DNA of 64,000 bases, taken from assembly GCA_023515725.1 (NCBI GenBank), contig JALDTO010000013.1:93715-157714 (forward strand). The letters are read 5' to 3'. The notes under the pieces are model-generated. The model saw only the letters and a list, made by a program, of their open reading frames with translations, was not told the origin of the DNA and did not search any database. The translations under genes were made by a program, and so were the position numbers. Source of the stretch: Amoeboaphelidium protococcarum X5. Its lineage: Eukaryota > Fungi > Aphelidiomycota. Positions 1 to 64,000 of the stretch are shown piece after piece (the stretch's first letter is position 1; every line of letters begins with the position of its first letter).

Positions 1-2523
1 TCCCCAAGTGGTAGGAGATCTGCTAGAATGGTGTTGAAGCAGTTGAAAGAGTGTGATGCTTATGCTGACTATTTGGACGTTATTGAAGAATTTCTCTGCA
101 AAGAAAGTGCACCTGGCATAGCGTAAAGGGACATTGATACAAATGACGGTAGTTAAAGCACTGAATTAAGTGCTTCTGAGTCAAAAATCAATGATGAGCT
201 TTAAAGATCATAAAGCTAGAGAGACTTGGCCAGAGAGAAGTAGAAGGCTATCATGGAGTAATTCAAGAAAGCTCAGAGTTCTTTTGTTGCGTCCGTACAA
301 GAGGAGTATGATGATACCGACGACCATGATGAGGATATGATGGATAGCTAGGAACATTCGAATTATCAAGACGCAGAATAGCAAGAGCCCTGTGATGCTT
401 GTGACAAGTATGCTGAAGAACTTGATTAGAAATGGGAGTCTGATCATGGAAACTGTATGGCGTGTCAAGAATAGTTGGTATTTGGAGAGAAGGAATTTGG
501 TATAGTGGCTTATATGTCAATCTAATCGAACCATAAATAATTCAATGCTGGATAAGTTGATTTTTCGGCTGATGAATTCAACAATTCTCTTAATACCGAG
601 TCTATGGATGCCAAAATGCAAGTTTAGGTCGCTCGTTAGTTCACTCCTCAGCTTTATACTCATTCATGTGGTCATGCGGTGCATTTTGAATGCTTTTAAT
701 AACTTCCTGTTGGTTTGAATTCTATTGTGAGATGCCCTCTATGTAATTCTGTATGTAATGTTGTCATTCCGCAGGAAAAGAATTTATATCTTATTGCTGC
801 ACTGCACAAATTCATTGATTACAATAGCTTCCAATAGATGTTGCATTTATTTGGCCAAGTTATCGATTGCGATGCTTTTCCACGGTCCCAACCTCCGGCG
901 TCTCTCTAAATGCTGTAGTTCAGAAACTAGTTATGTTTAATAAATAGGTTTAAAGATACTTATAACAATGCTCGTGTATAATAGAGAAAATAAGAGTTAC
1001 GCGATACCTTAAGTTAAATGCAGCTGGTGGACGTTTCCGACTTGTTTTAAAGTTAATTATCCACTATTATCCGTGCATAAAGCTGTCAGTATAGTGTATA
1101 TGATGGTGAAGTAATCAAGTCTTTAGTAGAATCCATAGCTGATGCTTAAATACACGCTGGCAATAATCACCTCTCTGAGGTTGAGTTGAGACTATTGAGA
1201 TCATTAGTTGCTCTGGTATCATAGAATAGAATATTAGCAGGTGTTGATTTTCATGGCTAAGTGTATGATGCTTATTTATGTGAAATGATTTGTGGTAAGA
1301 ATTGGATACCATCACAGCGTAATGAAGTTCTTATTCCATTAATTCAAAGCCTACGGAATAGAAGCATTCTGCTGGCTATGCATAGTGAATAGTTTAGAAT
1401 GCATCTATTTAGCTACTTGATTTTGCACAATTCTGCCGCGATGATTATTTCTGCGTTTGGTCCTGGTTCAGCCTTCCTCTGGTAGCTGATTGAACGCGTC
1501 AATGAGTTTGGTAATTAACGTGATTCCATCAACTTCAGGGATTATCAAGACACTCTTGACTCAATGAGTTCAGTTTAGAGGTTCACTATTGATGTCCTGC
1601 ATCTGGTCACTTCATGTAGTACATACTTTTAAGGGCATTTAAAGAACATTGATCACGTTAGGCTGGACAAACTCATGATTAAATTTGTTCTGGATAGAAG
1701 TGAGCAGTAATGGATTGATTTCTATGATGGATGGAACGCGAGAGTGAAATAGTCCTTCAGTGTTATAAGTTGTATTTTTGAATTGGATTCTACTCTTCAT
1801 GATAGTCAGTTCTAAAAAGTGCACAATCTATCGATATCCTCTCTGGTAACTCTTTAAGAATACAAGAGTGTTTATATGCTTATAATGAGCTAATTGTCCG
1901 AGTATGATGACAGTCTTGCCTAGAGATCACGCTTTCTGCCTAGAAATCATCAATAGCAGTCCGAATTTTAGTATACGAGCAGTAGCATTGACATGGATGC
2001 TGCACTGGATGATTTGAAGTAGGTTGCCAATCGGATACCTCTTTTAGATAACACTGTGCCTTATTTCAAAGTATTTACGCCAATTGAACTGCCTCATACA
2101 TACAACGACGTTCTTGTGCATTATGCCTCACAACAGTGCAAAGAGTGTAATACTGTTCCTAATGAGATTGGGGTTTGCCTTTTGTGTGGTAAAGTGGTCT
2201 GTGTCATGGGCTATTGCTGTTTGGACCGAGATCAAAGTAGAGGTGAATGTAATGCTCATATGAGCAATTGCTGTATCGATGCGGGAATGTTCTTGGTGGT
2301 GAAGAAGTGTAAAATTCTATTACTTGCGCGTAACATTGGTGCATGTTATGTGCCTGCTCCGTATCTAGACGTTAATGGAACGACTCAAATTGGAAATGTA
2401 ATGACTTTGAACAAAAGGCGATACCAGCAGTTGGTGTAGATGTATCTGAAGAATGACATTCCTCAATACATTGCGTCAAAAGTGGAAAGATTGGCATTGT
2501 CTAACAATTGGTAATAAATGTGA
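1..2523 (+). CDS. UBR1: UBR1/UBR2-type N-end rule E3 ubiquitin ligase, 3' part (5' end outside window)
   Basis: Frame +1 is open with TAR=Gln. AREKQKAIMEQFKKAQSSF helix, RING-H2 HSCGHAVHFECF...CPLCNSVCNVVIP (661-771), C-terminal CLLCG...CC...ECNAH...PAPYLDVNG; ends NNWQQM-TGA. Confidence 0.92.
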
Positions 2524-2664
2524 ACTTCAATTTCTATATAATGCATCTATGATATATATATTGTTGTATGATTTCACAAGGTGAATCATTGAATTGAGTT
2601 TTGCTTTCATAGGCTCAAGATTGATATAACAGTATTATCATCATCAATTTGGTACCCGGCTGTC

Positions 2665-3696
2665 TCATTTCATGTCCAGATATCTTTTGAGATAATCATA
2701 AATGACAAAAGCGAAAGCATTGGCAGGTATAGTCTTATACCAATTGATGCTGAGACCAATAAAGAAAGTCCGCCAACCTTCGGTAGAAACAATAATCTTG
2801 AGAGCATCCAAAGTGTGTCGATAGAACGGGTAAGGTGCCTGACTATTCATGGCCATACGAGCAGCGACACCGTGCAATTGCATCCTATGTCGTATAGTGT
2901 CAAAAGGATACGCGAATGATTGGCCAAGTATACCAGACAGGCCACCAACGAGTAAATGTGCCGGAATTATAAGTCTCTACTCACCTTTACCATCCGTAAA
3001 TGTGAGCCAATGCAAGTACGGATTCGAAAGCGATTACTCGATGCACTACTTCTTCATGTAGTGATAACTGGAAAACGAAGTACCCGCATATATAACAACA
3101 CCACACATCGTGGCTCCGAATCCTTTATAGAAGCCATTCAATCCACCCTCTTTATAAATCTCAGCGATTGTCGGCGAGATACCATACGAGGAATTGTACA
3201 ATCTGATCTGATAAGCCATCCGCGATCTAATCACTTCAAGCGGGTAAGTCAGTAGAACTGCAGCATTACCCGCAAGACTTCCTGCCAGAAAATGTCTCCA
3301 TGGACTATCATACTCAGCGCTGGGTATCAGATACATGCGAATCTACTCGTAAGTCATAAATCGAACGGCAGCAGAAGGTATAATCCGGAGGAGCATCACA
3401 CCGTGTCCTTGGTACATACCATAAACTCCCTCGCGCTAATAAATCGTATAAACAGCCTTAAATGGACCGAATCTCTGCTGCGAATACTTGTAATAATGCG
3501 GATTATGAGCTTGGAATAAGATCTTCACACGATCGAGCGGTGCCGTTAAAGTTTTCGCCAATCCACCACTGATACTGCCCGCAATCAGCGACTTTATGAA
3601 ATAGTTCCATTTACCTGAAGTAGGTTGTTCATCAATAGTAGGTTCTTTTCCCTTTAACTTACTATTTAGTTTCTCTTGATGTTAATTTCGAGTCAT
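2665..3696 (-). CDS. LEU5: Mitochondrial CoA carrier (Leu5/SLC25A16 type), 343 aa
   Basis: KSLIAGSISGGLAKTLTAPLDRVKILFQ, plus further Px[DE]xx[KR] carrier motifs (YPLEVIRSRMA, YPFDTIRHRMQ) and GLSINWYK; TGA stop. Confidence 0.9.
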
Positions 3697-3875
3697 AGTA
3701 AGAGTAGCGATTATATCCGCCCAAAGTAAATCTTGATCATCAAAATGAGAGAAAATTAAGATCATTTGATCAGACAAGACACTCGTTAGTGATTAGAAAA
3801 TCTATTTTAAAACCTGGAATTTTTTTTAAAGCATAAACTATTTGAAGAGTAAGAGTTGGAATATATTAGATAAGG

Positions 3876-5366
3876 TCACCATTCAAGATTAGTCTTAGTA
3901 GCACCGGTGTTCTTAATGGGATGATATTCAGTCAAAAGATCGTGAGAACTAAGCAGAGAGTGATAGACAGATTGATCAACAGCGCTCGTCGGATCTACCA
4001 CCGGGATGGAACGATATACATCTTCCAACTGCTTGAGTTTCTATCTATGTTCTTCCAAAGTTTTAAAATCTAATTTTATCTATCCACCACCATTAATACA
4101 GCCACTCGGACACGCCATGATTTCAATGTAATTATAAGGTATCTGATCAGCTTTGAGTCGCAATTACCTTACACTTTCATCTTCCACATAATCTGATTAT
4201 TGATGACGAGATTTTCTCAAACCTTTTAATTAAAGTGTCCTCTTTGACTAAAGTGCATTAGATTACTTGCCTTATGTTAAAGATCTGACTATATTCTGAA
4301 TATTCTTCAATCCATAACAATAAGCACCACGGAACAATATTTCATCATTGCCGCGCACTATGATCACATCTTGAATATCTGCATTCTTACCAGGCAATGT
4401 GGCAACTTGTATATTACTAACATCTTATAAATCAAGCATGACTCTATCAATAATATACTGTAAATAACCACCAGATGAAGAGCCTGAGGAGCGATAAAAT
4501 TCTGGACAGTCTGTATTCATCGAGAATTACAGTGGCGTATATGGCTATTCCGTCATCATCTACAAATCTAAACCTTCCTCTTATATAAACGCGTCCAACT
4601 CCATGGTGGTAAGTACTAAATCAACATCATGACTTTCAGTATCAGAATCTGCAAAATCTGGCCTAGTTGCTTCAAGCTTTTTATCCGCACACGGCATAAC
4701 AGACACAGTGTACTACACGTCTTGATCGAGGTGTTTCTTGCACAATAACCCAAAAATCTACTATGGAGATCTGACTTTGGATATATATGGAATACAATCA
4801 GGTAGAGTCTTTTCAGCAAGGCATATAAACCCAGGACATGATGAAGTGATAACAGGAGATGCCAGCGATGTTTACACGTAATTCGACACGCGACGACTTT
4901 TGTACTCATTGTAAGCCTCAATCAGTGCTAAATTCCTCATGATCGATGTATCAGTCAATGTGATATTACATTATGCATTGTACTTTTATGGTAGATGATG
5001 GGAAAAGAACCACTACAATCGACGCATAATTTAAACGTGCGTGAGGCCGAACTTGAATGCCAGTGATGATCTTGATTGAGGGCTGATTGCGACGACAATA
5101 TTGTTATGGATGCTGAGATTCCGTATCAGCTCAGAATACTAATGCTACTAAATAAGAACAGTCTCTGCAGATGTAATACATCCAGAGCACGCGAGACAAT
5201 CCTGCAATTGAATCTAGCCAAATACTTTTGCATCTCCAGATCCCGATTGTTGCTATTACTACTACATATTCCTAGGCTCCAATCCAGTCTTCTCCTCTTC
5301 ACCCTTCACGCACAAATTAGCTGGTGCAATATAATCATTCAACTCTGTCAACACTACTCCAGTCAT
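3876..5366 (-). CDS. NAR1: Cytosolic Fe-S assembly factor Nar1/IOP1 (hydrogenase-like), 496 aa
   Basis: [20 protein letters not shown]-terminus, [19 protein letters not shown] motif, [14 protein letters not shown]; ends in the typical C-terminal W then TGA. Confidence 0.92.
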
Positions 5367-5739
5367 GATAGTAGATAAATAACAACACGCTATTCAGTTA
5401 ATAGTTTTTTAGAGTCAGTAAGGCTCTGTGACACAGGAAAAGAAAAGGAGAAAAAGAGACGAAGATCATTTGAGAGATGAATTCACTTGAGGAGCTTAAC
5501 CTCAATCAGTTTAAATTCCCGATCTTCGTTTCAGATTACCTTACATTGTGCTTTGTAACGTTTATTGATTGTTAAGCGGGAATTCCATCCTTAAATGTTG
5601 TATGCTTTTAATTACGTACGTTTTTTAGGCAATTGTTCTCGTTCGTTTCATTAGAAATTTCCATTGTTTCTTCTTCTTTGTTGTGTAAAAGCGCATAATA
5701 ATCTATTCATTCATACTTACCTAACTTTTATTATTGAAT

Positions 5740-7242
5740 ATGTCGGGCTAAATTATGAAGTTTATCAATAAGGATTTAGAGCATGATGAGATATATCACA
5801 GTTTGTTACGTTAGCAAAATAGTAATAGTCACCATGATGATGGCACAGCTCAAGCTCGGTCTCCAGAGTTTGATGTGGCTGCACCTCCTACTGTGAGTCA
5901 GGCTGGTGTTTCCAGTGCAGCTAATTCGTCTGCTTAGTAAAGCACTTAATCTACTATTTAGTTATCTGATAATGCTCTTGGAACTAATTAAAGTAACAAT
6001 CTGATTGATATTGACTTATTCTCTGAGGATATTCGTCAATTCATAGTGGAGTACGTGAAAGTTTATAGTTAAATAGCTGATGTTAACAGTAAGAGTTTGT
6101 GGTTTGCAGTCCATGGACTTTTTTAAGGCTATAGGTAGTAAGACTTGGTCGGTATACGTGATGACATTGACGTAAGTCCTCAATTGCTTAAAGATTATTA
6201 TCAATAACATCTGGCTCAATTGGACGTTACTGATTAAAGTAACTTGGGAACTAATTACAGTGAAGATAATGGATAAGATTAATTCAGAGATGGGGAGTTA
6301 TTTTTTAAAGTCAAGTAGAAATAGTCTCCTAGAGCAAAAAGAACTATGCCTTATGCGTCTACTTCTCCCATTAGGCCATAGTTTAAACGCGCTAAACCTC
6401 TGGCTAGTGATTCTTTTGTATCATCCACTCCTCGAGGCATGCCTGTTTAAGTTGAGGATAACTAGACTACTGTTGTATTTAAAAACAACATATTGACATC
6501 GTAGTCTGGTGAATAATCTCGATAGAGTTCACAGAAATCTAGCTAGTAAAAAGATCATAGTGTCGTGGTCATTGATGATACTGTGGACTCTAGCTTCAAG
6601 ATTGGAAATGATATATCTGAAGAGTTCAATGTTCATCCGTAGAAGTTGCCCACTAATGTTTCTCGTGTGCATGTTGATTTTAGTCAAGAGTCTACTCATA
6701 ATATTCCTAATGCTTAATCTCAATCATAGCCAACTTAAACTACTGATTCATCTTAACGAAAGAGAACATTGCTCACTAAGAAGGAGAAGTTGAAGCGATA
6801 GATAAGAAATATATGCGAAGCGTTCAATACAACGGAGTTGGCTGTATTGAATGCTCTGTTTTCTTGCAATGGAGATATAATAACGACCAGGAGGTATTTT
6901 GCTTTGCAGGAATCCAGAAAGTCTGTGATTAGAGACATGTATTTTACCAGGCGAGATGACGCGATCATTGGACGATATCTGGACCAGGAGAATAGCAGTT
7001 TGTACAAGCGTGATATGTATTCAACTCAGGAAATTAAGGATTTCATCATACATGCCAAGACGCCGTAGCAACGTCTGCGAAAACTGGGTTTGCTCAACTT
7101 TGTGCCAAAATCTTAGTATGATAGTCAATACTGGACAGTGGAGTAAATGGCTCGTCTCCGCGGTGATCATATTGTTGAGAAGCGTGTCAATTTTCTCAAA
7201 CAGTTTGAGGATGTAGCCATTCAAAAACTTCTCAGCAGTTGA
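5740..7242 (+). CDS. Rap1/TERF2IP-like telomere protein (Myb-like region plus Rap1 C-terminal domain), 500 aa
   Basis: Open frame with TAR=Gln. Myb-like FSEDIRQFIVEYVK...SLW...LKDYY; Rap1_C-like AVLNALFSCNGD...FTRRDD...GDHIVEKRVNFL. Confidence 0.6.
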
Positions 7243-7492
7243 TATTATCGCACAACGTTGTTGTTGATTAAATGGTTGGTGATTTAATGTAATTTGTTTT
7301 GACACTGATAAAGATGACTCTTATTGATGTTCAGTGTGCGTATCATATTTCTATTTTGTTTCAAAACTTTTGTTGTTGAAAACAATTGAACCGTTTCAGA
7401 TTCAAAGCGATTTTGTCGTTTCACCATTCTCTCAATCTCTCTCTCTTCAGTCATTGTTATAGAACGCATATTTGGAATATAAATTGATACTA

Positions 7493-10400
7493 ATGTTGGT
7501 GCAGACAGCTGTGGGGATATTCATATCTATTGTGGCTCTAGTTGCTACTTATCTCTATTTTCAGTATCGAAGATTGCTCAAAAGATTCGAGTTGAGTATT
7601 GGCTGGTTTGGATGGCTGTCATTGTTCTACGTTGAGCACCGATTGTTCTCGATTTAAACTTTGCAAGTATCTTTTTTGGAGAATTCAATATCAAGGAAAG
7701 GTCCTATAAAGATTATCAAGCTGGTGATATATGATTTGACTGTTAATATCGGAGAGTTTCAATCAGTGTCATAATAGAGGCGTCGTAATAATGAAAATGT
7801 CCCTTTGTCTCCTACATCGACTCGTTCCGCGGAAAGTTCATTGCAATTACTTACTCTGGCACTAAATACTGTTAAGAAGTATGTCTGGCACTTGATCAAG
7901 ATTGAAATTGTGAATCTGATACTGGTGGATGGTGATTTGGAGTGTCAGGTATCTCAATTAATGGTGGACCTCACTGAACCGTCCTCTGTAATTCTTCAAT
8001 CTACCATTTCTGTCTAAGAAGTTGTTGCCAATCTGAATAACTCTGAGTTGTTTGGGTGCAATTCTGTTAATTTGTAGTTTTCATTAAAGAATTACAATGA
8101 TTATGAGCTAGATATTTAGATTGAATAGCCCACAATTTAGTTACCTCTGCTCATTAGTTACAGTAAAAATGTCAAAACACGGAGTGACTAAGATACCAAG
8201 TAGTAGTTGAATATTCCGCAATGGATCAAGAAATTGTATTTTGCTGTTTCAATGAAGGCCAGTAATGTGAAATTAGTTTTTCAAAATGATGTTGAATTAT
8301 AAATGGAATTATCTACCTCTTTATGCATTGAAAGGAAGTGGGCTAGTTGCAAGTTTATGATTCATGACGTTAGTGCAAAGTAGAGTGGTCTTATATTTGG
8401 TAGTCACACGTCCAGTGAGCTTAAGTTGAATGTTCCTCTTGATGATGCGATTGGAGATGAAAATGCAAAGTTAGATATAAAGGTTGGTGCTTCCCAGTGT
8501 TCTAATTTGGATGCGTTCTTTTTGACTTATGGCGAGACAAAATCCTCATCAATAAATGATAATCAACGTGGAGGCTTTCCTGTGATTCCAGTTTTACAGG
8601 GTATAAAACTGAAGTGTAATGTAAATGTATTGGAGCAATAGTTTGGTTTTTAGACAGAGTTCTGTTAGTATCCTCTAAGATTAAGATTCGGAGGAGTTCG
8701 ATTATCCTCAGAGTTTGTATATGATGGTGGGGATATCTCCGTTGAAGGAATGCTTAATGTTTTACCACTCTCTGTTGGGTTTTAAGATCAGCCTTTGATA
8801 TCTGTTGGGCGCTGTACTTTTGAATCATTTTTGAGTTAAGACGATGATGGTCCAAAGATTAAAGTTGAAGTGGACGTGTAGGATTTTAGAGCAAGTTTGA
8901 TTAGGGATTGTGGTTTTGATGATAAACTGATTGATTCTGTGGCTCTCTATTTAGGCTCCAAGTCAGTAAATGGTATTAATACAAAGAAGCGCTTTCCTAA
9001 TGTTATTTCTAGGAGTTTTAATTTAGAAATAGCATGTTATAACTCGAATGTGTTGATGGAAGGCAAAACTTTTTAGACTGTAGTAGATATTTAAGTGCCA
9101 GTTATGCTTTTTAAATAAATTCACAACTCTCTGGCCGGATCCAGCAATGTTGATGTCCGCGTTGAAGTTATCGAATCTTGTTTGGTTAAAAGTTCCATGA
9201 AGGAACGAATGTTAAGTATTAGGAAATTTAATTTGGTATCGTAAAATGCTGATTCCGATGCTCTTCATAGCTTTAGTGTTCAGAATGTTGCTGGTAATTA
9301 TGGTTTGTTGGAACACATTGTTGTGTATGATATTTATCATTTGCTGGAGCCCTTGTTTTCAGCTTAAAGATCGAACGTCTCATTAGTATCGCCTTCTGAA
9401 GAGGCTACTAAGAATTCACCCAATTTTAAAGTGCTAGTGGATAAACTTGATTTAACTGTGTGGTTGCCTAAAGATGTTAAGCTGTTTTTGGTGATTGATT
9501 CATTCAAGTTTTCATTTGATGGTAAAAAGTTTAGCGGTTAAGGAAATGCCAACTCTGTCAATATACTCACCTCTGATAGGGTGGATCTTTTCAAGTTGCA
9601 GAGTCTCTGCGCTATTACTTCATAGACTGAGGATTTTAGGCATTTAGTGGAACTTTCTTGTGACTCGGCGTTTTGGTTTTTGCCATTCTAATATGACTTT
9701 GCTTCATTCGTTGATGGCTGCGCCAACATGAGTAAAAGTATCAAGTAGTTGCATCAGTACTAATCTATCAGCTGTGATTATGAGCCATTACTTCCGGAGG
9801 CTGCTGAGTTTAGAAAAAGACAATTTTAGTTTATACCGACCGTGGTGTTTTAGTGTAATTTAGTATAGTTGATATTTGAAGATGATTGCTTCGACGCTAA
9901 TCTCCTCAGGATCTTTAAGCTTGGTAGCCACGAGTGTGTTTTGCGACAGTCGCGCGAAAGTGCTTTGGACAGCATTCTGAAGAAGAGTGATTTTCAGAAT
10001 GCTACCGATTTTGATAAGTTGCAAAAGCTTCGTCATGAAATGCGTTCTCTAGATTCTTAACTATGGATAGAAAGAGTGCATCGTGATAAGGCCACCTCAG
10101 ACGTTAAAAGTATCCAAGGCAATTTGAAAAATTCTCCTCTGTTCCATGTTGTGCTTATCAATGCGTCTATTCAGATTGATCCACCTATTTTACTTGCAGA
10201 GACTGTAGAGTAGACATTGCATGAGCTGGATCCAGACACTCCTGCCGACATTGATTACGATCTGGCTCTCGCTGCATAGATTAAATTGCAATTTGATCAT
10301 GCATCTGTGGGGTTACGCGACTTCCCGTGGAAATTGGTTTAGATTGATCGCGTTGCATCAATCTGTGGTCTCGTTGTGATCGCTGAATCTGTTCGTGACG

Positions 10401-13400
10401 CATCCTAGTCCAACCGGAGAATCAATATTCCTGTCCTATTCAGAGATGGCCAACTACTTGGCGATGTGAGTATTATTAGAACAATAGCTCCGACAAAGTT
10501 TTACTTCTCTTTAGAACTTAATCTTCCCGATAATGATTGCAGTGTCACTTATGGTGTTGGATTGGAGCCTCATTTAGCAGATATGAATAAAGTTTTTGCC
10601 GGACTTACTCCTACGAGTGTGGATCCTTCACCTCCTCTCCCCTTCTGGGACAAGGTTTGTTTGCTGTTCCATGGAAATATAAGAATACGTGCTTAACAAT
10701 TGACCAAGTTGGAAGTTAATTTGCTTGGCTAGAGGAACATTCACACTATTGATGAATTTGGTCGAGTTCCGGGATTGAAAATTAGAGCTGAAAATGGTAT
10801 CGATGCCGTCATTGGATATGACAGGTCGGAAAATCAGATTGACCAAGACAATAGGAGACCGCCGATATAGATTCGTCTCGGTCGGGCCAGTGTTGGTATT
10901 TTAAATGCATAAGATTATGTTGAGCACACGTTTGCTGCTTTTGAATCTGGGGTGGAATTAGGATTAGAGATTGTGTTCAACACTGAGTAAGGATCGAATC
11001 ACTCGTAGATCATTATGCGTCCTCCGGAGCGTGTGGCTGATCTTGAGACTTATGATTCCTTTTGGATGATCCGGTCCAAGTATTTGTCTATGAATTACTC
11101 CCTGTAGGCTCCATTGCTCGCCTCTGCCGCAGCTGGTGGATAAAACTCAATTTTTGTCGATTTAAATCAAGATGTTATCAATAGTCTGACCGACTTCTCA
11201 CGCTTGTTCACGTCGATACTTTCTGTTCTGCCGATTAAGAAGGGATCTTTGTTTTAGAGAGATGGTATGGTGGTACCGAAAAGTCAGAAACTCTCCAGAT
11301 ATATTCAAGACATTAACATTGCTAGCAGCTTGAAGAATATTTTAGGTACTTATAAGAACAGAAGTGAGAGTGTATCTGTTGGTGTAAGTGGCAGAATTGG
11401 CGGTATTAATTCAACCTTCTCTTTGTAATAGTAGAACTTTACACCTGGCAACAGAGGTGCTGGTTGGGATTTGATCTCTGCTGATTTTGACTTGAACAGT
11501 TTTACTGCATGTGCTCTGTCGCAAATGTACTTGGATTAATCGATCGCTCCTTAGACTATAGTCTTTGTTGATGAAGTGCTTTAAGATAACAGTGACTGGT
11601 TGAACATTGATGCATCTGATGCTTAACAATCTTCTATTATAAGGCTGTACAGTCTGCTTGAAGCCCCAAGAGTTATATACTTCCGGCAAGGATAAGAGAA
11701 GTAGTACGAGTTTGCGTATGCTCTCGATTTCCAAGCCCCTGATAAGGACGTGCATTAGATATAGGCCAATCTTCTCACCCAGAGAATTGAGTAGTTAAAG
11801 TAAATGATAGAGCAAGATAAGTTGAATCTAAAGCAATGGGAGTAAAGGATGACTCTGTATTTTGATGACAATCTAAAAGCTAGATCTTAGGCCTTGGTGG
11901 ATAAAATTGCGAATTCCTATGAGAAGCTTAAAGTTGTTCAAGATGCTTTAGAGTAGCAGACCAAGAAGATGTTCAGCCTCACTGCTGTTAAAAGCAGTTC
12001 GCAAGTGCGATTACCTTCTTCATAGATGAAAGGTGTGAAAGGACACAGGAAATTACTGCAGTCGTTGTCTATAGCTAGATAAAGACGAAGCTCAGTTAAT
12101 TCAATGAATTCTAATGCCAGTGCTGCAGGTGAAGACAACTTTAAGCATCATTTCATTATTCACAGCCTTAAAGTCAATTGGAATTTAACTTTGCGTGATA
12201 TAATGTTCAAGTTTGGTGATTTAGAGGCTTAATAAACTGCTATGCGATACTACTGCTCGTCATTCGCTCTAGCAGATATCAATGAACGAATTTCTTCCTT
12301 CGCACATGCTATGCTGTTAAGTAGTCAGAATACAAGTCAGAGTTCTCTTGATTATGCGGAATAAGACGATAATTTGCCTTTGGATCATAAAGTTCGTGAT
12401 GATGTTGCTACTAAGCTTCTCTCTCTTCTGGTCCAGGAGTCGAACACGAAGTTGGTAGTGGCTGAGAAGGAGCCATCGCCTGAATCCAAGCAGACTAACG
12501 TAGATCCGAATGATCCTTTGTATATATCGCCCATCTTTAAGAAGAAGTCTGATATGATTATTTAGTGTTTTTATCCATAGTTTAGATTCAAGACTTCTGA
12601 TAGTCATACTGATGATGGATTTGTGATTGTAACGGCTGAATATGCTGATATGAAGGGGTTCTAGATCTTGGATAAAACTGTTGCTCATCAGGATGAATCT
12701 GTCAAACTGGCAAAGTATAGGCGTATTGTCGGTATTGGTAAAGCACAGTTCTTTTCTGCCTTTCACCAGGAGCTGTCTGATTTGATTTTGCGCAGAGGGG
12801 ATCAATTTGATGCTAACAAAGTGTGGCTCCCGATAGAGAGTATGATTGATCTTCAGGTTGAGTCTCAGGGAATCACGCGCTTTGTATCTGGCTCAAGATT
12901 TAGTGTATAGATTGACTCTTGCAATCCCCTCTATATCAGGAAGAATTTTGATCGAGATGTGAGCGCCAACAGATTGGAAAGTTCTGAGAATCCGTTTGAG
13001 CTTGAGCATGCCAATACTGTCTTTGTTAATCTGCCAAAAATTGAGCTATTTGCTTCATCCAAGTAGTACCTCTGCACCTATGACATTGTTACTAACGTTT
13101 TGATATACAATGATCCTGAGAGAAAAGACCGTATCGAGTAGATATATTCCCTTACTCTGGCTTTGACGAAGGAAGATTTATCGGACGCAACTCACATGCT
13201 GGCAGACATTTAGTATTAGTTACAGACGGTATAGGAAGCTCTGAATTGGGAAAACTATAGCTGGGCACCTGATATCTCTGACGAAATGCTAAACTAACTC
13301 TTGACTTAGCGATCGATGCTTCATTAGAAGCTCATGATTTACATGGAAGCCATTCGACGTGTTGCATTCTAACGCAAAGTCAAGACTGGTATTAAGAAGA

Positions 13401-14578
13401 GCTCTAGACTTTTGGTAAAATCTGATGATTTTCAGTGGGTGGCAAAGAGAGATAGTGGGCAGAATTTGTTCAAGATTGCCTTTGAGAACTTTCAGTATAT
13501 GAGCACTGGATATGAGGATCAGTCTCATATCAACACTGGTGAAGTCGATAGACTTTCTGTTGATAATCTTCTGCCGAACCAATTCTACGCTAATACCTTG
13601 TCTTTCTATAATCCTTAAAATAGAAAGCTCGATTTCTCTCGTCATAAAATGCTACGTGTCTATTGGCGAGAATTGCCTGCAGTGGCTGGTATAGCTGTTG
13701 TTGATCATTTTGAAGTTAATATATTCCCACTGTAGTTGAGTATGACTTATGAGATTGGAAGAGCTCTTGTGGAATACTTTTATCCTAAAAAGTAGAAATC
13801 TGTAGACTCGGCCGAGTAGTCGACTATTGGCAATATTCCATAATCCACATCGAGTTCTAATTTGTCCGCCACTTTGGCCACTATACAAGACTAGACTACT
13901 CCTCTTGCTGGTAATGCTAAGCCTGTTCCTGCTTCAATCCTCAAATCTCCTTTTGGTAGTCCGAGAGTTGGTCGTACACCTCAAAGGTCGCGTTCAAACA
14001 CTATGAAGTCTTAACCATCTATATAGTAGTAGCAGTAATAGTAGTAGTCTGGCAGTGGAGTTTTGCTGCAAGTACAAGCTTAATTGAATAATAAGTTTTC
14101 TGATAATGCTTTGATGGAGCTTGAATCGGTCTTGTCGGACCAGATTGAAGAGGAAACACCTGATAAAAAGTCAACGGAGAAGTTTCGCAAGAGATTGCTC
14201 AAGAAGTTGATTCCGCTGTCTGTATCAAAGAATGCACATGTACTTACTATTGATAAAGATATCAAGGCTATGAAAGATCGTGCTTCCGTCATCAAGAGTT
14301 TTGTGTACATTAAAGTTCCGTCATCTGTCCACTGCATAAGTTACCACGGAGAAAAGGAGAAGAACATTGAGGATCTGGACAAGTTTGTCTTAAAGTTGCC
14401 CACTTTGGAGTACCACAACAGGACGTGGACTTGGTTAGAGTTTATGATGACCGTGCGGAAAGATGTGATTCTCACTGTAGTCAGTCACACTGGGTCCCTG
14501 GTGCGTGAGAAGTTGACCATAAAGCGCAAGAGTGAGAAGAAGGAAGTCTCTGGTTAGTCTACCTCTCATTAATCATGA
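7493..14578 (+). CDS. FMP27: Fmp27/Hobbit/BLTP2 bridge-like lipid transfer protein, about 2361 aa, apparently intronless
   Basis: N-terminal TM anchor; DPSPPLPFWDK (GFWDK motif); Apt1-like C-terminus ISYHGEKEKNIEDL...LPTLEYHNRTWTW; eight ORF-track fragments all lie in one frame. Confidence 0.92.
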
Positions 14579-14838
14579 TTATCTGTTTGCATATGTATTG
14601 AATTTGTTTCATAAATATTTTATTAGTATTTTTGACTCAGACAACGTTGATTTTAAGCTGGAATCTATCATCCCCCAACTTGATCATTAAACGGCAAGTT
14701 GAAGTTTCTTCACGACTTTTCTGCCGATCTGCCGTTCCTTTCGTTGAAAGAGCGTCTGAGTGCTCTAAAATTCATTTATACTTTCCATCAATTTTGAAGA
14801 CTTGACTGTGGACCAAGACATTACAAATATATATAGAT

Positions 14839-16954
14839 ATGATGGTGAGCTCTGAACCACAGTTGCAACATTCATACAGAAAAAGCTCTGCGGAAAAGTC
14901 AAGGTATGGCTTGCAATACAATTGCCAAGATCAACTAATTTTCAATGACCCTTAATAATATTTTATGTTGTAGAGATTCTGATTTATTGGATGGAGATAG
15001 TCTTATGGAGATGGCCTCATTAGAGGATGCCGCTAATACACACGTTCATGCTGGTAGTCTTAATAATAGTTTCAGCACTGGAGATCTTAACATGTCTCAC
15101 CGAAGAGTTCACTTTCATCACGATCCTAATATTAACACTAATATATCCAGGCAGTCATCAGTGCCCAGATTAACGACAGATAAAGTTGTTAGTATCCACA
15201 ATCTTGATGATAATAATAACCATAATAATAATAGTAATAACGATGCTGATAGATAATTTAAAAATGGTTCATCTTAGCATCGGCCGTTACAGTATCAGAT
15301 TCCTCTATAGTAATCATAATAGTAGTTGAAGCAATCTAAGGCGTATGTGTGGAAGGTGATTGATTTCATAGATCGATGGGGATTTATAAGGGAGATTTTG
15401 TAACCAGATTCTGTACAGCTTATCGTTCTCTGCCTACTCTGGTATGGAAGTAGCGCGATGACTAATAATATCGCCAAGTAGATCTTTCAACTGGTTAAAT
15501 GTCCAGTAACTCTGACTTATGTCTAATTCGGATTCAACGCTGTATTCTGCTTCATCTTTGGATACTTTTCTAATGTGGTTGACCGTGCTGTGAATGTCGC
15601 TGCTGGCAAGTCGCCACTCATAGGATCAGCGAGTGATACATTTTCAGATCATGGTAAGGCTTCTTCTTGGTAGTAGTAGATATTCACCTCTGGTTGGAAC
15701 ATTCGAAAGTTTATGCCATCCATTCGTCTTATTCCATTTCCCTTTTTGAGGAGGATATTTAGAATATTATTTGTTATAATCGGCTGGGTGTTATCACGAT
15801 TAGTAGACATTATACATTACTTTGGGAAGCTGCTTCGATTTTGGATTGCACTTGGTCTGGGTATACATGAAGATGAGTATATGGCTGCCGGTGGTGGTGT
15901 TAGTAACACAGTTTAGCATTACGGAGATAGGCTGCATAAAACTCACGTTCTCAAGCCATCAATGTCTATTATTCGAACAATGGCTCCACTCAGTGTATTT
16001 CTTATTAGCGGTCATGTATTCAGCAGTATTGCTTTGAGTAATGTTCCTGTAAGCTTTGTGCACACTATCAAGGCGTTATCGCCTCTATTTACAGTGCTGA
16101 TATTTAGATTCGTGTGGAAGACGCGGTACTAGACATCTATTTATGTCTCATTAGTACCTCTGACATTGGGTGTGATGCTCGCTTGTTCATCCGAGATATC
16201 CTTCAACATGGTTGGTCTTCTCTGTGCGCTCGCTTCAACTTTGATATTTGTATGCCAGAATATATTCTCAAAGAAGCTGTTTAAAGAGAGAACATTGGAC
16301 AAATTGAATATGCTCCTGTACTCAAACTCGTTATCATTCATATTCATGTGTCCGGTATGGTTCTGGTCCGAGGGTCATGGGTGGTTTGTTAAATCCGATG
16401 TGGTGCCAGATCTTCATGCGGCATAATCGGGCGCTGATTGGAGCATGTACACTGTCTCCTCTCTCTTCATTCTCAATGGCCTCAGTCATTTCATGTAGAA
16501 CGTGTTCGCCTTCTCCATCCTGTCTCTGGTCAGTCCTGTCACGTACAGTATAGCGTCGCTGATCAAACGAATTGTGGTGATTGTGGCCAGTATATTGTGG
16601 TTTGGCTAGCATGTGGAGAATATGTAAATATGTGGTATTGTACTCACTTTTGTAGGATTATGGATGTACTAGCACGTTAAACATAATATGCACGCCTCTC
16701 CTAGTGCTAGTTCTGTTAACAACTCATAATCGCGACATGCTGGTATCAATGTAGAGCCGCGTAATGAAGATGAAGCGTTGAGATCATCACGCGCGTTCTA
16801 ACAGTAACAACAACAGCAGACGCGACCGTTTATGAATGGTCAATAATCACCGTCCAATCTATAGCTACACGGTGTCAAATCGCTGATTGATGGATCGCAC
16901 AAAGCTTATCATAAAAACTCGGATGCTGAAATGATTGTGATGTACAAGGACTGA
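14839..16954 (+). CDS. Triose-phosphate/nucleotide-sugar transporter family (SLC35E1/Sly41-like); intron 14904-14973
   Basis: CLLWYGSSAMTNNIAK, VPVSFVHTIKALSPLFTV, QNIFSKKLF, LDKLNML, SPVTYSIASLIKRIVVI; GT..AG intron restores frame. Confidence 0.88.
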
Positions 16955-17441
16955 CTGATTATATATAGAGATTACACTAAAAGATTCACCTGTAAGTAGA
17001 CGCCTATTTTACTGTATCTCTTCTTCATCCAGTCAACAGGCATACTATTTCCGGAAGGGGCAGGGGGAGACTTTCCCGTTTCAGACAGAGCGCGTTCAGG
17101 TAAAACGATGATAAAGCCTCGCTAAAGACACACGTGATGTTCTAGACCGTGTGAAAATACCCCTCTTGCATATTCACACTTTCTCATACACTAACGATCT
17201 CATCTTTATCGACGCCATCTACCCTTACATAGTCAATTAGGTAGGCAAGTGTTAGTCATCCATCTACTTTGAATTTCACGCCTCCCTTGCTGTAGTCATA
17301 CACGGATTGCTCACCCCCACTCGACTCGACTACTCTGATCGCGATCATCATCTGGAGAAGATCTTATCCATATCTACTTATCTTCTGATTCCTAATTTAT
17401 TCAAGTGGTACACTATTGCTCACCTTGGTTGTCTGTTCGTA

Positions 17442-19131
17442 ATGGTTTAGTATTTTGGTAAAGTTTTGGTTCTTCAACTACTCTGTCAGTAGTCTCTGGC
17501 TGAACAGGTTTAACATGCGTTCTCTGATCATCATGCATTGGATGTGGTGTCTAGCGATGGTATTGCCAAGTCCTTGTAGCCTGATGGCAACATCAACCTT
17601 GACTTTCCTACTGGAGGTAAAGACTGGCGTTCTCGCTCTATTTATCAAGTTTTGACTGACAGGTGAGTTCTGTAGTTATTGATTGGTGTTATCATCTCTT
17701 GCAACCCTGTAACGGCAACATATTGAAGTTTGTAGATTCGCTCCAACTCATCAGTCTGATTCTAGATGTCACAATCTGATGGAGTACTGCGGTGGTACTT
17801 TTGATGGTTTGAGGAAGAATCTGGATCACATTGAGGCTATGGGCTTCAATGCCATTTGGATCTCTCCTATTGTGAAGAGTAAGTATTATTAATCTTATTA
17901 TTGATACAATATTTTGACTTGTCTGGACGTGTAGATACCGCTGGAGGATATCATGGTTATTACGCTCAAGATTTCTACTCTTTGAATCGCCATTTTGGTA
18001 CGGCGAAAGACTTGAAGAGATTGGTGAAGGAGTGTCATAAACGCGATATCTGGGTCATGCTGGATGTTGTGGCTAATCATGTTGGTGGCCGGGTTGGTTT
18101 CAATGAGATTAATCCGTTTAATAGCTCTTCTCAGTACCACGACTTTTGTCTGATTAAGAATTATGACTCAGGCAGAAGTGGAGAACTGTAGAATTGGATC
18201 TGCCGAGTCTAGTTTGCCAGATTTGAATACTGAGAATCCACAGGTTGCTTAGGAACTGAGCAGATGGATCAAGTGGATTGTGAAGGAGTATGACTTTGAC
18301 GGAATCCGTATTGATACTGTTAAGCACGTCAGAAAAGAGTTTTGGCCTGACTTCGTGCGCAGCTCTGGCGTCTTCTCTTTCGGTGAAGTGTTACATGGAG
18401 ATCCTGCATACGTTGGTCCGTATCAGCAATACTTGCACTCTCTTCTCAACTTTCCACTGTATTTCACCTTGCTGGACGTGTTCTAGAAGCGTTAATCAAT
18501 GTGGGCTTTGGAAACTCGCTGGAATCAGTTGAGCAGTAGCTTCAAAGATGTTAGTGTACTAGGCAGTTTCATCGACAATCATGATTTCGCTAGATTCATG
18601 CATACCACCAATGATGAGGCTTCTATCTAGAATGCTCTTGCGTATATGATGATCTGTGCCGGTATTCCTATAGTGTATCAAGGTACTGAGTATTTGTACA
18701 ATGGCGGTGATGATCCAAAGAATAGGGAGTCCATGTGGCCTGATATCTATCATCGCAAGCAACCTCAGTTAGGACAGTTCTTTAAGAGAATTAATCTGGC
18801 TAGAAAGATTGCCGGCAAGAGCTTCTTCTAGTCTATGCATTAGCATTTGTGGACTAACGATGATTTCCATGTCTTGCAGAGAAATGGTGTTATACTCTGT
18901 GTTACTAACGGCGGCAATGGCTTTTAATTGAACCGCGATATTCTGATTCCAATGAAGCATGACTACGTTAATGTATTGGATCAGTCTGGAAATGATGTTT
19001 TGCGCTTTAAAGATCATCAGTAGGATGGAAAACATGTTGCGCTGGTGGAATTGCGCAATGGACGTCCAAAGTTGTACGTGTCTCGCGATCTGATTCGTTA
19101 AACCAACTCTTGGGAGCAGTTCTTTGACTGA
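17442..19131 (+). CDS. Secreted alpha-amylase (GH13, fungal type); introns 17663-17735 and 17879-17934; frameshift near 18168
   Basis: WRSRSIYQVLTDRF, YCGGTF, GFNAIWISP, GYHGY, DVVANH, GIRIDTVKHV, FGEV, FIDNHD; frame changes between NYD and QAEVENC. Confidence 0.9.
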
Positions 19132-20574
19132 TTTATAGTTTTAAGGTGGCTGAGTCTCGCGATTTAAAGTGTATAACATTATAATTGTATACTACTATTT
19201 ACTTCTGATTAATCTTCTTATTGGTTCGTTGAAGTAAAATTCTTGTTAGCATCTAGAGAGATTGTATCAAAAGTGCGATAACTAAAACCTTTTCTATTAA
19301 CAATAAGAGTTCAACTAAAAGTAAAAGTGTGGAGAAACATCAACTAACTAGTTTATTTAGTTTCAGCATCACTTAAATTATGTGAATTATACTCAAACGC
19401 ACGTGTACTCCTACTCATTGAGTCAGGATCACACCTTTATCTACTTTTCTAGTATTCTGCGAGAAATAACAGGACTGACCACATTGCTGCTATGGGGCGA
19501 CGCATACATCCATTCATTAGGATGACTCTCAATTTAGGCCAATACCCAAAGCCATGCGGCCACCAAAGTGTAGGGATCGCGCTGAGAGCATCTCACCGCA
19601 GGTGAAATCTCCAGCACGGAGCATCCCTCCTTCTCTGGATCTTCTACCTTCCTTTAGATAACAGTTAAGTTGAATGTAGTCAAAACACCATAACGGTGTC
19701 GATTCAGCGTCAGATTTGCGTAGATCTACTCAACTGCGCGAATGAATTTGCCTTTTCAATCATATCCAAGGTGTCGCCTTCTTTCCCCATTTGGGTAGAT
19801 TGCAGAAGTCGTTCTGCAAGGTGATAGAAGATGTAGAAGCAATATTATTGTATTCTTTCAACAATTCACGGTATTAGCATGATCTATCACTCTTTACGGT
19901 TATAAAAGAGAAATGATATGTCGCGTTATGCGCGTATTTGTATCAGATATGACTCAAACGTTAACAACAACACGTCAATGCCACGTCACAACAAGATGGC
20001 CACCTATCCAATCTTATTTGCAGAAGGAAACATCACATTTACAATGGACGTGTAAAGCATGCAGAACATTCACATCATATTTGAACGAATTAACGCATTA
20101 TTGGAAGTGACAGCCTCTAAATTCTAAAACGCGTCTCCATATCCTCAGTGATCTCTTCGAGTAAATCATCGACAGAATCTCCCAATCCTGCACCAAGTAA
20201 CATCTAATCTTTACTTTACTCTTCACAATTCACAATATATAGACTAAATTTTGTATAGATCTGCTCTGAGGTCGATGTTTGGAAGAGATAAAAGTAGAAG
20301 CCTCTGTACAACTCTCAAGTAATCTCACATGGATAACTTCAAACCTTTGTAAATTGAGTATCAAGAGATCGTTGAAACAACGCGCGTCATGTCTCGTGTC
20401 ACACAAAGTAAAAACTCAAGATCGATCTTTCGCTGTAGCTCATTACCGTCTAAGTGGCTGTTTGAGTGGATTCTCAGTGCGTTCTTATCGCTGAGGTACT
20501 ACTAGGCATTGCAGTCTTTATAATCTCTTGACTCTAGGTGTAAAGTCTAATCTCTTCAAAGCGTTTTTGAAGCG

Positions 20575-22194
20575 ATGTCATCTAGTAATATGAGGAATCA
20601 AGTGTCATAATTACAAGTTGGCACTTATGCTCATAATTCGCAAAAGTTCTGGGATGATGTCCTTATGTCTCCATCGCCTCTTTAGAGCGGTAGCAAGGAG
20701 GGTGGCTTTGAATCTGAATTGTCTCAGGAAGGTTATGGTACTGGTCAAAGTCTACCGTATAAAGTAAAGCTCAAGTTGCTGCTGTCACCCATAATAAAAA
20801 GAGCTGTCTAAACTGCCGTACGTTCGTTCGCCCACGCATATGGCGCTAGAGTTGCTATAAATGTTGCTATCGCTCTACTGTCGCGTCTATTCAGTCGTCG
20901 TGGAGGGTAGTCCTCAGCTAAGAATTCCATCTTGAACCATTTATGGTCCATTGTATGGAAATAGGAGTCATTTAGGTTCGGTGCGTTCATGGGCGGATTT
21001 ACTCTTGTTTGGAAGACTACATTTCCCATACTGTAAATTATAGACTATTCCAACTCTCGATTAATGTCTCGACTGTTGCTTATATAGTAATAGTCTCAGG
21101 ATCATGTAACAGTGCAAAGACGAATAAACAGATTAAATGGATTCATAGCTGGATTTTTGAGTGGATTCGCCATACTGATCGAGTCCAAATCAAAGATGAA
21201 GATGTTTGGGCAACAGGCTGTGGTGAGATCAATGTAATGTCTCTACAATGCAGGAAAGTCTAGAGGTCTCATTAATCTTCCGTATGGAGACGTAGTGCTT
21301 TTCACGCTGGGTACTGCTCAAGTGCTATATGCCTATGTTATGCATCCGCAGACGCTGCCAAAAGATTTCTATGGCTTCATGGTGCAGAGTGCATAGATAC
21401 CTCACTTTATTTTGAGACAGGTTGAGTAGAATTTGAAAGGTGGTAGTATTGACGTGCAAAAGCTGCGTGATTTTGTCCTGTCCAGGTATGGTAGCAATAA
21501 AGCAGCTGTGGATTTTGTACATAACTAATTGAAAGCTGATATTTATCATCTCCCTTGCGCGGTTATCCATACGAGAAATCAGCTATGTCTACCATACAGT
21601 CTGTCGTTGTGGGTGAATGTATTCAAACAGATCGTGGCTGTGTATATACCTCTCAATCTGGTTCCCATATTTTTATTGAAGCATAAATCACTTGTTAAAG
21701 CGTAAGAATATACTTCTAAAACTGTTACTTGAATAATTGCTGAAATGTGTAGACCAGTTGACATTATAAGCAAGGGAGTCTTATCTGCGGTAAGATCTAG
21801 CGCATTTTTTGCATGCCTAGTCTCGTTGTATCAGGGAAGCGTTTGTGTTCATGACAAGATGTTTTAATCGTGGAACATACTGAATTATCTATATCCCAAG
21901 AGAGATCATCGATACTTTTATTATCTGTTTGGTGTGTTGAGCGGTATGACAATTTTGTTGGAGAGTAAGAGTCGCAGATCTGAGCTGGCAATGTATGTCG
22001 CTCCCAAAGCAGTAGAGTCATTGTATAGAGTGCTGTATAAGCGGCGATTGATGTTTAAAGTCCGAGGATTTTAGACTGTGATGAGTAGCGTGGCTTTTGG
22101 GATTCTTATGGCGTTTTACGCTACTGAGAAAGAGACACTGAGTCCTTTAGTATTTCGCATCTTAAAGCATTTTATCGGCGAAGGACCACGTTGA
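20575..22194 (+). CDS. TMEM135: TMEM135-family membrane protein; intron 21702-21752
   Basis: RFGAFMGGF, FIAGFLSG, GDVVLF...AQVLYAYVMHPQTLP, AVRSSAFL, ESKSRRSELAMYVAPKA. Confidence 0.88.
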
Positions 22195-22361
22195 CATTAA
22201 CGCAGCTTTTAAATACAATTTTGAACATACGGTGCAAATTTTAACACTTTATTTTAAGCTTTGATTATCACTTTACAAATTTGAGGATGCGATTATTGCA
22301 TTTAAACTTGGAATTTGATTTAACACGACAGAGAGACTAATACAATCATCATGAAATAGTC

Positions 22362-23975
22362 TCACTGAGGAGGCAATCTATCAGTAAAACTATTACCATC
22401 ATCAGACATTGATAATATACCTCTACCCATTTAGGAATTGCGTGGACTCCATCCATTTACCTCTGCCATTGCATTCCATGTTTCCTGATCAGGGACTTTG
22501 GTCATTAACTTGTCCACTTTAGACGGTGAATAAGGAGAAGCGCGGACATGGAATGTGTTACTACCAGCAGCTGCAGCAGCATTTAGATTGTCACTGTCAA
22601 GTGACCCAAGAGTACTGCTTCCATTACGTTCAATCTGAATATCCCTTTGCAGCGATGCCATGAATCTTCTGAAAGCAATCTGCACTGCTGGTACTTTGGT
22701 AGCATCACGACTAAACACATATATCGTGAGTTCCTGGAAGCAAACAGGAGTCAGGTAGGACAAATCCTCTTAGTCAATCTTGAAGGAAACGTCCGGATTA
22801 AACTTATTGAAAAATCTGATGTTCTCCAGCGGGTTCTTATCCTTCATACCAAAGTTCAAATGCACAAAAGACACGACGACATCACTAGCCTCCAGTCTGA
22901 ATGGCTAATTTATATCCTGACATTCAACAATCTTCTCAGCTGATATAACATCATCCATCTTGCGCCCTTAGAATACCAACTCAGCACTAGCCGGATTGAG
23001 GCGGAGCTCATCTACAAACTTGTACAAATGTCTCTTTCTCAATCGCCGTAAGATTTACCTGGCCGGTTATAAACGCTCCGATTTACTCCTCTCAATATCT
23101 CGCACTACTCCATCAGTCATGTTCATGTACTCCTGTGGATGAAGGATAGAATCACTAATACCGAGTTCTTCATCGGCAATCTACAGAGCATCAATCAGCA
23201 TAAGCTCTACACTTTTACAAGTCTTGTGGGTATAAACACTCCGGTGCAGGTTCAGACGCGACTAAAATAATCTATGTAAATTCCAATCATCCTTCTTATT
23301 CCATACAATCTGATTGTCTAATACCTTGGAGTTGATGATCAACCGAGAGGAATCATAAGTTGAAGATTCGCCAACATAGTAGCAATCACGTCTCAGGTAA
23401 TCAAATTTGTCCACATCGACGCCATTGCGCTTATTACTGACAATATCGTACAGATAGCCATACTCTTGATTAGAATACATTGGCTCTCCCATTACGAGGG
23501 ATTTAACAAACTTGAGCTAATCAGTGTCAATGTCTATACCGTTATCATCGACCAGGTAATCGATCATCATCAGACTTCCCTTCTCGTGTGTCCATCCAGT
23601 ATTTTGCTGCTTCGACTGCGGTATGAAGGCGCCATCAAAGATGTGACTATACGGTCCATGCCCAATGTCGTGCAGAAGGCCAGCGAGGATGACTGATTCA
23701 TATTGAAACTCTGAAATGTCTAGCTACTGAGAAGCGGTGGGCAAATGCTTAAGCATAGCGCGTGCTACTGTGGATGTTCCAATACTATGCTCAAATCTGG
23801 TGTGAGTCGCCCCTGGGTACACGTAAGAAGCAGTGCCGAGTTGCTTTAATTCACGCAGTCGCTAGAATTACTGAGAGTCAATGTACCGCAATTACAGTCT
23901 AGTCAGAGGAATAAGGCCTTGAATCGGGCAATTCACATACTTTTCCACTTGTTCGCTCATCATCTTCTAAGTCAT
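22362..23975 (-). CDS. SAMHD1: SAMHD1-like HD-domain dNTP triphosphohydrolase, 537 aa
   Basis: [16 protein letters not shown]...[45 protein letters not shown]. Confidence 0.93.
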
Positions 23976-24255
23976 TCCAATAGTATAATGATGATGATGA
24001 TGTCGTTATCTAATACAGATTAGGATACCGACAATCGTTACTGCTCTAAAGTTTTAAAGGGGGAAAGCGACGCGCGTGTTTTAAGCGCAACCGCGTAATC
24101 GCACCGTCGAATTGATCGTTATAAGTTAGACTGTGGTTGATCGATTATAGTCGCCATATAGTAGCATAAAAGTAGATAGCCCATCATTAAAAGAGTGTCA
24201 TGATAAGGAACAAACAAAGCACATCTATTTAAATAAATTAGACACGTGTCATCCA

Positions 24256-25719
24256 TCATTAAGAACCATAATCTATGAGACTGTGGATTCTTAGAAAGTC
24301 GAGAAATGACATATTGGACAGATCATCTGCACTAGAATGTTGACTGCCTTTATGAGAACGTCCGTCAGAGCTATTGCGCCTTTTCTGGTTCTCTTTGCTC
24401 TTGCCGCGAGAAGATGAGCGGCTCTTTTTTCGATTCTTGCCATCTTTAGATCCTCCGCCACCGTTTTACGATGATGATGAAGATCCATCTTTACTGCAAG
24501 ACAATAACCTCTTACGTTCAGTTCTACCACGTTGATCATTGCCATGAGATTACTATTTACCAGGAGATTAATGACCACTATTTCTACCAACATTACCTGC
24601 TCCATCCAGGCTGTGATTACTCTACGCGAATGGAACCTTGATCCAAATCTTACGAAAATCTCCATCCAGATGACCTTTATCAATTGAGAAATCATAGTGT
24701 CGCAGCCAGCTGAATAATTCATACCAAATAACATCATCATCCTTGACGTGACTCGATGCTGTAACTAAATAATTGAATTTCTTTAGCGCAGATTACTTGC
24801 TCTTTTTGTGTTTATTACTATTATTATTATTATTTCCACCAACTGCGTTCATATCATCGTCAGAGTCTTCATTAACAACCATTTTCCAACAACTGCATTC
24901 TTTAACACTCACCACCTCACCATTCTGAGCTTATTGAACCGCAAAATCAAATTTATCCAAATCTTGAATTATTAAACTATCCGCACACAGTTTACAATCA
25001 ATCTTATTCTTGATCTTTTTCGGAATTCTGGTAAAAGTTTTTTGAGGACTAGTATTAAGCTGCAAATTATTATGATTATTACTACTATTGGCAGCACGAT
25101 CTCTGTTGCCAGATTAAATCTAATTAATTGAAGAAGATTAATTAGACGCGGAATCTTTATCATAACCGTCGAATCTAACATTCTTTGACGGCGTGGTGAG
25201 ATTAGATTGTCCAAATAGCTGTTTTTGCACATAGTTCTTATAAGGCTTTATGGATATAAAACATTCATTTACAACGACTCTACCACCGCTGAATTCTTAA
25301 CCTGACGAATTGTGACTCTTAAGTATTTTCTTCTTATTAGATGACGATGATGATGATTAAATTCCACCAGATGGAGAGAGCGGCCAACTGAAAGCGTCAT
25401 CATCCTGCTGATCCAAGCTCAATCGATCCATCATAATTTCATCAAAATCGACATAATCAGGCCGGAGCATAGGACTCAATTTCTTCTTGTATTTGCGACT
25501 ACGTAGAGAGTGTATCTGCTGCGTTGTTATCAAATCGATCAACTCCATCGATGAGTCAACCATATTTAATGACGCTGCCTCCAGATTCTGCCTCAAAATC
25601 TCTTCTTCATTCACCTATTAATGCTAATTCATCAGAGTACCATCAGGCTAAATCTGCTACTAAGCATTGCCATCACTAATATTGTTGCGTTGCGATATTG
25701 CATGCTTTAACAATGCCAT
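24256..25719 (-). CDS. Uncharacterised, largely low-complexity protein, 487 aa
   Basis: Continuous ATG-to-TGA frame with TAR=Gln; Gln/Ser/Asn/Lys-rich; contains KNVRF. Confidence 0.7.
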
Positions 25720-26025
25720 TACTATTACAAAAATATTAAAGGAACTGCGTGATGAAAGAAACAAAAAGGAATCAATCGTGTGATCTTTCTGTTTTTGTTT
25801 CAGCCGCGCATCGTCTGAGAAAATTCTTCTTTTCCCGCTGAATCGCCCGTCGTCATTCTCTGATCGATCAGCTGACCGGCAACCGAAATCCTCTCAGCTT
25901 TTGGACGCGCTCAATTATACACCATAGCAAGGTGGTTATTATTAAGCTCATAATATTTTCGTGTTCTGCTTAATTTATATCAATAGAGCGCTGTTTAATT
26001 AAATTAATTACATAAATCTGAAAAT

Positions 26026-26304
26026 ATGCTGCGTTAAATCTTTGGTGGATTATCATCATCGTTTATGGCCACCAGTCGAGTGCCTTTTAATACTACAACT
26101 GGATCATAATCAATATCCGGAATATCTAGTTTAAGTGGAATGATGTAAAAGAGATTTATCAGAGGACAGTACGGTAGTGAGTATTAGCCATCGATTGTGA
26201 AGAGAAAGCGTACTCATGGATTCCTGCGAAGACTTATGACGCGTAATGGACGAAGGCTCTTATGGCGTAGGAAAAATGCTGGATAAAAGTATCTAGGTGT
26301 TTGA
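26026..26304 (+). CDS. MRPL34: Mitochondrial ribosomal protein bL34m
   Basis: Presequence followed by YGSEYQPSIVKRKRTHGFLRRL...GRRLLWRRK; the Q of YQPS is TAG. Confidence 0.92.
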
Positions 26305-26583
26305 TTGATTATTTGATATCTATATATATATTTTAGACTTTTATTTACTAGACTAGTTTTTTAGTGTACAGTAATGTGATGAAAGAAGAAGCGACTACTA
26401 TTTGGTGATTACTTTCGGTCTAAATAGAGCCATCATAATATCAAGTGAGGCTTTACGAAACTCAGAACTACGCTTTAAAAACGCGCCTCCTTTAGTTTTC
26501 GGCATCTTTTAACAACTGTTTCAATCGTTCGTACATCTTTACTTACTGCTAGGCATAATTAGCATCGCAGTTTATAGAAAAAA

Positions 26584-28191
26584 ATGACTTTAAGCGAATC
26601 TGCATCAGAGTGGATTTAAGATCCTCTATAGTAATTAAGTCGTCTGAATGGAGATTTGCGTGAGCTGAATAATGTTGCAGATGAGTTAGTCTCTAAGATT
26701 CCTTCATTGAACGATGGAGGATTGGTAGGGAAGAATCAACTAGTCACTGGTGTCCTGATGGTAACCAACAATGGTCTTACACCTCTGTACTATCCCTCAA
26801 ATTACTTGAATGCTGATGGAGAAGTCAAGTGCTCAGACTACCGCTTCTCCGCTTTATAGTCAGGAGCCGCCTCTCCTTGCCTCTCTGAAACTCAACGACT
26901 TTCCGAGTGCAACGCGTTTGAGGCTGTGCTGTGTCCAGGCTTTGACGCGACGAAACGACGCGTTTAGACTGAGAGCAGCGACGTTGATCTCGATCTGAGC
27001 CGGTTGAAACTAGATGATGGCGGTGTTAAAAGTGGAGTTACGTTTCAGCTGTTGGTTTACAATACTGAAGTGTAACTGCTGCTGAATAATGTCATTGAAG
27101 TTATTGCTGTCTATTCTCCCTGTGATGATGGAGATGAACTAAAGCGTAGTACTCTTGAGGTTTTGGCTTTGCGCATGTATTCTCCTGCAATTTAAAGTGG
27201 TGGTTGGCTGATCAAAGGTTGCGAGTATCAGAAGCCTTTATTATATCGTGTCAACTCTGAGGAGACTAGATCGGAGCTGATAAACTTATTGACAGATAGT
27301 CTGTTCCCTAACGATCGAAAGGCTGCAGAGCTGTTTCTACTCTGGTTGATCAGTAAAGCGTATCATAGACGTGCTGATTCTGTGCTTGGCCTGGTGTCTT
27401 GTACCATTTATGACGTTCAGGATGCTGGATTTAGTACCAAGGTGAGAAATGTTGTTCAACTACTGACTGGAGTATCGAACCATGTTCCTCTAACGCTGGC
27501 TAATTTGAATTCTGATTCCTTTGTGCCCAAGTATATACAATCAGATGATATGGAATAATAAGAATGCTTTGGGCGTATAAGTGAATCCCCTCTTATGCTT
27601 CCTTCATCTGGCCATGTGATATTGGATGAAACCTTGCTGGATGATGGTAAATTATCAGAGGTTGGTATGAAGAATCTATAATCTTTGTCTGAAGGTGTGT
27701 TACAAAACAGTTCTTTGGAGTATTCAAATGCTGATTCCAAGGCTGTATCATCCGGTGTATAAGTCAACTTGGAATGGAGCGTGTTATTGCTATCGAAAGT
27801 ATCCCGACCACCATAACAGAATACTGCTGATACTAAGAATATTTCTCTGAGTCAAATACTGGCAACATCTCTGTACATTAAAGCTCCAAATCAAGAACCT
27901 ACCCATTTGCCTCAATTAACCGTTGGTTTGATTGAACAGTTTCGTCGTTACATCCACTGTTGCAGAGACTAAGACTCGAAGTATAACGTATCACCAGAAA
28001 TCGGGGATTAGATTGTTAATGATTATGTTGAAATGCGCCGTGAAAGTACTCAATCTTCTACATCCACCGCAGTCGATCAGGATACTCTGAAATTGTTAAT
28101 GGAGTTGTCCAGATTGTAATGTCTATCTCATGGCGAGTCAGAGCTAACTATTGATCACTACCGTCAGGCAAAGAATCTACTAAATTTGTGA
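26584..28191 (+). CDS. MCMBP: Mini-chromosome maintenance complex-binding protein
   Basis: IPSLN, LFPNDRKAAELFLLWLIS, LTLANLN..FVPK, VILDETLLDDGKLSEVGMKNL, FRRYI, IVNDYVEMR. Confidence 0.85.
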
Positions 28192-28270
28192 GTACTATGG
28201 GAATTGAAAAAAGTCTACGTATGTAGTATGTAACACGAACTATTTTTTAGTTTCATTACACCTATTACTT

Positions 28271-29644
28271 TCATTTCAAAATTTCATTCTCGTCACTAGA
28301 AATATTGTCATCACTGTCACTCAGCGGCTAATTTACATCTTATTGATCGAACTGAGCATCACCATAATCTTACTATGTGGACGTATTATATCGCTCACGC
28401 GACAGACGATCATCATCATCATCTGCAAACATTCCATTACGGCCAGAGAGAGCTTCATCTCCAGACTATCTAGGAGAAGGAAGACTAGGATTTCTGCGGG
28501 ATCTCGATCTAGATTTAGATTACGATGACTGTGACGACGTGGAAGTGGACTCTGTTTAGTTCTAAGCAAGGATCAACGCATTACTTGAATTGTTGTTGCT
28601 ACTACTAGTGCTAGTAGAAGTGGAATCTTCCCCATTCTAAGTACCACCTTTGCCGTTATCAATACGCAATCTGAGACCGGATGCAAGAAGACGCAACGGA
28701 CTTCGCTTCTTTTTGCTCATAGAACGCTGCCTATACTTGATACTGTCCATGAGGGGAGCGTAATCCTTCTACAAATTCCTCTTATTCCACTCCACCGCAT
28801 CGATATTACTCTATTTCCATAGGTACACCAGTACACATGCATAGTACACAGTGAGCAGTGAGAAGGCGATCAAAGAGACCACCACAAGGCCCGTCAGAAA
28901 TCTATAGTGATACAAATAGTAAGCCAATTGATACGGTACAAACTAGGCAGTGGATATCATGAGAGCTGTGACTATTCGAGGTAACTTGACCTTACCATCA
29001 GAATCACGACTACCTGCAATGGTGAGATATAAATCGCCAGACTTCTGATGATAACTCCTCTAATATTTGTACTATTTGTCAGATTCCAATTTCAACTAAA
29101 CCATCTCATACTCTTGATAATATCCAAATACATATAGCGGAAGTCTAAGCATAATATTGAGCCATTTTAACGCTCTGGATTAATACTTTAACATCAACAC
29201 TGACGATCCTCTCCACGCAAGATTATCAGCATTAGAATAATGACAAATTTAAGACATGCGAGACTTCTACGGATATACCGAATTTGACTATACACTTTCC
29301 TGCGACTTTGACTACTTGTCACTCAACTAACAAGCACTGACAGGCCATAATCCATCATAATTATGCTTCTCTTGAGACAATTTCACCACCAGATGCCAGT
29401 CATAAGTCTATCTATTACTCAATCTATTCAGTCTCACGGATGGAATTATGGCGTGAATGTTCATGTGATTATAATCATATTCTAGTCGCAGTGGAAATTC
29501 TTGATATACAGTTGAGGGGACAAGGAGAGAGTACATGGCCATATAAACGAGACACGCAATGGACACACTAAGCACAATACCCACAGTCATGATCACGGTC
29601 CCAGTGAGGATATTCCTCGGCCTGAATATCTAATAGTTGGACAT
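28271..29644 (-). CDS. Seipin (lipid-droplet biogenesis protein), 457 aa
   Basis: TM1 followed by P...FPLRLEY; LMLKYQS...LPLYVFGY..E; LAYYLYHY followed by TM2; low-complexity tail. Confidence 0.75.
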
Positions 29645-30394
29645 ATTATTATCACCTTTTAGAAATCACAATTACAATTATCTGATAGTAGTTTACAGTC
29701 AGACAATCAATGATCAGGTGTAGAATTACTTTAGCAAATTGATTTCAAATACTTTATTAAATGGTATAGAAACTAACAAGCAGATAATCTACAAAATATA
29801 TATATCGAAATGAGAGCGTGTAATATAAGCGGGAGAAAAGTAACAACTCCAGCCCAGATCAACTACTGTATTAGATATTTGAAAGAGTGTGAGAGTTTAT
29901 TTAGTGTGAGTAAGAGAAGAATAGAGTGAATGCGACGATGACTTGCATCTGTTTCGCGCGCGTTTGTCTGTCGATCACATGTCACTACGACGGGTCAAAG
30001 CCATTCGTTCCTTCATCAGAAACTCTCATTTCTCGTGTTATCCGTCCATATACGGCACTCGAAACGTGGCTATTGGTCGAGTCAAAGTCATTGCTTCATT
30101 AAGGAAGCTCACTCAGTTCTTTTGTGTTTTAAACAGATTCGAAACTATCGACGTCGAAGGAAAGTGTGATCTTTTATTTTGATTCTGCTGTATAAGGAAC
30201 GCTTTTTTAATTCTATTTACAGTACAATACAGTAGTGTCTCTCTCTCTCTTGTTCCCTTGGAATACGGTGTTGATTTCTCTAGTTCTCTGCTGCTTTTAT
30301 TCTTAGTGCAAATTAGTTAGAACAAGTTGGACAGTACTTCAAGTGAGTTCATAATTGTATTGGGGACTGGATTCATCATACTAATAATAGAAGC

Positions 30395-32725
30395 ATGACA
30401 GTGGAATAGTAAATGGAGAGGTTGAAAAGGCTCTTGGTGGTTCAGAAGGTGATTGATAACTTGATCTCTACTAAGACTGACGTGGACAATAATGTTGGTA
30501 AAGTTACAGTAGGTAGTAAGAGTAGCAATATGAAATACACATAGATTGTGTCCGAGATGAGGTAGACAGTTGACGCTGATAAAAGTGACCAAGACAGGTA
30601 GAGTATGCATTAGTCTTAATCTTCATCGACCAGTAAAAATCACGATAAAGTATTAGATTATGATTAAAGTGAACGATCAAGATTAGAATAAGAATTGTAA
30701 CAATGTCTGATAAAATAGTAATATAGATTGGAATCTCTGTCTCAAGATTTGGACACTCTATTAGCTTTTAAAAATTTGCTCAAGTTCTAGTATAACCTTT
30801 ATCCTAAAGATGATGAGAATAAGCTTCACTATGCTGAATAGTATTAGTATGTGTGGGCTATCCAGGTATATACGTAAGACATAATAAAGCGATTCAAATT
30901 TCATTTTGAGTCTCCAACGTCAAAGCTTAATAGAGTTGATAAATTTGAGTGGTGGATAAATTATTTGCACAAGGTACTCAGTAAGCATCAATAGTTCAAT
31001 TGGAGTCCGCTTATGGTTAAAGATTGTGCTGCAAGTGTCGATTTATTCCAAGAGTTTATGGTTGTTATTGTTCGGGAATGTCTATTGCCTAAAGTTGGTA
31101 ATGGATTCAAAACTGTATGTGCATATATAGACAAGGCTTAATATTCAGAGAATGCAGATGATACACAACTATCAAGTGAGAGTTCTGGATGGGTTAAATT
31201 TGATTGTGGTAGTTAGTAGTGTATTCGATATAATAAACTTTTGTGTGATTTGGTCAAGGAGGTTATCCAACTTGATGGTGCTCTCATTGATAGTTATGGA
31301 CTATAGTTGGATGAGTATAAGCTGCGATTTAGTTCAAGTATTATGGATTCTCCTTGTTTGGCAGTTATAACCTCTGATCAAGAACTGTATGATTATTGGT
31401 TTAATGCACTGATTATAACGTAAAATTACCAGTTGGATATGATTATGGTTCGTAGTGATCTATGGCTTCGTGCTTTTTCAGATGCTGACATTCAGGATGA
31501 CCAATTCCGATGTGCCAAGTCTAGTTTAATGATTCTGGATTTACTGCAAGATATTGAGGATATCACCTAGAGCGTTAATAAATAAAGTCAAAAGTTGGAT
31601 CTTTGTGATCTAGGACATGATTTAATTGACCGTGTAATGGAGTTTATTGAGGGAGATCTTGTAGATCCGCTGGTTGATCGATTTCCGTATCGAAAGCCTA
31701 TTGCACCTGAGGATATTGGTGGTAGTGGGTTGTAATAGAAGTCTTAGCTTACATCCGGAGGGGTAATATCATCCACTATCAGTTCAGGTGTTGATCGAAT
31801 AAAAGATAATTAGTTGACTGCTACATTGATGTCATCATCAAATAGCGGTAAAACTGTGTCTGGTAATGCTGCTACCGGCTCGTCAGGTCCTGATAGTGAT
31901 CTTGATTCTAAAATTTGGGTACAGGGCTGCAGTAGGTGGCTGTGCGCTTTATCCTTTCTCCTGAATGCTCTAGACAATAATAAGATTGAAGACGGTGGCG
32001 AGAGTGGATTGCTATTCTTGCAATCTGAACCTGACAGATACCGAGATTTAATTTAGCGTATGTAGAGAATCATCGAATCTCTTACTAAAGTCATTACGGT
32101 CAGTTGTCTTTACTCTCTGTATCAAGTATTTGATGTATAGTGTTTGGCCAGAGTTTTGCGTAATTTGAATGCCACTGCCAATGTTGATGAAATTAAAGAG
32201 CTCCTAGAGGGTAGCTTATACTCGGGCATGGTAAAGCTATTGTCTGTATTCCAACTATTTAGAGATTCTTTACCTTATGATGTTGTACTGAACTCTGGTT
32301 TGGATGAGACACAACATGCTTACACATCATCTGCATTCGTGTCTATTGTGAAATTACTCATGGACAGTTTTGATGCGCATCTGTTTAAATGTATGCTCAA
32401 GATTCAGTTTAAATAGCGAAAGTATATTTTAGCTTTTACTAGTGTGATAGATAAGTTCATTTCCGTCCTAGCTGGTAATATCTTTACTGATTTATAAATT
32501 TTGCGAATGGACTAGCTTCAACTGAATGATCTGCTGTTTCCGCGCCTCAGTGATGGTCTCAAATTGCTCAAAATGGACTCATCTCTAATGGAAGAGGTAT
32601 TGGTGGATCCTGTGATGCTTGAGCAGATTGTGAAGGACTTTCGATTAAAAGAAAAGTTGAACATCACTCGACTGTCCATGGCAGGTTGTGTTCAAGTATT
32701 GCAGTGTGCTCAAAATATTAACTGA
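30395..32725 (+). CDS. RINT1: RINT-1/Tip20 Dsl1-complex subunit (5' end uncertain; probable upstream intron 30343-30390)
   Basis: KRFKFHFESPTSKLNRVDKFEWW matches the RINT1 RF.YHF...N...KPEW motif; one open frame to TGA. Confidence 0.75.
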
Positions 32726-32761
32726 AATGATATGTATTAATTAAACTAGTTTACATCACAA

Positions 32762-34852
32762 TCATTGATTTAAAACATGATACCAAACTTAAGAGTCTTG
32801 TAAATATTCAGTGGTTATACTAGCAGTCAATTCGTTCCATCCAATGACGGACAATAGAAACTTGATGGGATGTAGTAATGACAACTGGATGGTACGATTT
32901 AAAACTACATCGGTAACAGCATCCGCCAACCCACACTCAATAGAATGCGGTATAGACATTGGATCATATCGATACAAGATATTCACCCATTTAGCACATT
33001 GCATCGTCTTGGTCATCTTTATCAAGTTTGGCATGTACTGCGTAAACTGCTCACTACATGCAAACCACGGTAGAGGACTCCCTAGAGTTACTATTCGCAA
33101 TTTATGAGCCAATGACTTTTACTGTTACTGCTACTGCTGCATCAGATAACGTTCAAGACCAGAGAGGCCAACCAGTGCACCAGTAGAAAGTGTCAAAAGA
33201 ACCACTTCATCGATTTGTTGTAATAAGAGACCATCTGGTAATAAGATCTCACTCAATTTCTGAGCTAGTGCTTCCTGAACAGCTTCTCTTACATGTGACT
33301 CGGACCATATCGACATTGCAATGGGAAATCTGGTCAGTACTGCACACTTGAGATTAAAATACAGACGAGATATCAGAGATGACATTTACTGATCCAAGGA
33401 GAGATGTTTTTAAGATAGAGATCTACCAGGCTTCAACAGGTGTCCATAACTGATAGAGTACAGAGTGAGTTTTCTGTCATTATTCATCTAATCATTCAAC
33501 TTGCCAAGTATGGCATCAAGCTCAGACTTGATATGTTGCTTATTAGACATGCCATGAACATATAAAATAACAGTATTCTTTTTAGAGTGAGCAGGAGACC
33601 ACTCTTTGATTTTGCGAATCTTGACTATATCAGTTTTTAGTGCTTGGTTCGCAATTTCTTTATCAGCTGCTCTACTAACACCATCATTTACGGATTTATT
33701 ATGCCTCAAGGCTAATACATTATCATCATCAATAATTCGCGCCAAATATTAAATCATCTTTTAGTCTCTAAAGTAAAAACCGTGACTTAGAGGTGTATAT
33801 CGGCAAAGAGTTACAACCATCTGTTATAATCCAGACATTATCTAACCTCTTACTAAAAGTGGGAAAACTTAAACCATATTATCAACCAAAATTCTCAGTA
33901 AAGAGTAGATTCCTCTTGTAGACGACGAATTCCGCACATTACCAAACATATCAATACAAATATCGTTAACTTTCACAGAAGAAAGTTGCCTGGAATACTA
34001 ATTTTTAGATGATACACTTCCGACAATATCATTATTATCATCGTTGAAAGTCCTCTTCCATGATCCGCTACTAAGAACATCTGTCCAATACCTGAGATTT
34101 ATCCATTCCACTTCACATAAACGTTCAGTAGCACCCTCTTTCTATAGTTGAGCTAAAAATCTGTATGGTGATGAAGAATGATGCCAATGTAGAGCTGATC
34201 CCATGGTGATCAATTTAATCTTACAACCAGCTAGCGTATCAATTTATAGAAACTTTGGTCTCAATCGATAATCAATAGTCAAAGTCTCGTAGATATATTC
34301 CATAAATATCGTGGCTCCCATAGAAAAGCCAATAAAAATGAGTTCCACTTGCTCAAATTTATCACTCTCTCCAGTGGTCATTTTAGATCTTAATCGAATA
34401 ACAGCATCCTGAACCGCGTTAAGAACTTTAAATCTGAAATCTAAATCTCCCCAGAAACTTAGGCCAAGATTTAACACTCTTAATGGTAATATTCTGAGGA
34501 TCCAAGAAATTTATATGTCTTGAGCATAAATTTTACTAAATCCCTTCAATTTGGCAAATTGCAGAATATGGTTATACAACGAAGCAATACAGGCCAGTAC
34601 TGTGAACCAGATTATATCAAACAAAGATTACTAATAGTTTGTTGACCTGTCATATCTATTCCAAAATTGCTTAAGTCTATCAACTCTAGCGAACTATTTA
34701 GATTCTATAATAGAGGCGTAGTTGATACTTTCATACTCAAAGTCACATTGTAGATATCGCTTCAAATGCGCATGGACCAATTCATTCTGAGCATCAGCTT
34801 GACTCGGCAGATTCAAACCATGCAAAAACAATACCAACTTCTTCGTACTCAT
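32762..34852 (-). CDS. Tandem two-domain alpha/beta-hydrolase (lipase-like), 696 aa
   Basis: Domain 1: LFLHG, GFSMG, LITMGS, WINLRYWTD, SHGFY. Domain 2: LYVHG, TLSTG, IVTLGSP, WVNILYRYD. One frame throughout. Confidence 0.8.
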
Positions 34853-36770
34853 AGTTATTAGAAAAATAAGAGTTCAAATCCAGCAGATGGATGCCAAAAA
34901 CACTGCTTTAATCGATAGACAGGTCCACGTTCTTATGAACAGTTCACAGATAGAAGATGAAACAAAACCGCCGAAGTTGAAACAAAGTCGCGCATAAAAT
35001 CGGTCCAACCTGTTTCTGATTTGTTCGAAACGACTGAAACAGAGCATACTAAGCTGAAGATGTTCACCTATCGCCGCACGATGAGTTCACAGAAACAGAT
35101 CTAGTATTATTTGGATTTTAGTGTTCATTTGTGTTTAAAACAAAATTGGGTAAAGAACGGCTTGAATGATCTTAATTCCGACGCGTAGAACGGTTCAAGA
35201 ACTACAGACGCGCCGCAAGGTAAGTCTCGCCTAATAGCACAACGAATCTTGTTTATTCGCAATCACTGAGATGATTTCTCAAATATCTGCCCTTCTTTCA
35301 GCTTCATTATCATCTGTTCTAATGTAGAAGCATGCTACATAGACTCTCTATAACCAATCTCAGTCCAATCTAAACCTTCAAACAGGAGACATTAGCAAAA
35401 AAACGTGATCAATCGTTCTATACTTTACTCCACCCGGACATTTACAAACTTTGTATTTAAGATCCAGATCCCCATTAAACATTAAAAGACTAAATCCACA
35501 AAAGACGTAAGTCTTGAGCCTTCTGTCTTCTCTAATCTTGTATACAGTTGTAAAACAACCGCACTATTCAGGATTTCTAAGCCACATCGTTCTCTCCTTC
35601 TCGCATTCATTTGTGCTACTTAATACAGTCAGCAATATACTTCTAGTTACTCAACTTTACTGCTACCGCATCCGAATCTTCTTCGGAGTATTTGAAGGTA
35701 GGAAATAACTTTAGAATGTCATTCTCCTCCGCTTCTAAATCTGATATTCACTTCATTGCAAGGATATTAGATTAGAGAATCTTTGGGCTCAGATGTAACA
35801 ATTTGCAAAACCTTCAAATAAACAGGTTTCAGGTGAGCCACTGGGTCTTAACCTTAACCAGTTTCACCAATTGAAGAGAGATGCATATCACCAGACAGGT
35901 CTAGGCTCATCTAGCCACTTGGAGCAAACTGGTTGCGCATTTGAGAGGTAGACAGAGAAGACTGCAGAGAGCATAACTCAAATATTTCATCACTGAGTTA
36001 AGGGCAGACAGAAGGTGGTACAACTTGAACAAGACCAGAGGCAGATGTAGGTTGCATGGCTGGTGGTACCCCGCGTGAGTCTTTACGGAGTTTAATCGCA
36101 AAATCATCAGCTTCTTTCATTGCAAATACATTTGTAGTGAAATTTGCAATCTCAGAAATTCCACCAAAGTACTCAAACAGAAGATATACCCCAAGCTAAT
36201 GGACATACATGTCTTGACCTTTTGTCCATTTTAATTGCCTGGTTGTTACGTGGGCTGCTTGTACAATTAGTACTGGCAGAGACACGGGAACCACCGTTCC
36301 AAAGGACCTCTTTGTCAAGCATGGAAAACACTATTTCCAGATAATATTATATTCAATTACTCAAATTCACTATTCAAAATCCTAAAAACTACTTGTCAGA
36401 AGAACCGCGTCAACAGAGGCGGATCCCTTGGTCAGCCGCTGGCAAACGCCTCAATCTTGATAACTGAGAAACCGTCAATACATCTACAGGAGATGCCCAC
36501 CCAGCGCACAAGGCCTGAGCTTCAGCGACACCACTCTGAATTCTTTGCTCAAGAACGATGTGATGTCGCTTAGCTTGTTTACAGGTTACAATATCTGAAG
36601 AGGTCTCGATCTGATAAAGTGGGGGCAACCTTAGTAAAAGTTAAGTGATCATTTTAATCCGCGAACAATTAACATTCAAACGATATTTAGTTATCAGCAG
36701 AATTAGAAATGATCGATTGTATTACAGTTTTCAATTAGTATACTGAACATCCATTTGAATAACTACATAT

Positions 36771-38222
36771 TCAGCGTGAATATAATTTGATAAATTCACA
36801 TCCAGCAGAGATAGCATCAGCACCTTCTTTGACGCCAGCAAACGCGAAGAGTTAAAATACATGAGTCATATGCTCATAAACCTGTACTTGGATCGGACCG
36901 CGAGTCACCTATAATTCCTTGTTCTATGAATGGTAGAATTAAAGCCATTCAGAATTAAACCCACCATGCATCGTCTCACCATGTTTACGCGCCAATCTAG
37001 TCGCCATCACCATGCTCTCATCGCACAGATACTCTTTTTATCCAACTTGTATCAGAGTGGGAGGAAGACTTTCGTAAAGACTCTCTATACTAGCAAAGAA
37101 GGGACTAGCTTTACTGTTGGTTTTTGGAATTTAGTTTAAGCTGCACGGACTATTATTCTGCTATAGGCCACTGACATAGCATTCAGACAAATCAAAGGGC
37201 CATTGAGGAAGATGAAGAATATCCTAACCATCGTGTCTGGCCCATCCATTAGGGAACTTGATTAAATCATCCTTCATAAGCAGTCCATCACGAGCCAGTT
37301 GTAGGTAATCTTCCAACTCGGAATGAGCAAGTAGGCCAATATTGGCTATTTCACAAGTCAGATCTAACCATGGACTTTACATGTAGAGAGCTGAAGGAAG
37401 CGTGACGCCAGTTCTCTTCATCTCCAGACAGGACGACACGCACAATCCACCACCAGCCGAGTCACCCATAAGAATGATGTTTTAAATGCAACTACCATCA
37501 TCCTCAATCTGAGCATACAAATACTAAAACGTGCTTATGACATCATCGATAGCCTGAGGGAAAGTTGCTTCTGGAGCCAGGTGGTAATGCGGAATCACCA
37601 CAGTAGAGTTGGTCAATCGACTGATTTCCATAACCATGTGTCGCCATGATGCTTCTATCGAGAAAGTGAACGCTCCACCATGTACATACACGATATAGCT
37701 TTGCGGATTGGTGACTGATCTATGCGTAACAAAATCTACGCGAATATCCCCCGTCTTGGAGGCAACGCTTCGTGACTCGAATCGAGCAAATGGATAATAT
37801 GGCAGAAGGGGAATCCAGCTAATAAGGAGTCTAAAGTATCGCACGCAGCATAAAGCATACAAGTCACGCTCAGAGACACCACACTTCTCTAAAACCGCAG
37901 ATTTAACATCTTTATCAGCATCAGATTGCATGTCAACCAGACTATGATGTTGTGCCGCATACTGGTAATCAAGAGGAACATCAGTAGCATGCTGGAGATG
38001 CCATTTGTAAGAGTATTGCATAGATACGATGAGGATTTCATGCAGCAGAGTCCATGATGGTCTTTTAGGTCCATTTCTAATTCTATTAGGAATCCAAGTG
38101 AAGATGAGATGAGCAAATAATCCACCAAGCCAAGCCACCGAGTAAAGCAAGTACGCGCGAATGAAGCGTTTTACAATTGTCTCAACTATTTCCCTGCTAA
38201 TATCCGTCTAAGTATTCTTCAT
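36771..38222 (-). CDS. HSL-family esterase/lipase (Abhydrolase_3), 483 aa
   Basis: YVHGGAF, YHLAPEATFPQAIDD, GDSAGGGL, SPWLDL, YEHMTHVFQ. Confidence 0.92.
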
Positions 38223-39445
38223 TTCAACTTAATCGTAAGAGTAATAATTTTATATTCTCAAAGTTAACGTCGAGACAAAGAAGAGACTGCGTTGAAATTG
38301 CGGTTGACAAGGGATGAAGTGACGTCATTTCACTGACCGCCGATTACGGAGTGGTCTCGACCGAATCGTCGGCACATGAGCTCCCCTCCGGCAAATATCA
38401 CTCCGACTGAAAACTTCACTGACAATAGACCTTGAAACAATTTCAATAAACACTTTAAAACACGACGCATATAAGGAAATAAAACATGTACAATGACGAA
38501 AATCGATAGAAAAAACAACATGATTGATTAGTCACTAATTCATTCATTAAAGAATTCAATTTTACTGCGCTGGTGCCTTGGATGCGTTAGACTACTATAT
38601 TATTTTAATTTTGGCATCTGCATCATCTTTTGATCTCACTTCAACACCATTTTTGCCACCATACCCGCGCGCAAAAGAATTTCCACTATACTCATTCAAC
38701 TTGCCCTCCGTGTGCTTCTGAGCCACTTGAGCAGCGAATTCCTTCAGTGGTACATCAACGTGCACCTCGCGACCACCAGCCCATCTCTGCTACTTTTCAC
38801 TCACAGCATTCTACACTCACATATATAGTCACATAGTTAAAGAATAAAAGTTGGTATTATGTTGTAACAACTATCTATTACTTACCACTTCACCATCAGT
38901 CTCCCAATCATCATCGTTGCTTTTTTAAGCTTTAACCTCTTAAATGTTATGTCCTGTCTCTGCTTTCCACATTTCTTACCTAAATGCTTTATATTATCTT
39001 TCACTTATTTTTAGGTGTAAATTTTAAAGATTAAAAGACTCAATCAACACAATTTCAAATAAGAGTTGTAACATCCATCCAAGAAGTTATTTTTAGACAA
39101 TTTCTCAGTGAAGCACTACTTGTCGCGGTATTAGTTCACGTTGAGATAGTCAGAGAATTTGATACTACTACGACCATCCACTCTTGGAACTTTCATCTGA
39201 TAAGTACGCTTTAATAAAAGGGACTGGGAGCGTTATTAAAATAATATACACAAACCAACTGCGTCTTCACAAGAGCGCGCAACAGTCAGTGGGAGCGTCT
39301 TCTACTTGCTACTTGCAATGGAAAGAGCGCGCCTTCTACTTTCTCTCAAGCTTCTTCTCGTTCTTTTTTAATACAGTTAACTGGACCTGACTTTCTATAT
39401 CAATTTACGATTTTTGGAGATTTCATACAGTTATAAAAGAATAAG

Positions 39446-42400
39446 ATGGAGGAGCAAGCGTTAAATTAGCTCTCAGTGGAACAAGTGTCTTAGATAGTTA
39501 GAGATGGGTTTTCACAATTCAGGTCTGATCCTAACCATCCGTTCTTGGGTGCTAATGTCCCTGTGTATGGTCAGAGATAGAGTCCTTTTGAGTTGCCGCC
39601 AAATCTGAACTTTTAGGTGCTTGGTGTTCCTATTCTGTCTTCGGCGATATTGGCATCTTTATACTCATTTGGATCTGGTCATGAAGATGGCGGTGTATAA
39701 TAGTGGAAAGATGTTGTTGCTAGTATTAGGCAATCTGTGGAAGGTGATCTCAATCCACCGTAATCATCAACTAAAGAAGTTATGTCTGGTGTTGTTCATG
39801 ATGATAAAATGATGGTCGAATAGAAGCGTGATATAGATGATTCAGATCCAGATGATGAACAGCATACTACTTTGGGTCAAGGTTAATTCGAGTTATAGCC
39901 TTCAGAGCATTAACCATATTTTGATTTAGATTCATGCCTATAGAATGATAATAATTAGCTTGATGTTGGTAAAGCGGCTGATATTAGACGCCGATTACTT
40001 GAGGCAATTGAGTAATTATTGCGGCACGTAGTGGAAGCTTCTCCTTTTGGAATGCATAGCGGCGGCGGTGATGTTGATTATGTTGATGAAGATGAGTAGG
40101 AAGAGGAGGATTAAGATGATGCAGTCGATTAGAATACTTCTTTTGATAAAATGGATATCGCAGGTAAATAAGACAACACTCTGTACCTTGATGAGTATGG
40201 CTCGAGATGGCTTTATATGAGTGGGATTGATATGAAGAAGTTAAATGGTATTAAGAGAAATCTTGATCAGATTCAAGACGATTAAATGGAAGATAATAAT
40301 CTCATGTCTGATGAACCAAGTGCGAGTAGTATGGCATAAGCCAAGCTATAAGCCAAGCTATAAGATAGTCGAGATGATGCTCATGAAGAGAATAATTAGA
40401 TGGTGTCATCCAAAGATCTGCAACAGCCTTAAAAAGCTCAAATTGGATAAATGTTTCGTGGTAGTAGAGCTTATTGGGGCGGTGCTTTGGCGCGATACAT
40501 TTGCACTTTGTTGTATAATCCTAGAACATTAAAGTAGGCCCGGAGAAATAGCGTAGACAGTAATAAGTCTGTTGAAGGATTTCATAGTTTAGAAAAGGCC
40601 TCTGAATACGAGATTTAGTAAGTCAATGCTCAGAAAGACTATCTTTTGACTGATATCTGGTTTAAATTTCTCCTAGATGATTTTCTGAATAGATGGGATT
40701 TGGCTGTTCGCTATTTTACGTGTCTCTACTTTCATTGTCTGATGAAATAGGATCTTGTTACGTATGACTCCTAGATTGATCAGTTTTTGTAATTGATGTT
40801 TGAGAGAATAAGTATAGATGGTAATAAAAATGCCTTCACTCCTTGGCTTCCTCAAAAGAAGCAGAATGTCGTGTTTAAAAAGTTTGTATTTGCGCTGTTC
40901 AAGTTTCCTTAGTCTCTAATTAGTATGACTGATGATAAAGATTTTAAGGATAGTTCAGATTTGGATCAAGACGATGGATAGATAATTTCTATTAGTAAAT
41001 TGAGTAGGCTTAAGTTTTAATCATAATCTCCTACTCCTCTGGAGAAATTCAAAATACAATTTGCACTAGATTTTCTCTTTGAGTGTGTGCTTAGAGTCAA
41101 TAATGATAAAGTGTCTTAAATGGCGTTCCATCTATTGCTTGAGTGTACATCGTCTGAATATCGAGCCAAGAGAAGCGAATCCATTCGAGTTATTCGAAGA
41201 TTATGGACACTGTCTCCGGATGCATTTCAGCAGAATAGTGATTAAAAGGACCTTATTGCCATGCAGACAGCTAAATATGCTGAGCTCATTGAATCTGTGT
41301 AAGAGTACTCGATTGAGAATCTTGATAATCTTCTCGGATTTGATCAACTCGTAGTAACTGATGAGAATGGTGGTGGTGATGGTATTGTTGGTGTGCAGAT
41401 AACTGAGAATGACATTCTGCGATATCTGGACCTCTATGTTGTCATTTGTGTTAGAGATCCATCGATATTTCGTCATCTGTTCCCATTGTTTTCTAAGCTG
41501 TCCGCGTCTGATGGTGATAGGAATCGCTTGGTGTAGAATGTGATTCTGGCGGCTGTTGGTAAGATTGTCTCCTTTATTGGTATGCCCGATGGATCAAATA
41601 AAGCTTCTTTGTTGCTGCCTGTGATAGAGCAGGAATGCAATGATGCAAACATGGAACTTGTTCTGAAATTTGCGCAGTCAATGGTGGTATCTTCTGCAGG
41701 TGTTCATGTTAAGCCTTTATCTGTATATGTGGCATTCTTCAAACGATTACTGTCTGAGAAGAATGATCTATTTAAAGACGGTAGATTTTGGGCCTGTATT
41801 CTGCCAGGCGACGACATTTCAGTTGAGGAATCCCGGCGTGGTCTGATCTCATTGGCATCCTCTCTATGGAGTGACTAGTTAAAAATCGATACCGCCACTA
41901 GAGTGTTTTTATTTGTTGATGCTGTTGAAAGAGTGCTGCTTAAGTATCCAGAGCCGCAATCCAAGCCTCAAGCTGATCTTGTGTAATAGTTTTTGCATCC
42001 TGTTGACGTGTTTGTTCTATTCCATTGCTTTGACATAGAATTTTCTGATAAGGACTCTGTTTAATAGCATCATCTCAGTCTTAAAGCCATGATTGAAATA
42101 TCTCGTCTCCTACTTACTCATCCTTAATTGCAGCGCTTCTATACTCCTAGTGTCGTATTCTGGGGATTAACTGCTATTTTGGATAAACATGGCGCAAATG
42201 TTCCTCTTTTGTTTATGAAAGCTGTTCTGACTGCCCTAAGTCTTTATTCTGGTGAACTATCGGATAAGCTTCTTACACACGTGCTGACTCGATGCGTCTC
42301 TTTCAAGACTTTGTGGTTGGGTGCAAAAATTGAAGCCAAGAATATATAGATTGAACCGCATAATGATGAATACAAGCGAGCCAAATCTTTGTGGGAGGGC

Positions 42401-42682
42401 TGGGTGCGTTTATTGAATCAACTAAGTCCGTCCAGCTTTGGTCTCCTGGTTCGCGTGCCATCAATAAAGATGAAGCAGATTCTGTTGAAATGCGGTGCTG
42501 AGACAATTAATCAATTTTTGAAATGGAATAATGGGTAACTAGGTGCTCTTGCGCCGGATAGTCCGGTTAGATAGTAGTATCTGAAGGCGTTGGATGTAGT
42601 ATCTAATATTAACTCCGACAAAGTTGAGAGCGGTGTTGGTGGAGAGTAGAACATTATCAATGATATTAAGATGATTAGTTGA
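39446..42682 (+). CDS. Symplekin/Pta1-like 3'-end processing scaffold
   Basis: Symplekin_C-like PLLFMKAVLTALSLY and LWEGWVRLLNQLSPSSFGLLVRVP; IRSQAIRIIRRLW; one open frame. Confidence 0.78.
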
Positions 42683-42848
42683 ATGAGGTTGGACCGCTTT
42701 TGAATAAAATTTACATATATTTTGACCTTTTAACTTACAACCATTTCTTGATCACGCTTATTCACTATACACTCTCACCTCCTCTTATTCAGCATATATA
42801 CACAGATTCGATTGTAACTTCTTCACACACAGCTGATTGACATTATAC

Positions 42849-45626
42849 TCACATGTCTTCGAGAACGTCATCCATGACACCGTGACTATCATCAGAGTTG
42901 GAATTGGAAGAATTGGCGGAGCTAGTAGCTCTTGAGACAGAGCCACTTGTCGCGTAAAGGTTAGGCACCACAATCTGCTTAACGAAACCACCACTGCCAA
43001 CAGCCACACCAGTATTAAAATCATACTATTGATCATAAGCCAGTTGTGGATGATTAGGCTAAGACAGAGACAGTAAGGACTTGGCAAAGTCAGCATATTG
43101 ATGCCCAGCACCAGCCGACGTTTACCTCAACTCTTCCTATTGTTACGGCACCTGGGGAACATTATTAGACTGATACTGATCATCATCATTTTCTGCATCA
43201 TGGCGCTTCTCATCCTCCAACGGGAAGCTATGGACCTGTAACTAGGCCTATGGCATCTGCTGCTACTGAGACGGCACGGACTGTTACTATTACTGCGACT
43301 GTTGTTGTTAGGACTAAATCTGTTGCAGCATTGCGTGTTATTAACCGTACGATTAATATGCAAACTACTGCTAATGTTACATCATGTGAACGTCACTCTT
43401 GGACTTTTTACGGAATTATTGAGAGCCATGACCAGCATTGACATTTTCATAATCATCAACAACATCGTCAATAGGACGCGCAGCAGATGCAGCAATGGAT
43501 TTGCGCTTATTCCCAACGACAACTTTATTTCTGTAAACAGCACCCGAAGCACTGTGTGCCTGCAGAGCACCATTCTCCATCTGAGACTTTTGACTGGCAG
43601 AAAGCTCAACAATTTCATCACCATGCTTTTCCAACACTCGCAAAAGAGCACTCGGAATATTGACCCATGGATAGATTTTGATATCCTTCTCAATATTTCG
43701 AGGCTTTGGTTCATCAAAGGACATTAAACGCATGAAGAAATCCACCTAATTTTAAATAGATGCACCAGAGTAAGCCTGGTTGTTACTACTGTTATTCTTG
43801 TGGACATTCTTCTGCACACCAGGCTTAGGGATAGTCAGCGGCTGGAATCTCTCCAACGTTCGTCTAATTCTGTTCTTGGTCTCAGCCAACAACTTTATAC
43901 CGACAATCTTCTCCAGGAGATAGACCAAGTCAACACTAGTGATAAAGTAGCCAAGAGAGCCATCAGTCAATGGAGCAGAAATACAATTCACCAACACATC
44001 GCCGCTCTCACGCGAGACCTTGCCACTAAAGATATGCTCCAGTTAGACAATCTACATATCAACCAAAGTCTCATCGTCCAGCGTAGCCGGTTTATCCAGA
44101 TTAACATGGATGAGGTCCTGCTTCTTCTTATCGTGCTCAATGGTGAAAGCCACAATTCGGCGACCATGTGCCATCTCAAGCGGTGTCCATTCCTCGAGCA
44201 CCTCTTCAAATTACTTCAAGTATCTCACCGGCATATTGTATCCATCATGGCCATGCGTGGCGGTAGATTCATCACGATTTCTGCGCGCAGCAACAGACAC
44301 TGAACCAACAGAACTTTTACGCGGCTTCTTGTTCTACTGACGTGTCTACCTTTGCGCAGGCTATTATCGCTGCTATTGCTGTACCTACTGCTACTACTAC
44401 TATTGTACCTACTACTACTAGTGCTCCAACTGATGAGATTAATGTGAAATGTTATAATAAGACTACTGAGATGGTGGTCGAGAATAATGCAGATGCAAAG
44501 ATGGTGTTAGATGAGTTTACAGCTAGCTCATTGATGGACTATCCAGATCACGAACCACGGCAGATGGAAGGTCATTCACCGCAGCATTAGAATCATTATT
44601 GTCTGAAGTCCCTGCAACAGCACCAGCGTTACCACCAGAGTTGACATCACCACCTGCGCGTTCCAACGCTGAAGTCTGAGGAGAATGACGATACTGAATG
44701 AATTAGGATAAACAATCAGGATTGAGCAGAGGATTAGGTGCAAGCGATGGATCATTGTGAGACACCTTCAATTATGATGATGATTAAGATGGCGGACCTG
44801 CTGCAGAAGTGGTAGTTGATGCTCCACCACCACCATAAGAATAATAGCCACCTTGCAGAGTTGGATCATTAAAATTGCAACGGACATTACCGTCATCATT
44901 TCTGTTGTGATTCATGAAACTAAAAGCACCAATATGAGCAGTTGTCACAATCTGTTCGCCCTTCAACTTCAATATCTGAATAGGAACATTAACATCGAAC
45001 CACTATGTCTACTCCAAGGATGGTACAACACTCTTCAATATGATGATGGACTACACGCGGTACTACGAATTCTCTGCATTGTTGCTATTATAGTTCTCTT
45101 TATCTGCAGCAGCTGATTGCTATAACTGCTACTACTTCTACGTGTTTCCTCCCTTTGAGTTGACACATCGCAATGGAATGTTGGCACAGAGTTCAGTAAC
45201 TTCAGTTTCAAGCGGTAACGCGCCTAAACACAGCTAATACACATGATCATCGGCGCCATCTGATTAGACTCCATTTGGATCACACTGACCGCTTTGAGAC
45301 TATTGGTAGCCCTGACCACCCGAGCTATGATCTTCATCACTTATAGGTTGACTAATTTTGAACCGGATGGCCAGGACATCTCCCTGACGCCCTTGGAACT
45401 GGCTCTACAGCACCTCTTCCAACACTTCGCCATTGTCACAGGTGATCCGCTGAGTAAATAGCTACTAACTAGACGGATGATTATTAGCACTACCAATACC
45501 ACCACCAGTCCCGACAGGCCAGTATTGAGGTTGAATGGATGCAGAAGAGGTATTTAGTTCAGAAGAGTGAGAGTTTAACAGAAAGTCCTATTACACACCA
45601 GATTAATCTTGCACTTCTTGAGTCAT
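42849..45626 (-). CDS. medA: MedA (medusa)-like fungal developmental regulator, about 925 aa
   Basis: EWTPLEMAHGRRIVAF, FITSVDLVYLLE...KNRIRRTLERFQPLT...FDEPKPRNIEKDIKIYPW; polyQ tracts of mixed TAG/CAG; both termini approximate. Confidence 0.82.
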
Positions 45627-46340
45627 TTCCAGAGCAGCACGACGAGACGGTTAATTTTAATCACTTTAGTCAGCGAAACAGAGGACGAGTAATAAAATAT
45701 GGTACAAATAGGCAGCAACTGTTCGAGTATGTATGTATATGATTAATATACAACGTTCCAATTCAGAAATGGAATCAAAAGTAATAACTCGAAACGGATT
45801 AATTATACACAGTTTCTAATCCCAGACTATTCGAACGTCGTTTCGTGCACTAAAATGGATCGTTGTCGTCGAAAGGTGTGCGAGATGAATAAGACTCTCT
45901 CTTTCTCCGTCTCTCTCTCTCTCTGTGTGTCCACATCAGGAAAGACTGTTGCGTAACGCGTGGAGGCGTCAAGTTCCGACGGGTGCCAGAAAAGGAAATC
46001 GGCGTGTGATCGAGTGTCGCCCCGCCGCGTTCTGTGTGTTTTTCCCGCTCGCCATGCTATTCTGAATCCGCTTAAAAGTACCGGTAGATGGTACGCGTTC
46101 GCCGTAGTGAGGCGTCATGAGACTCTTGTAAAGTAAATAATTATTATTTGTTCTCAATTTCACGTGATATTGTCTGTAATCAACGCCTTAAATAGTGTGA
46201 ATTTATTACTTTCTCTCAATTCATTGCATAGTAATATGTGATGTTGTTTCCTATTGATATCGTTGCTACAAAGACAATTCAGTTCTTGTTTCAGTCAATG
46301 GCCACTTTCTGAAGGAAACAATCAACTTGTCAATTCCATT

Positions 46341-48064
46341 ATGATGAAAGCTTTCATATCAACATTTCTAATCATTACTTGTTTATACATCCAGGATGTA
46401 CAGAGTCTGAGAGTACAGTTGGATGGTAGTGTTGCAGTTGCGAAATAATCTGAGGGGTTCCTGGATAGTCTGTTTGGAATATCTTATTCTGTGCGAAGTT
46501 GGCAGATAACCAACCTGGTTCCAGATACTTCATTGACTTTAGAGGGGAGTCCATATTTTGAAATATAGCTAAAAACCAATGTAAGATTTAACTTTTTCTC
46601 TATCTATGAAATCAACTATTTACACACACCTTAGTGTAGTATCCGCTAGTTGTAAAGTATCTAACCGTGTATACTCAGGCGCAGTATCAGAATGTTCTTA
46701 ATAACATCAACTCGCGATCGGCGTTCATTGAGCCGTCCATCAAGAGATATGAGTTACCCACTGGAGACGGTCCACTTTTGGTAAATTTTACTTTAAATGC
46801 ACAGAATAAGCTACCTTCGTATTATTACCTCATTCTTTGGACTCCATCTCCAGAGTTCCCAGTGGAAAATCCAGATTATTCATATCAGGCGCCTAATTTC
46901 AGTACTCCCGTCACGTTCTCTGGTTATCTTCGAGTGATAAATGGAAATGGCTTAGGTGAGATGACCTCAGATGATAACAACTACTCTAAATAGTTTCCAT
47001 ACTTCGTGGCCTTATGGAGTATCATACTAACCGTGGTCTTTGCTGTATTTAAATATCACAAGTAAGTTTGTCATTTATCAAATTTGCATAATCTCGAATA
47101 AAATGAGAGTGTATGTCCGTGTAGATTGTTATAGTCTCCTATCCCAGTCTTTTTGTGTGCTGCTATATTCTGTATTCTTTGCTCTAATGTTCTTTAATTG
47201 GCGTATTTTACTGTGATACGATCGAATGGGCTGTATAGAGTATACAGACCTCTGACTAGTGCTGCTTACGCGTTCACTTGTATCAGTGATGGTTTGATAT
47301 TTCTACTCACTGCTACGATTGCTACTGGATGGTCGATATTCATCACAGCCGTGCCTTTACGAGAGCAAGTTGTGTTTTCGGTACTGATTTTCATTTATTG
47401 CCTCTTGGGATGTGTCAGGGATTCTTCAGGTACAGTCGATGGTCAGGCATTCATATAGTTGGCCATAGAATTTATGAGAATATGTATCAGTTTTGTGTTG
47501 AATATCATTCTTACTGCGTCCGTTCTCAGATGGAAGACTGTCTTTATGCTTGAAGGTAAGCAGAGTAACGTTTCGTTTGCATTCCAGTTCAAAGACGGAT
47601 AAGAGTATGTCATTGATCAGCAAACGTCGTCATAGCGAGGATCGTCCGTCTCAAAGTTGGCACTGTTTAATACTCTGAACTCTGTGCGCAAATTGAACTA
47701 CATCCAGCTTATGGCCTCTATTGTTCCTCCTTTCTTATTTCTGCCGACCGTGCTGATATTCCTTCAATCTTATTTGTTGTTCTCTATCGATTTTTGGGTG
47801 TCAAATGTGACATATAATGTGATTGCAATGGTTTGGTATCTCTATATGACGCGGTGTCTTATAGATCGACCTGTCGACTTGTCTGAACGCATGAAAGGTG
47901 TCGAATCTACCACCAAGACTAATCCGGCTATAATCACGTTCAAAGGCACCCTTCTGCTCGACAATATAAAGTGGTACAATCCCAATTTAGAAGGTATGTC
48001 ATTTTGGAATGGAATCTTTGGCGCAATTGATTCTTGGCTGAGAGGAATTCGAGCTTAAGATTGA
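46341..48064 (+). CDS. Signal peptide, luminal domain and multi-TM protein (GPR107/TMEM87-like); introns 46581-46639 and 47062-47124
   Basis: Signal peptide, F.G...N..G.M junction, about 7 hydrophobic segments including IATGWS; both GT-AG introns restore frame. Confidence 0.6.
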
Positions 48065-48142
48065 TAAATGATGAAACATAAATAGGGATGTCATGATACT
48101 TTCAAATAAGCTAGTAATACATTATACACAATCAAACACTAT

Positions 48143-50386
48143 TCATTTCAATAACAGTTTCACAATATTGTTCAATGGCTATTCTACCAATGCGTAGACG
48201 ATCACTGCAATTAAATGACTCCACAGCAAAACTCCACCGTATATCGTCAGAAAAAGAGGCCAAGAATAAGACTGCTCTCTCAACGTGCCGAGCAGTTGTA
48301 AATTAATAACAAGGCAATGAGTCAGATAAACGCAGAAGGTCAATCTACCCAACACGGTCCAGAAATTCCAACTCGCCAACTACTCGATAAACAGAAATTG
48401 AGACCATCTTTAATTCTTTCCATCAACAGAAGACACTGGTGAAGTTATCGATGGCCAGATAATCATTGACAGGCCGATAGACCAAAATATTCTAGACATG
48501 TAATGATACAGAGCATTCGCTTCAGCAGATTACCAGCGAGACATATTCTTGGCAAAGGTGTTGGGAAGCAAAAGTGTCGAGAGCAGTAGAGCTCCTCCTA
48601 TAGCATGAATGGCCGCAGCCCTAAGTCTCCACTTTGTTATGGCACTTTTGCTAATTTACGATGCTTATATATAAATAATGGCAGTTTATCTTTGTCGCTA
48701 TTAGACACATAAATAGGCTGTAACAATACCGATAATCAATACCGACAAATGATTATAACTTTTCTGATAGAAATTCTCCTACCACACTGCCATGTCTCTT
48801 TAAATATCGCGAATCCCCAACTGCGCATCATTAACAGGAGTAGGCAATGCTGGAATACGCATTAAAATAGACGGAATCATAGTCCACAAAGCCTAGCCAA
48901 TTACACCAACAAGCATTATAAGAATCCATCCAATGTTGGAGACTAGTTTACGCTTGGATATTAGCGGCAACATAAACAACGGAGCAACCAGATACAGGTG
49001 CATATCCGCCGATAAATACCAGTAAGGAGGATCACATTCTTATCCAATCACCTTGGGATAGAAATTGGCAATGTAAATTAAATGTGTCCACCAATATTAC
49101 GGACATGCTTTGTTTACATGATCGACTTTACGGTACCACATCGGACTGCCATTGTACTGATTACCTCCACCTAGAATGGGAAATATGAACCACCATGTCA
49201 ACATGACAATCATCGCCGTGGGAGTAAGTCTTATGTATCGCAAAAGAACATATTTAACGTAATTGAATCTCTGTGCAGATTTAGGATCACTAAATATCAT
49301 ATATGCAACCAGAAATCCAGATAAATAAAAGAACGTATCCACAGATAAGAAAGCATTCATTATGAGCATCATGGCCGGAGACTTGACAAGATCTATAGCA
49401 TCCAGTGCATCCACAGGAGCATTCTCAATATAACTACTGAAAGTATGTCCCAAAGCGACCCAGCAAATACTAACCACTCTAATCATGTGCAGAATCTTGA
49501 GCTCCTAAAAAGACCTGGAAGACGTATGAGCAAGAGCACTTAGCGTATTATACAGAGAAAAAGACTATAGGACAGACATAAAGCTCATCTACTTGCGCTT
49601 CTTAACAACATTCAACAGTTCCAATTCACTTTTAGGTAATAAAGTCTCAGCACTACTAGATTGAAACAGAACGGCATCATTCTCTGTTACACCACAAGAG
49701 TCTTATTAGGATTATAATTGTTAGTATTCAGCCATGACTGCAGCGCAGAATTTACGCTATCTAAACCAATGATCAACTACAGTGGATACGACTACAATTA
49801 ACGCCAGACAGCCCCAAACTATAACCATCGCCCAAGTACCTGGAGACCATTAGACAGGCTTATGAGGATGAACCTGATTTACGTGATACTCGACAGATCC
49901 CTTCTCAGATGATGGCACCGAACCAGTCAGGATCCGACCAGCCGTAGACACAAAATCCATCTAAATACCAGATTGACGATCTTGAATTTGCAAATTAATA
50001 AAGTCAAAAATGGCAGATATGTCATTAAAATTTCCACATACCTCAGGCACACAAATACCCAGAAATGATTACAGATTGACATTCTGACCAGCCGCTGAAA
50101 CATTTAAAGCACCTTCCACCATAACGTAATTAAACATCACCTGACCATCAACAGTAGCATCTTTATTAATCTTCAAACACTCTTTAAAATCACCCATAGA
50201 TGTAAATGTACCCATCAAAGCACCAACAGGTTTACCCCAAGCATCAAGAGCTTTCAGAACGGGTAGAGATTCCGGATCCAACGACAACAATTAACTCTAA
50301 CACTCTGCAGACATCGCGGCACTAACTTATGACGCAGAGTACTGCAGCATCGACAAAAGCGCAATGCAGAGAAATCTCGCCAGCAT
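48143..50386 (-). CDS. NRF-6-like acyltransferase-3 membrane protein, 747 aa
   Basis: NRF domain ALDAWGKP...MGDFKEC; IRVVSICWVALGH, SVDTFFYLSGFL, RYIRLTP, WYLSADMHLY, RLTFCVYLTH, LVEQP. Confidence 0.9.
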
Positions 50387-50624
50387 ATTAATTTAGTTTA
50401 AAGTGATAACTGATGCCTAAGAAATAAATTAACTTTGATAATGAAATAGTAACAAGATGGAACAATGAGAAAGAAAGGAGAATTGTTTCAGAGCGAACGA
50501 TCGATCACTTGACTGACTGACTGACCGCGACGATTGCAAAATTGTTCGAGCCGACGCGTTGACAAACACGAGGTTGGTAGACAGGTCGGCAATCTCTAGT
50601 TTTTATTAATCGTGAATAACTATA

Positions 50625-53007
50625 ATGGAGAGATGTTTCTTCCAACTGAAAGGTATAATAATAAAAATTATAGTTTTTAAAAGCATTAACGCTCTTATTC
50701 TTTGGTATGATAGCAGCATTGGTGTTATAATCGTGATAAATGGCTCCCGTTCAATGTTTCGCGATGGAGAAAATAGAGAAAAATTCCTTTAAGCGTATTC
50801 TTTGTAGACGTATCGTATTATATATTGTTATAATTATAATCTAAGCAATAATAGTATTAATGACTAGGATTAAACGAATATAAAAGCAGCTTGCTGCGTC
50901 ACTTTATAATGAAGAGAGCTTGAGTCTGTTCAGATAATTCGGTATTAGTTCTACTGAATTTCAAAGTATCGCTACAGAATATGCTAGAAGCTGTATCACA
51001 GATGGAGTAAGTTTACAGAAATTTCAGCGGAATCTAATGCCATAGTTAATACGATACGCGTCTAAAGATATGACGACAAGTCTTGGTGCAGAGTAGAAGC
51101 AAGTCCTTAGTACCGTTTCTAAATTTACTAATCTCACACATCCTGCTGAGTGGCCTACTTATCAGCAGTCTCGTAGTCTTGTCGGTGACCGGAAGAGATA
51201 GATACATCTGCATATTGGACCGACGAATAGTGGAAAGACTTATAATGCTCTACAGAGATTGAAATAAGCTGGTAGCGGTGTGTACTTTGGACCGCTAAGA
51301 TTGCTGGCCTGGGAGATATTTCATCGCTTGAATCAAGAATAGATTGCATGTGATTTAGTTACTGGTGAGCAGAGATTAAAGTCTAGTATTCTCACATCGG
51401 ATAGGGATAGTCTGCATACGGCTTCCACGGTGGAGATGCTTAATCTGAATGTCAGATAGCCGTACGATGTAGCCGTGATTGATGAAATTCAAATGATTAG
51501 TGACAGGGAAAGAGGATGGGCTTGGACTCATGCACTTTTGGGAGTTCCCGCCAAAGAAGTTCATCTGTGTGGAGAGTTGAGAGCGTAAAAGTTGATTGAA
51601 ACTATTGTCAAGTAGACTGGAGATGATCTTCACGTTCACAAGTATTAGAGATTATCGCCTCTCAGCGTTGTAAAATCTGAAAAGACTAGAGGTGGTGGTA
51701 ATCAGTTCTCCATGCTCTAACCAGGTGACGCCTTGATATGTTTTAGTAGAGCTGACATATTCTGGATCAAGTCGATGGTGGAGTAGAAAACTTCGCTCAA
51801 GTGTGCAGTTGTATATGGCTCCCTGCCTGCAGAATCAAGAGCTGAATAGGCTAAACTGTTCAATGCCAAGTAGTAGGCTCTTGCGAGGGGAGACATTAAA
51901 GCTGATGGATATGATGTTATAATTGCCAGTGATGCCATTGGAATGGGACTTAATTTGGCTGTGAAGAGGGTGATATTCTACGATATGAAAAAGATGAATA
52001 ACGATAAGGAGCGGGTGGAGTTGACTATTAGTTAGACGAAGCAGATTGGTGGCCGAGCTGGCAGATTTGCTGTAATTCAAGATGGTAGTTCTAGCGACTC
52101 TGATACTAAGGAGAGAGATGTCTCATCTACCACTAAGACTCAAAAACGAGTGTAAAAGGAAGCTGTTGGCGGTGAAGTGACCACATTCTTTCCTGCAGAT
52201 TTCCCTATTCTGAGGCGTAAAATGTCTGGCGATGATCCTCAATTGACTAATGCGACTATTTAGCCCACGTTTGAAGTCGTTAATGAGTTTGCCACAGCTT
52301 TGAGAGATCAGACTGGAAAAGATTTCTTGTTGCCTCAAATATTACAGAGTTTCTAACAGTTTGCCCTGCTCAGCAATGATTATGAAATGGCCAACCTGGG
52401 CGATATGATCAAAATTGCCGACATTGTGGAGAAGTGCGACCGGATGGCCAAGCGTGATAATTCCTCATCTTCTGGAGCACTACCGCTTAAAGATAAGTGG
52501 ACTCTAACTTGTGCACCTACAAGTTTGAACAAGGCAATGGAGGCTAAAATATTTGAAAATTTTGTCTTGGCACGGTGTAGAAATGAGCGGCGAAAGCTGA
52601 TTGGATTCACTGCTGTGGAAAATGCTTTGATAAGTTCTCCCGGACTGAATGCCATATAGCGTCTCAAAATGACTGATATGCTGGACGATAAAGAGAATGT
52701 AAACTGGTCAGAAACTCGATTATTTCCGCCTGTTGATGAATTTGAAATTCCTGATCCTAGGCAAGCTTCATAAGTGTTGCAGCACTTTGAGAATATGCAT
52801 CGAGTCACTATGCTTTACATGTGGTTACACTATCGGCTACCGTCCACTTTTGTATGCTGGTAGTCTGCCTCGTTTTTAAAGCTTTAATTGGAAGAAATAT
52901 TGCAACTAGTGCTCAGCAATAGTTGCCATCAATTTTCTGGCGGACGTCGTAAGTTTAAATTTCACTCTGATGAGAATAAGCGCGTTGAGTCTGTCCAAGT
53001 TGGATGA
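50625..53007 (+). CDS. SUV3: Mitochondrial RNA helicase SUV3 (5' exon structure uncertain)
   Basis: [61 protein letters not shown]. Confidence 0.93.
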
Positions 53008-53086
53008 TTAAAGAGTTTAGATTGTAAACATTGATGTTGATTGATTAAGAGTATATTCTGATTGATACGTGTCGCTTTTATTTATT

Positions 53087-54079
53087 TCATAGTTTAGATT
53101 GTTGCGTCAGTAGAGACGGTACTATTGACGCACCTCCGTCAACTACAATAGTTGCGCCGGTAACGTACGAGCCACCAGGTCCGCAAAGCCATAGCAAGGT
53201 CGCAGCCATGTCAGCACTTGTTCCAACTCTATTCATGGGAACTGAGCGTTTGATCTCTTCGCCAAAAGCTTGCAACGTATGGGCCATCATCTTTGACGGG
53301 AATGATCCAGGAGCAATAGTATTCACAGTGATATTGTATGATGAGGTGGCGTTCTAATGATCAGCAGATGGATTCAAGTGGCTCAGATGAATGGCCAAGT
53401 GCTTAGAAAGCATAGCGACCGCAGCTTTAGAAGCACTGTAAGCATAAGTGGGAAATTGCGGTGGCATCAAGCCATTTATGCTACCAACATTAACTATACG
53501 TGCAGGATCCGACGCATTTTTATCACCAGAAGCTTTCAAAAGAGGTAACAACCTACATGATTTGACACTGATTAGACATCATGACATCATTATTTATAGT
53601 AGTAAATGAAACGACTTACTTTTAAGTTAGAAAGAAGACTGATTTCAAATTCAGGTTGAGCACTTTATCAAAGGCAGTCTCGGTAAACTTTTCAACATCT
53701 TAAGCCCAGTTAGCGCCAGCATTATTCACCAAGATGTCTAGTGAAGTTTCGCGCTAACTCACAAATGAGACAACTTTCATAATACCATCCATACGACTCA
53801 GATCAGCATCAACAGCTACGCAGGCTCCCGGTCTAGAAGAATTCAGTTAGTCAGCAGCTGAGCGTACATCTTTCTCCTTTCTCGAAACTATGTAAACTTT
53901 GGCGCCATTCTAAACCAGAGCACTAGCGAACATGAAACCGATTCTACGCAAACTTAAATGAACATACTGCACCGTATAATAAAAGAAAAGAAATACTCAT
54001 CTTACCCGCGACTTCCGCCAGAAACTAAAGCAACTTTATCCTTGACAGAGAATAGACTGTTAATTGATAAATCGTCCAT
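53087..54079 (-). CDS. Short-chain dehydrogenase/reductase with peroxisomal PTS1; introns 54005-53944 and 53619-53553
   Basis: GGSRGIG across intron 1, LVNNAG, YSASK, IAPGSFPS, VDGG; ends in SKL-TGA. Confidence 0.92.
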
Positions 54080-55440
54080 TGAAATGTCAGTTTTATTGCA
54101 ATTTGTTGACAGGTTAATTCTATTGATTAAATGACAAAGCGATCGACGCGCTTTACCTTCTGCCGATAAAACTCTGTTGTTTATCACCTGTCAAAACATT
54201 GAATCTGCAACTGTATGACACACATTGCACTTATGATCAAAAGAAAAAGCTCAAGACTAACAGAAAATGAGGATAAATGTCATCTAAAAGTTGAAAAGAT
54301 ATATTTCAAACTTCATAAGGTCAGTAACAGCTAATCAATCGCCTTGGTCACATTTCGCTTGCTCCTCTTTCAAATCTTGAACATACTCCCACGACTCCAT
54401 GGCTTCATACCATCTCTAAGCACCATCTCGATGCCTAGTGCTTTTATTTTTTTACATGGGCTTTCCAAAGGAAAGGGAGCTGGTGAACCACTCGCCCGTC
54501 AGTCCTTGACAAACACTAAATCAACTGTTTACTAAGTCAATAACTAGGATTCTAATTAAAGACCCACTCTTCGATTGAAGAGACCCATAGGGCTGTTGCG
54601 TCCAAATCACAAATATTAATATCTAATACAGTGAAGTGCCTGCCAGTTGAATATTATTAGTGATGTCGCACAGAAAGACTTCGGATACATCTCGTACCCA
54701 GCGAGCCCCATGGTCGTTAAATATCACAAGATTAAGACATTCAGATGAGACATACAGGGACGGACGGGACAGGAGAGAAGTACATGACAGAAGATCATAT
54801 ATTAAACATTGCATCTTTACCACAGCCTACACACACAAAGCAGATGAAGCAAAGCGGTAATAATGTAAATTAAACGTATAAACTTAGCTGATATATAGCA
54901 GAAGTAACTAATGGCACATTGTGGCAGTAATGATGTCAATCCAGGGCGCATTTTAAATGCCAGGTATAATCTTGAACTTTGATTGCGAAAGAAGAAGATA
55001 ACCACTTATCAGACCATTTTATAGACATTGATGGCATCAGTAACCTTTGATCACATCATTGATCACTCCCCAGATTGGCTTGGCATCAAAACCAGTACAC
55101 CAAAGCTTTATCACGCACACTCTGTTTTCAACTAAGGGAATTACGCAATACTCCAATTTAGTGGTTTTATTACTTTACTGATTGAGCTACTTCAGTACAT
55201 TACAAAGTGGAAACAACATTACTAAACAGCGCATACCGAACTTCACAGACACCCCAAAATAAATGTGCAGAAATTGTGCGCTACAAGACTAGAAGCCAAT
55301 TCTATTCGGTCCATGCGACGAGCTTCCAAGATTTATCGGAAACAATTTTATACAAACTGCAAGAAAAGCGATAGCGCTGGTAAAAAGAAAGTGGAAGATC
55401 AAACTAAGATGAAATGTAAATCAGTTGGACGAGACTACAT

Positions 55441-55851
55441 TCATTGCTAGATTTTAAATCTTTCGGTTTCAGCCCTTCGCTCCTCTGATATTGAGCCTTC
55501 AATAAGCTCTCTTCTCAGAGCATTGGACATTTCCGGTCGGTAGTCTTAATTGATCTACCCCAGCATTACCATCTTGAGGCGCAATGTATTCCTCGCCACC
55601 TCCAGAAAGTCACCACCTTGTCTCTTGGCGGCCAGCGCAGCAAGATACACTGATCGCAGCACCAGGGCATGGTAGGCTTCTCCAATTGCTTCAAAATAAG
55701 TTTTGAAGAAGCCGTTGCTGAGAATCTCTTGCACCGGAATTGGACACCCAGGAACATTAAGGCCAGCGTTTGCTTCAGGTCTAGCCATAGGATTAATTAT
55801 GGCGCCAGTCCTTCTAATCGCGGATCTTGTTTGTCTTTATTGTCTTGGCAT
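55441..55851 (-). CDS. Small orphan protein, about 136 aa (alternative ATG at 55935)
   Basis: ATG-to-TGA open frame MPRQQRQTRSAIRRTG...ERFKIQQ with TAR=Gln. Confidence 0.5.
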
Positions 55852-56199
55852 TTCGAATAGTGGTGGAGAAGAGAAACTAGCAGCACTGATGGGGCTTATA
55901 TTTCGATTGATGGATATCTTTAAACGGAATGACATCAAACCTGTTTTAAACAGACCCATATACGAGCCTCCAATAACTGTGGTACTCATCAATCGACACG
56001 TTTTATAATAAAGTTTTCATATGCAGAGAGCAAATATTCGAAACGTTTGATGAAACAATATATCTCAAACACATTGAAACAATTTGAAATCTTTTCATCT
56101 CTGCACTTACAACATTGAACAAAAATTTAACAATCAAAGTTGGAGAACGCTTAAATGAATTTAATTTAAATGCATACAGAATATTTATTGCAACTTCAT

Positions 56200-56706
56200 T
56201 CAATTCGTCATTGTCGATTGCGCAACGCTTGTAGGAGTAATTTGGGGAGCCTCTTTGGTGCCAATAGCAGTTGCCTTCCCGGACGCAGTCTTTTACTTCC
56301 CAACCTTGCTCTTACTGAGTACTACCTTAGGATTATCTGTTCTACTGGAAGAAGCCTTGTTATTTGTAGTCTTAGTCTTACTAGAAGCGGCTTTTGAGGT
56401 ACTAGTCTTGGTGGAAGTCGTCTAGATGGAAACACTGTTACTTGAGCCAGTCTTTGTGGATGCTACCTTACTTTAAGTTGTCTTTTTCAATGCAGACTTC
56501 TTAGATTTGGTTTTGGCCGCAGCAGCAATTAACTTGGATGCAGCGTTGGACTTATCTGTACTGGACGAAGCAAGATTAGGATTGTTCATTTTCGCTGATT
56601 ACTGTGCCGCTTCAGCTTCAGACTTTCTGTACTGATCAACTGCGAGGTCTTGAGCCAACTGCCGTGCAAGTTTTTTAGTCTGGGCAGATACTTTTATTTT
56701 TGGCAT
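56200..56706 (-). CDS. Basic Lys/Ser/Thr/Ala-rich protein, 168 aa (composition like a histone H1 tail)
   Basis: MPKIKVSAQTKKLARQ...AAAAKTKSKKSALKK...TGA. Confidence 0.55.
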
Positions 56707-56851
56707 TGTGTGTTTCAATTTGAAGAAGAAGTAACTGCGCATGTAAAAAAAATCGATGACGTGTGATTGAGATCAGACCAGTTCAATTTGGCATCAACAC
56801 CATAACTCCTGGTTTCATGCTCTGAATTATAGTTTAACTTTGGAATCAACA

Positions 56852-57160
56852 ATGGCGAAAAAGTATTTCTCGAACTCGTAACGTAGGCGTCATTAAATGC
56901 GTCTAAAGCTGAAATCGCTGGGTGTCGTCAAAGTTGATGACATTGTCTTGACTTCGTTTCTAAAGCTGTCTTTAGTTGGCCTCGACAACGATCATCTGGC
57001 AATCGAAGTGTATAATGAACTTTTGGATAGAAAGAGGAAGGTAACAAATGCATTCAAGTCTAAAAATTCCCATGCAAGTTTGACAGATTTCGCTTACATA
57101 TTGGAGAGTGGCAAGTTTGCATCTGACTTGAAGAAGAGACTGCGTTACAAGATGAAGTGA
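56852..57160 (+). CDS. Small basic orphan protein, 102 aa
   Basis: MAKKYFSNSQRRRHQMRLKLKS...LKKRLRYKMK-TGA; divergent from the 56706 gene. Confidence 0.55.
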
Positions 57161-57277
57161 TTAGACGTGACTTGGAATTTAAAAGTGATAAAAGAATCAA
57201 TCTAAAAGCTTAATAACATTGAAAGAATTTATCTGAATATATTCATTGAATTGAATTGAATTTCATTGCTATCACTA

Positions 57278-57724
57278 TCAAAAATTTCTATTTTCAATGC
57301 GAGGCACGTACTTCCTTGGAATGAAGAATGGATGCAAATTGCCAGCATTTTCAATCAAATGGCGGCCAATATAGTATGTCACCTGCGCCCAGAGAATCAG
57401 CATGATAGTCAAAGTCGCAGTATTAGCAGAAGGACTTGTTCTTCTTCCGCACCACGAAACTTTCAATTCCCTTGGTCAAACAGACAAAGCAGATTGTGGA
57501 AGACATTGGCTCGGGAGTAATCACCACCTGAGCATATTCATTTAGCAAATGAACAAATTGTCGAAGGGGAAATTATCCATTAAGACCAGATCGCTCCAGA
57601 ACATACGCTCCGTAGAAGATCAAATAATTCAGACGGTCCGTCTATTTCAGCTTTTCACCCTTCACAGGAAGTAGAGTTCTCACAAAATCTAACGCGACAC
57701 TTTTGTTAAAATGATAGAGTTCTA
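57278..57724 (-). pseudogene. 3' half of the interrupted compact Fanzor/TnpB-like RuvC gene
   Basis: ELYHFNKSVALDFV...YLIFYGA...VVITPEPMSSTICFVC...FCQYCDFDYHADSLGAGDI: RuvC-II E (57512), two CxxC, RuvC-III D (57398). In-frame stop at 57351, or 57278 after a frameshift near 57375. Confidence 0.82.
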
Positions 57725-57815
57725 CTGTATTTTTCACAATTAAGCAAACTAGGGACAGCAACGGATTTGCACCGCCGATCAGACTGTTGCGCGCGGAGCC
57801 TGGACTGATCATTAT
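57705..57815 (-). ncRNA. Candidate Fanzor omega-RNA (scaffold to element end, plus flank-derived guide)
   Basis: About 85 nt between the Fanzor stop and the element end, with stems GATCAG/CTGATC and GGCGG-TGCAAAT-CCGTT; position matches the known TnpB/Fanzor omega-RNA layout; 5' limit unknown. Confidence 0.6.
57725..57748. repeat. Terminal inverted repeat (end 3' of Fanzor)
   Basis: 57726-57738 TGTATTTTTCACA is the exact reverse complement of 61061-61073; similarity extends to about 24 nt. Confidence 0.88.
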
Positions 57816-59899
57816 TGAGGACGCGGAGGATCGTATCGAAATGGAACCGGCCTTTCACCATCGTCACGATTTCTTGCCAGAAAGATGTAGCGAATGTTAC
57901 GTGCTGCATTCACATCACGGTGCCAGATAGCTAAGCAATTGTTATTTGGACAATGCTTAATTCTCCATACTCGTGATTGACCAAGCTCACTCTCGCAATT
58001 ACTACATCTTTGACTGGTTCGATATTCAGGGACCAAGCGGACTCTGCAGCGTTTCTTCAGCTCATAAAACAGCCGCTTGTTAGGAGTCGCAGGATATCCA
58101 GGAGACGCAGTGTCAAAGTTGCCAGCGCCGTATGCAATGATGGTGTTATGGTCAAACTAACCATCTTGGCGGAGAGTCAGCATACGCGCCAAATTGTCAT
58201 AGGCCCTTTGGCGCTAGGAGAATAGCTTTCTCCTCAGCTTTCGCCACTTCTCAGGACGGTAGAAGCCAGTGAATGCATCTCTATGTTGCAGTACGTACTG
58301 CAAATGTTAGATGATCCCCAGAAACGAAGTTGATTTGGCGGAAGGAATCTGGGCCATGGCATTAACGACCTCTGGAGCTATTTCATTCCATGCAGCCTTC
58401 TTCTTTTCACCAAACTTTTCTCCGTTCTCTTCACGCCATCTAGCAGTCGTGTACACCAGCTCATGCGTTCCATCAGCAAACGGCGTCTGATCGGTTGGAA
58501 CATCTGCAATCCGGTCATCAGGACCACAAGAAGCAGCCAAAAGCACGCCACGATTGACGTCAATCCCGATAACGCGGGTCTCATTGTTTACATCCAGCGG
58601 TTAATATCCGGTACCATCGAAAGCGAACCCGTAGCGGCTAGCAGGAGGGGCAGGATAGGCAGGACGTAAAACGGAAGCAGAACAGCCAACACCATCGGAT
58701 GTAATGGAGTAGCCAAAACGTCTTCTCTGATTGCCAGTAGTGGAGACCTTGTTCAACTTGAAACATTGTGACCACAAAGCGTGAACATCCATCTGACGGA
58801 CATCTGGCAGATTAGCAGCAACACATATCTCCTTCAGCACATTGGAGGTGATCAGGATGTGTTTCTGCGTAAATCCATTTAGAGGCAGCAACGCGTAAAC
58901 GTTTAGTAGAGGACCTTCATTGTTTAGCAGATACTCCTCCTCATACATTTGATGATTATTCTCAAATGTACGAAGGATACGCCACATGGATTTCAGATAC
59001 AGATGCCAGTTGTTCTGAAGACTAGCCTTATCCATTGGGAGATTGCAAAGGATATATTGACGTGCACGCGTCTCGTAGTAGTCCATGTAATACACCACCA
59101 ATTCTCCGTTACCACAATTGTCGATGATTTCTGCAGGATAAGGAGGCATTTCTTCAATATCTTCAGGTGGGTTTATCAACGCCAAGACATAAACAGCAAC
59201 GGTGCAAACATCATCCTCCTCCAAACAGAAGCCGAGATGTTTTCGAAACTTGTGGCGCAGCCATTGTTTCAGCCTTGATGGCAAGTTTGTGCTTATATGT
59301 CTAGCGCAATCGTCATTGTGAGCTGAAGCCAAGGCAGTAACCATGTTTGAGTAGCCTCGCATGTCACACCAAAACAAGTCAGCAGGACGACGAGGTACAT
59401 AGTGTGCTTCAATAAACTCGTTTAAAGCCGCCCAGTTGCAGGTATTACGATTAAGCAGATCACGCCGCCTAGGATTAGCAATCAAAGAGCTGAAGAAGTT
59501 ACGCATCTACCCATTTGCGCCAAAGCGGATGTCTGGCATTGGAGTGTCAGGATTGTATACCAAATGATTAAGCACGAAGGACAGGAGAAGTCTGCAAGCC
59601 TCTACTTTGAGATCAGTACAACGCGAAACCAAATCACTTATCTCATGCTTCACCGCGTCGATTTTGCAAAATACATTTAAACCAATAGGTACAGCTACGT
59701 AGGCTTCAGCCACAGGTATTCCCATATTGTCTTGTGGTTTGGCAGCATTTTTCGCACGAGGGACATAATTGGGACACAGTTTACTGGATGAGCGCTTGTG
59801 ATCGTCGCGACCACATGCTTTACAATTTACTTCTCGTTGACGTTTACGCGGCGGTAAGGCACCACCGATATCAGCTACCTCTATAGGGGGATCTGCCAT
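57809..59899 (-). CDS. Fanzor1 RNA-guided endonuclease (eukaryotic TnpB homolog), intact, 696 aa
   Basis: One frame with 6 TAR=Gln codons. NLS-like PPRKRQR, CCHC knuckle, ITSDGVGCS, RuvC-I VIGIDVNRG (D 58561), IIAYGAGNF...P.TP, RuvC-II LVPEYRTSQRCSNC (E 58027), CPNNNC, RuvC-III WHRDVNAARNI (D 57916), RP tail. Confidence 0.93.
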
Positions 59900-59944
59900 T
59901 TCTGATTTTATTGAAGAAAAGAGTTGAAACCAGTCCGATTACGC

Positions 59945-59976
59945 TTTTATACCCAAAAAACCAACTTTATGATTGG
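59945..59976 (-). promoter_or_regulatory. CCAAT box and TATA box upstream of Fanzor
   Basis: Minus strand CCAAT (59976-59972) and TATAAAA (59951-59945), 45 nt before the ATG. Confidence 0.5.
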
Positions 59977-60479
59977 CAGAAAATGGCTCGGACGAATCTC
60001 AAAATGGAGTCCAGCTTTGCCAAATCTAATTTTAACCGCTAAGTCAAGTAGTTACTATAAATAGGAGGAAGCAGATCAACGTTAAGATCTTGACACAAGA
60101 TATAGACAGCCGCTAAATTGAGAAGTGACCAATGCGTCTATGGAACATCTAATGAAGTTAATCATCGGTTGAGCAATGAACGATATATATTTTGATTAAG
60201 CGCTATACATTTTGTTAAATTTATATTACGCATTATTGTACTTCGATTTACGCTTACATGGTAGTTTTGTTCGTGCGCAATTATATTGGTACACATCAAG
60301 GCTTAATGTAGACATTTGTCATAGTAAAAGAGTCTTCTGATTATGACTTTGAATAATCGGCGGACAGCTGCAGTATATACTGAACGGCTACAGTATATTT
60401 TCCCCCCTTTTGGTTCCTCTTAACAGCCTCTACTCTTAGGTTGCTGACGCTTGCAACAGATGCTTCAATCGCCTCGTTT

Positions 60480-61007
60480 ACCTACAATCATAGTAAGATG
60501 AGAATCGACTCCAACGAGCGTTCAATCGACAATATATATTCAAAGGCTGAACAGGCTTAAAGGATATGTTTTTGGTGATCAATGCTGGCATGATGCATGT
60601 CAATAAAAATCCACCAGTGCCCGTTGTAGATTTAACGCGTCGCCTCAGTCGTCGTGGATTGGTCGTCTCCGTCCCCAGATACCACAGTACAAAGCTCTGC
60701 TCATGTTGCCATCATGGGCTTCGGTTGGAAAAGGTTGGTGTTTACGACTGTCACCATACGAAGAGTAGAAGGCGCGTCCCCAAGTAGTCCCACCCTGTGC
60801 TATGTTGCTTTGATGCTTCTAGCTCCTTTCTGCATGTATCGTCCAGCTGTCCTGACCGTCAACAGAAGTAGGTGGAGTCAAGCTTAGCTTTTGCCCAAAT
60901 TGCTAAGTCTAAGGCCTACCTTATTTGTATATCGGGATGTCAACGCAACTTAAAGCATGCTACTGATGGCAGTAGATTTTGCGGAGAGTAGAGGACGCCC
61001 TGATTGA
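60480..61007 (+). pseudogene. Decayed second Fanzor (C-terminal remnant) inside the element
   Basis: LVINAG...PPVPVVDLTRRLSRRGLVVSVPRYHSTKLCSCC, then CPNC (60892) and YRDVNATQSM...GRPD (60930-61004), spread over three frames; RuvC-II Glu position reads Arg; 5' limit approximate. Confidence 0.78.
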
Positions 61008-61049
61008 AATCGTCGCGTTTGACACCACGCTTGACCTACTTTGTTGTGA

Positions 61050-61074
61050 TTCGCTTAAAATGTGAAAAATACAT
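61050..61074. repeat. Terminal inverted repeat (end 5' of Fanzor)
   Basis: TTCGCTTAAAATGTGAAAAATACAT followed by TA at 61075-61076. Confidence 0.88.
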
Positions 61075-61467
61075 TAATTGCAAAGAGAGGACTTAGTCGC
61101 TTGAGTAATATTCACGCATTTCTTGAAATCTACCAAGATACAAAGGCAGGCGATCTTAAAGAACCTTCAAATCTACAGTCTTCAAACTACGAGCAAACTC
61201 TCGACTTTATTCTGAATGCTGTTATACTGCTGCAGCAACAGTTGGCGATAGAATCTTCTTCATATAATCCTGCTTACTGATCACAACACGGACAGACTAA
61301 TCGTACACAATCTGATTCAGAGGTAATACTTGATTCTCCAGTTATGGCATGTATGATGATATCCAATTCTTTAAACCAGCATCTACGCCAATTTTTATAG
61401 CATGCTAATAGTTCAAGATCTAAGGTACATCAAACGTTATAGATTAACAGGACCTCGGACGATCCAT
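61075..61467 (-). pseudogene. 5' half of the interrupted compact Fanzor/TnpB-like RuvC gene
   Basis: MDRPRSCQ...AIKIGVDAGLKNW (RuvC-I D 61383)...VVISKQDY...SLKTVDL...EYYSSDQVLSLQL, 131 codons open up to the TA. Confidence 0.82.
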
Positions 61468-61570
61468 GAAAAACAGCAAATCGCGTCTACCTCTCTTTCT
61501 TCGGTATTGTTGATCATTAATTAGGACTTTTAATATCCAGAAGAAATCAGTCTCATTTTTATTGCAATAT

Positions 61571-63426
61571 ATGAGCTTAATATTTGGGAAAATTAAGGGA
61601 ATTGTGCCCATATTGGACTGGCTTCCAAAACGACCCAGAAAATATTTAGCTCAGGATGTTGTATCATCGCTGACAGTTACACCCTTTGTTATACCTTAGG
61701 CTTTAGCTTATGGCACTCTGGCAGGTATTATAGTACATGTTCACTTATTAGTAGACTAATATAAGTGTTCAATTGATATAGTATTATTGTAGGACTGGCG
61801 CCATAGTATGGACTATATACTTCGCTACTTCCACCGCTGGTATTCTCAATTTTTGGATCTTCACCTCATGTTAACATTGGTGTATTCGCTGTGATATCTA
61901 TACTGCTCAAGAGTGGCGTAGATGGAGTGATGACATATCTTAATCTGGAAACTGCCGATGAACACAACTAGAGTATACTTGAGGCGCGGGTACAGTTGGC
62001 AATGTGTATTACGTTCATGGTGGGTATTTTGGGTATGGTGATGTCTGCGTTCCGAGTCGGCGGTCGTGTCGTTAAAATAATGAATGAGTACACTATCAAT
62101 AGTCTTACATGTGGAGCCTCTTTTCATATTGGAACATCGTAATTTAAAGAGTTTCTTGGTATTCGACAATATGCTGCTCATGTCGCTGCAGTTGAAGAGG
62201 CTCTCAACCTGCGGCAGAGTACTGTATTTGGTTTTGGCGTATAGTGGGCAGCTATTGCTCGTGCTTTCAAGATGGGCGATGTTCATCTGCCTACTGTCAT
62301 ATTTGGCTTTAGTGTATTACTTGCCGTGATTGCCTTCAAAATTGCTGATAAGAAGGCGAAAGCCTGGGCTTTATCAGACACACGGAATGAAGTCGTTGGT
62401 GACTTGTCTAATTATCGTCAACTGCCGGCTGATAATGTAGATCATTCATTAGTGTAACAAACCGCTGCTTCTAATTAATCGTCATAATCGGGGAGTAATC
62501 TTAAATCGCGACTTGTAAAGAGATTGAGGTAGATGGTTAAGTTGCCTCTGCCTGAGGTATTCATAGTCATCATTTTGTGTATAATTGTTGTATATGCAGG
62601 TTAATTGAGTAAAGACCCTATTCATATCAAAATTGTTGGCCATATTCCTTCTGGAATGCCGCCTTTTATTCTACCTTGGAGTATGGACCGTGTATTTGCA
62701 CTTTTGAATGTGTGCAATTTAGGATCTATATACGCGCATTTAATTGTACCTGTAATTGTGCTATTCACTGCGGCATTCTTACTGGCTACCTCTATTATTG
62801 TATTCTACCAGGAGAATGGAGTCGTAGAGAGGGAGATGGATTTGAATCAAGACTGGCTGGCTCTCTCATTATGCTCTCTGTTTGGTTCATTCTGCTCAGC
62901 GTTTGTGCCAACTGCATCTCTAGCCAGGACAGCCATTGTGAATGATTCTTATAAGAGCACGCCACCATCACAGTTGCTATCAATATTCAGCGTGATAATG
63001 ATTGTCATTGTTCTGTACACTCTTACGCAGACGCTGGCGTATATACCATATTGTGCACTGAGTGCAATCATTCTCGAGTCTATGCGAAAGATTTTTGGAC
63101 AGATGACGAAAGGTCTGAATTTATTGCGAGATCGTCCCAAATCTGCAGATACGTTCATCTGGTGGATGACATTCCTGGCGATTGTGCTGATAAATTTGGA
63201 GTATGGACTGCTAATAGGATTCACGCTGTCAATAGGTGATAAGCTGCGCATCCACTTATTATTACTAAAGAACTCATCAACTGCTAGTGATTATTACGAT
63301 TAGATTGTAGATCATCAAGTGATCAGCAATGATGATGCAGAATCAGACGTTCTCATCGGCGTTGAGGAGGATTCCTCACCACTCCAGGAAATTAGACATG
63401 ATCTCTTTGTATAGTAAAGTAAATGA
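61571..63426 (+). CDS. SLC26/SulP anion transporter lacking a STAS domain; intron 61725-61792
   Basis: PILDWLP, VIPQALAYGTLAGLAPQYGLYTS, FGSSPHVNIG, VGHIPSGMP, NQDWLAL, ASLARTAI, CALSAII. Confidence 0.9.
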
Positions 63427-63769
63427 TATACAGTAGTTACTATTTCTATGCACTTTGTAATCTTAACATCACGTAGCTTCATTGTACAATGTCCCTCTCA
63501 CCTCCAGTTCTTTTAGACGCGTATGCGTTGAGACAAGTAGTCCTAACGATCAATCCATAACAAGGCGCTCGCTGTCGTCTATCTTCCTCTTGTAACTCTC
63601 ATGATCTCTTTCCGCTCTCTCTCTTTCTCTCTCACACACTGCGATAGTTGAAACTTTCCTCACTTGGTTTTACTGCACTCCAGTACTATATTAAGAATCT
63701 CTTGCCATTATCTTCTTGGTGGTGTACAACTACAACTTTGTAATTAAGTATAGTGAAATAATAATAATA

Positions 63770-64000
63770 ATGTAGTCCTTTCTGCTTAATGTTGCCAGCT
63801 ATCTTACGCCTGTAAATACAGTGTCCACATTCAAGGACACTGGTAGATTGACACCGGAAGAGTTTATTGCAGCTGGTGATTTCCTCTCTATGAAGTGTCC
63901 CTCATGGAAGTGGGAGAGTGGTGAAGATACTAAGCGGAAGGATTATTTGAATTCTAGAGGTATCAAGTAGTATTTATGTGCTAAAGGAGTGTAGTGCACA
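63770..64000 (+). CDS. ATG3: Autophagy E2-like enzyme Atg3, 5' part (runs off the window)
   Basis: MQSF...YLTPV...[28 protein letters not shown]...KQYL; codon 2 is TAG. Confidence 0.93.

Follow-up and report, generated by a model that had tools for sequence, protein, structure and literature searches.

A probable chance insertion of a Fanzor element into a Fanzor relic
The nested Fanzor locus described here is most likely a pogo-type Fanzor1 element, built from two right ends and inserted by chance in a Fanzor relic, and it offers a useful natural polymorphism. It lies in the genome of Amoeboaphelidium protococcarum, an algal parasite (aphelid). We place a probability of about 0.75 on the reading that the inner element, FzB, carrying an active Fanzor1, landed by chance at an ATTA in a Fanzor1 relic and that its guide targets its own empty allele; the identity of the flank as a Fanzor relic is incidental. 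FzB, a non-autonomous cut-and-paste element of the Tc1/mariner superfamily, would have inserted at its preferred ATTA site, which happened to fall where insertions would be tolerated, in a 5'-truncated relic belonging to an older Fanzor1 family. Mobilisation would have occurred in trans, probably by the pogo transposase of elements of a third Fanzor family, FzC, which have the same right end. An omega-RNA reading into the 3' flank would then yield a guide matching the uninterrupted allele, as it would for each copy at its own site, and the Fanzor would likely serve to cleave alleles that are precisely empty, with the element then restored by copying (restorative or allelic homing).

Genetic code and searches
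The window is the whole stretch of 64,000 nucleotides that was analysed, and its positions are used throughout. Under code 6 (TAA/TAG=Gln) the window holds 49 ORFs of at least 200 aa, compared with 3 under the standard code, and the frames at the nested locus are open only if TAA and TAG are read as Gln. UAR as Gln is already documented for A. protococcarum (PMC5304391). Stops of a RIP-like or pseudogene kind were rejected because TAA/TAG equal CAA/CAG in frequency in long host ORFs. Database searches used stop-free protein pieces or the identifiers of matched proteins, and joined frames were compared by local scripts. A literature search found no description of a Fanzor in Amoeboaphelidium.

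Junctions and empty alleles
A sequence-only reading of the window had proposed that a Fanzor transposon was inserted into a second gene of the Fanzor/TnpB family. This nesting is borne out by a joined frame collinear with a paralog and by the existence of empty alleles. The junctions fall where that reading had put them: on the minus strand the outer frame runs to ...TTG CAA T-TA, is interrupted by the element (61074-57725) and resumes at TA GAA CTC. Removing 57725-61074 with one TA gives ...SLQL-ELYHFNK... in one frame, gapless over 198 codons against the paralog on contig C264, with RuvC-I (IGVDAG) in the right flank and RuvC-II, C4 finger and RuvC-III in the left, again as proposed. Collinearity of the joined ORF with Fanzor had been named beforehand as the point on which the proposal could fail, and hhalign did align it, over the junction, with the inner Fanzor (E=4e-4). 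The proposed single frame thus stands, but not an intact gene, as about 285 N-terminal residues are missing and 2 nt are deleted (Table 1).

The empty site, predicted to be reconstructable, turned up as real DNA in two independent public runs, X8 (a 2013 biofilm metagenome) and X10 (a 2021 study; probably RNA, from a GT-AG intron skip). In contigs of both runs, position 57721 is joined to 61074, skipping 3,352 nt (the element plus one TA), and the 2-nt deletion is absent. The filled allele is bridged at both junctions in run X2, and a second assembly has it with the same frameshift; an assembly artefact was rejected on these two grounds. The X8 contig reaches 61784, and the upstream truncation junction of the outer gene is the same in this empty allele, so the truncation is older than the insertion or shared with it. 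JGI metagenome scans gave no match to the empty site or to outer-family relatives. At 57648, 73 bp from the insertion joint of FzB, X8 shows loose ends on both sides; the X8 relic seems to carry a second, unrelated insertion there, without TIRs, whose ends had no match in the A. protococcarum genome.

Table 1. Features of the nested locus (window positions)
Feature	Position	Strand	Basis or remark
Patchwork segment with outer relic (7 kb)	54409..61545		Missing from homeologous region on C98
Outer Fanzor relic, 3' piece (RuvC-II, C4 finger, RuvC-III)	57278..57722	-	2-nt deletion at 57374
Predicted guide, from outer gene's 3' half	57703..57722	-	After PMC10432273, PMC13565253
3' TA target-site duplication	57723..57724		Junction reading; shared ends among copies
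Predicted omega-RNA scaffold, from stop codon through to the element's end; terminal stem includes TIR and TSD	57723..57811	-	Low variation
Inner non-autonomous pogo-type TIR element FzB, 3,350 bp	57725..61074	-	Copies with common ends, unrelated flanks
Intact Fanzor1 ORF, 696 aa (TAR=Gln)	57809..59899	-	RuvC D447, E625, D662; C4 zinc finger
Left end of FzB: inverted, decayed 3' end of FzC family	60580..61074	+	85% to intact FzC, C249 and C207
5' TA duplication inside ATTA motif (predicted TAM)	61075..61078	-	ATTA at 8/9 intact left junctions
Outer Fanzor relic, 5' piece (RuvC-I, D at 61381-61383)	61075..61482	-	71-75% to paralogs on C264, C205

The inner element and its Fanzor1
FzB bears both a TA duplication and terminal inverted repeats, as pogo/Tc1-mariner DNA transposons do; the repeat arms (57723-57741 and 61058-61076) are 19 nt long and 89% complementary. 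The genome holds four full copies whose ORFs are intact (96-100%), as well as some eight shorter relatives (90-92%) without nt ~165-730, all with common ends and unrelated flanks, including the 3' flank. The recurrence of ATTA at left junctions has a binomial p of about 4e-8, and by analogy with SpuFz1 (PMC10432273) this motif may be the TAM. Two left junctions are rearranged: copy L004 repeats 12 nt of its own 3' flank, and copy L006 shows a fold-back.

The inner gene was compared with the Fanzor1 motif, D-X(125,275)-[TS][TS]-X-X-C4 finger-X(5,50)-RD with the catalytic E just before the finger, and displays D447, E625, T628-S629, the C4 finger and R661-D662. Its C-terminal piece matches PF07282 above the cut-off (E=5e-12), its top PDB match, a weak one, is Parasitella Fanzor1 (E=0.03), and dN/dS between FzB copies is about 0.2. 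The sequence suggests an active Fanzor1, and cleavage is predicted. Downstream of the stop codon, 87 nt show 0% variation among long copies and 5% between long and short copies, against 7% in the coding sequence and 12% in 5' non-coding DNA. This low variation fits the predicted omega-RNA scaffold; the folding energy of the region is ordinary (z=0.1). In run X10, word depth is far higher in contigs with 3' ends of FzB type or sequence of FzC type than over the FzB coding region, a contrast that covers window 57570-57957 and 60643-60868 and comes from contigs that give neither strand nor level.

The outer gene is a broken copy
Judged from its sequence, the outer gene is a relic with no functional Fanzor. 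Its match begins at residue 285 of a 494-aa paralog model, so that the N-terminal WED/REC half, on which binding of RNA and TAM depends, is missing, and host DNA resumes by 61546; the 2-nt deletion falls directly after RuvC-III. The outer gene belongs to a Fanzor1-like family on three grounds: the hhalign match to the inner Fanzor, the continuation of outer-family relatives into PF07282 matches, and the Atlas neighbours of the outer paralog and a relative, which are eukaryotic/NCLDV (giant-virus) Fanzor-like clusters with DUF8286 and TNB. Both paralogs, on C264 and C205, are frameshifted, and that on C205 has also lost its end.

The joined frame retains D29, E202 and D240 with the C4 finger in Fanzor spacing, HAD replacing HRD, and relative to the uninterrupted C264 paralog it gives dN 0.19, dS 1.46 and dN/dS 0.13 over the same 198 codons, with no gap. 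Such conservation could be expected if the truncated gene encoded a host-used RuvC-only protein of ~280 aa, starting at a Met (61467) in frame upstream of RuvC-I and serving as a conserved homing target in the manner of a homing intron. All three catalytic residues are kept, and X10 has an open frame with probable transcript coverage; that X10 contigs, probably RNA, cover the uninterrupted relic without the frameshift counts against a chance insertion. However, the low dN/dS may be inherited from the transposon-gene past, the insertion and the frameshift are present in two cultured strains (both assemblies), X8 seems to bear another insertion, the gene is missing altogether from the C98 homeolog, and protein searches gave no RuvC-only homolog. 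A domesticated nuclease would be fixed, syntenic, intact and under selection, and the outer gene is open only in X10. We therefore regard a host-used protein as decidedly improbable: only a half of the outer gene survives truncation, and different insertions disrupt two of the three allele types observed, making its domestication unlikely.

The surrounding patchwork segment (54409-61545) is built from pieces present on C264 and C182, and its position on the C98 homeolog is occupied by a tyrosine-recombinase-like ORF (Crypton-like, by eye; L041:4211-5446). The flank at 55559-57170 and that of the C264 paralog are ~95% identical, against just 75% for the Fanzor gene itself, a contrast that could reflect recombination between subfamilies, or cargo. 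A chimeric Fanzor relic at L055:8940-10310 (P0005; P0006 is similar) combines an outer-family N-half (78%) with an FzC-like RuvC half (37%).

FzC, a pogo transposase and the left end of FzB
The left end of FzB contains the RuvC-II, finger, RuvC-III and end of an FzC gene, frameshifted and matching PF07282 at E=0.001; short FzB copies retain 161 nt of it, with RuvC-III codons recognisable. FzB and FzC also have a common right end, and FzB would thus be a composite of two right ends from different Fanzor families, as inferred from these sequences. A pogo-type transposase ORF, with DDE_1 above the cut-off and a weak Tc5 HTH, lies ~1 kb upstream of FzC and follows a TTA-CTGTA end. The pogo element's own left end matches the common FzB/FzC right end just loosely. 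No DDE transposase was found inside FzB. FzB is therefore classed as non-autonomous, and the pogo transposase of FzC elements probably moved it in trans.

A candidate autonomous pogo-Fanzor element on C207 (L039:3364-7391, L051:1-700) comprises a pogo transposase ORF followed by an intact FzC Fanzor of ~760 aa, and it is seemingly tandem or duplicated across assembly gaps. A 660-bp MITE (C205:742106-742765) has pogo-type TIRs that resemble the FzB/FzC end closely (21/25, own count). Another pogo element (L035:404-2406), whose 26-nt TIRs are perfect, occupies a TA at which the window (about 55858) has no insertion. A TIR-like pair on C146 was discarded, as it represents host genes and no element.

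Excision has left its mark at one site. C245, the homeolog of the C205 site of an FzB copy, carries TA-CAG-TA (about 228.3 kb; L060 about 1495-1505; one case). TA plus 3 nt plus TA is the classic Tc1/mariner excision footprint. The sequence shows cut-and-paste excision, and the footprint has removed the ATTA motif.

The inverted FzC end might itself work, making an omega-RNA of its own that FzC protein would load in trans and that would guide a second cut, on the upstream side. The left end of all copies examined derives from FzC and includes its terminal stem region, intact FzC genes exist in the genome, and X10 contigs, which give no strand, pass from left ends into flanks. Yet past the terminal ~28 nt, long and short forms diverge by 28-32% in this end but by 7% in the coding sequence, long copies diverge from one another by 3-6% in it and by 1-2% elsewhere, and the FzC fold is no longer present in the window copy (z -0.1 vs -1.9). 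Beyond the TIR, then, the FzC-derived end is more variable among copies than neutral DNA; such rapid decay makes a second working guide unlikely, and we consider a two-headed element improbable.

Guide and target
With the guide starting after the 3' TA and the 5' ATTA as TAM, as the established rule has it, the predicted guide matches the uninterrupted allele of the locus, as had been anticipated. The further suggestion that it is aimed at intact copies of another RuvC-family gene did not hold: the genome has no intact copy, and the paralogs have AACT instead of ATTA at the TAM position and 6/20 guide mismatches. A genome scan for look-alikes of TAM plus guide returned 14 matches against 15 in the control, no excess. 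By sequence, the only target of the window guide is the allelic empty site, as it would be for any Fanzor insertion.

The sequence-only reading had also suggested checking whether FzB targets are enriched for Fanzor-like genes. When the copies were mapped and their flanks searched with three Fanzor families, the ~12 other copies interrupted no member of these families, and none of the Fanzor loci examined matched the guides of 12 of them exactly over TA+12 nt. These observations bear on a conflict between nucleases, in which selection would have favoured insertion of FzB into copies of a rival Fanzor family and the subsequent cutting of such copies. The guide necessarily comes from another Fanzor gene, and a further copy, on C211, has an FzC relic 130 bp away, bringing the sites in or beside Fanzor DNA to 2 of ~13, which counts against chance. 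Against conflict stand the want of any targetable paralog, the broken state of all three outer copies (3/3) and the silence of the 12 other guides in Fanzor loci; moreover, guidance to sites is not known for pogo-type transposases. The conflict explanation is largely refuted for this genome and seems to us very improbable indeed.

Across its 23.6 Mb the genome counts at least 40 Fanzor-like loci, and the probability of one Fanzor hit in 14 insertions is 2-6%, or 8-18% if only ~30% of this gene-dense genome tolerates insertions. Of the three options first offered for the nesting, a chance TA insertion fits best, and neither conflict nor domestication is supported, given that the allelic empty site is the sole target.

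Relation to known Fanzor and TnpB systems
The nesting itself is ordinary transposon piling. What the locus adds is a Fanzor element apparently assembled from the right ends of two Fanzor families. Within this one species there are Fanzor elements that are both intact and recent, a pogo transposase is available as a candidate, one excision has left a footprint, and isolates differ in whether the site is filled or empty.

FzB resembles SPu-1/SpuFz1 of Spizellomyces punctatus (PMC3627910, PMC10432273) in its single Fanzor1 ORF, short TIRs and TA duplication, in a conserved dinucleotide ahead of the 5' TA (CATA in SPu-1, ATTA in FzB) and in ~80-90 nt conserved between stop and right end. It differs in its 3.35-kb length, in having an inverted piece of another Fanzor as its left end and in its TAR=Gln host; a candidate transposase is present in its genome, whereas none was found for Spu-1. 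FzB and FzC are also comparable with the Mariner-Fanzor1 elements PGv-1, PUl-1 and PUl-4 (PMC3627910), which belong to the Tc1/mariner superfamily, duplicate TA and comprise autonomous (transposase plus Fanzor) and non-autonomous (Fanzor only) members with common ends. Chimeric elements are frequent among Mariner-Fanzor1 (PMC3627910). The FzC transposase, unlike those of PGv-1, PUl-1 and PUl-4, is pogo-type (DDE_1, Tc5 HTH); a literature search found no described case of Fanzor combined with pogo, which does not itself prove that there is none.

The predicted roles of the FzB parts, a guide from the 3' flank, a TAM in the 5' flank and an empty-site target, are those of TnpB restorative homing in IS200/IS605 and IS607 (PMC13565253). 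Restorative homing has been shown experimentally for TnpB, and the evidence for homing in that review covers TnpB and IscB, not Fanzor (PMC13565253); what Fanzor cleavage does biologically has yet to be settled (PMC10432273). Unlike in TnpB systems, the predicted TAM of an FzB site can be lost to the footprint of DDE excision.

Hints of homing and escape
The locus may record more than a chance insertion, namely Fanzor homing in a wild eukaryote, with recent guide-directed spread of the filled allele and an empty allele that escaped through a change at guide position 1. We hold this possible but rather doubtful. The joint in X8 and X10 lies one base off the predicted position; the length of the X8 record is 702+74+28=804, with no letters between. 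The empty allele of both runs thus has A at guide position 1, where the window allele and both paralogs have G, a change deduced from joint coordinates rather than from letters and representing a single inherited event. The post hoc chance of this coincidence is 1-5%, by rough estimate. Escape from homing is a possible meaning of the change, one event and unproven.

The second hint comes from the two cultured strains, which show 0/1,525 differences on the guide side and 5/3,350 in the element, whereas the remaining segment diverges by 0.8% and the flanking genes by 2.5-4.5%. Homeolog conversion was rejected as a source of this valley, both strains being equidistant from C98. A young insertion shared by descent would produce an identical pattern. 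At another site, a contig of run X9 joins an element end to C245-type flank (a loose end), and the C205/C245 site seems to have been filled in both homeologs, which are 11% apart. Shared descent, a chance substitution or an old insertion could account for each of these hints neutrally, and none is proof. As filled and empty alleles exist, one of them with a changed first guide base, allelic homing and escape can be tested in natural material.

Follow-up and report, generated by a model that had tools for sequence, protein, structure and literature searches.

The window, by which the whole stretch of 64,000 nucleotides analysed here is meant, derives from the 23.6-Mb genome of the aphelid Amoeboaphelidium protococcarum and contains a 3,350-bp element that interrupts a multicopy host gene and carries one long minus-strand open reading frame (Table 1). 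The element has both features of a transposon with terminal inverted repeats (TIRs), namely the repeats themselves and a duplicated TA target site, and no transposase ORF was found within its boundaries. A. protococcarum translates UAR as glutamine (PMC5304391), and under this code (code 6) 28 ORFs longer than 250 aa open in the window, as opposed to one under the standard code. The frame upstream of the right end then becomes one ORF ending in TGA, and therefore the stretch singled out by an earlier sequence-only reading, whose quoted minus-strand sequence matches the window letter for letter (57811 to 57705), starts at a true stop codon. A pseudogene was rejected on the same grounds, the shared 'stops' all being TAR. 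The ORF is intact in five copies, with pN/pS values of 0.16–0.27 among copies. The nearest proteins are NCBI hypothetical proteins of A. protococcarum (90–93% identical).

Table 1. Features of the element and its insertion site, in window coordinates.
Feature	Position	Strand	Remarks
Whole element, 3,350 bp	57725..61074	-	Imperfect TIRs of ~30 bp; TA-duplicating; without transposase of its own
Right-hand TA of the target-site duplication	57723..57724		
Interrupted multicopy host ORF	57270..61467	-	Insertion in frame context L-Q-L|E-L; weakly Fanzor-RuvC-like
Fanzor1 ORF, 696 aa, TAR=Gln code	57809..59899	-	RuvC D447/E625/D662 and CxxC zinc finger intact
ATTA left-flank motif including left TA, predicted TAM	61075..61078	-	10/11 copies
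Predicted omega-RNA scaffold, ~89 nt, from ORF TGA to TA duplication	57723..57811	-	5' end approximate
Stem-loop 1, GAUCAG/CUGAUC (predicted)	57777..57810	-	98% of cells paired
Stem-loop 2, GGCGG/CCGUU (predicted)	57760..57776	-	Subfamily changes in loop
Terminal stem 3 with inner hairpin (predicted)	57724..57759	-	Overlaps right TIR
Predicted 15-nt guide GAACTCTATCATTTT	57708..57722	-	Copy-specific host flank; length by SpuFz1 analogy only (PMC10432273)
Left arm: outward-facing, degenerate 3' terminus of Fz-B, a second Fanzor1 family	60580..61074	+	Catalytic E lost; frameshifted

The full-length ORF carries the rearranged RuvC triad, with its glutamate near the zinc finger, and the triad, the zinc finger and a WED-domain SDG (residues 401–403) all align with homologues. 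The RuvC-I motif reads DVN rather than DPG, the corresponding SpuFz1 motif being DPN. A profile built from 22 homologues recovered SpuFz1 (1e-30), GtFz1 (5e-19) and PpFz1 (6e-18), and matched TnpB and Cas12f weakly. Similarly, a structure model of the 40%-identical homologue P0004 (pLDDT 87) found its best match in SpuFz1 (TM ~0.7), with SpuFz1, GtFz1 and PpFz1 well ahead of TnpB and Cas12f. The Fanzor1-specific (T/S)DG signature of the WED domain thus accompanies a Fanzor1 fold, the latter as read from the homologue's model, and judged by its sequence the window protein is a Fanzor1 with intact catalytic residues. Near its N terminus lies a zinc knuckle (59830–59740, minus strand) resembling zf-CCHC_6, below the cut-off, that is common to this Fanzor1 clade. 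The sister species A. occidentale, which uses the standard code, also harbours a Fanzor1 (locus L070, protein P0078; 33% identical to P0004), with a long hairpin region downstream.

Comparison of copies defines the element boundaries. Thirteen distinct, near-identical right ends share the terminus ...AAAAATACAG|TA, after which come flanks that are unrelated and all different, so that likeness among siblings stops exactly after TACAG/TA, where the sequence-only reading had predicted it would. In silico deletion of the element and one TA yields TTGCAATTA|GAACTC and restores the reading frame of the host gene, and this empty site, proposed in the same reading, can be aligned, with no gap at the junction, to a 77%-identical paralogue of that gene and recurs in an empty allele from public runs, identical save for a G>A change directly after the TA. 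The ATTA at the left junction was rejected as a part of the element, since it is retained both in the paralogue alignment and in the real empty allele. A 3-bp duplication (TAN), considered because some copies begin on the left with the base that also follows the right TA, was likewise discarded, as it did not fit 5 of 10 sites. The two ends behave differently, the right one being constant at CTGTA across copies, whereas the terminal bases of the left TIR vary among 11 copies (ATGTA, CAGTA, TTGTA, ATATA), an unusual combination for a mobile TIR element. The interrupted ORF itself (paralogues L052 and L053) ends in a CxxC...CxxC-HAD motif and matches a Fanzor RuvC profile weakly (E 3e-4, in a small search), with no Pfam match, and a DDE-like match adjoins its L052 paralogue (C264:1842691). 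Elsewhere in the assembly, two outward-facing TIR-like matches lie ~660 bp apart (G000:C205:742106-742765), a candidate 'ghost' mini-element comparable to the SPu-1 ghosts.

Between the ORF and the right end lies a conserved non-coding region bounded by the variable flank, in which the sequence-only reading had placed an omega-RNA. Both stems it had named are present in the MFE and centroid folds, GATCAG/CTGATC (57810–57805 with 57782–57777) with a pair probability of 0.92 and the GGCGG/CCGTT hairpin with ~0.77. The structure was incomplete in that RNAfold adds a third, terminal stem, GCUGU/ACAGU around a UUUGC/GUGAA hairpin, which is made by the TIR and closes on the element end. The single-sequence fold energy is no better than that of shuffles (z = +0.41), and the case therefore rests on comparison. 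In the 53 nt of scaffold upstream of the TIR only two sites changed between subfamilies, both in loops, against a subfamily synonymous divergence of ~0.19 (p = 0.0013), and the equivalent left-end stretch changed at 16 of 51 sites (Fisher p = 2e-4). Since the right end is constrained beyond the TIR and the left is not, something beyond transposase binding is kept at the right end only. All three stems are kept in the consensus fold (95% of cells paired), mostly through one-sided G-U changes; a covariation check, proposed alongside the original prediction, returned one double-sided change and values reached by 22–161 of 500 shuffles, hence not significant. Two metagenomic kin loci (L069, L071) match the spacing seen here, with a CAGCTG|TA-type end following the stop codon after 89 and 87 nt, respectively.

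An extension of the scaffold into the ORF was rejected, as divergence at four-fold sites, few in number, shows no drop near the stop. Known Fz1 scaffolds open with an SL1 of 7 bp, after which they vary (PMC11423790), so that here more than one hairpin may correspond to SL1 and the predicted 5' end is approximate. Three loci (L048, L049, L050) hold isolated altered scaffold copies without an ORF, and in L048 and L049 part of stems 1–2 is missing and a common, different downstream sequence follows.

The left arm comes from another Fanzor family. Fz-B ORFs elsewhere in the assembly (L020, L021; contigs C207, C249) are open over the 651 codons covered, share 24% identity with the window Fanzor1 in RuvC, and terminate in the same TIR. 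Their stop codon lies ~37 nt from the end, so any Fz-B omega-RNA must overlap its ORF. Outside the TIR the relic in the window has diverged by 27–31%, a neutral rate, and only the TIR has been kept; as the relic is also dead, the left arm is best viewed as a borrowed end rather than a second guide. Contig C207 contains pogo-type transposase matches (40% identical) that precede Fz-B on its own strand, and kin Fanzors at L069, L073 and L075 likewise have pogo-type transposases upstream of them, which makes such an enzyme the likely mover. Most likely, the element would be mobilised in trans by the pogo-type (HTH_Tc5 + DDE_1) transposase linked to this TIR through Fz-B. Upstream of one Fz-B copy (G000:C207:296703-303568), several fragments of pogo-type transposases form a cluster with incomplete Fz-B duplicates, likely the autonomous partner in rearranged or misassembled form.

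Three alternative accounts of the right end and its left counterpart need to be weighed. The conserved stretch could be simply a transposase-binding end joined to the 3' UTR of the Fanzor mRNA, its hairpins being incidental, an account favoured by the fold z-score and the weak covariation. Yet the ~30-nt TIR suffices for a transposase and is the sole part kept at the left end, while the right end keeps 53 nt more, and every tested Fanzor1 of this layout yields an omega-RNA at this place, rendering the account improbable. A view of the element as two-headed, with both ends serving as working omega-RNA templates that guide two Fanzors to two flanks, gains some appeal from the outward-facing 3' end of a second Fanzor1 family in the left arm. 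It is, though, quite implausible for a relic that has lost its catalytic glutamate, is frameshifted and mutated in its terminal bases, and drifts neutrally beyond the TIR. Finally, the second hairpin had been likened to a tRNA T-arm or B-box, which might provide the RNA with an internal Pol III promoter. The T-loop-like GGTGCAAATCC behind this likeness is limited to the four youngest copies and absent from the other 13 aligned ends, where GGTGAAAATCC or GGTGAATATCC takes its place; the hairpin also deviates from the B-box consensus GGTTCRANNCC, and ARAGORN and Rfam gave no match on the scaffold. The resemblance is hence not conserved, and a promoter role scarcely credible. A scan for bacterial promoters and terminators produced nothing useful.

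The left-flank motif is at issue as well. Intact left junctions read ATTA in 10 of 11 copies (background frequency of AT before TA 9.8%, p ~8e-10), the exception being one copy with GATA. From position -3 outward the flank varies, which makes ATTA rather than CAATTA the motif and narrows the earlier proposal of a TAM among the suffixes of CAATTA. The mirror motif TAAT occurs on one of 13 right flanks, and of the sites known at both ends, all eight with a non-palindromic ATTA carry it on the left (p ~0.008, two-sided). In SPu-1, two conserved bases likewise precede the left inverted repeat only, and the measured TAM, CATA, corresponds to that flank (PMC10432273, PMC3627910). By this analogy the left-flank motif strongly suggests ATTA as the TAM, bearing in mind that agreement between TAM and insertion motif is described as holding only 'in some cases' (PMC10530073). 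A rather less likely scenario, albeit the strongest of the competing ones, is that the omega-RNA is real and its TAM shorter (TTA or TA) or different, so that ATTA would reflect an orientation-dependent target preference of a transposase acting on ends that differ in their last bases. The variable left and fixed right ends, the GATA copy, and the TTA/TA TAMs used by KnFNuc and others are in line with this scenario. On the other hand, with near-symmetric TIRs a dimeric transposase would be expected to leave ATTA on one side or the other, contrary to the one-sided pattern, and the SPu-1 precedent again favours the longer motif.

Taken together, an omega-RNA with an ATTA-like TAM at the right end of the element is the reading we prefer, with a probability of about 0.82. 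The original prediction is supported in the sense that it agrees with every comparative test available, subject to three corrections: the terminal stem, the B-box, and the assignment of the TA and the guide start. As to the last, the scaffold was correctly seen to run to the element end, and the guide had been taken to begin with the TA. In RNAs of other Fanzor1 elements that make a target-site duplication (TSD), the scaffold is reported to have three stems and to incorporate both TIR and TSD, with a guide of ~15 nt behind it (PMC10711439); hence the TA here is probably part of the scaffold, and the guide most likely starts after it at G57722 (GAAC). No perfect TAM plus 12-nt target was found in the assembly, and near matches occur at about the control level.

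Under the preferred reading, the right-end stretch would encode the omega-RNA of a Fanzor1 OMEGA system. Transcription past the right end would give an RNA that is trimmed to ~100 nt, leaving the scaffold (with TIR and duplicated TA) and ~15 nt of copy-specific host flank. Together with the 696-aa Fanzor1, this RNA would cut alleles in which ATTA is followed by the guide sequence, namely the site emptied by excision or its counterpart on the homologous chromosome, and with the filled allele as repair template the element would be retained or spread. An occupied site would be immune because there the left TIR comes after ATTA. We infer such homing by Fanzor cutting by analogy with TnpB biology.

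Both allelic forms have been sampled. Four public runs of one study (X1–X4), consisting of contigs of unrecorded type in which RNA starts and ends are not visible, all contain the joined empty form (joint 57721/61074), reading CAATTA, then A rather than G, then AACTC. In one run a contig also links the Fanzor ORF, through the right end, to 31 bases of the same flank, so filled and empty forms seem to coexist. Paralogues carry G where the empty allele has A, and run contigs show about four other differences from the window in 750 flank bases. The change, a single base in a single study, affects guide base 1, next to the predicted TAM, and may be a plain polymorphism, an excision scar retaining the first base of the element, or a seed mutation that evades cutting. 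It is a doubtful conjecture that insertions persist only in the orientation that provides the ATTA TAM, and that the empty allele escapes cutting through this change, possibly itself an excision scar. If true, such orientation-limited persistence and an escape allele would amount to in vivo evidence that in a eukaryote Fanzors drive homing and targets can escape them. As regards the role of Fanzors in their hosts, an organism that can be cultured, that has both filled and empty alleles of one site and that shows a one-sided motif would allow a direct test of the homing model. The analysis also provides a testable specification of a young, intact aphelid Fanzor1: the protein (with TAR recoded to Gln), a ~89-nt scaffold, and a predicted ATTA TAM.

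Among characterised systems, that of Fanzor1 in A. protococcarum most resembles SpuFz1 in the SPu-1 element of Spizellomyces punctatus (PMC10432273, PMC3627910), a lone Fanzor1 ORF in a TIR element without transposase that duplicates TA. The two share a pair of additional conserved bases that precede the left TIR and have no counterpart on the right, the (here predicted) location of the omega-RNA in the interval from stop codon to right end, its guide being taken from the flank, and the RuvC-I D-x-N motif, and SpuFz1 is the best PDB match by both profile and fold. They differ in sequence (~16% identity, P0004 to SpuFz1), in flank motif (ATTA rather than CATA), and in scaffold, a 75-nt two-stem structure in SpuFz1 as opposed to an 89-nt three-stem prediction, while the N-terminal zinc knuckle, the TAR=Gln code and the left end borrowed from another Fanzor family set the aphelid element apart. 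The predicted RNA is closer to the reRNA of SfAV Fanzor1 (PMC10711439) in its three-stem fold without pseudoknot, a scaffold containing TIR and TSD, and an extension of ~15 nt past the TSD, although that Fanzor1 is viral and lepidopteran, with another TSD and transposon family. GtFz1, PpFz1 and KnFNuc share the Fanzor1 fold and A/T-rich TAMs (TTAA, ATN, TTA), and belong to other transposon hosts with other scaffold sizes; the accessible parts of PMC11423790 and PMC10530073 report an ATTA TAM for none of them. Pogo-type Tc1/mariner elements (HTH_Tnp_Tc5 + DDE_1) have a similar TA duplication and short TIRs with CAG/CTG-type ends, but encode the transposase that is absent here. An association of Fanzors with Mariner/Tc1 elements is known; our literature search found no real co-mention of Fanzor and pogo, and no paper on Fanzors in A. 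protococcarum or aphelids. The system is thus an SPu-1-like Fanzor1, of a known kind and not a new type.
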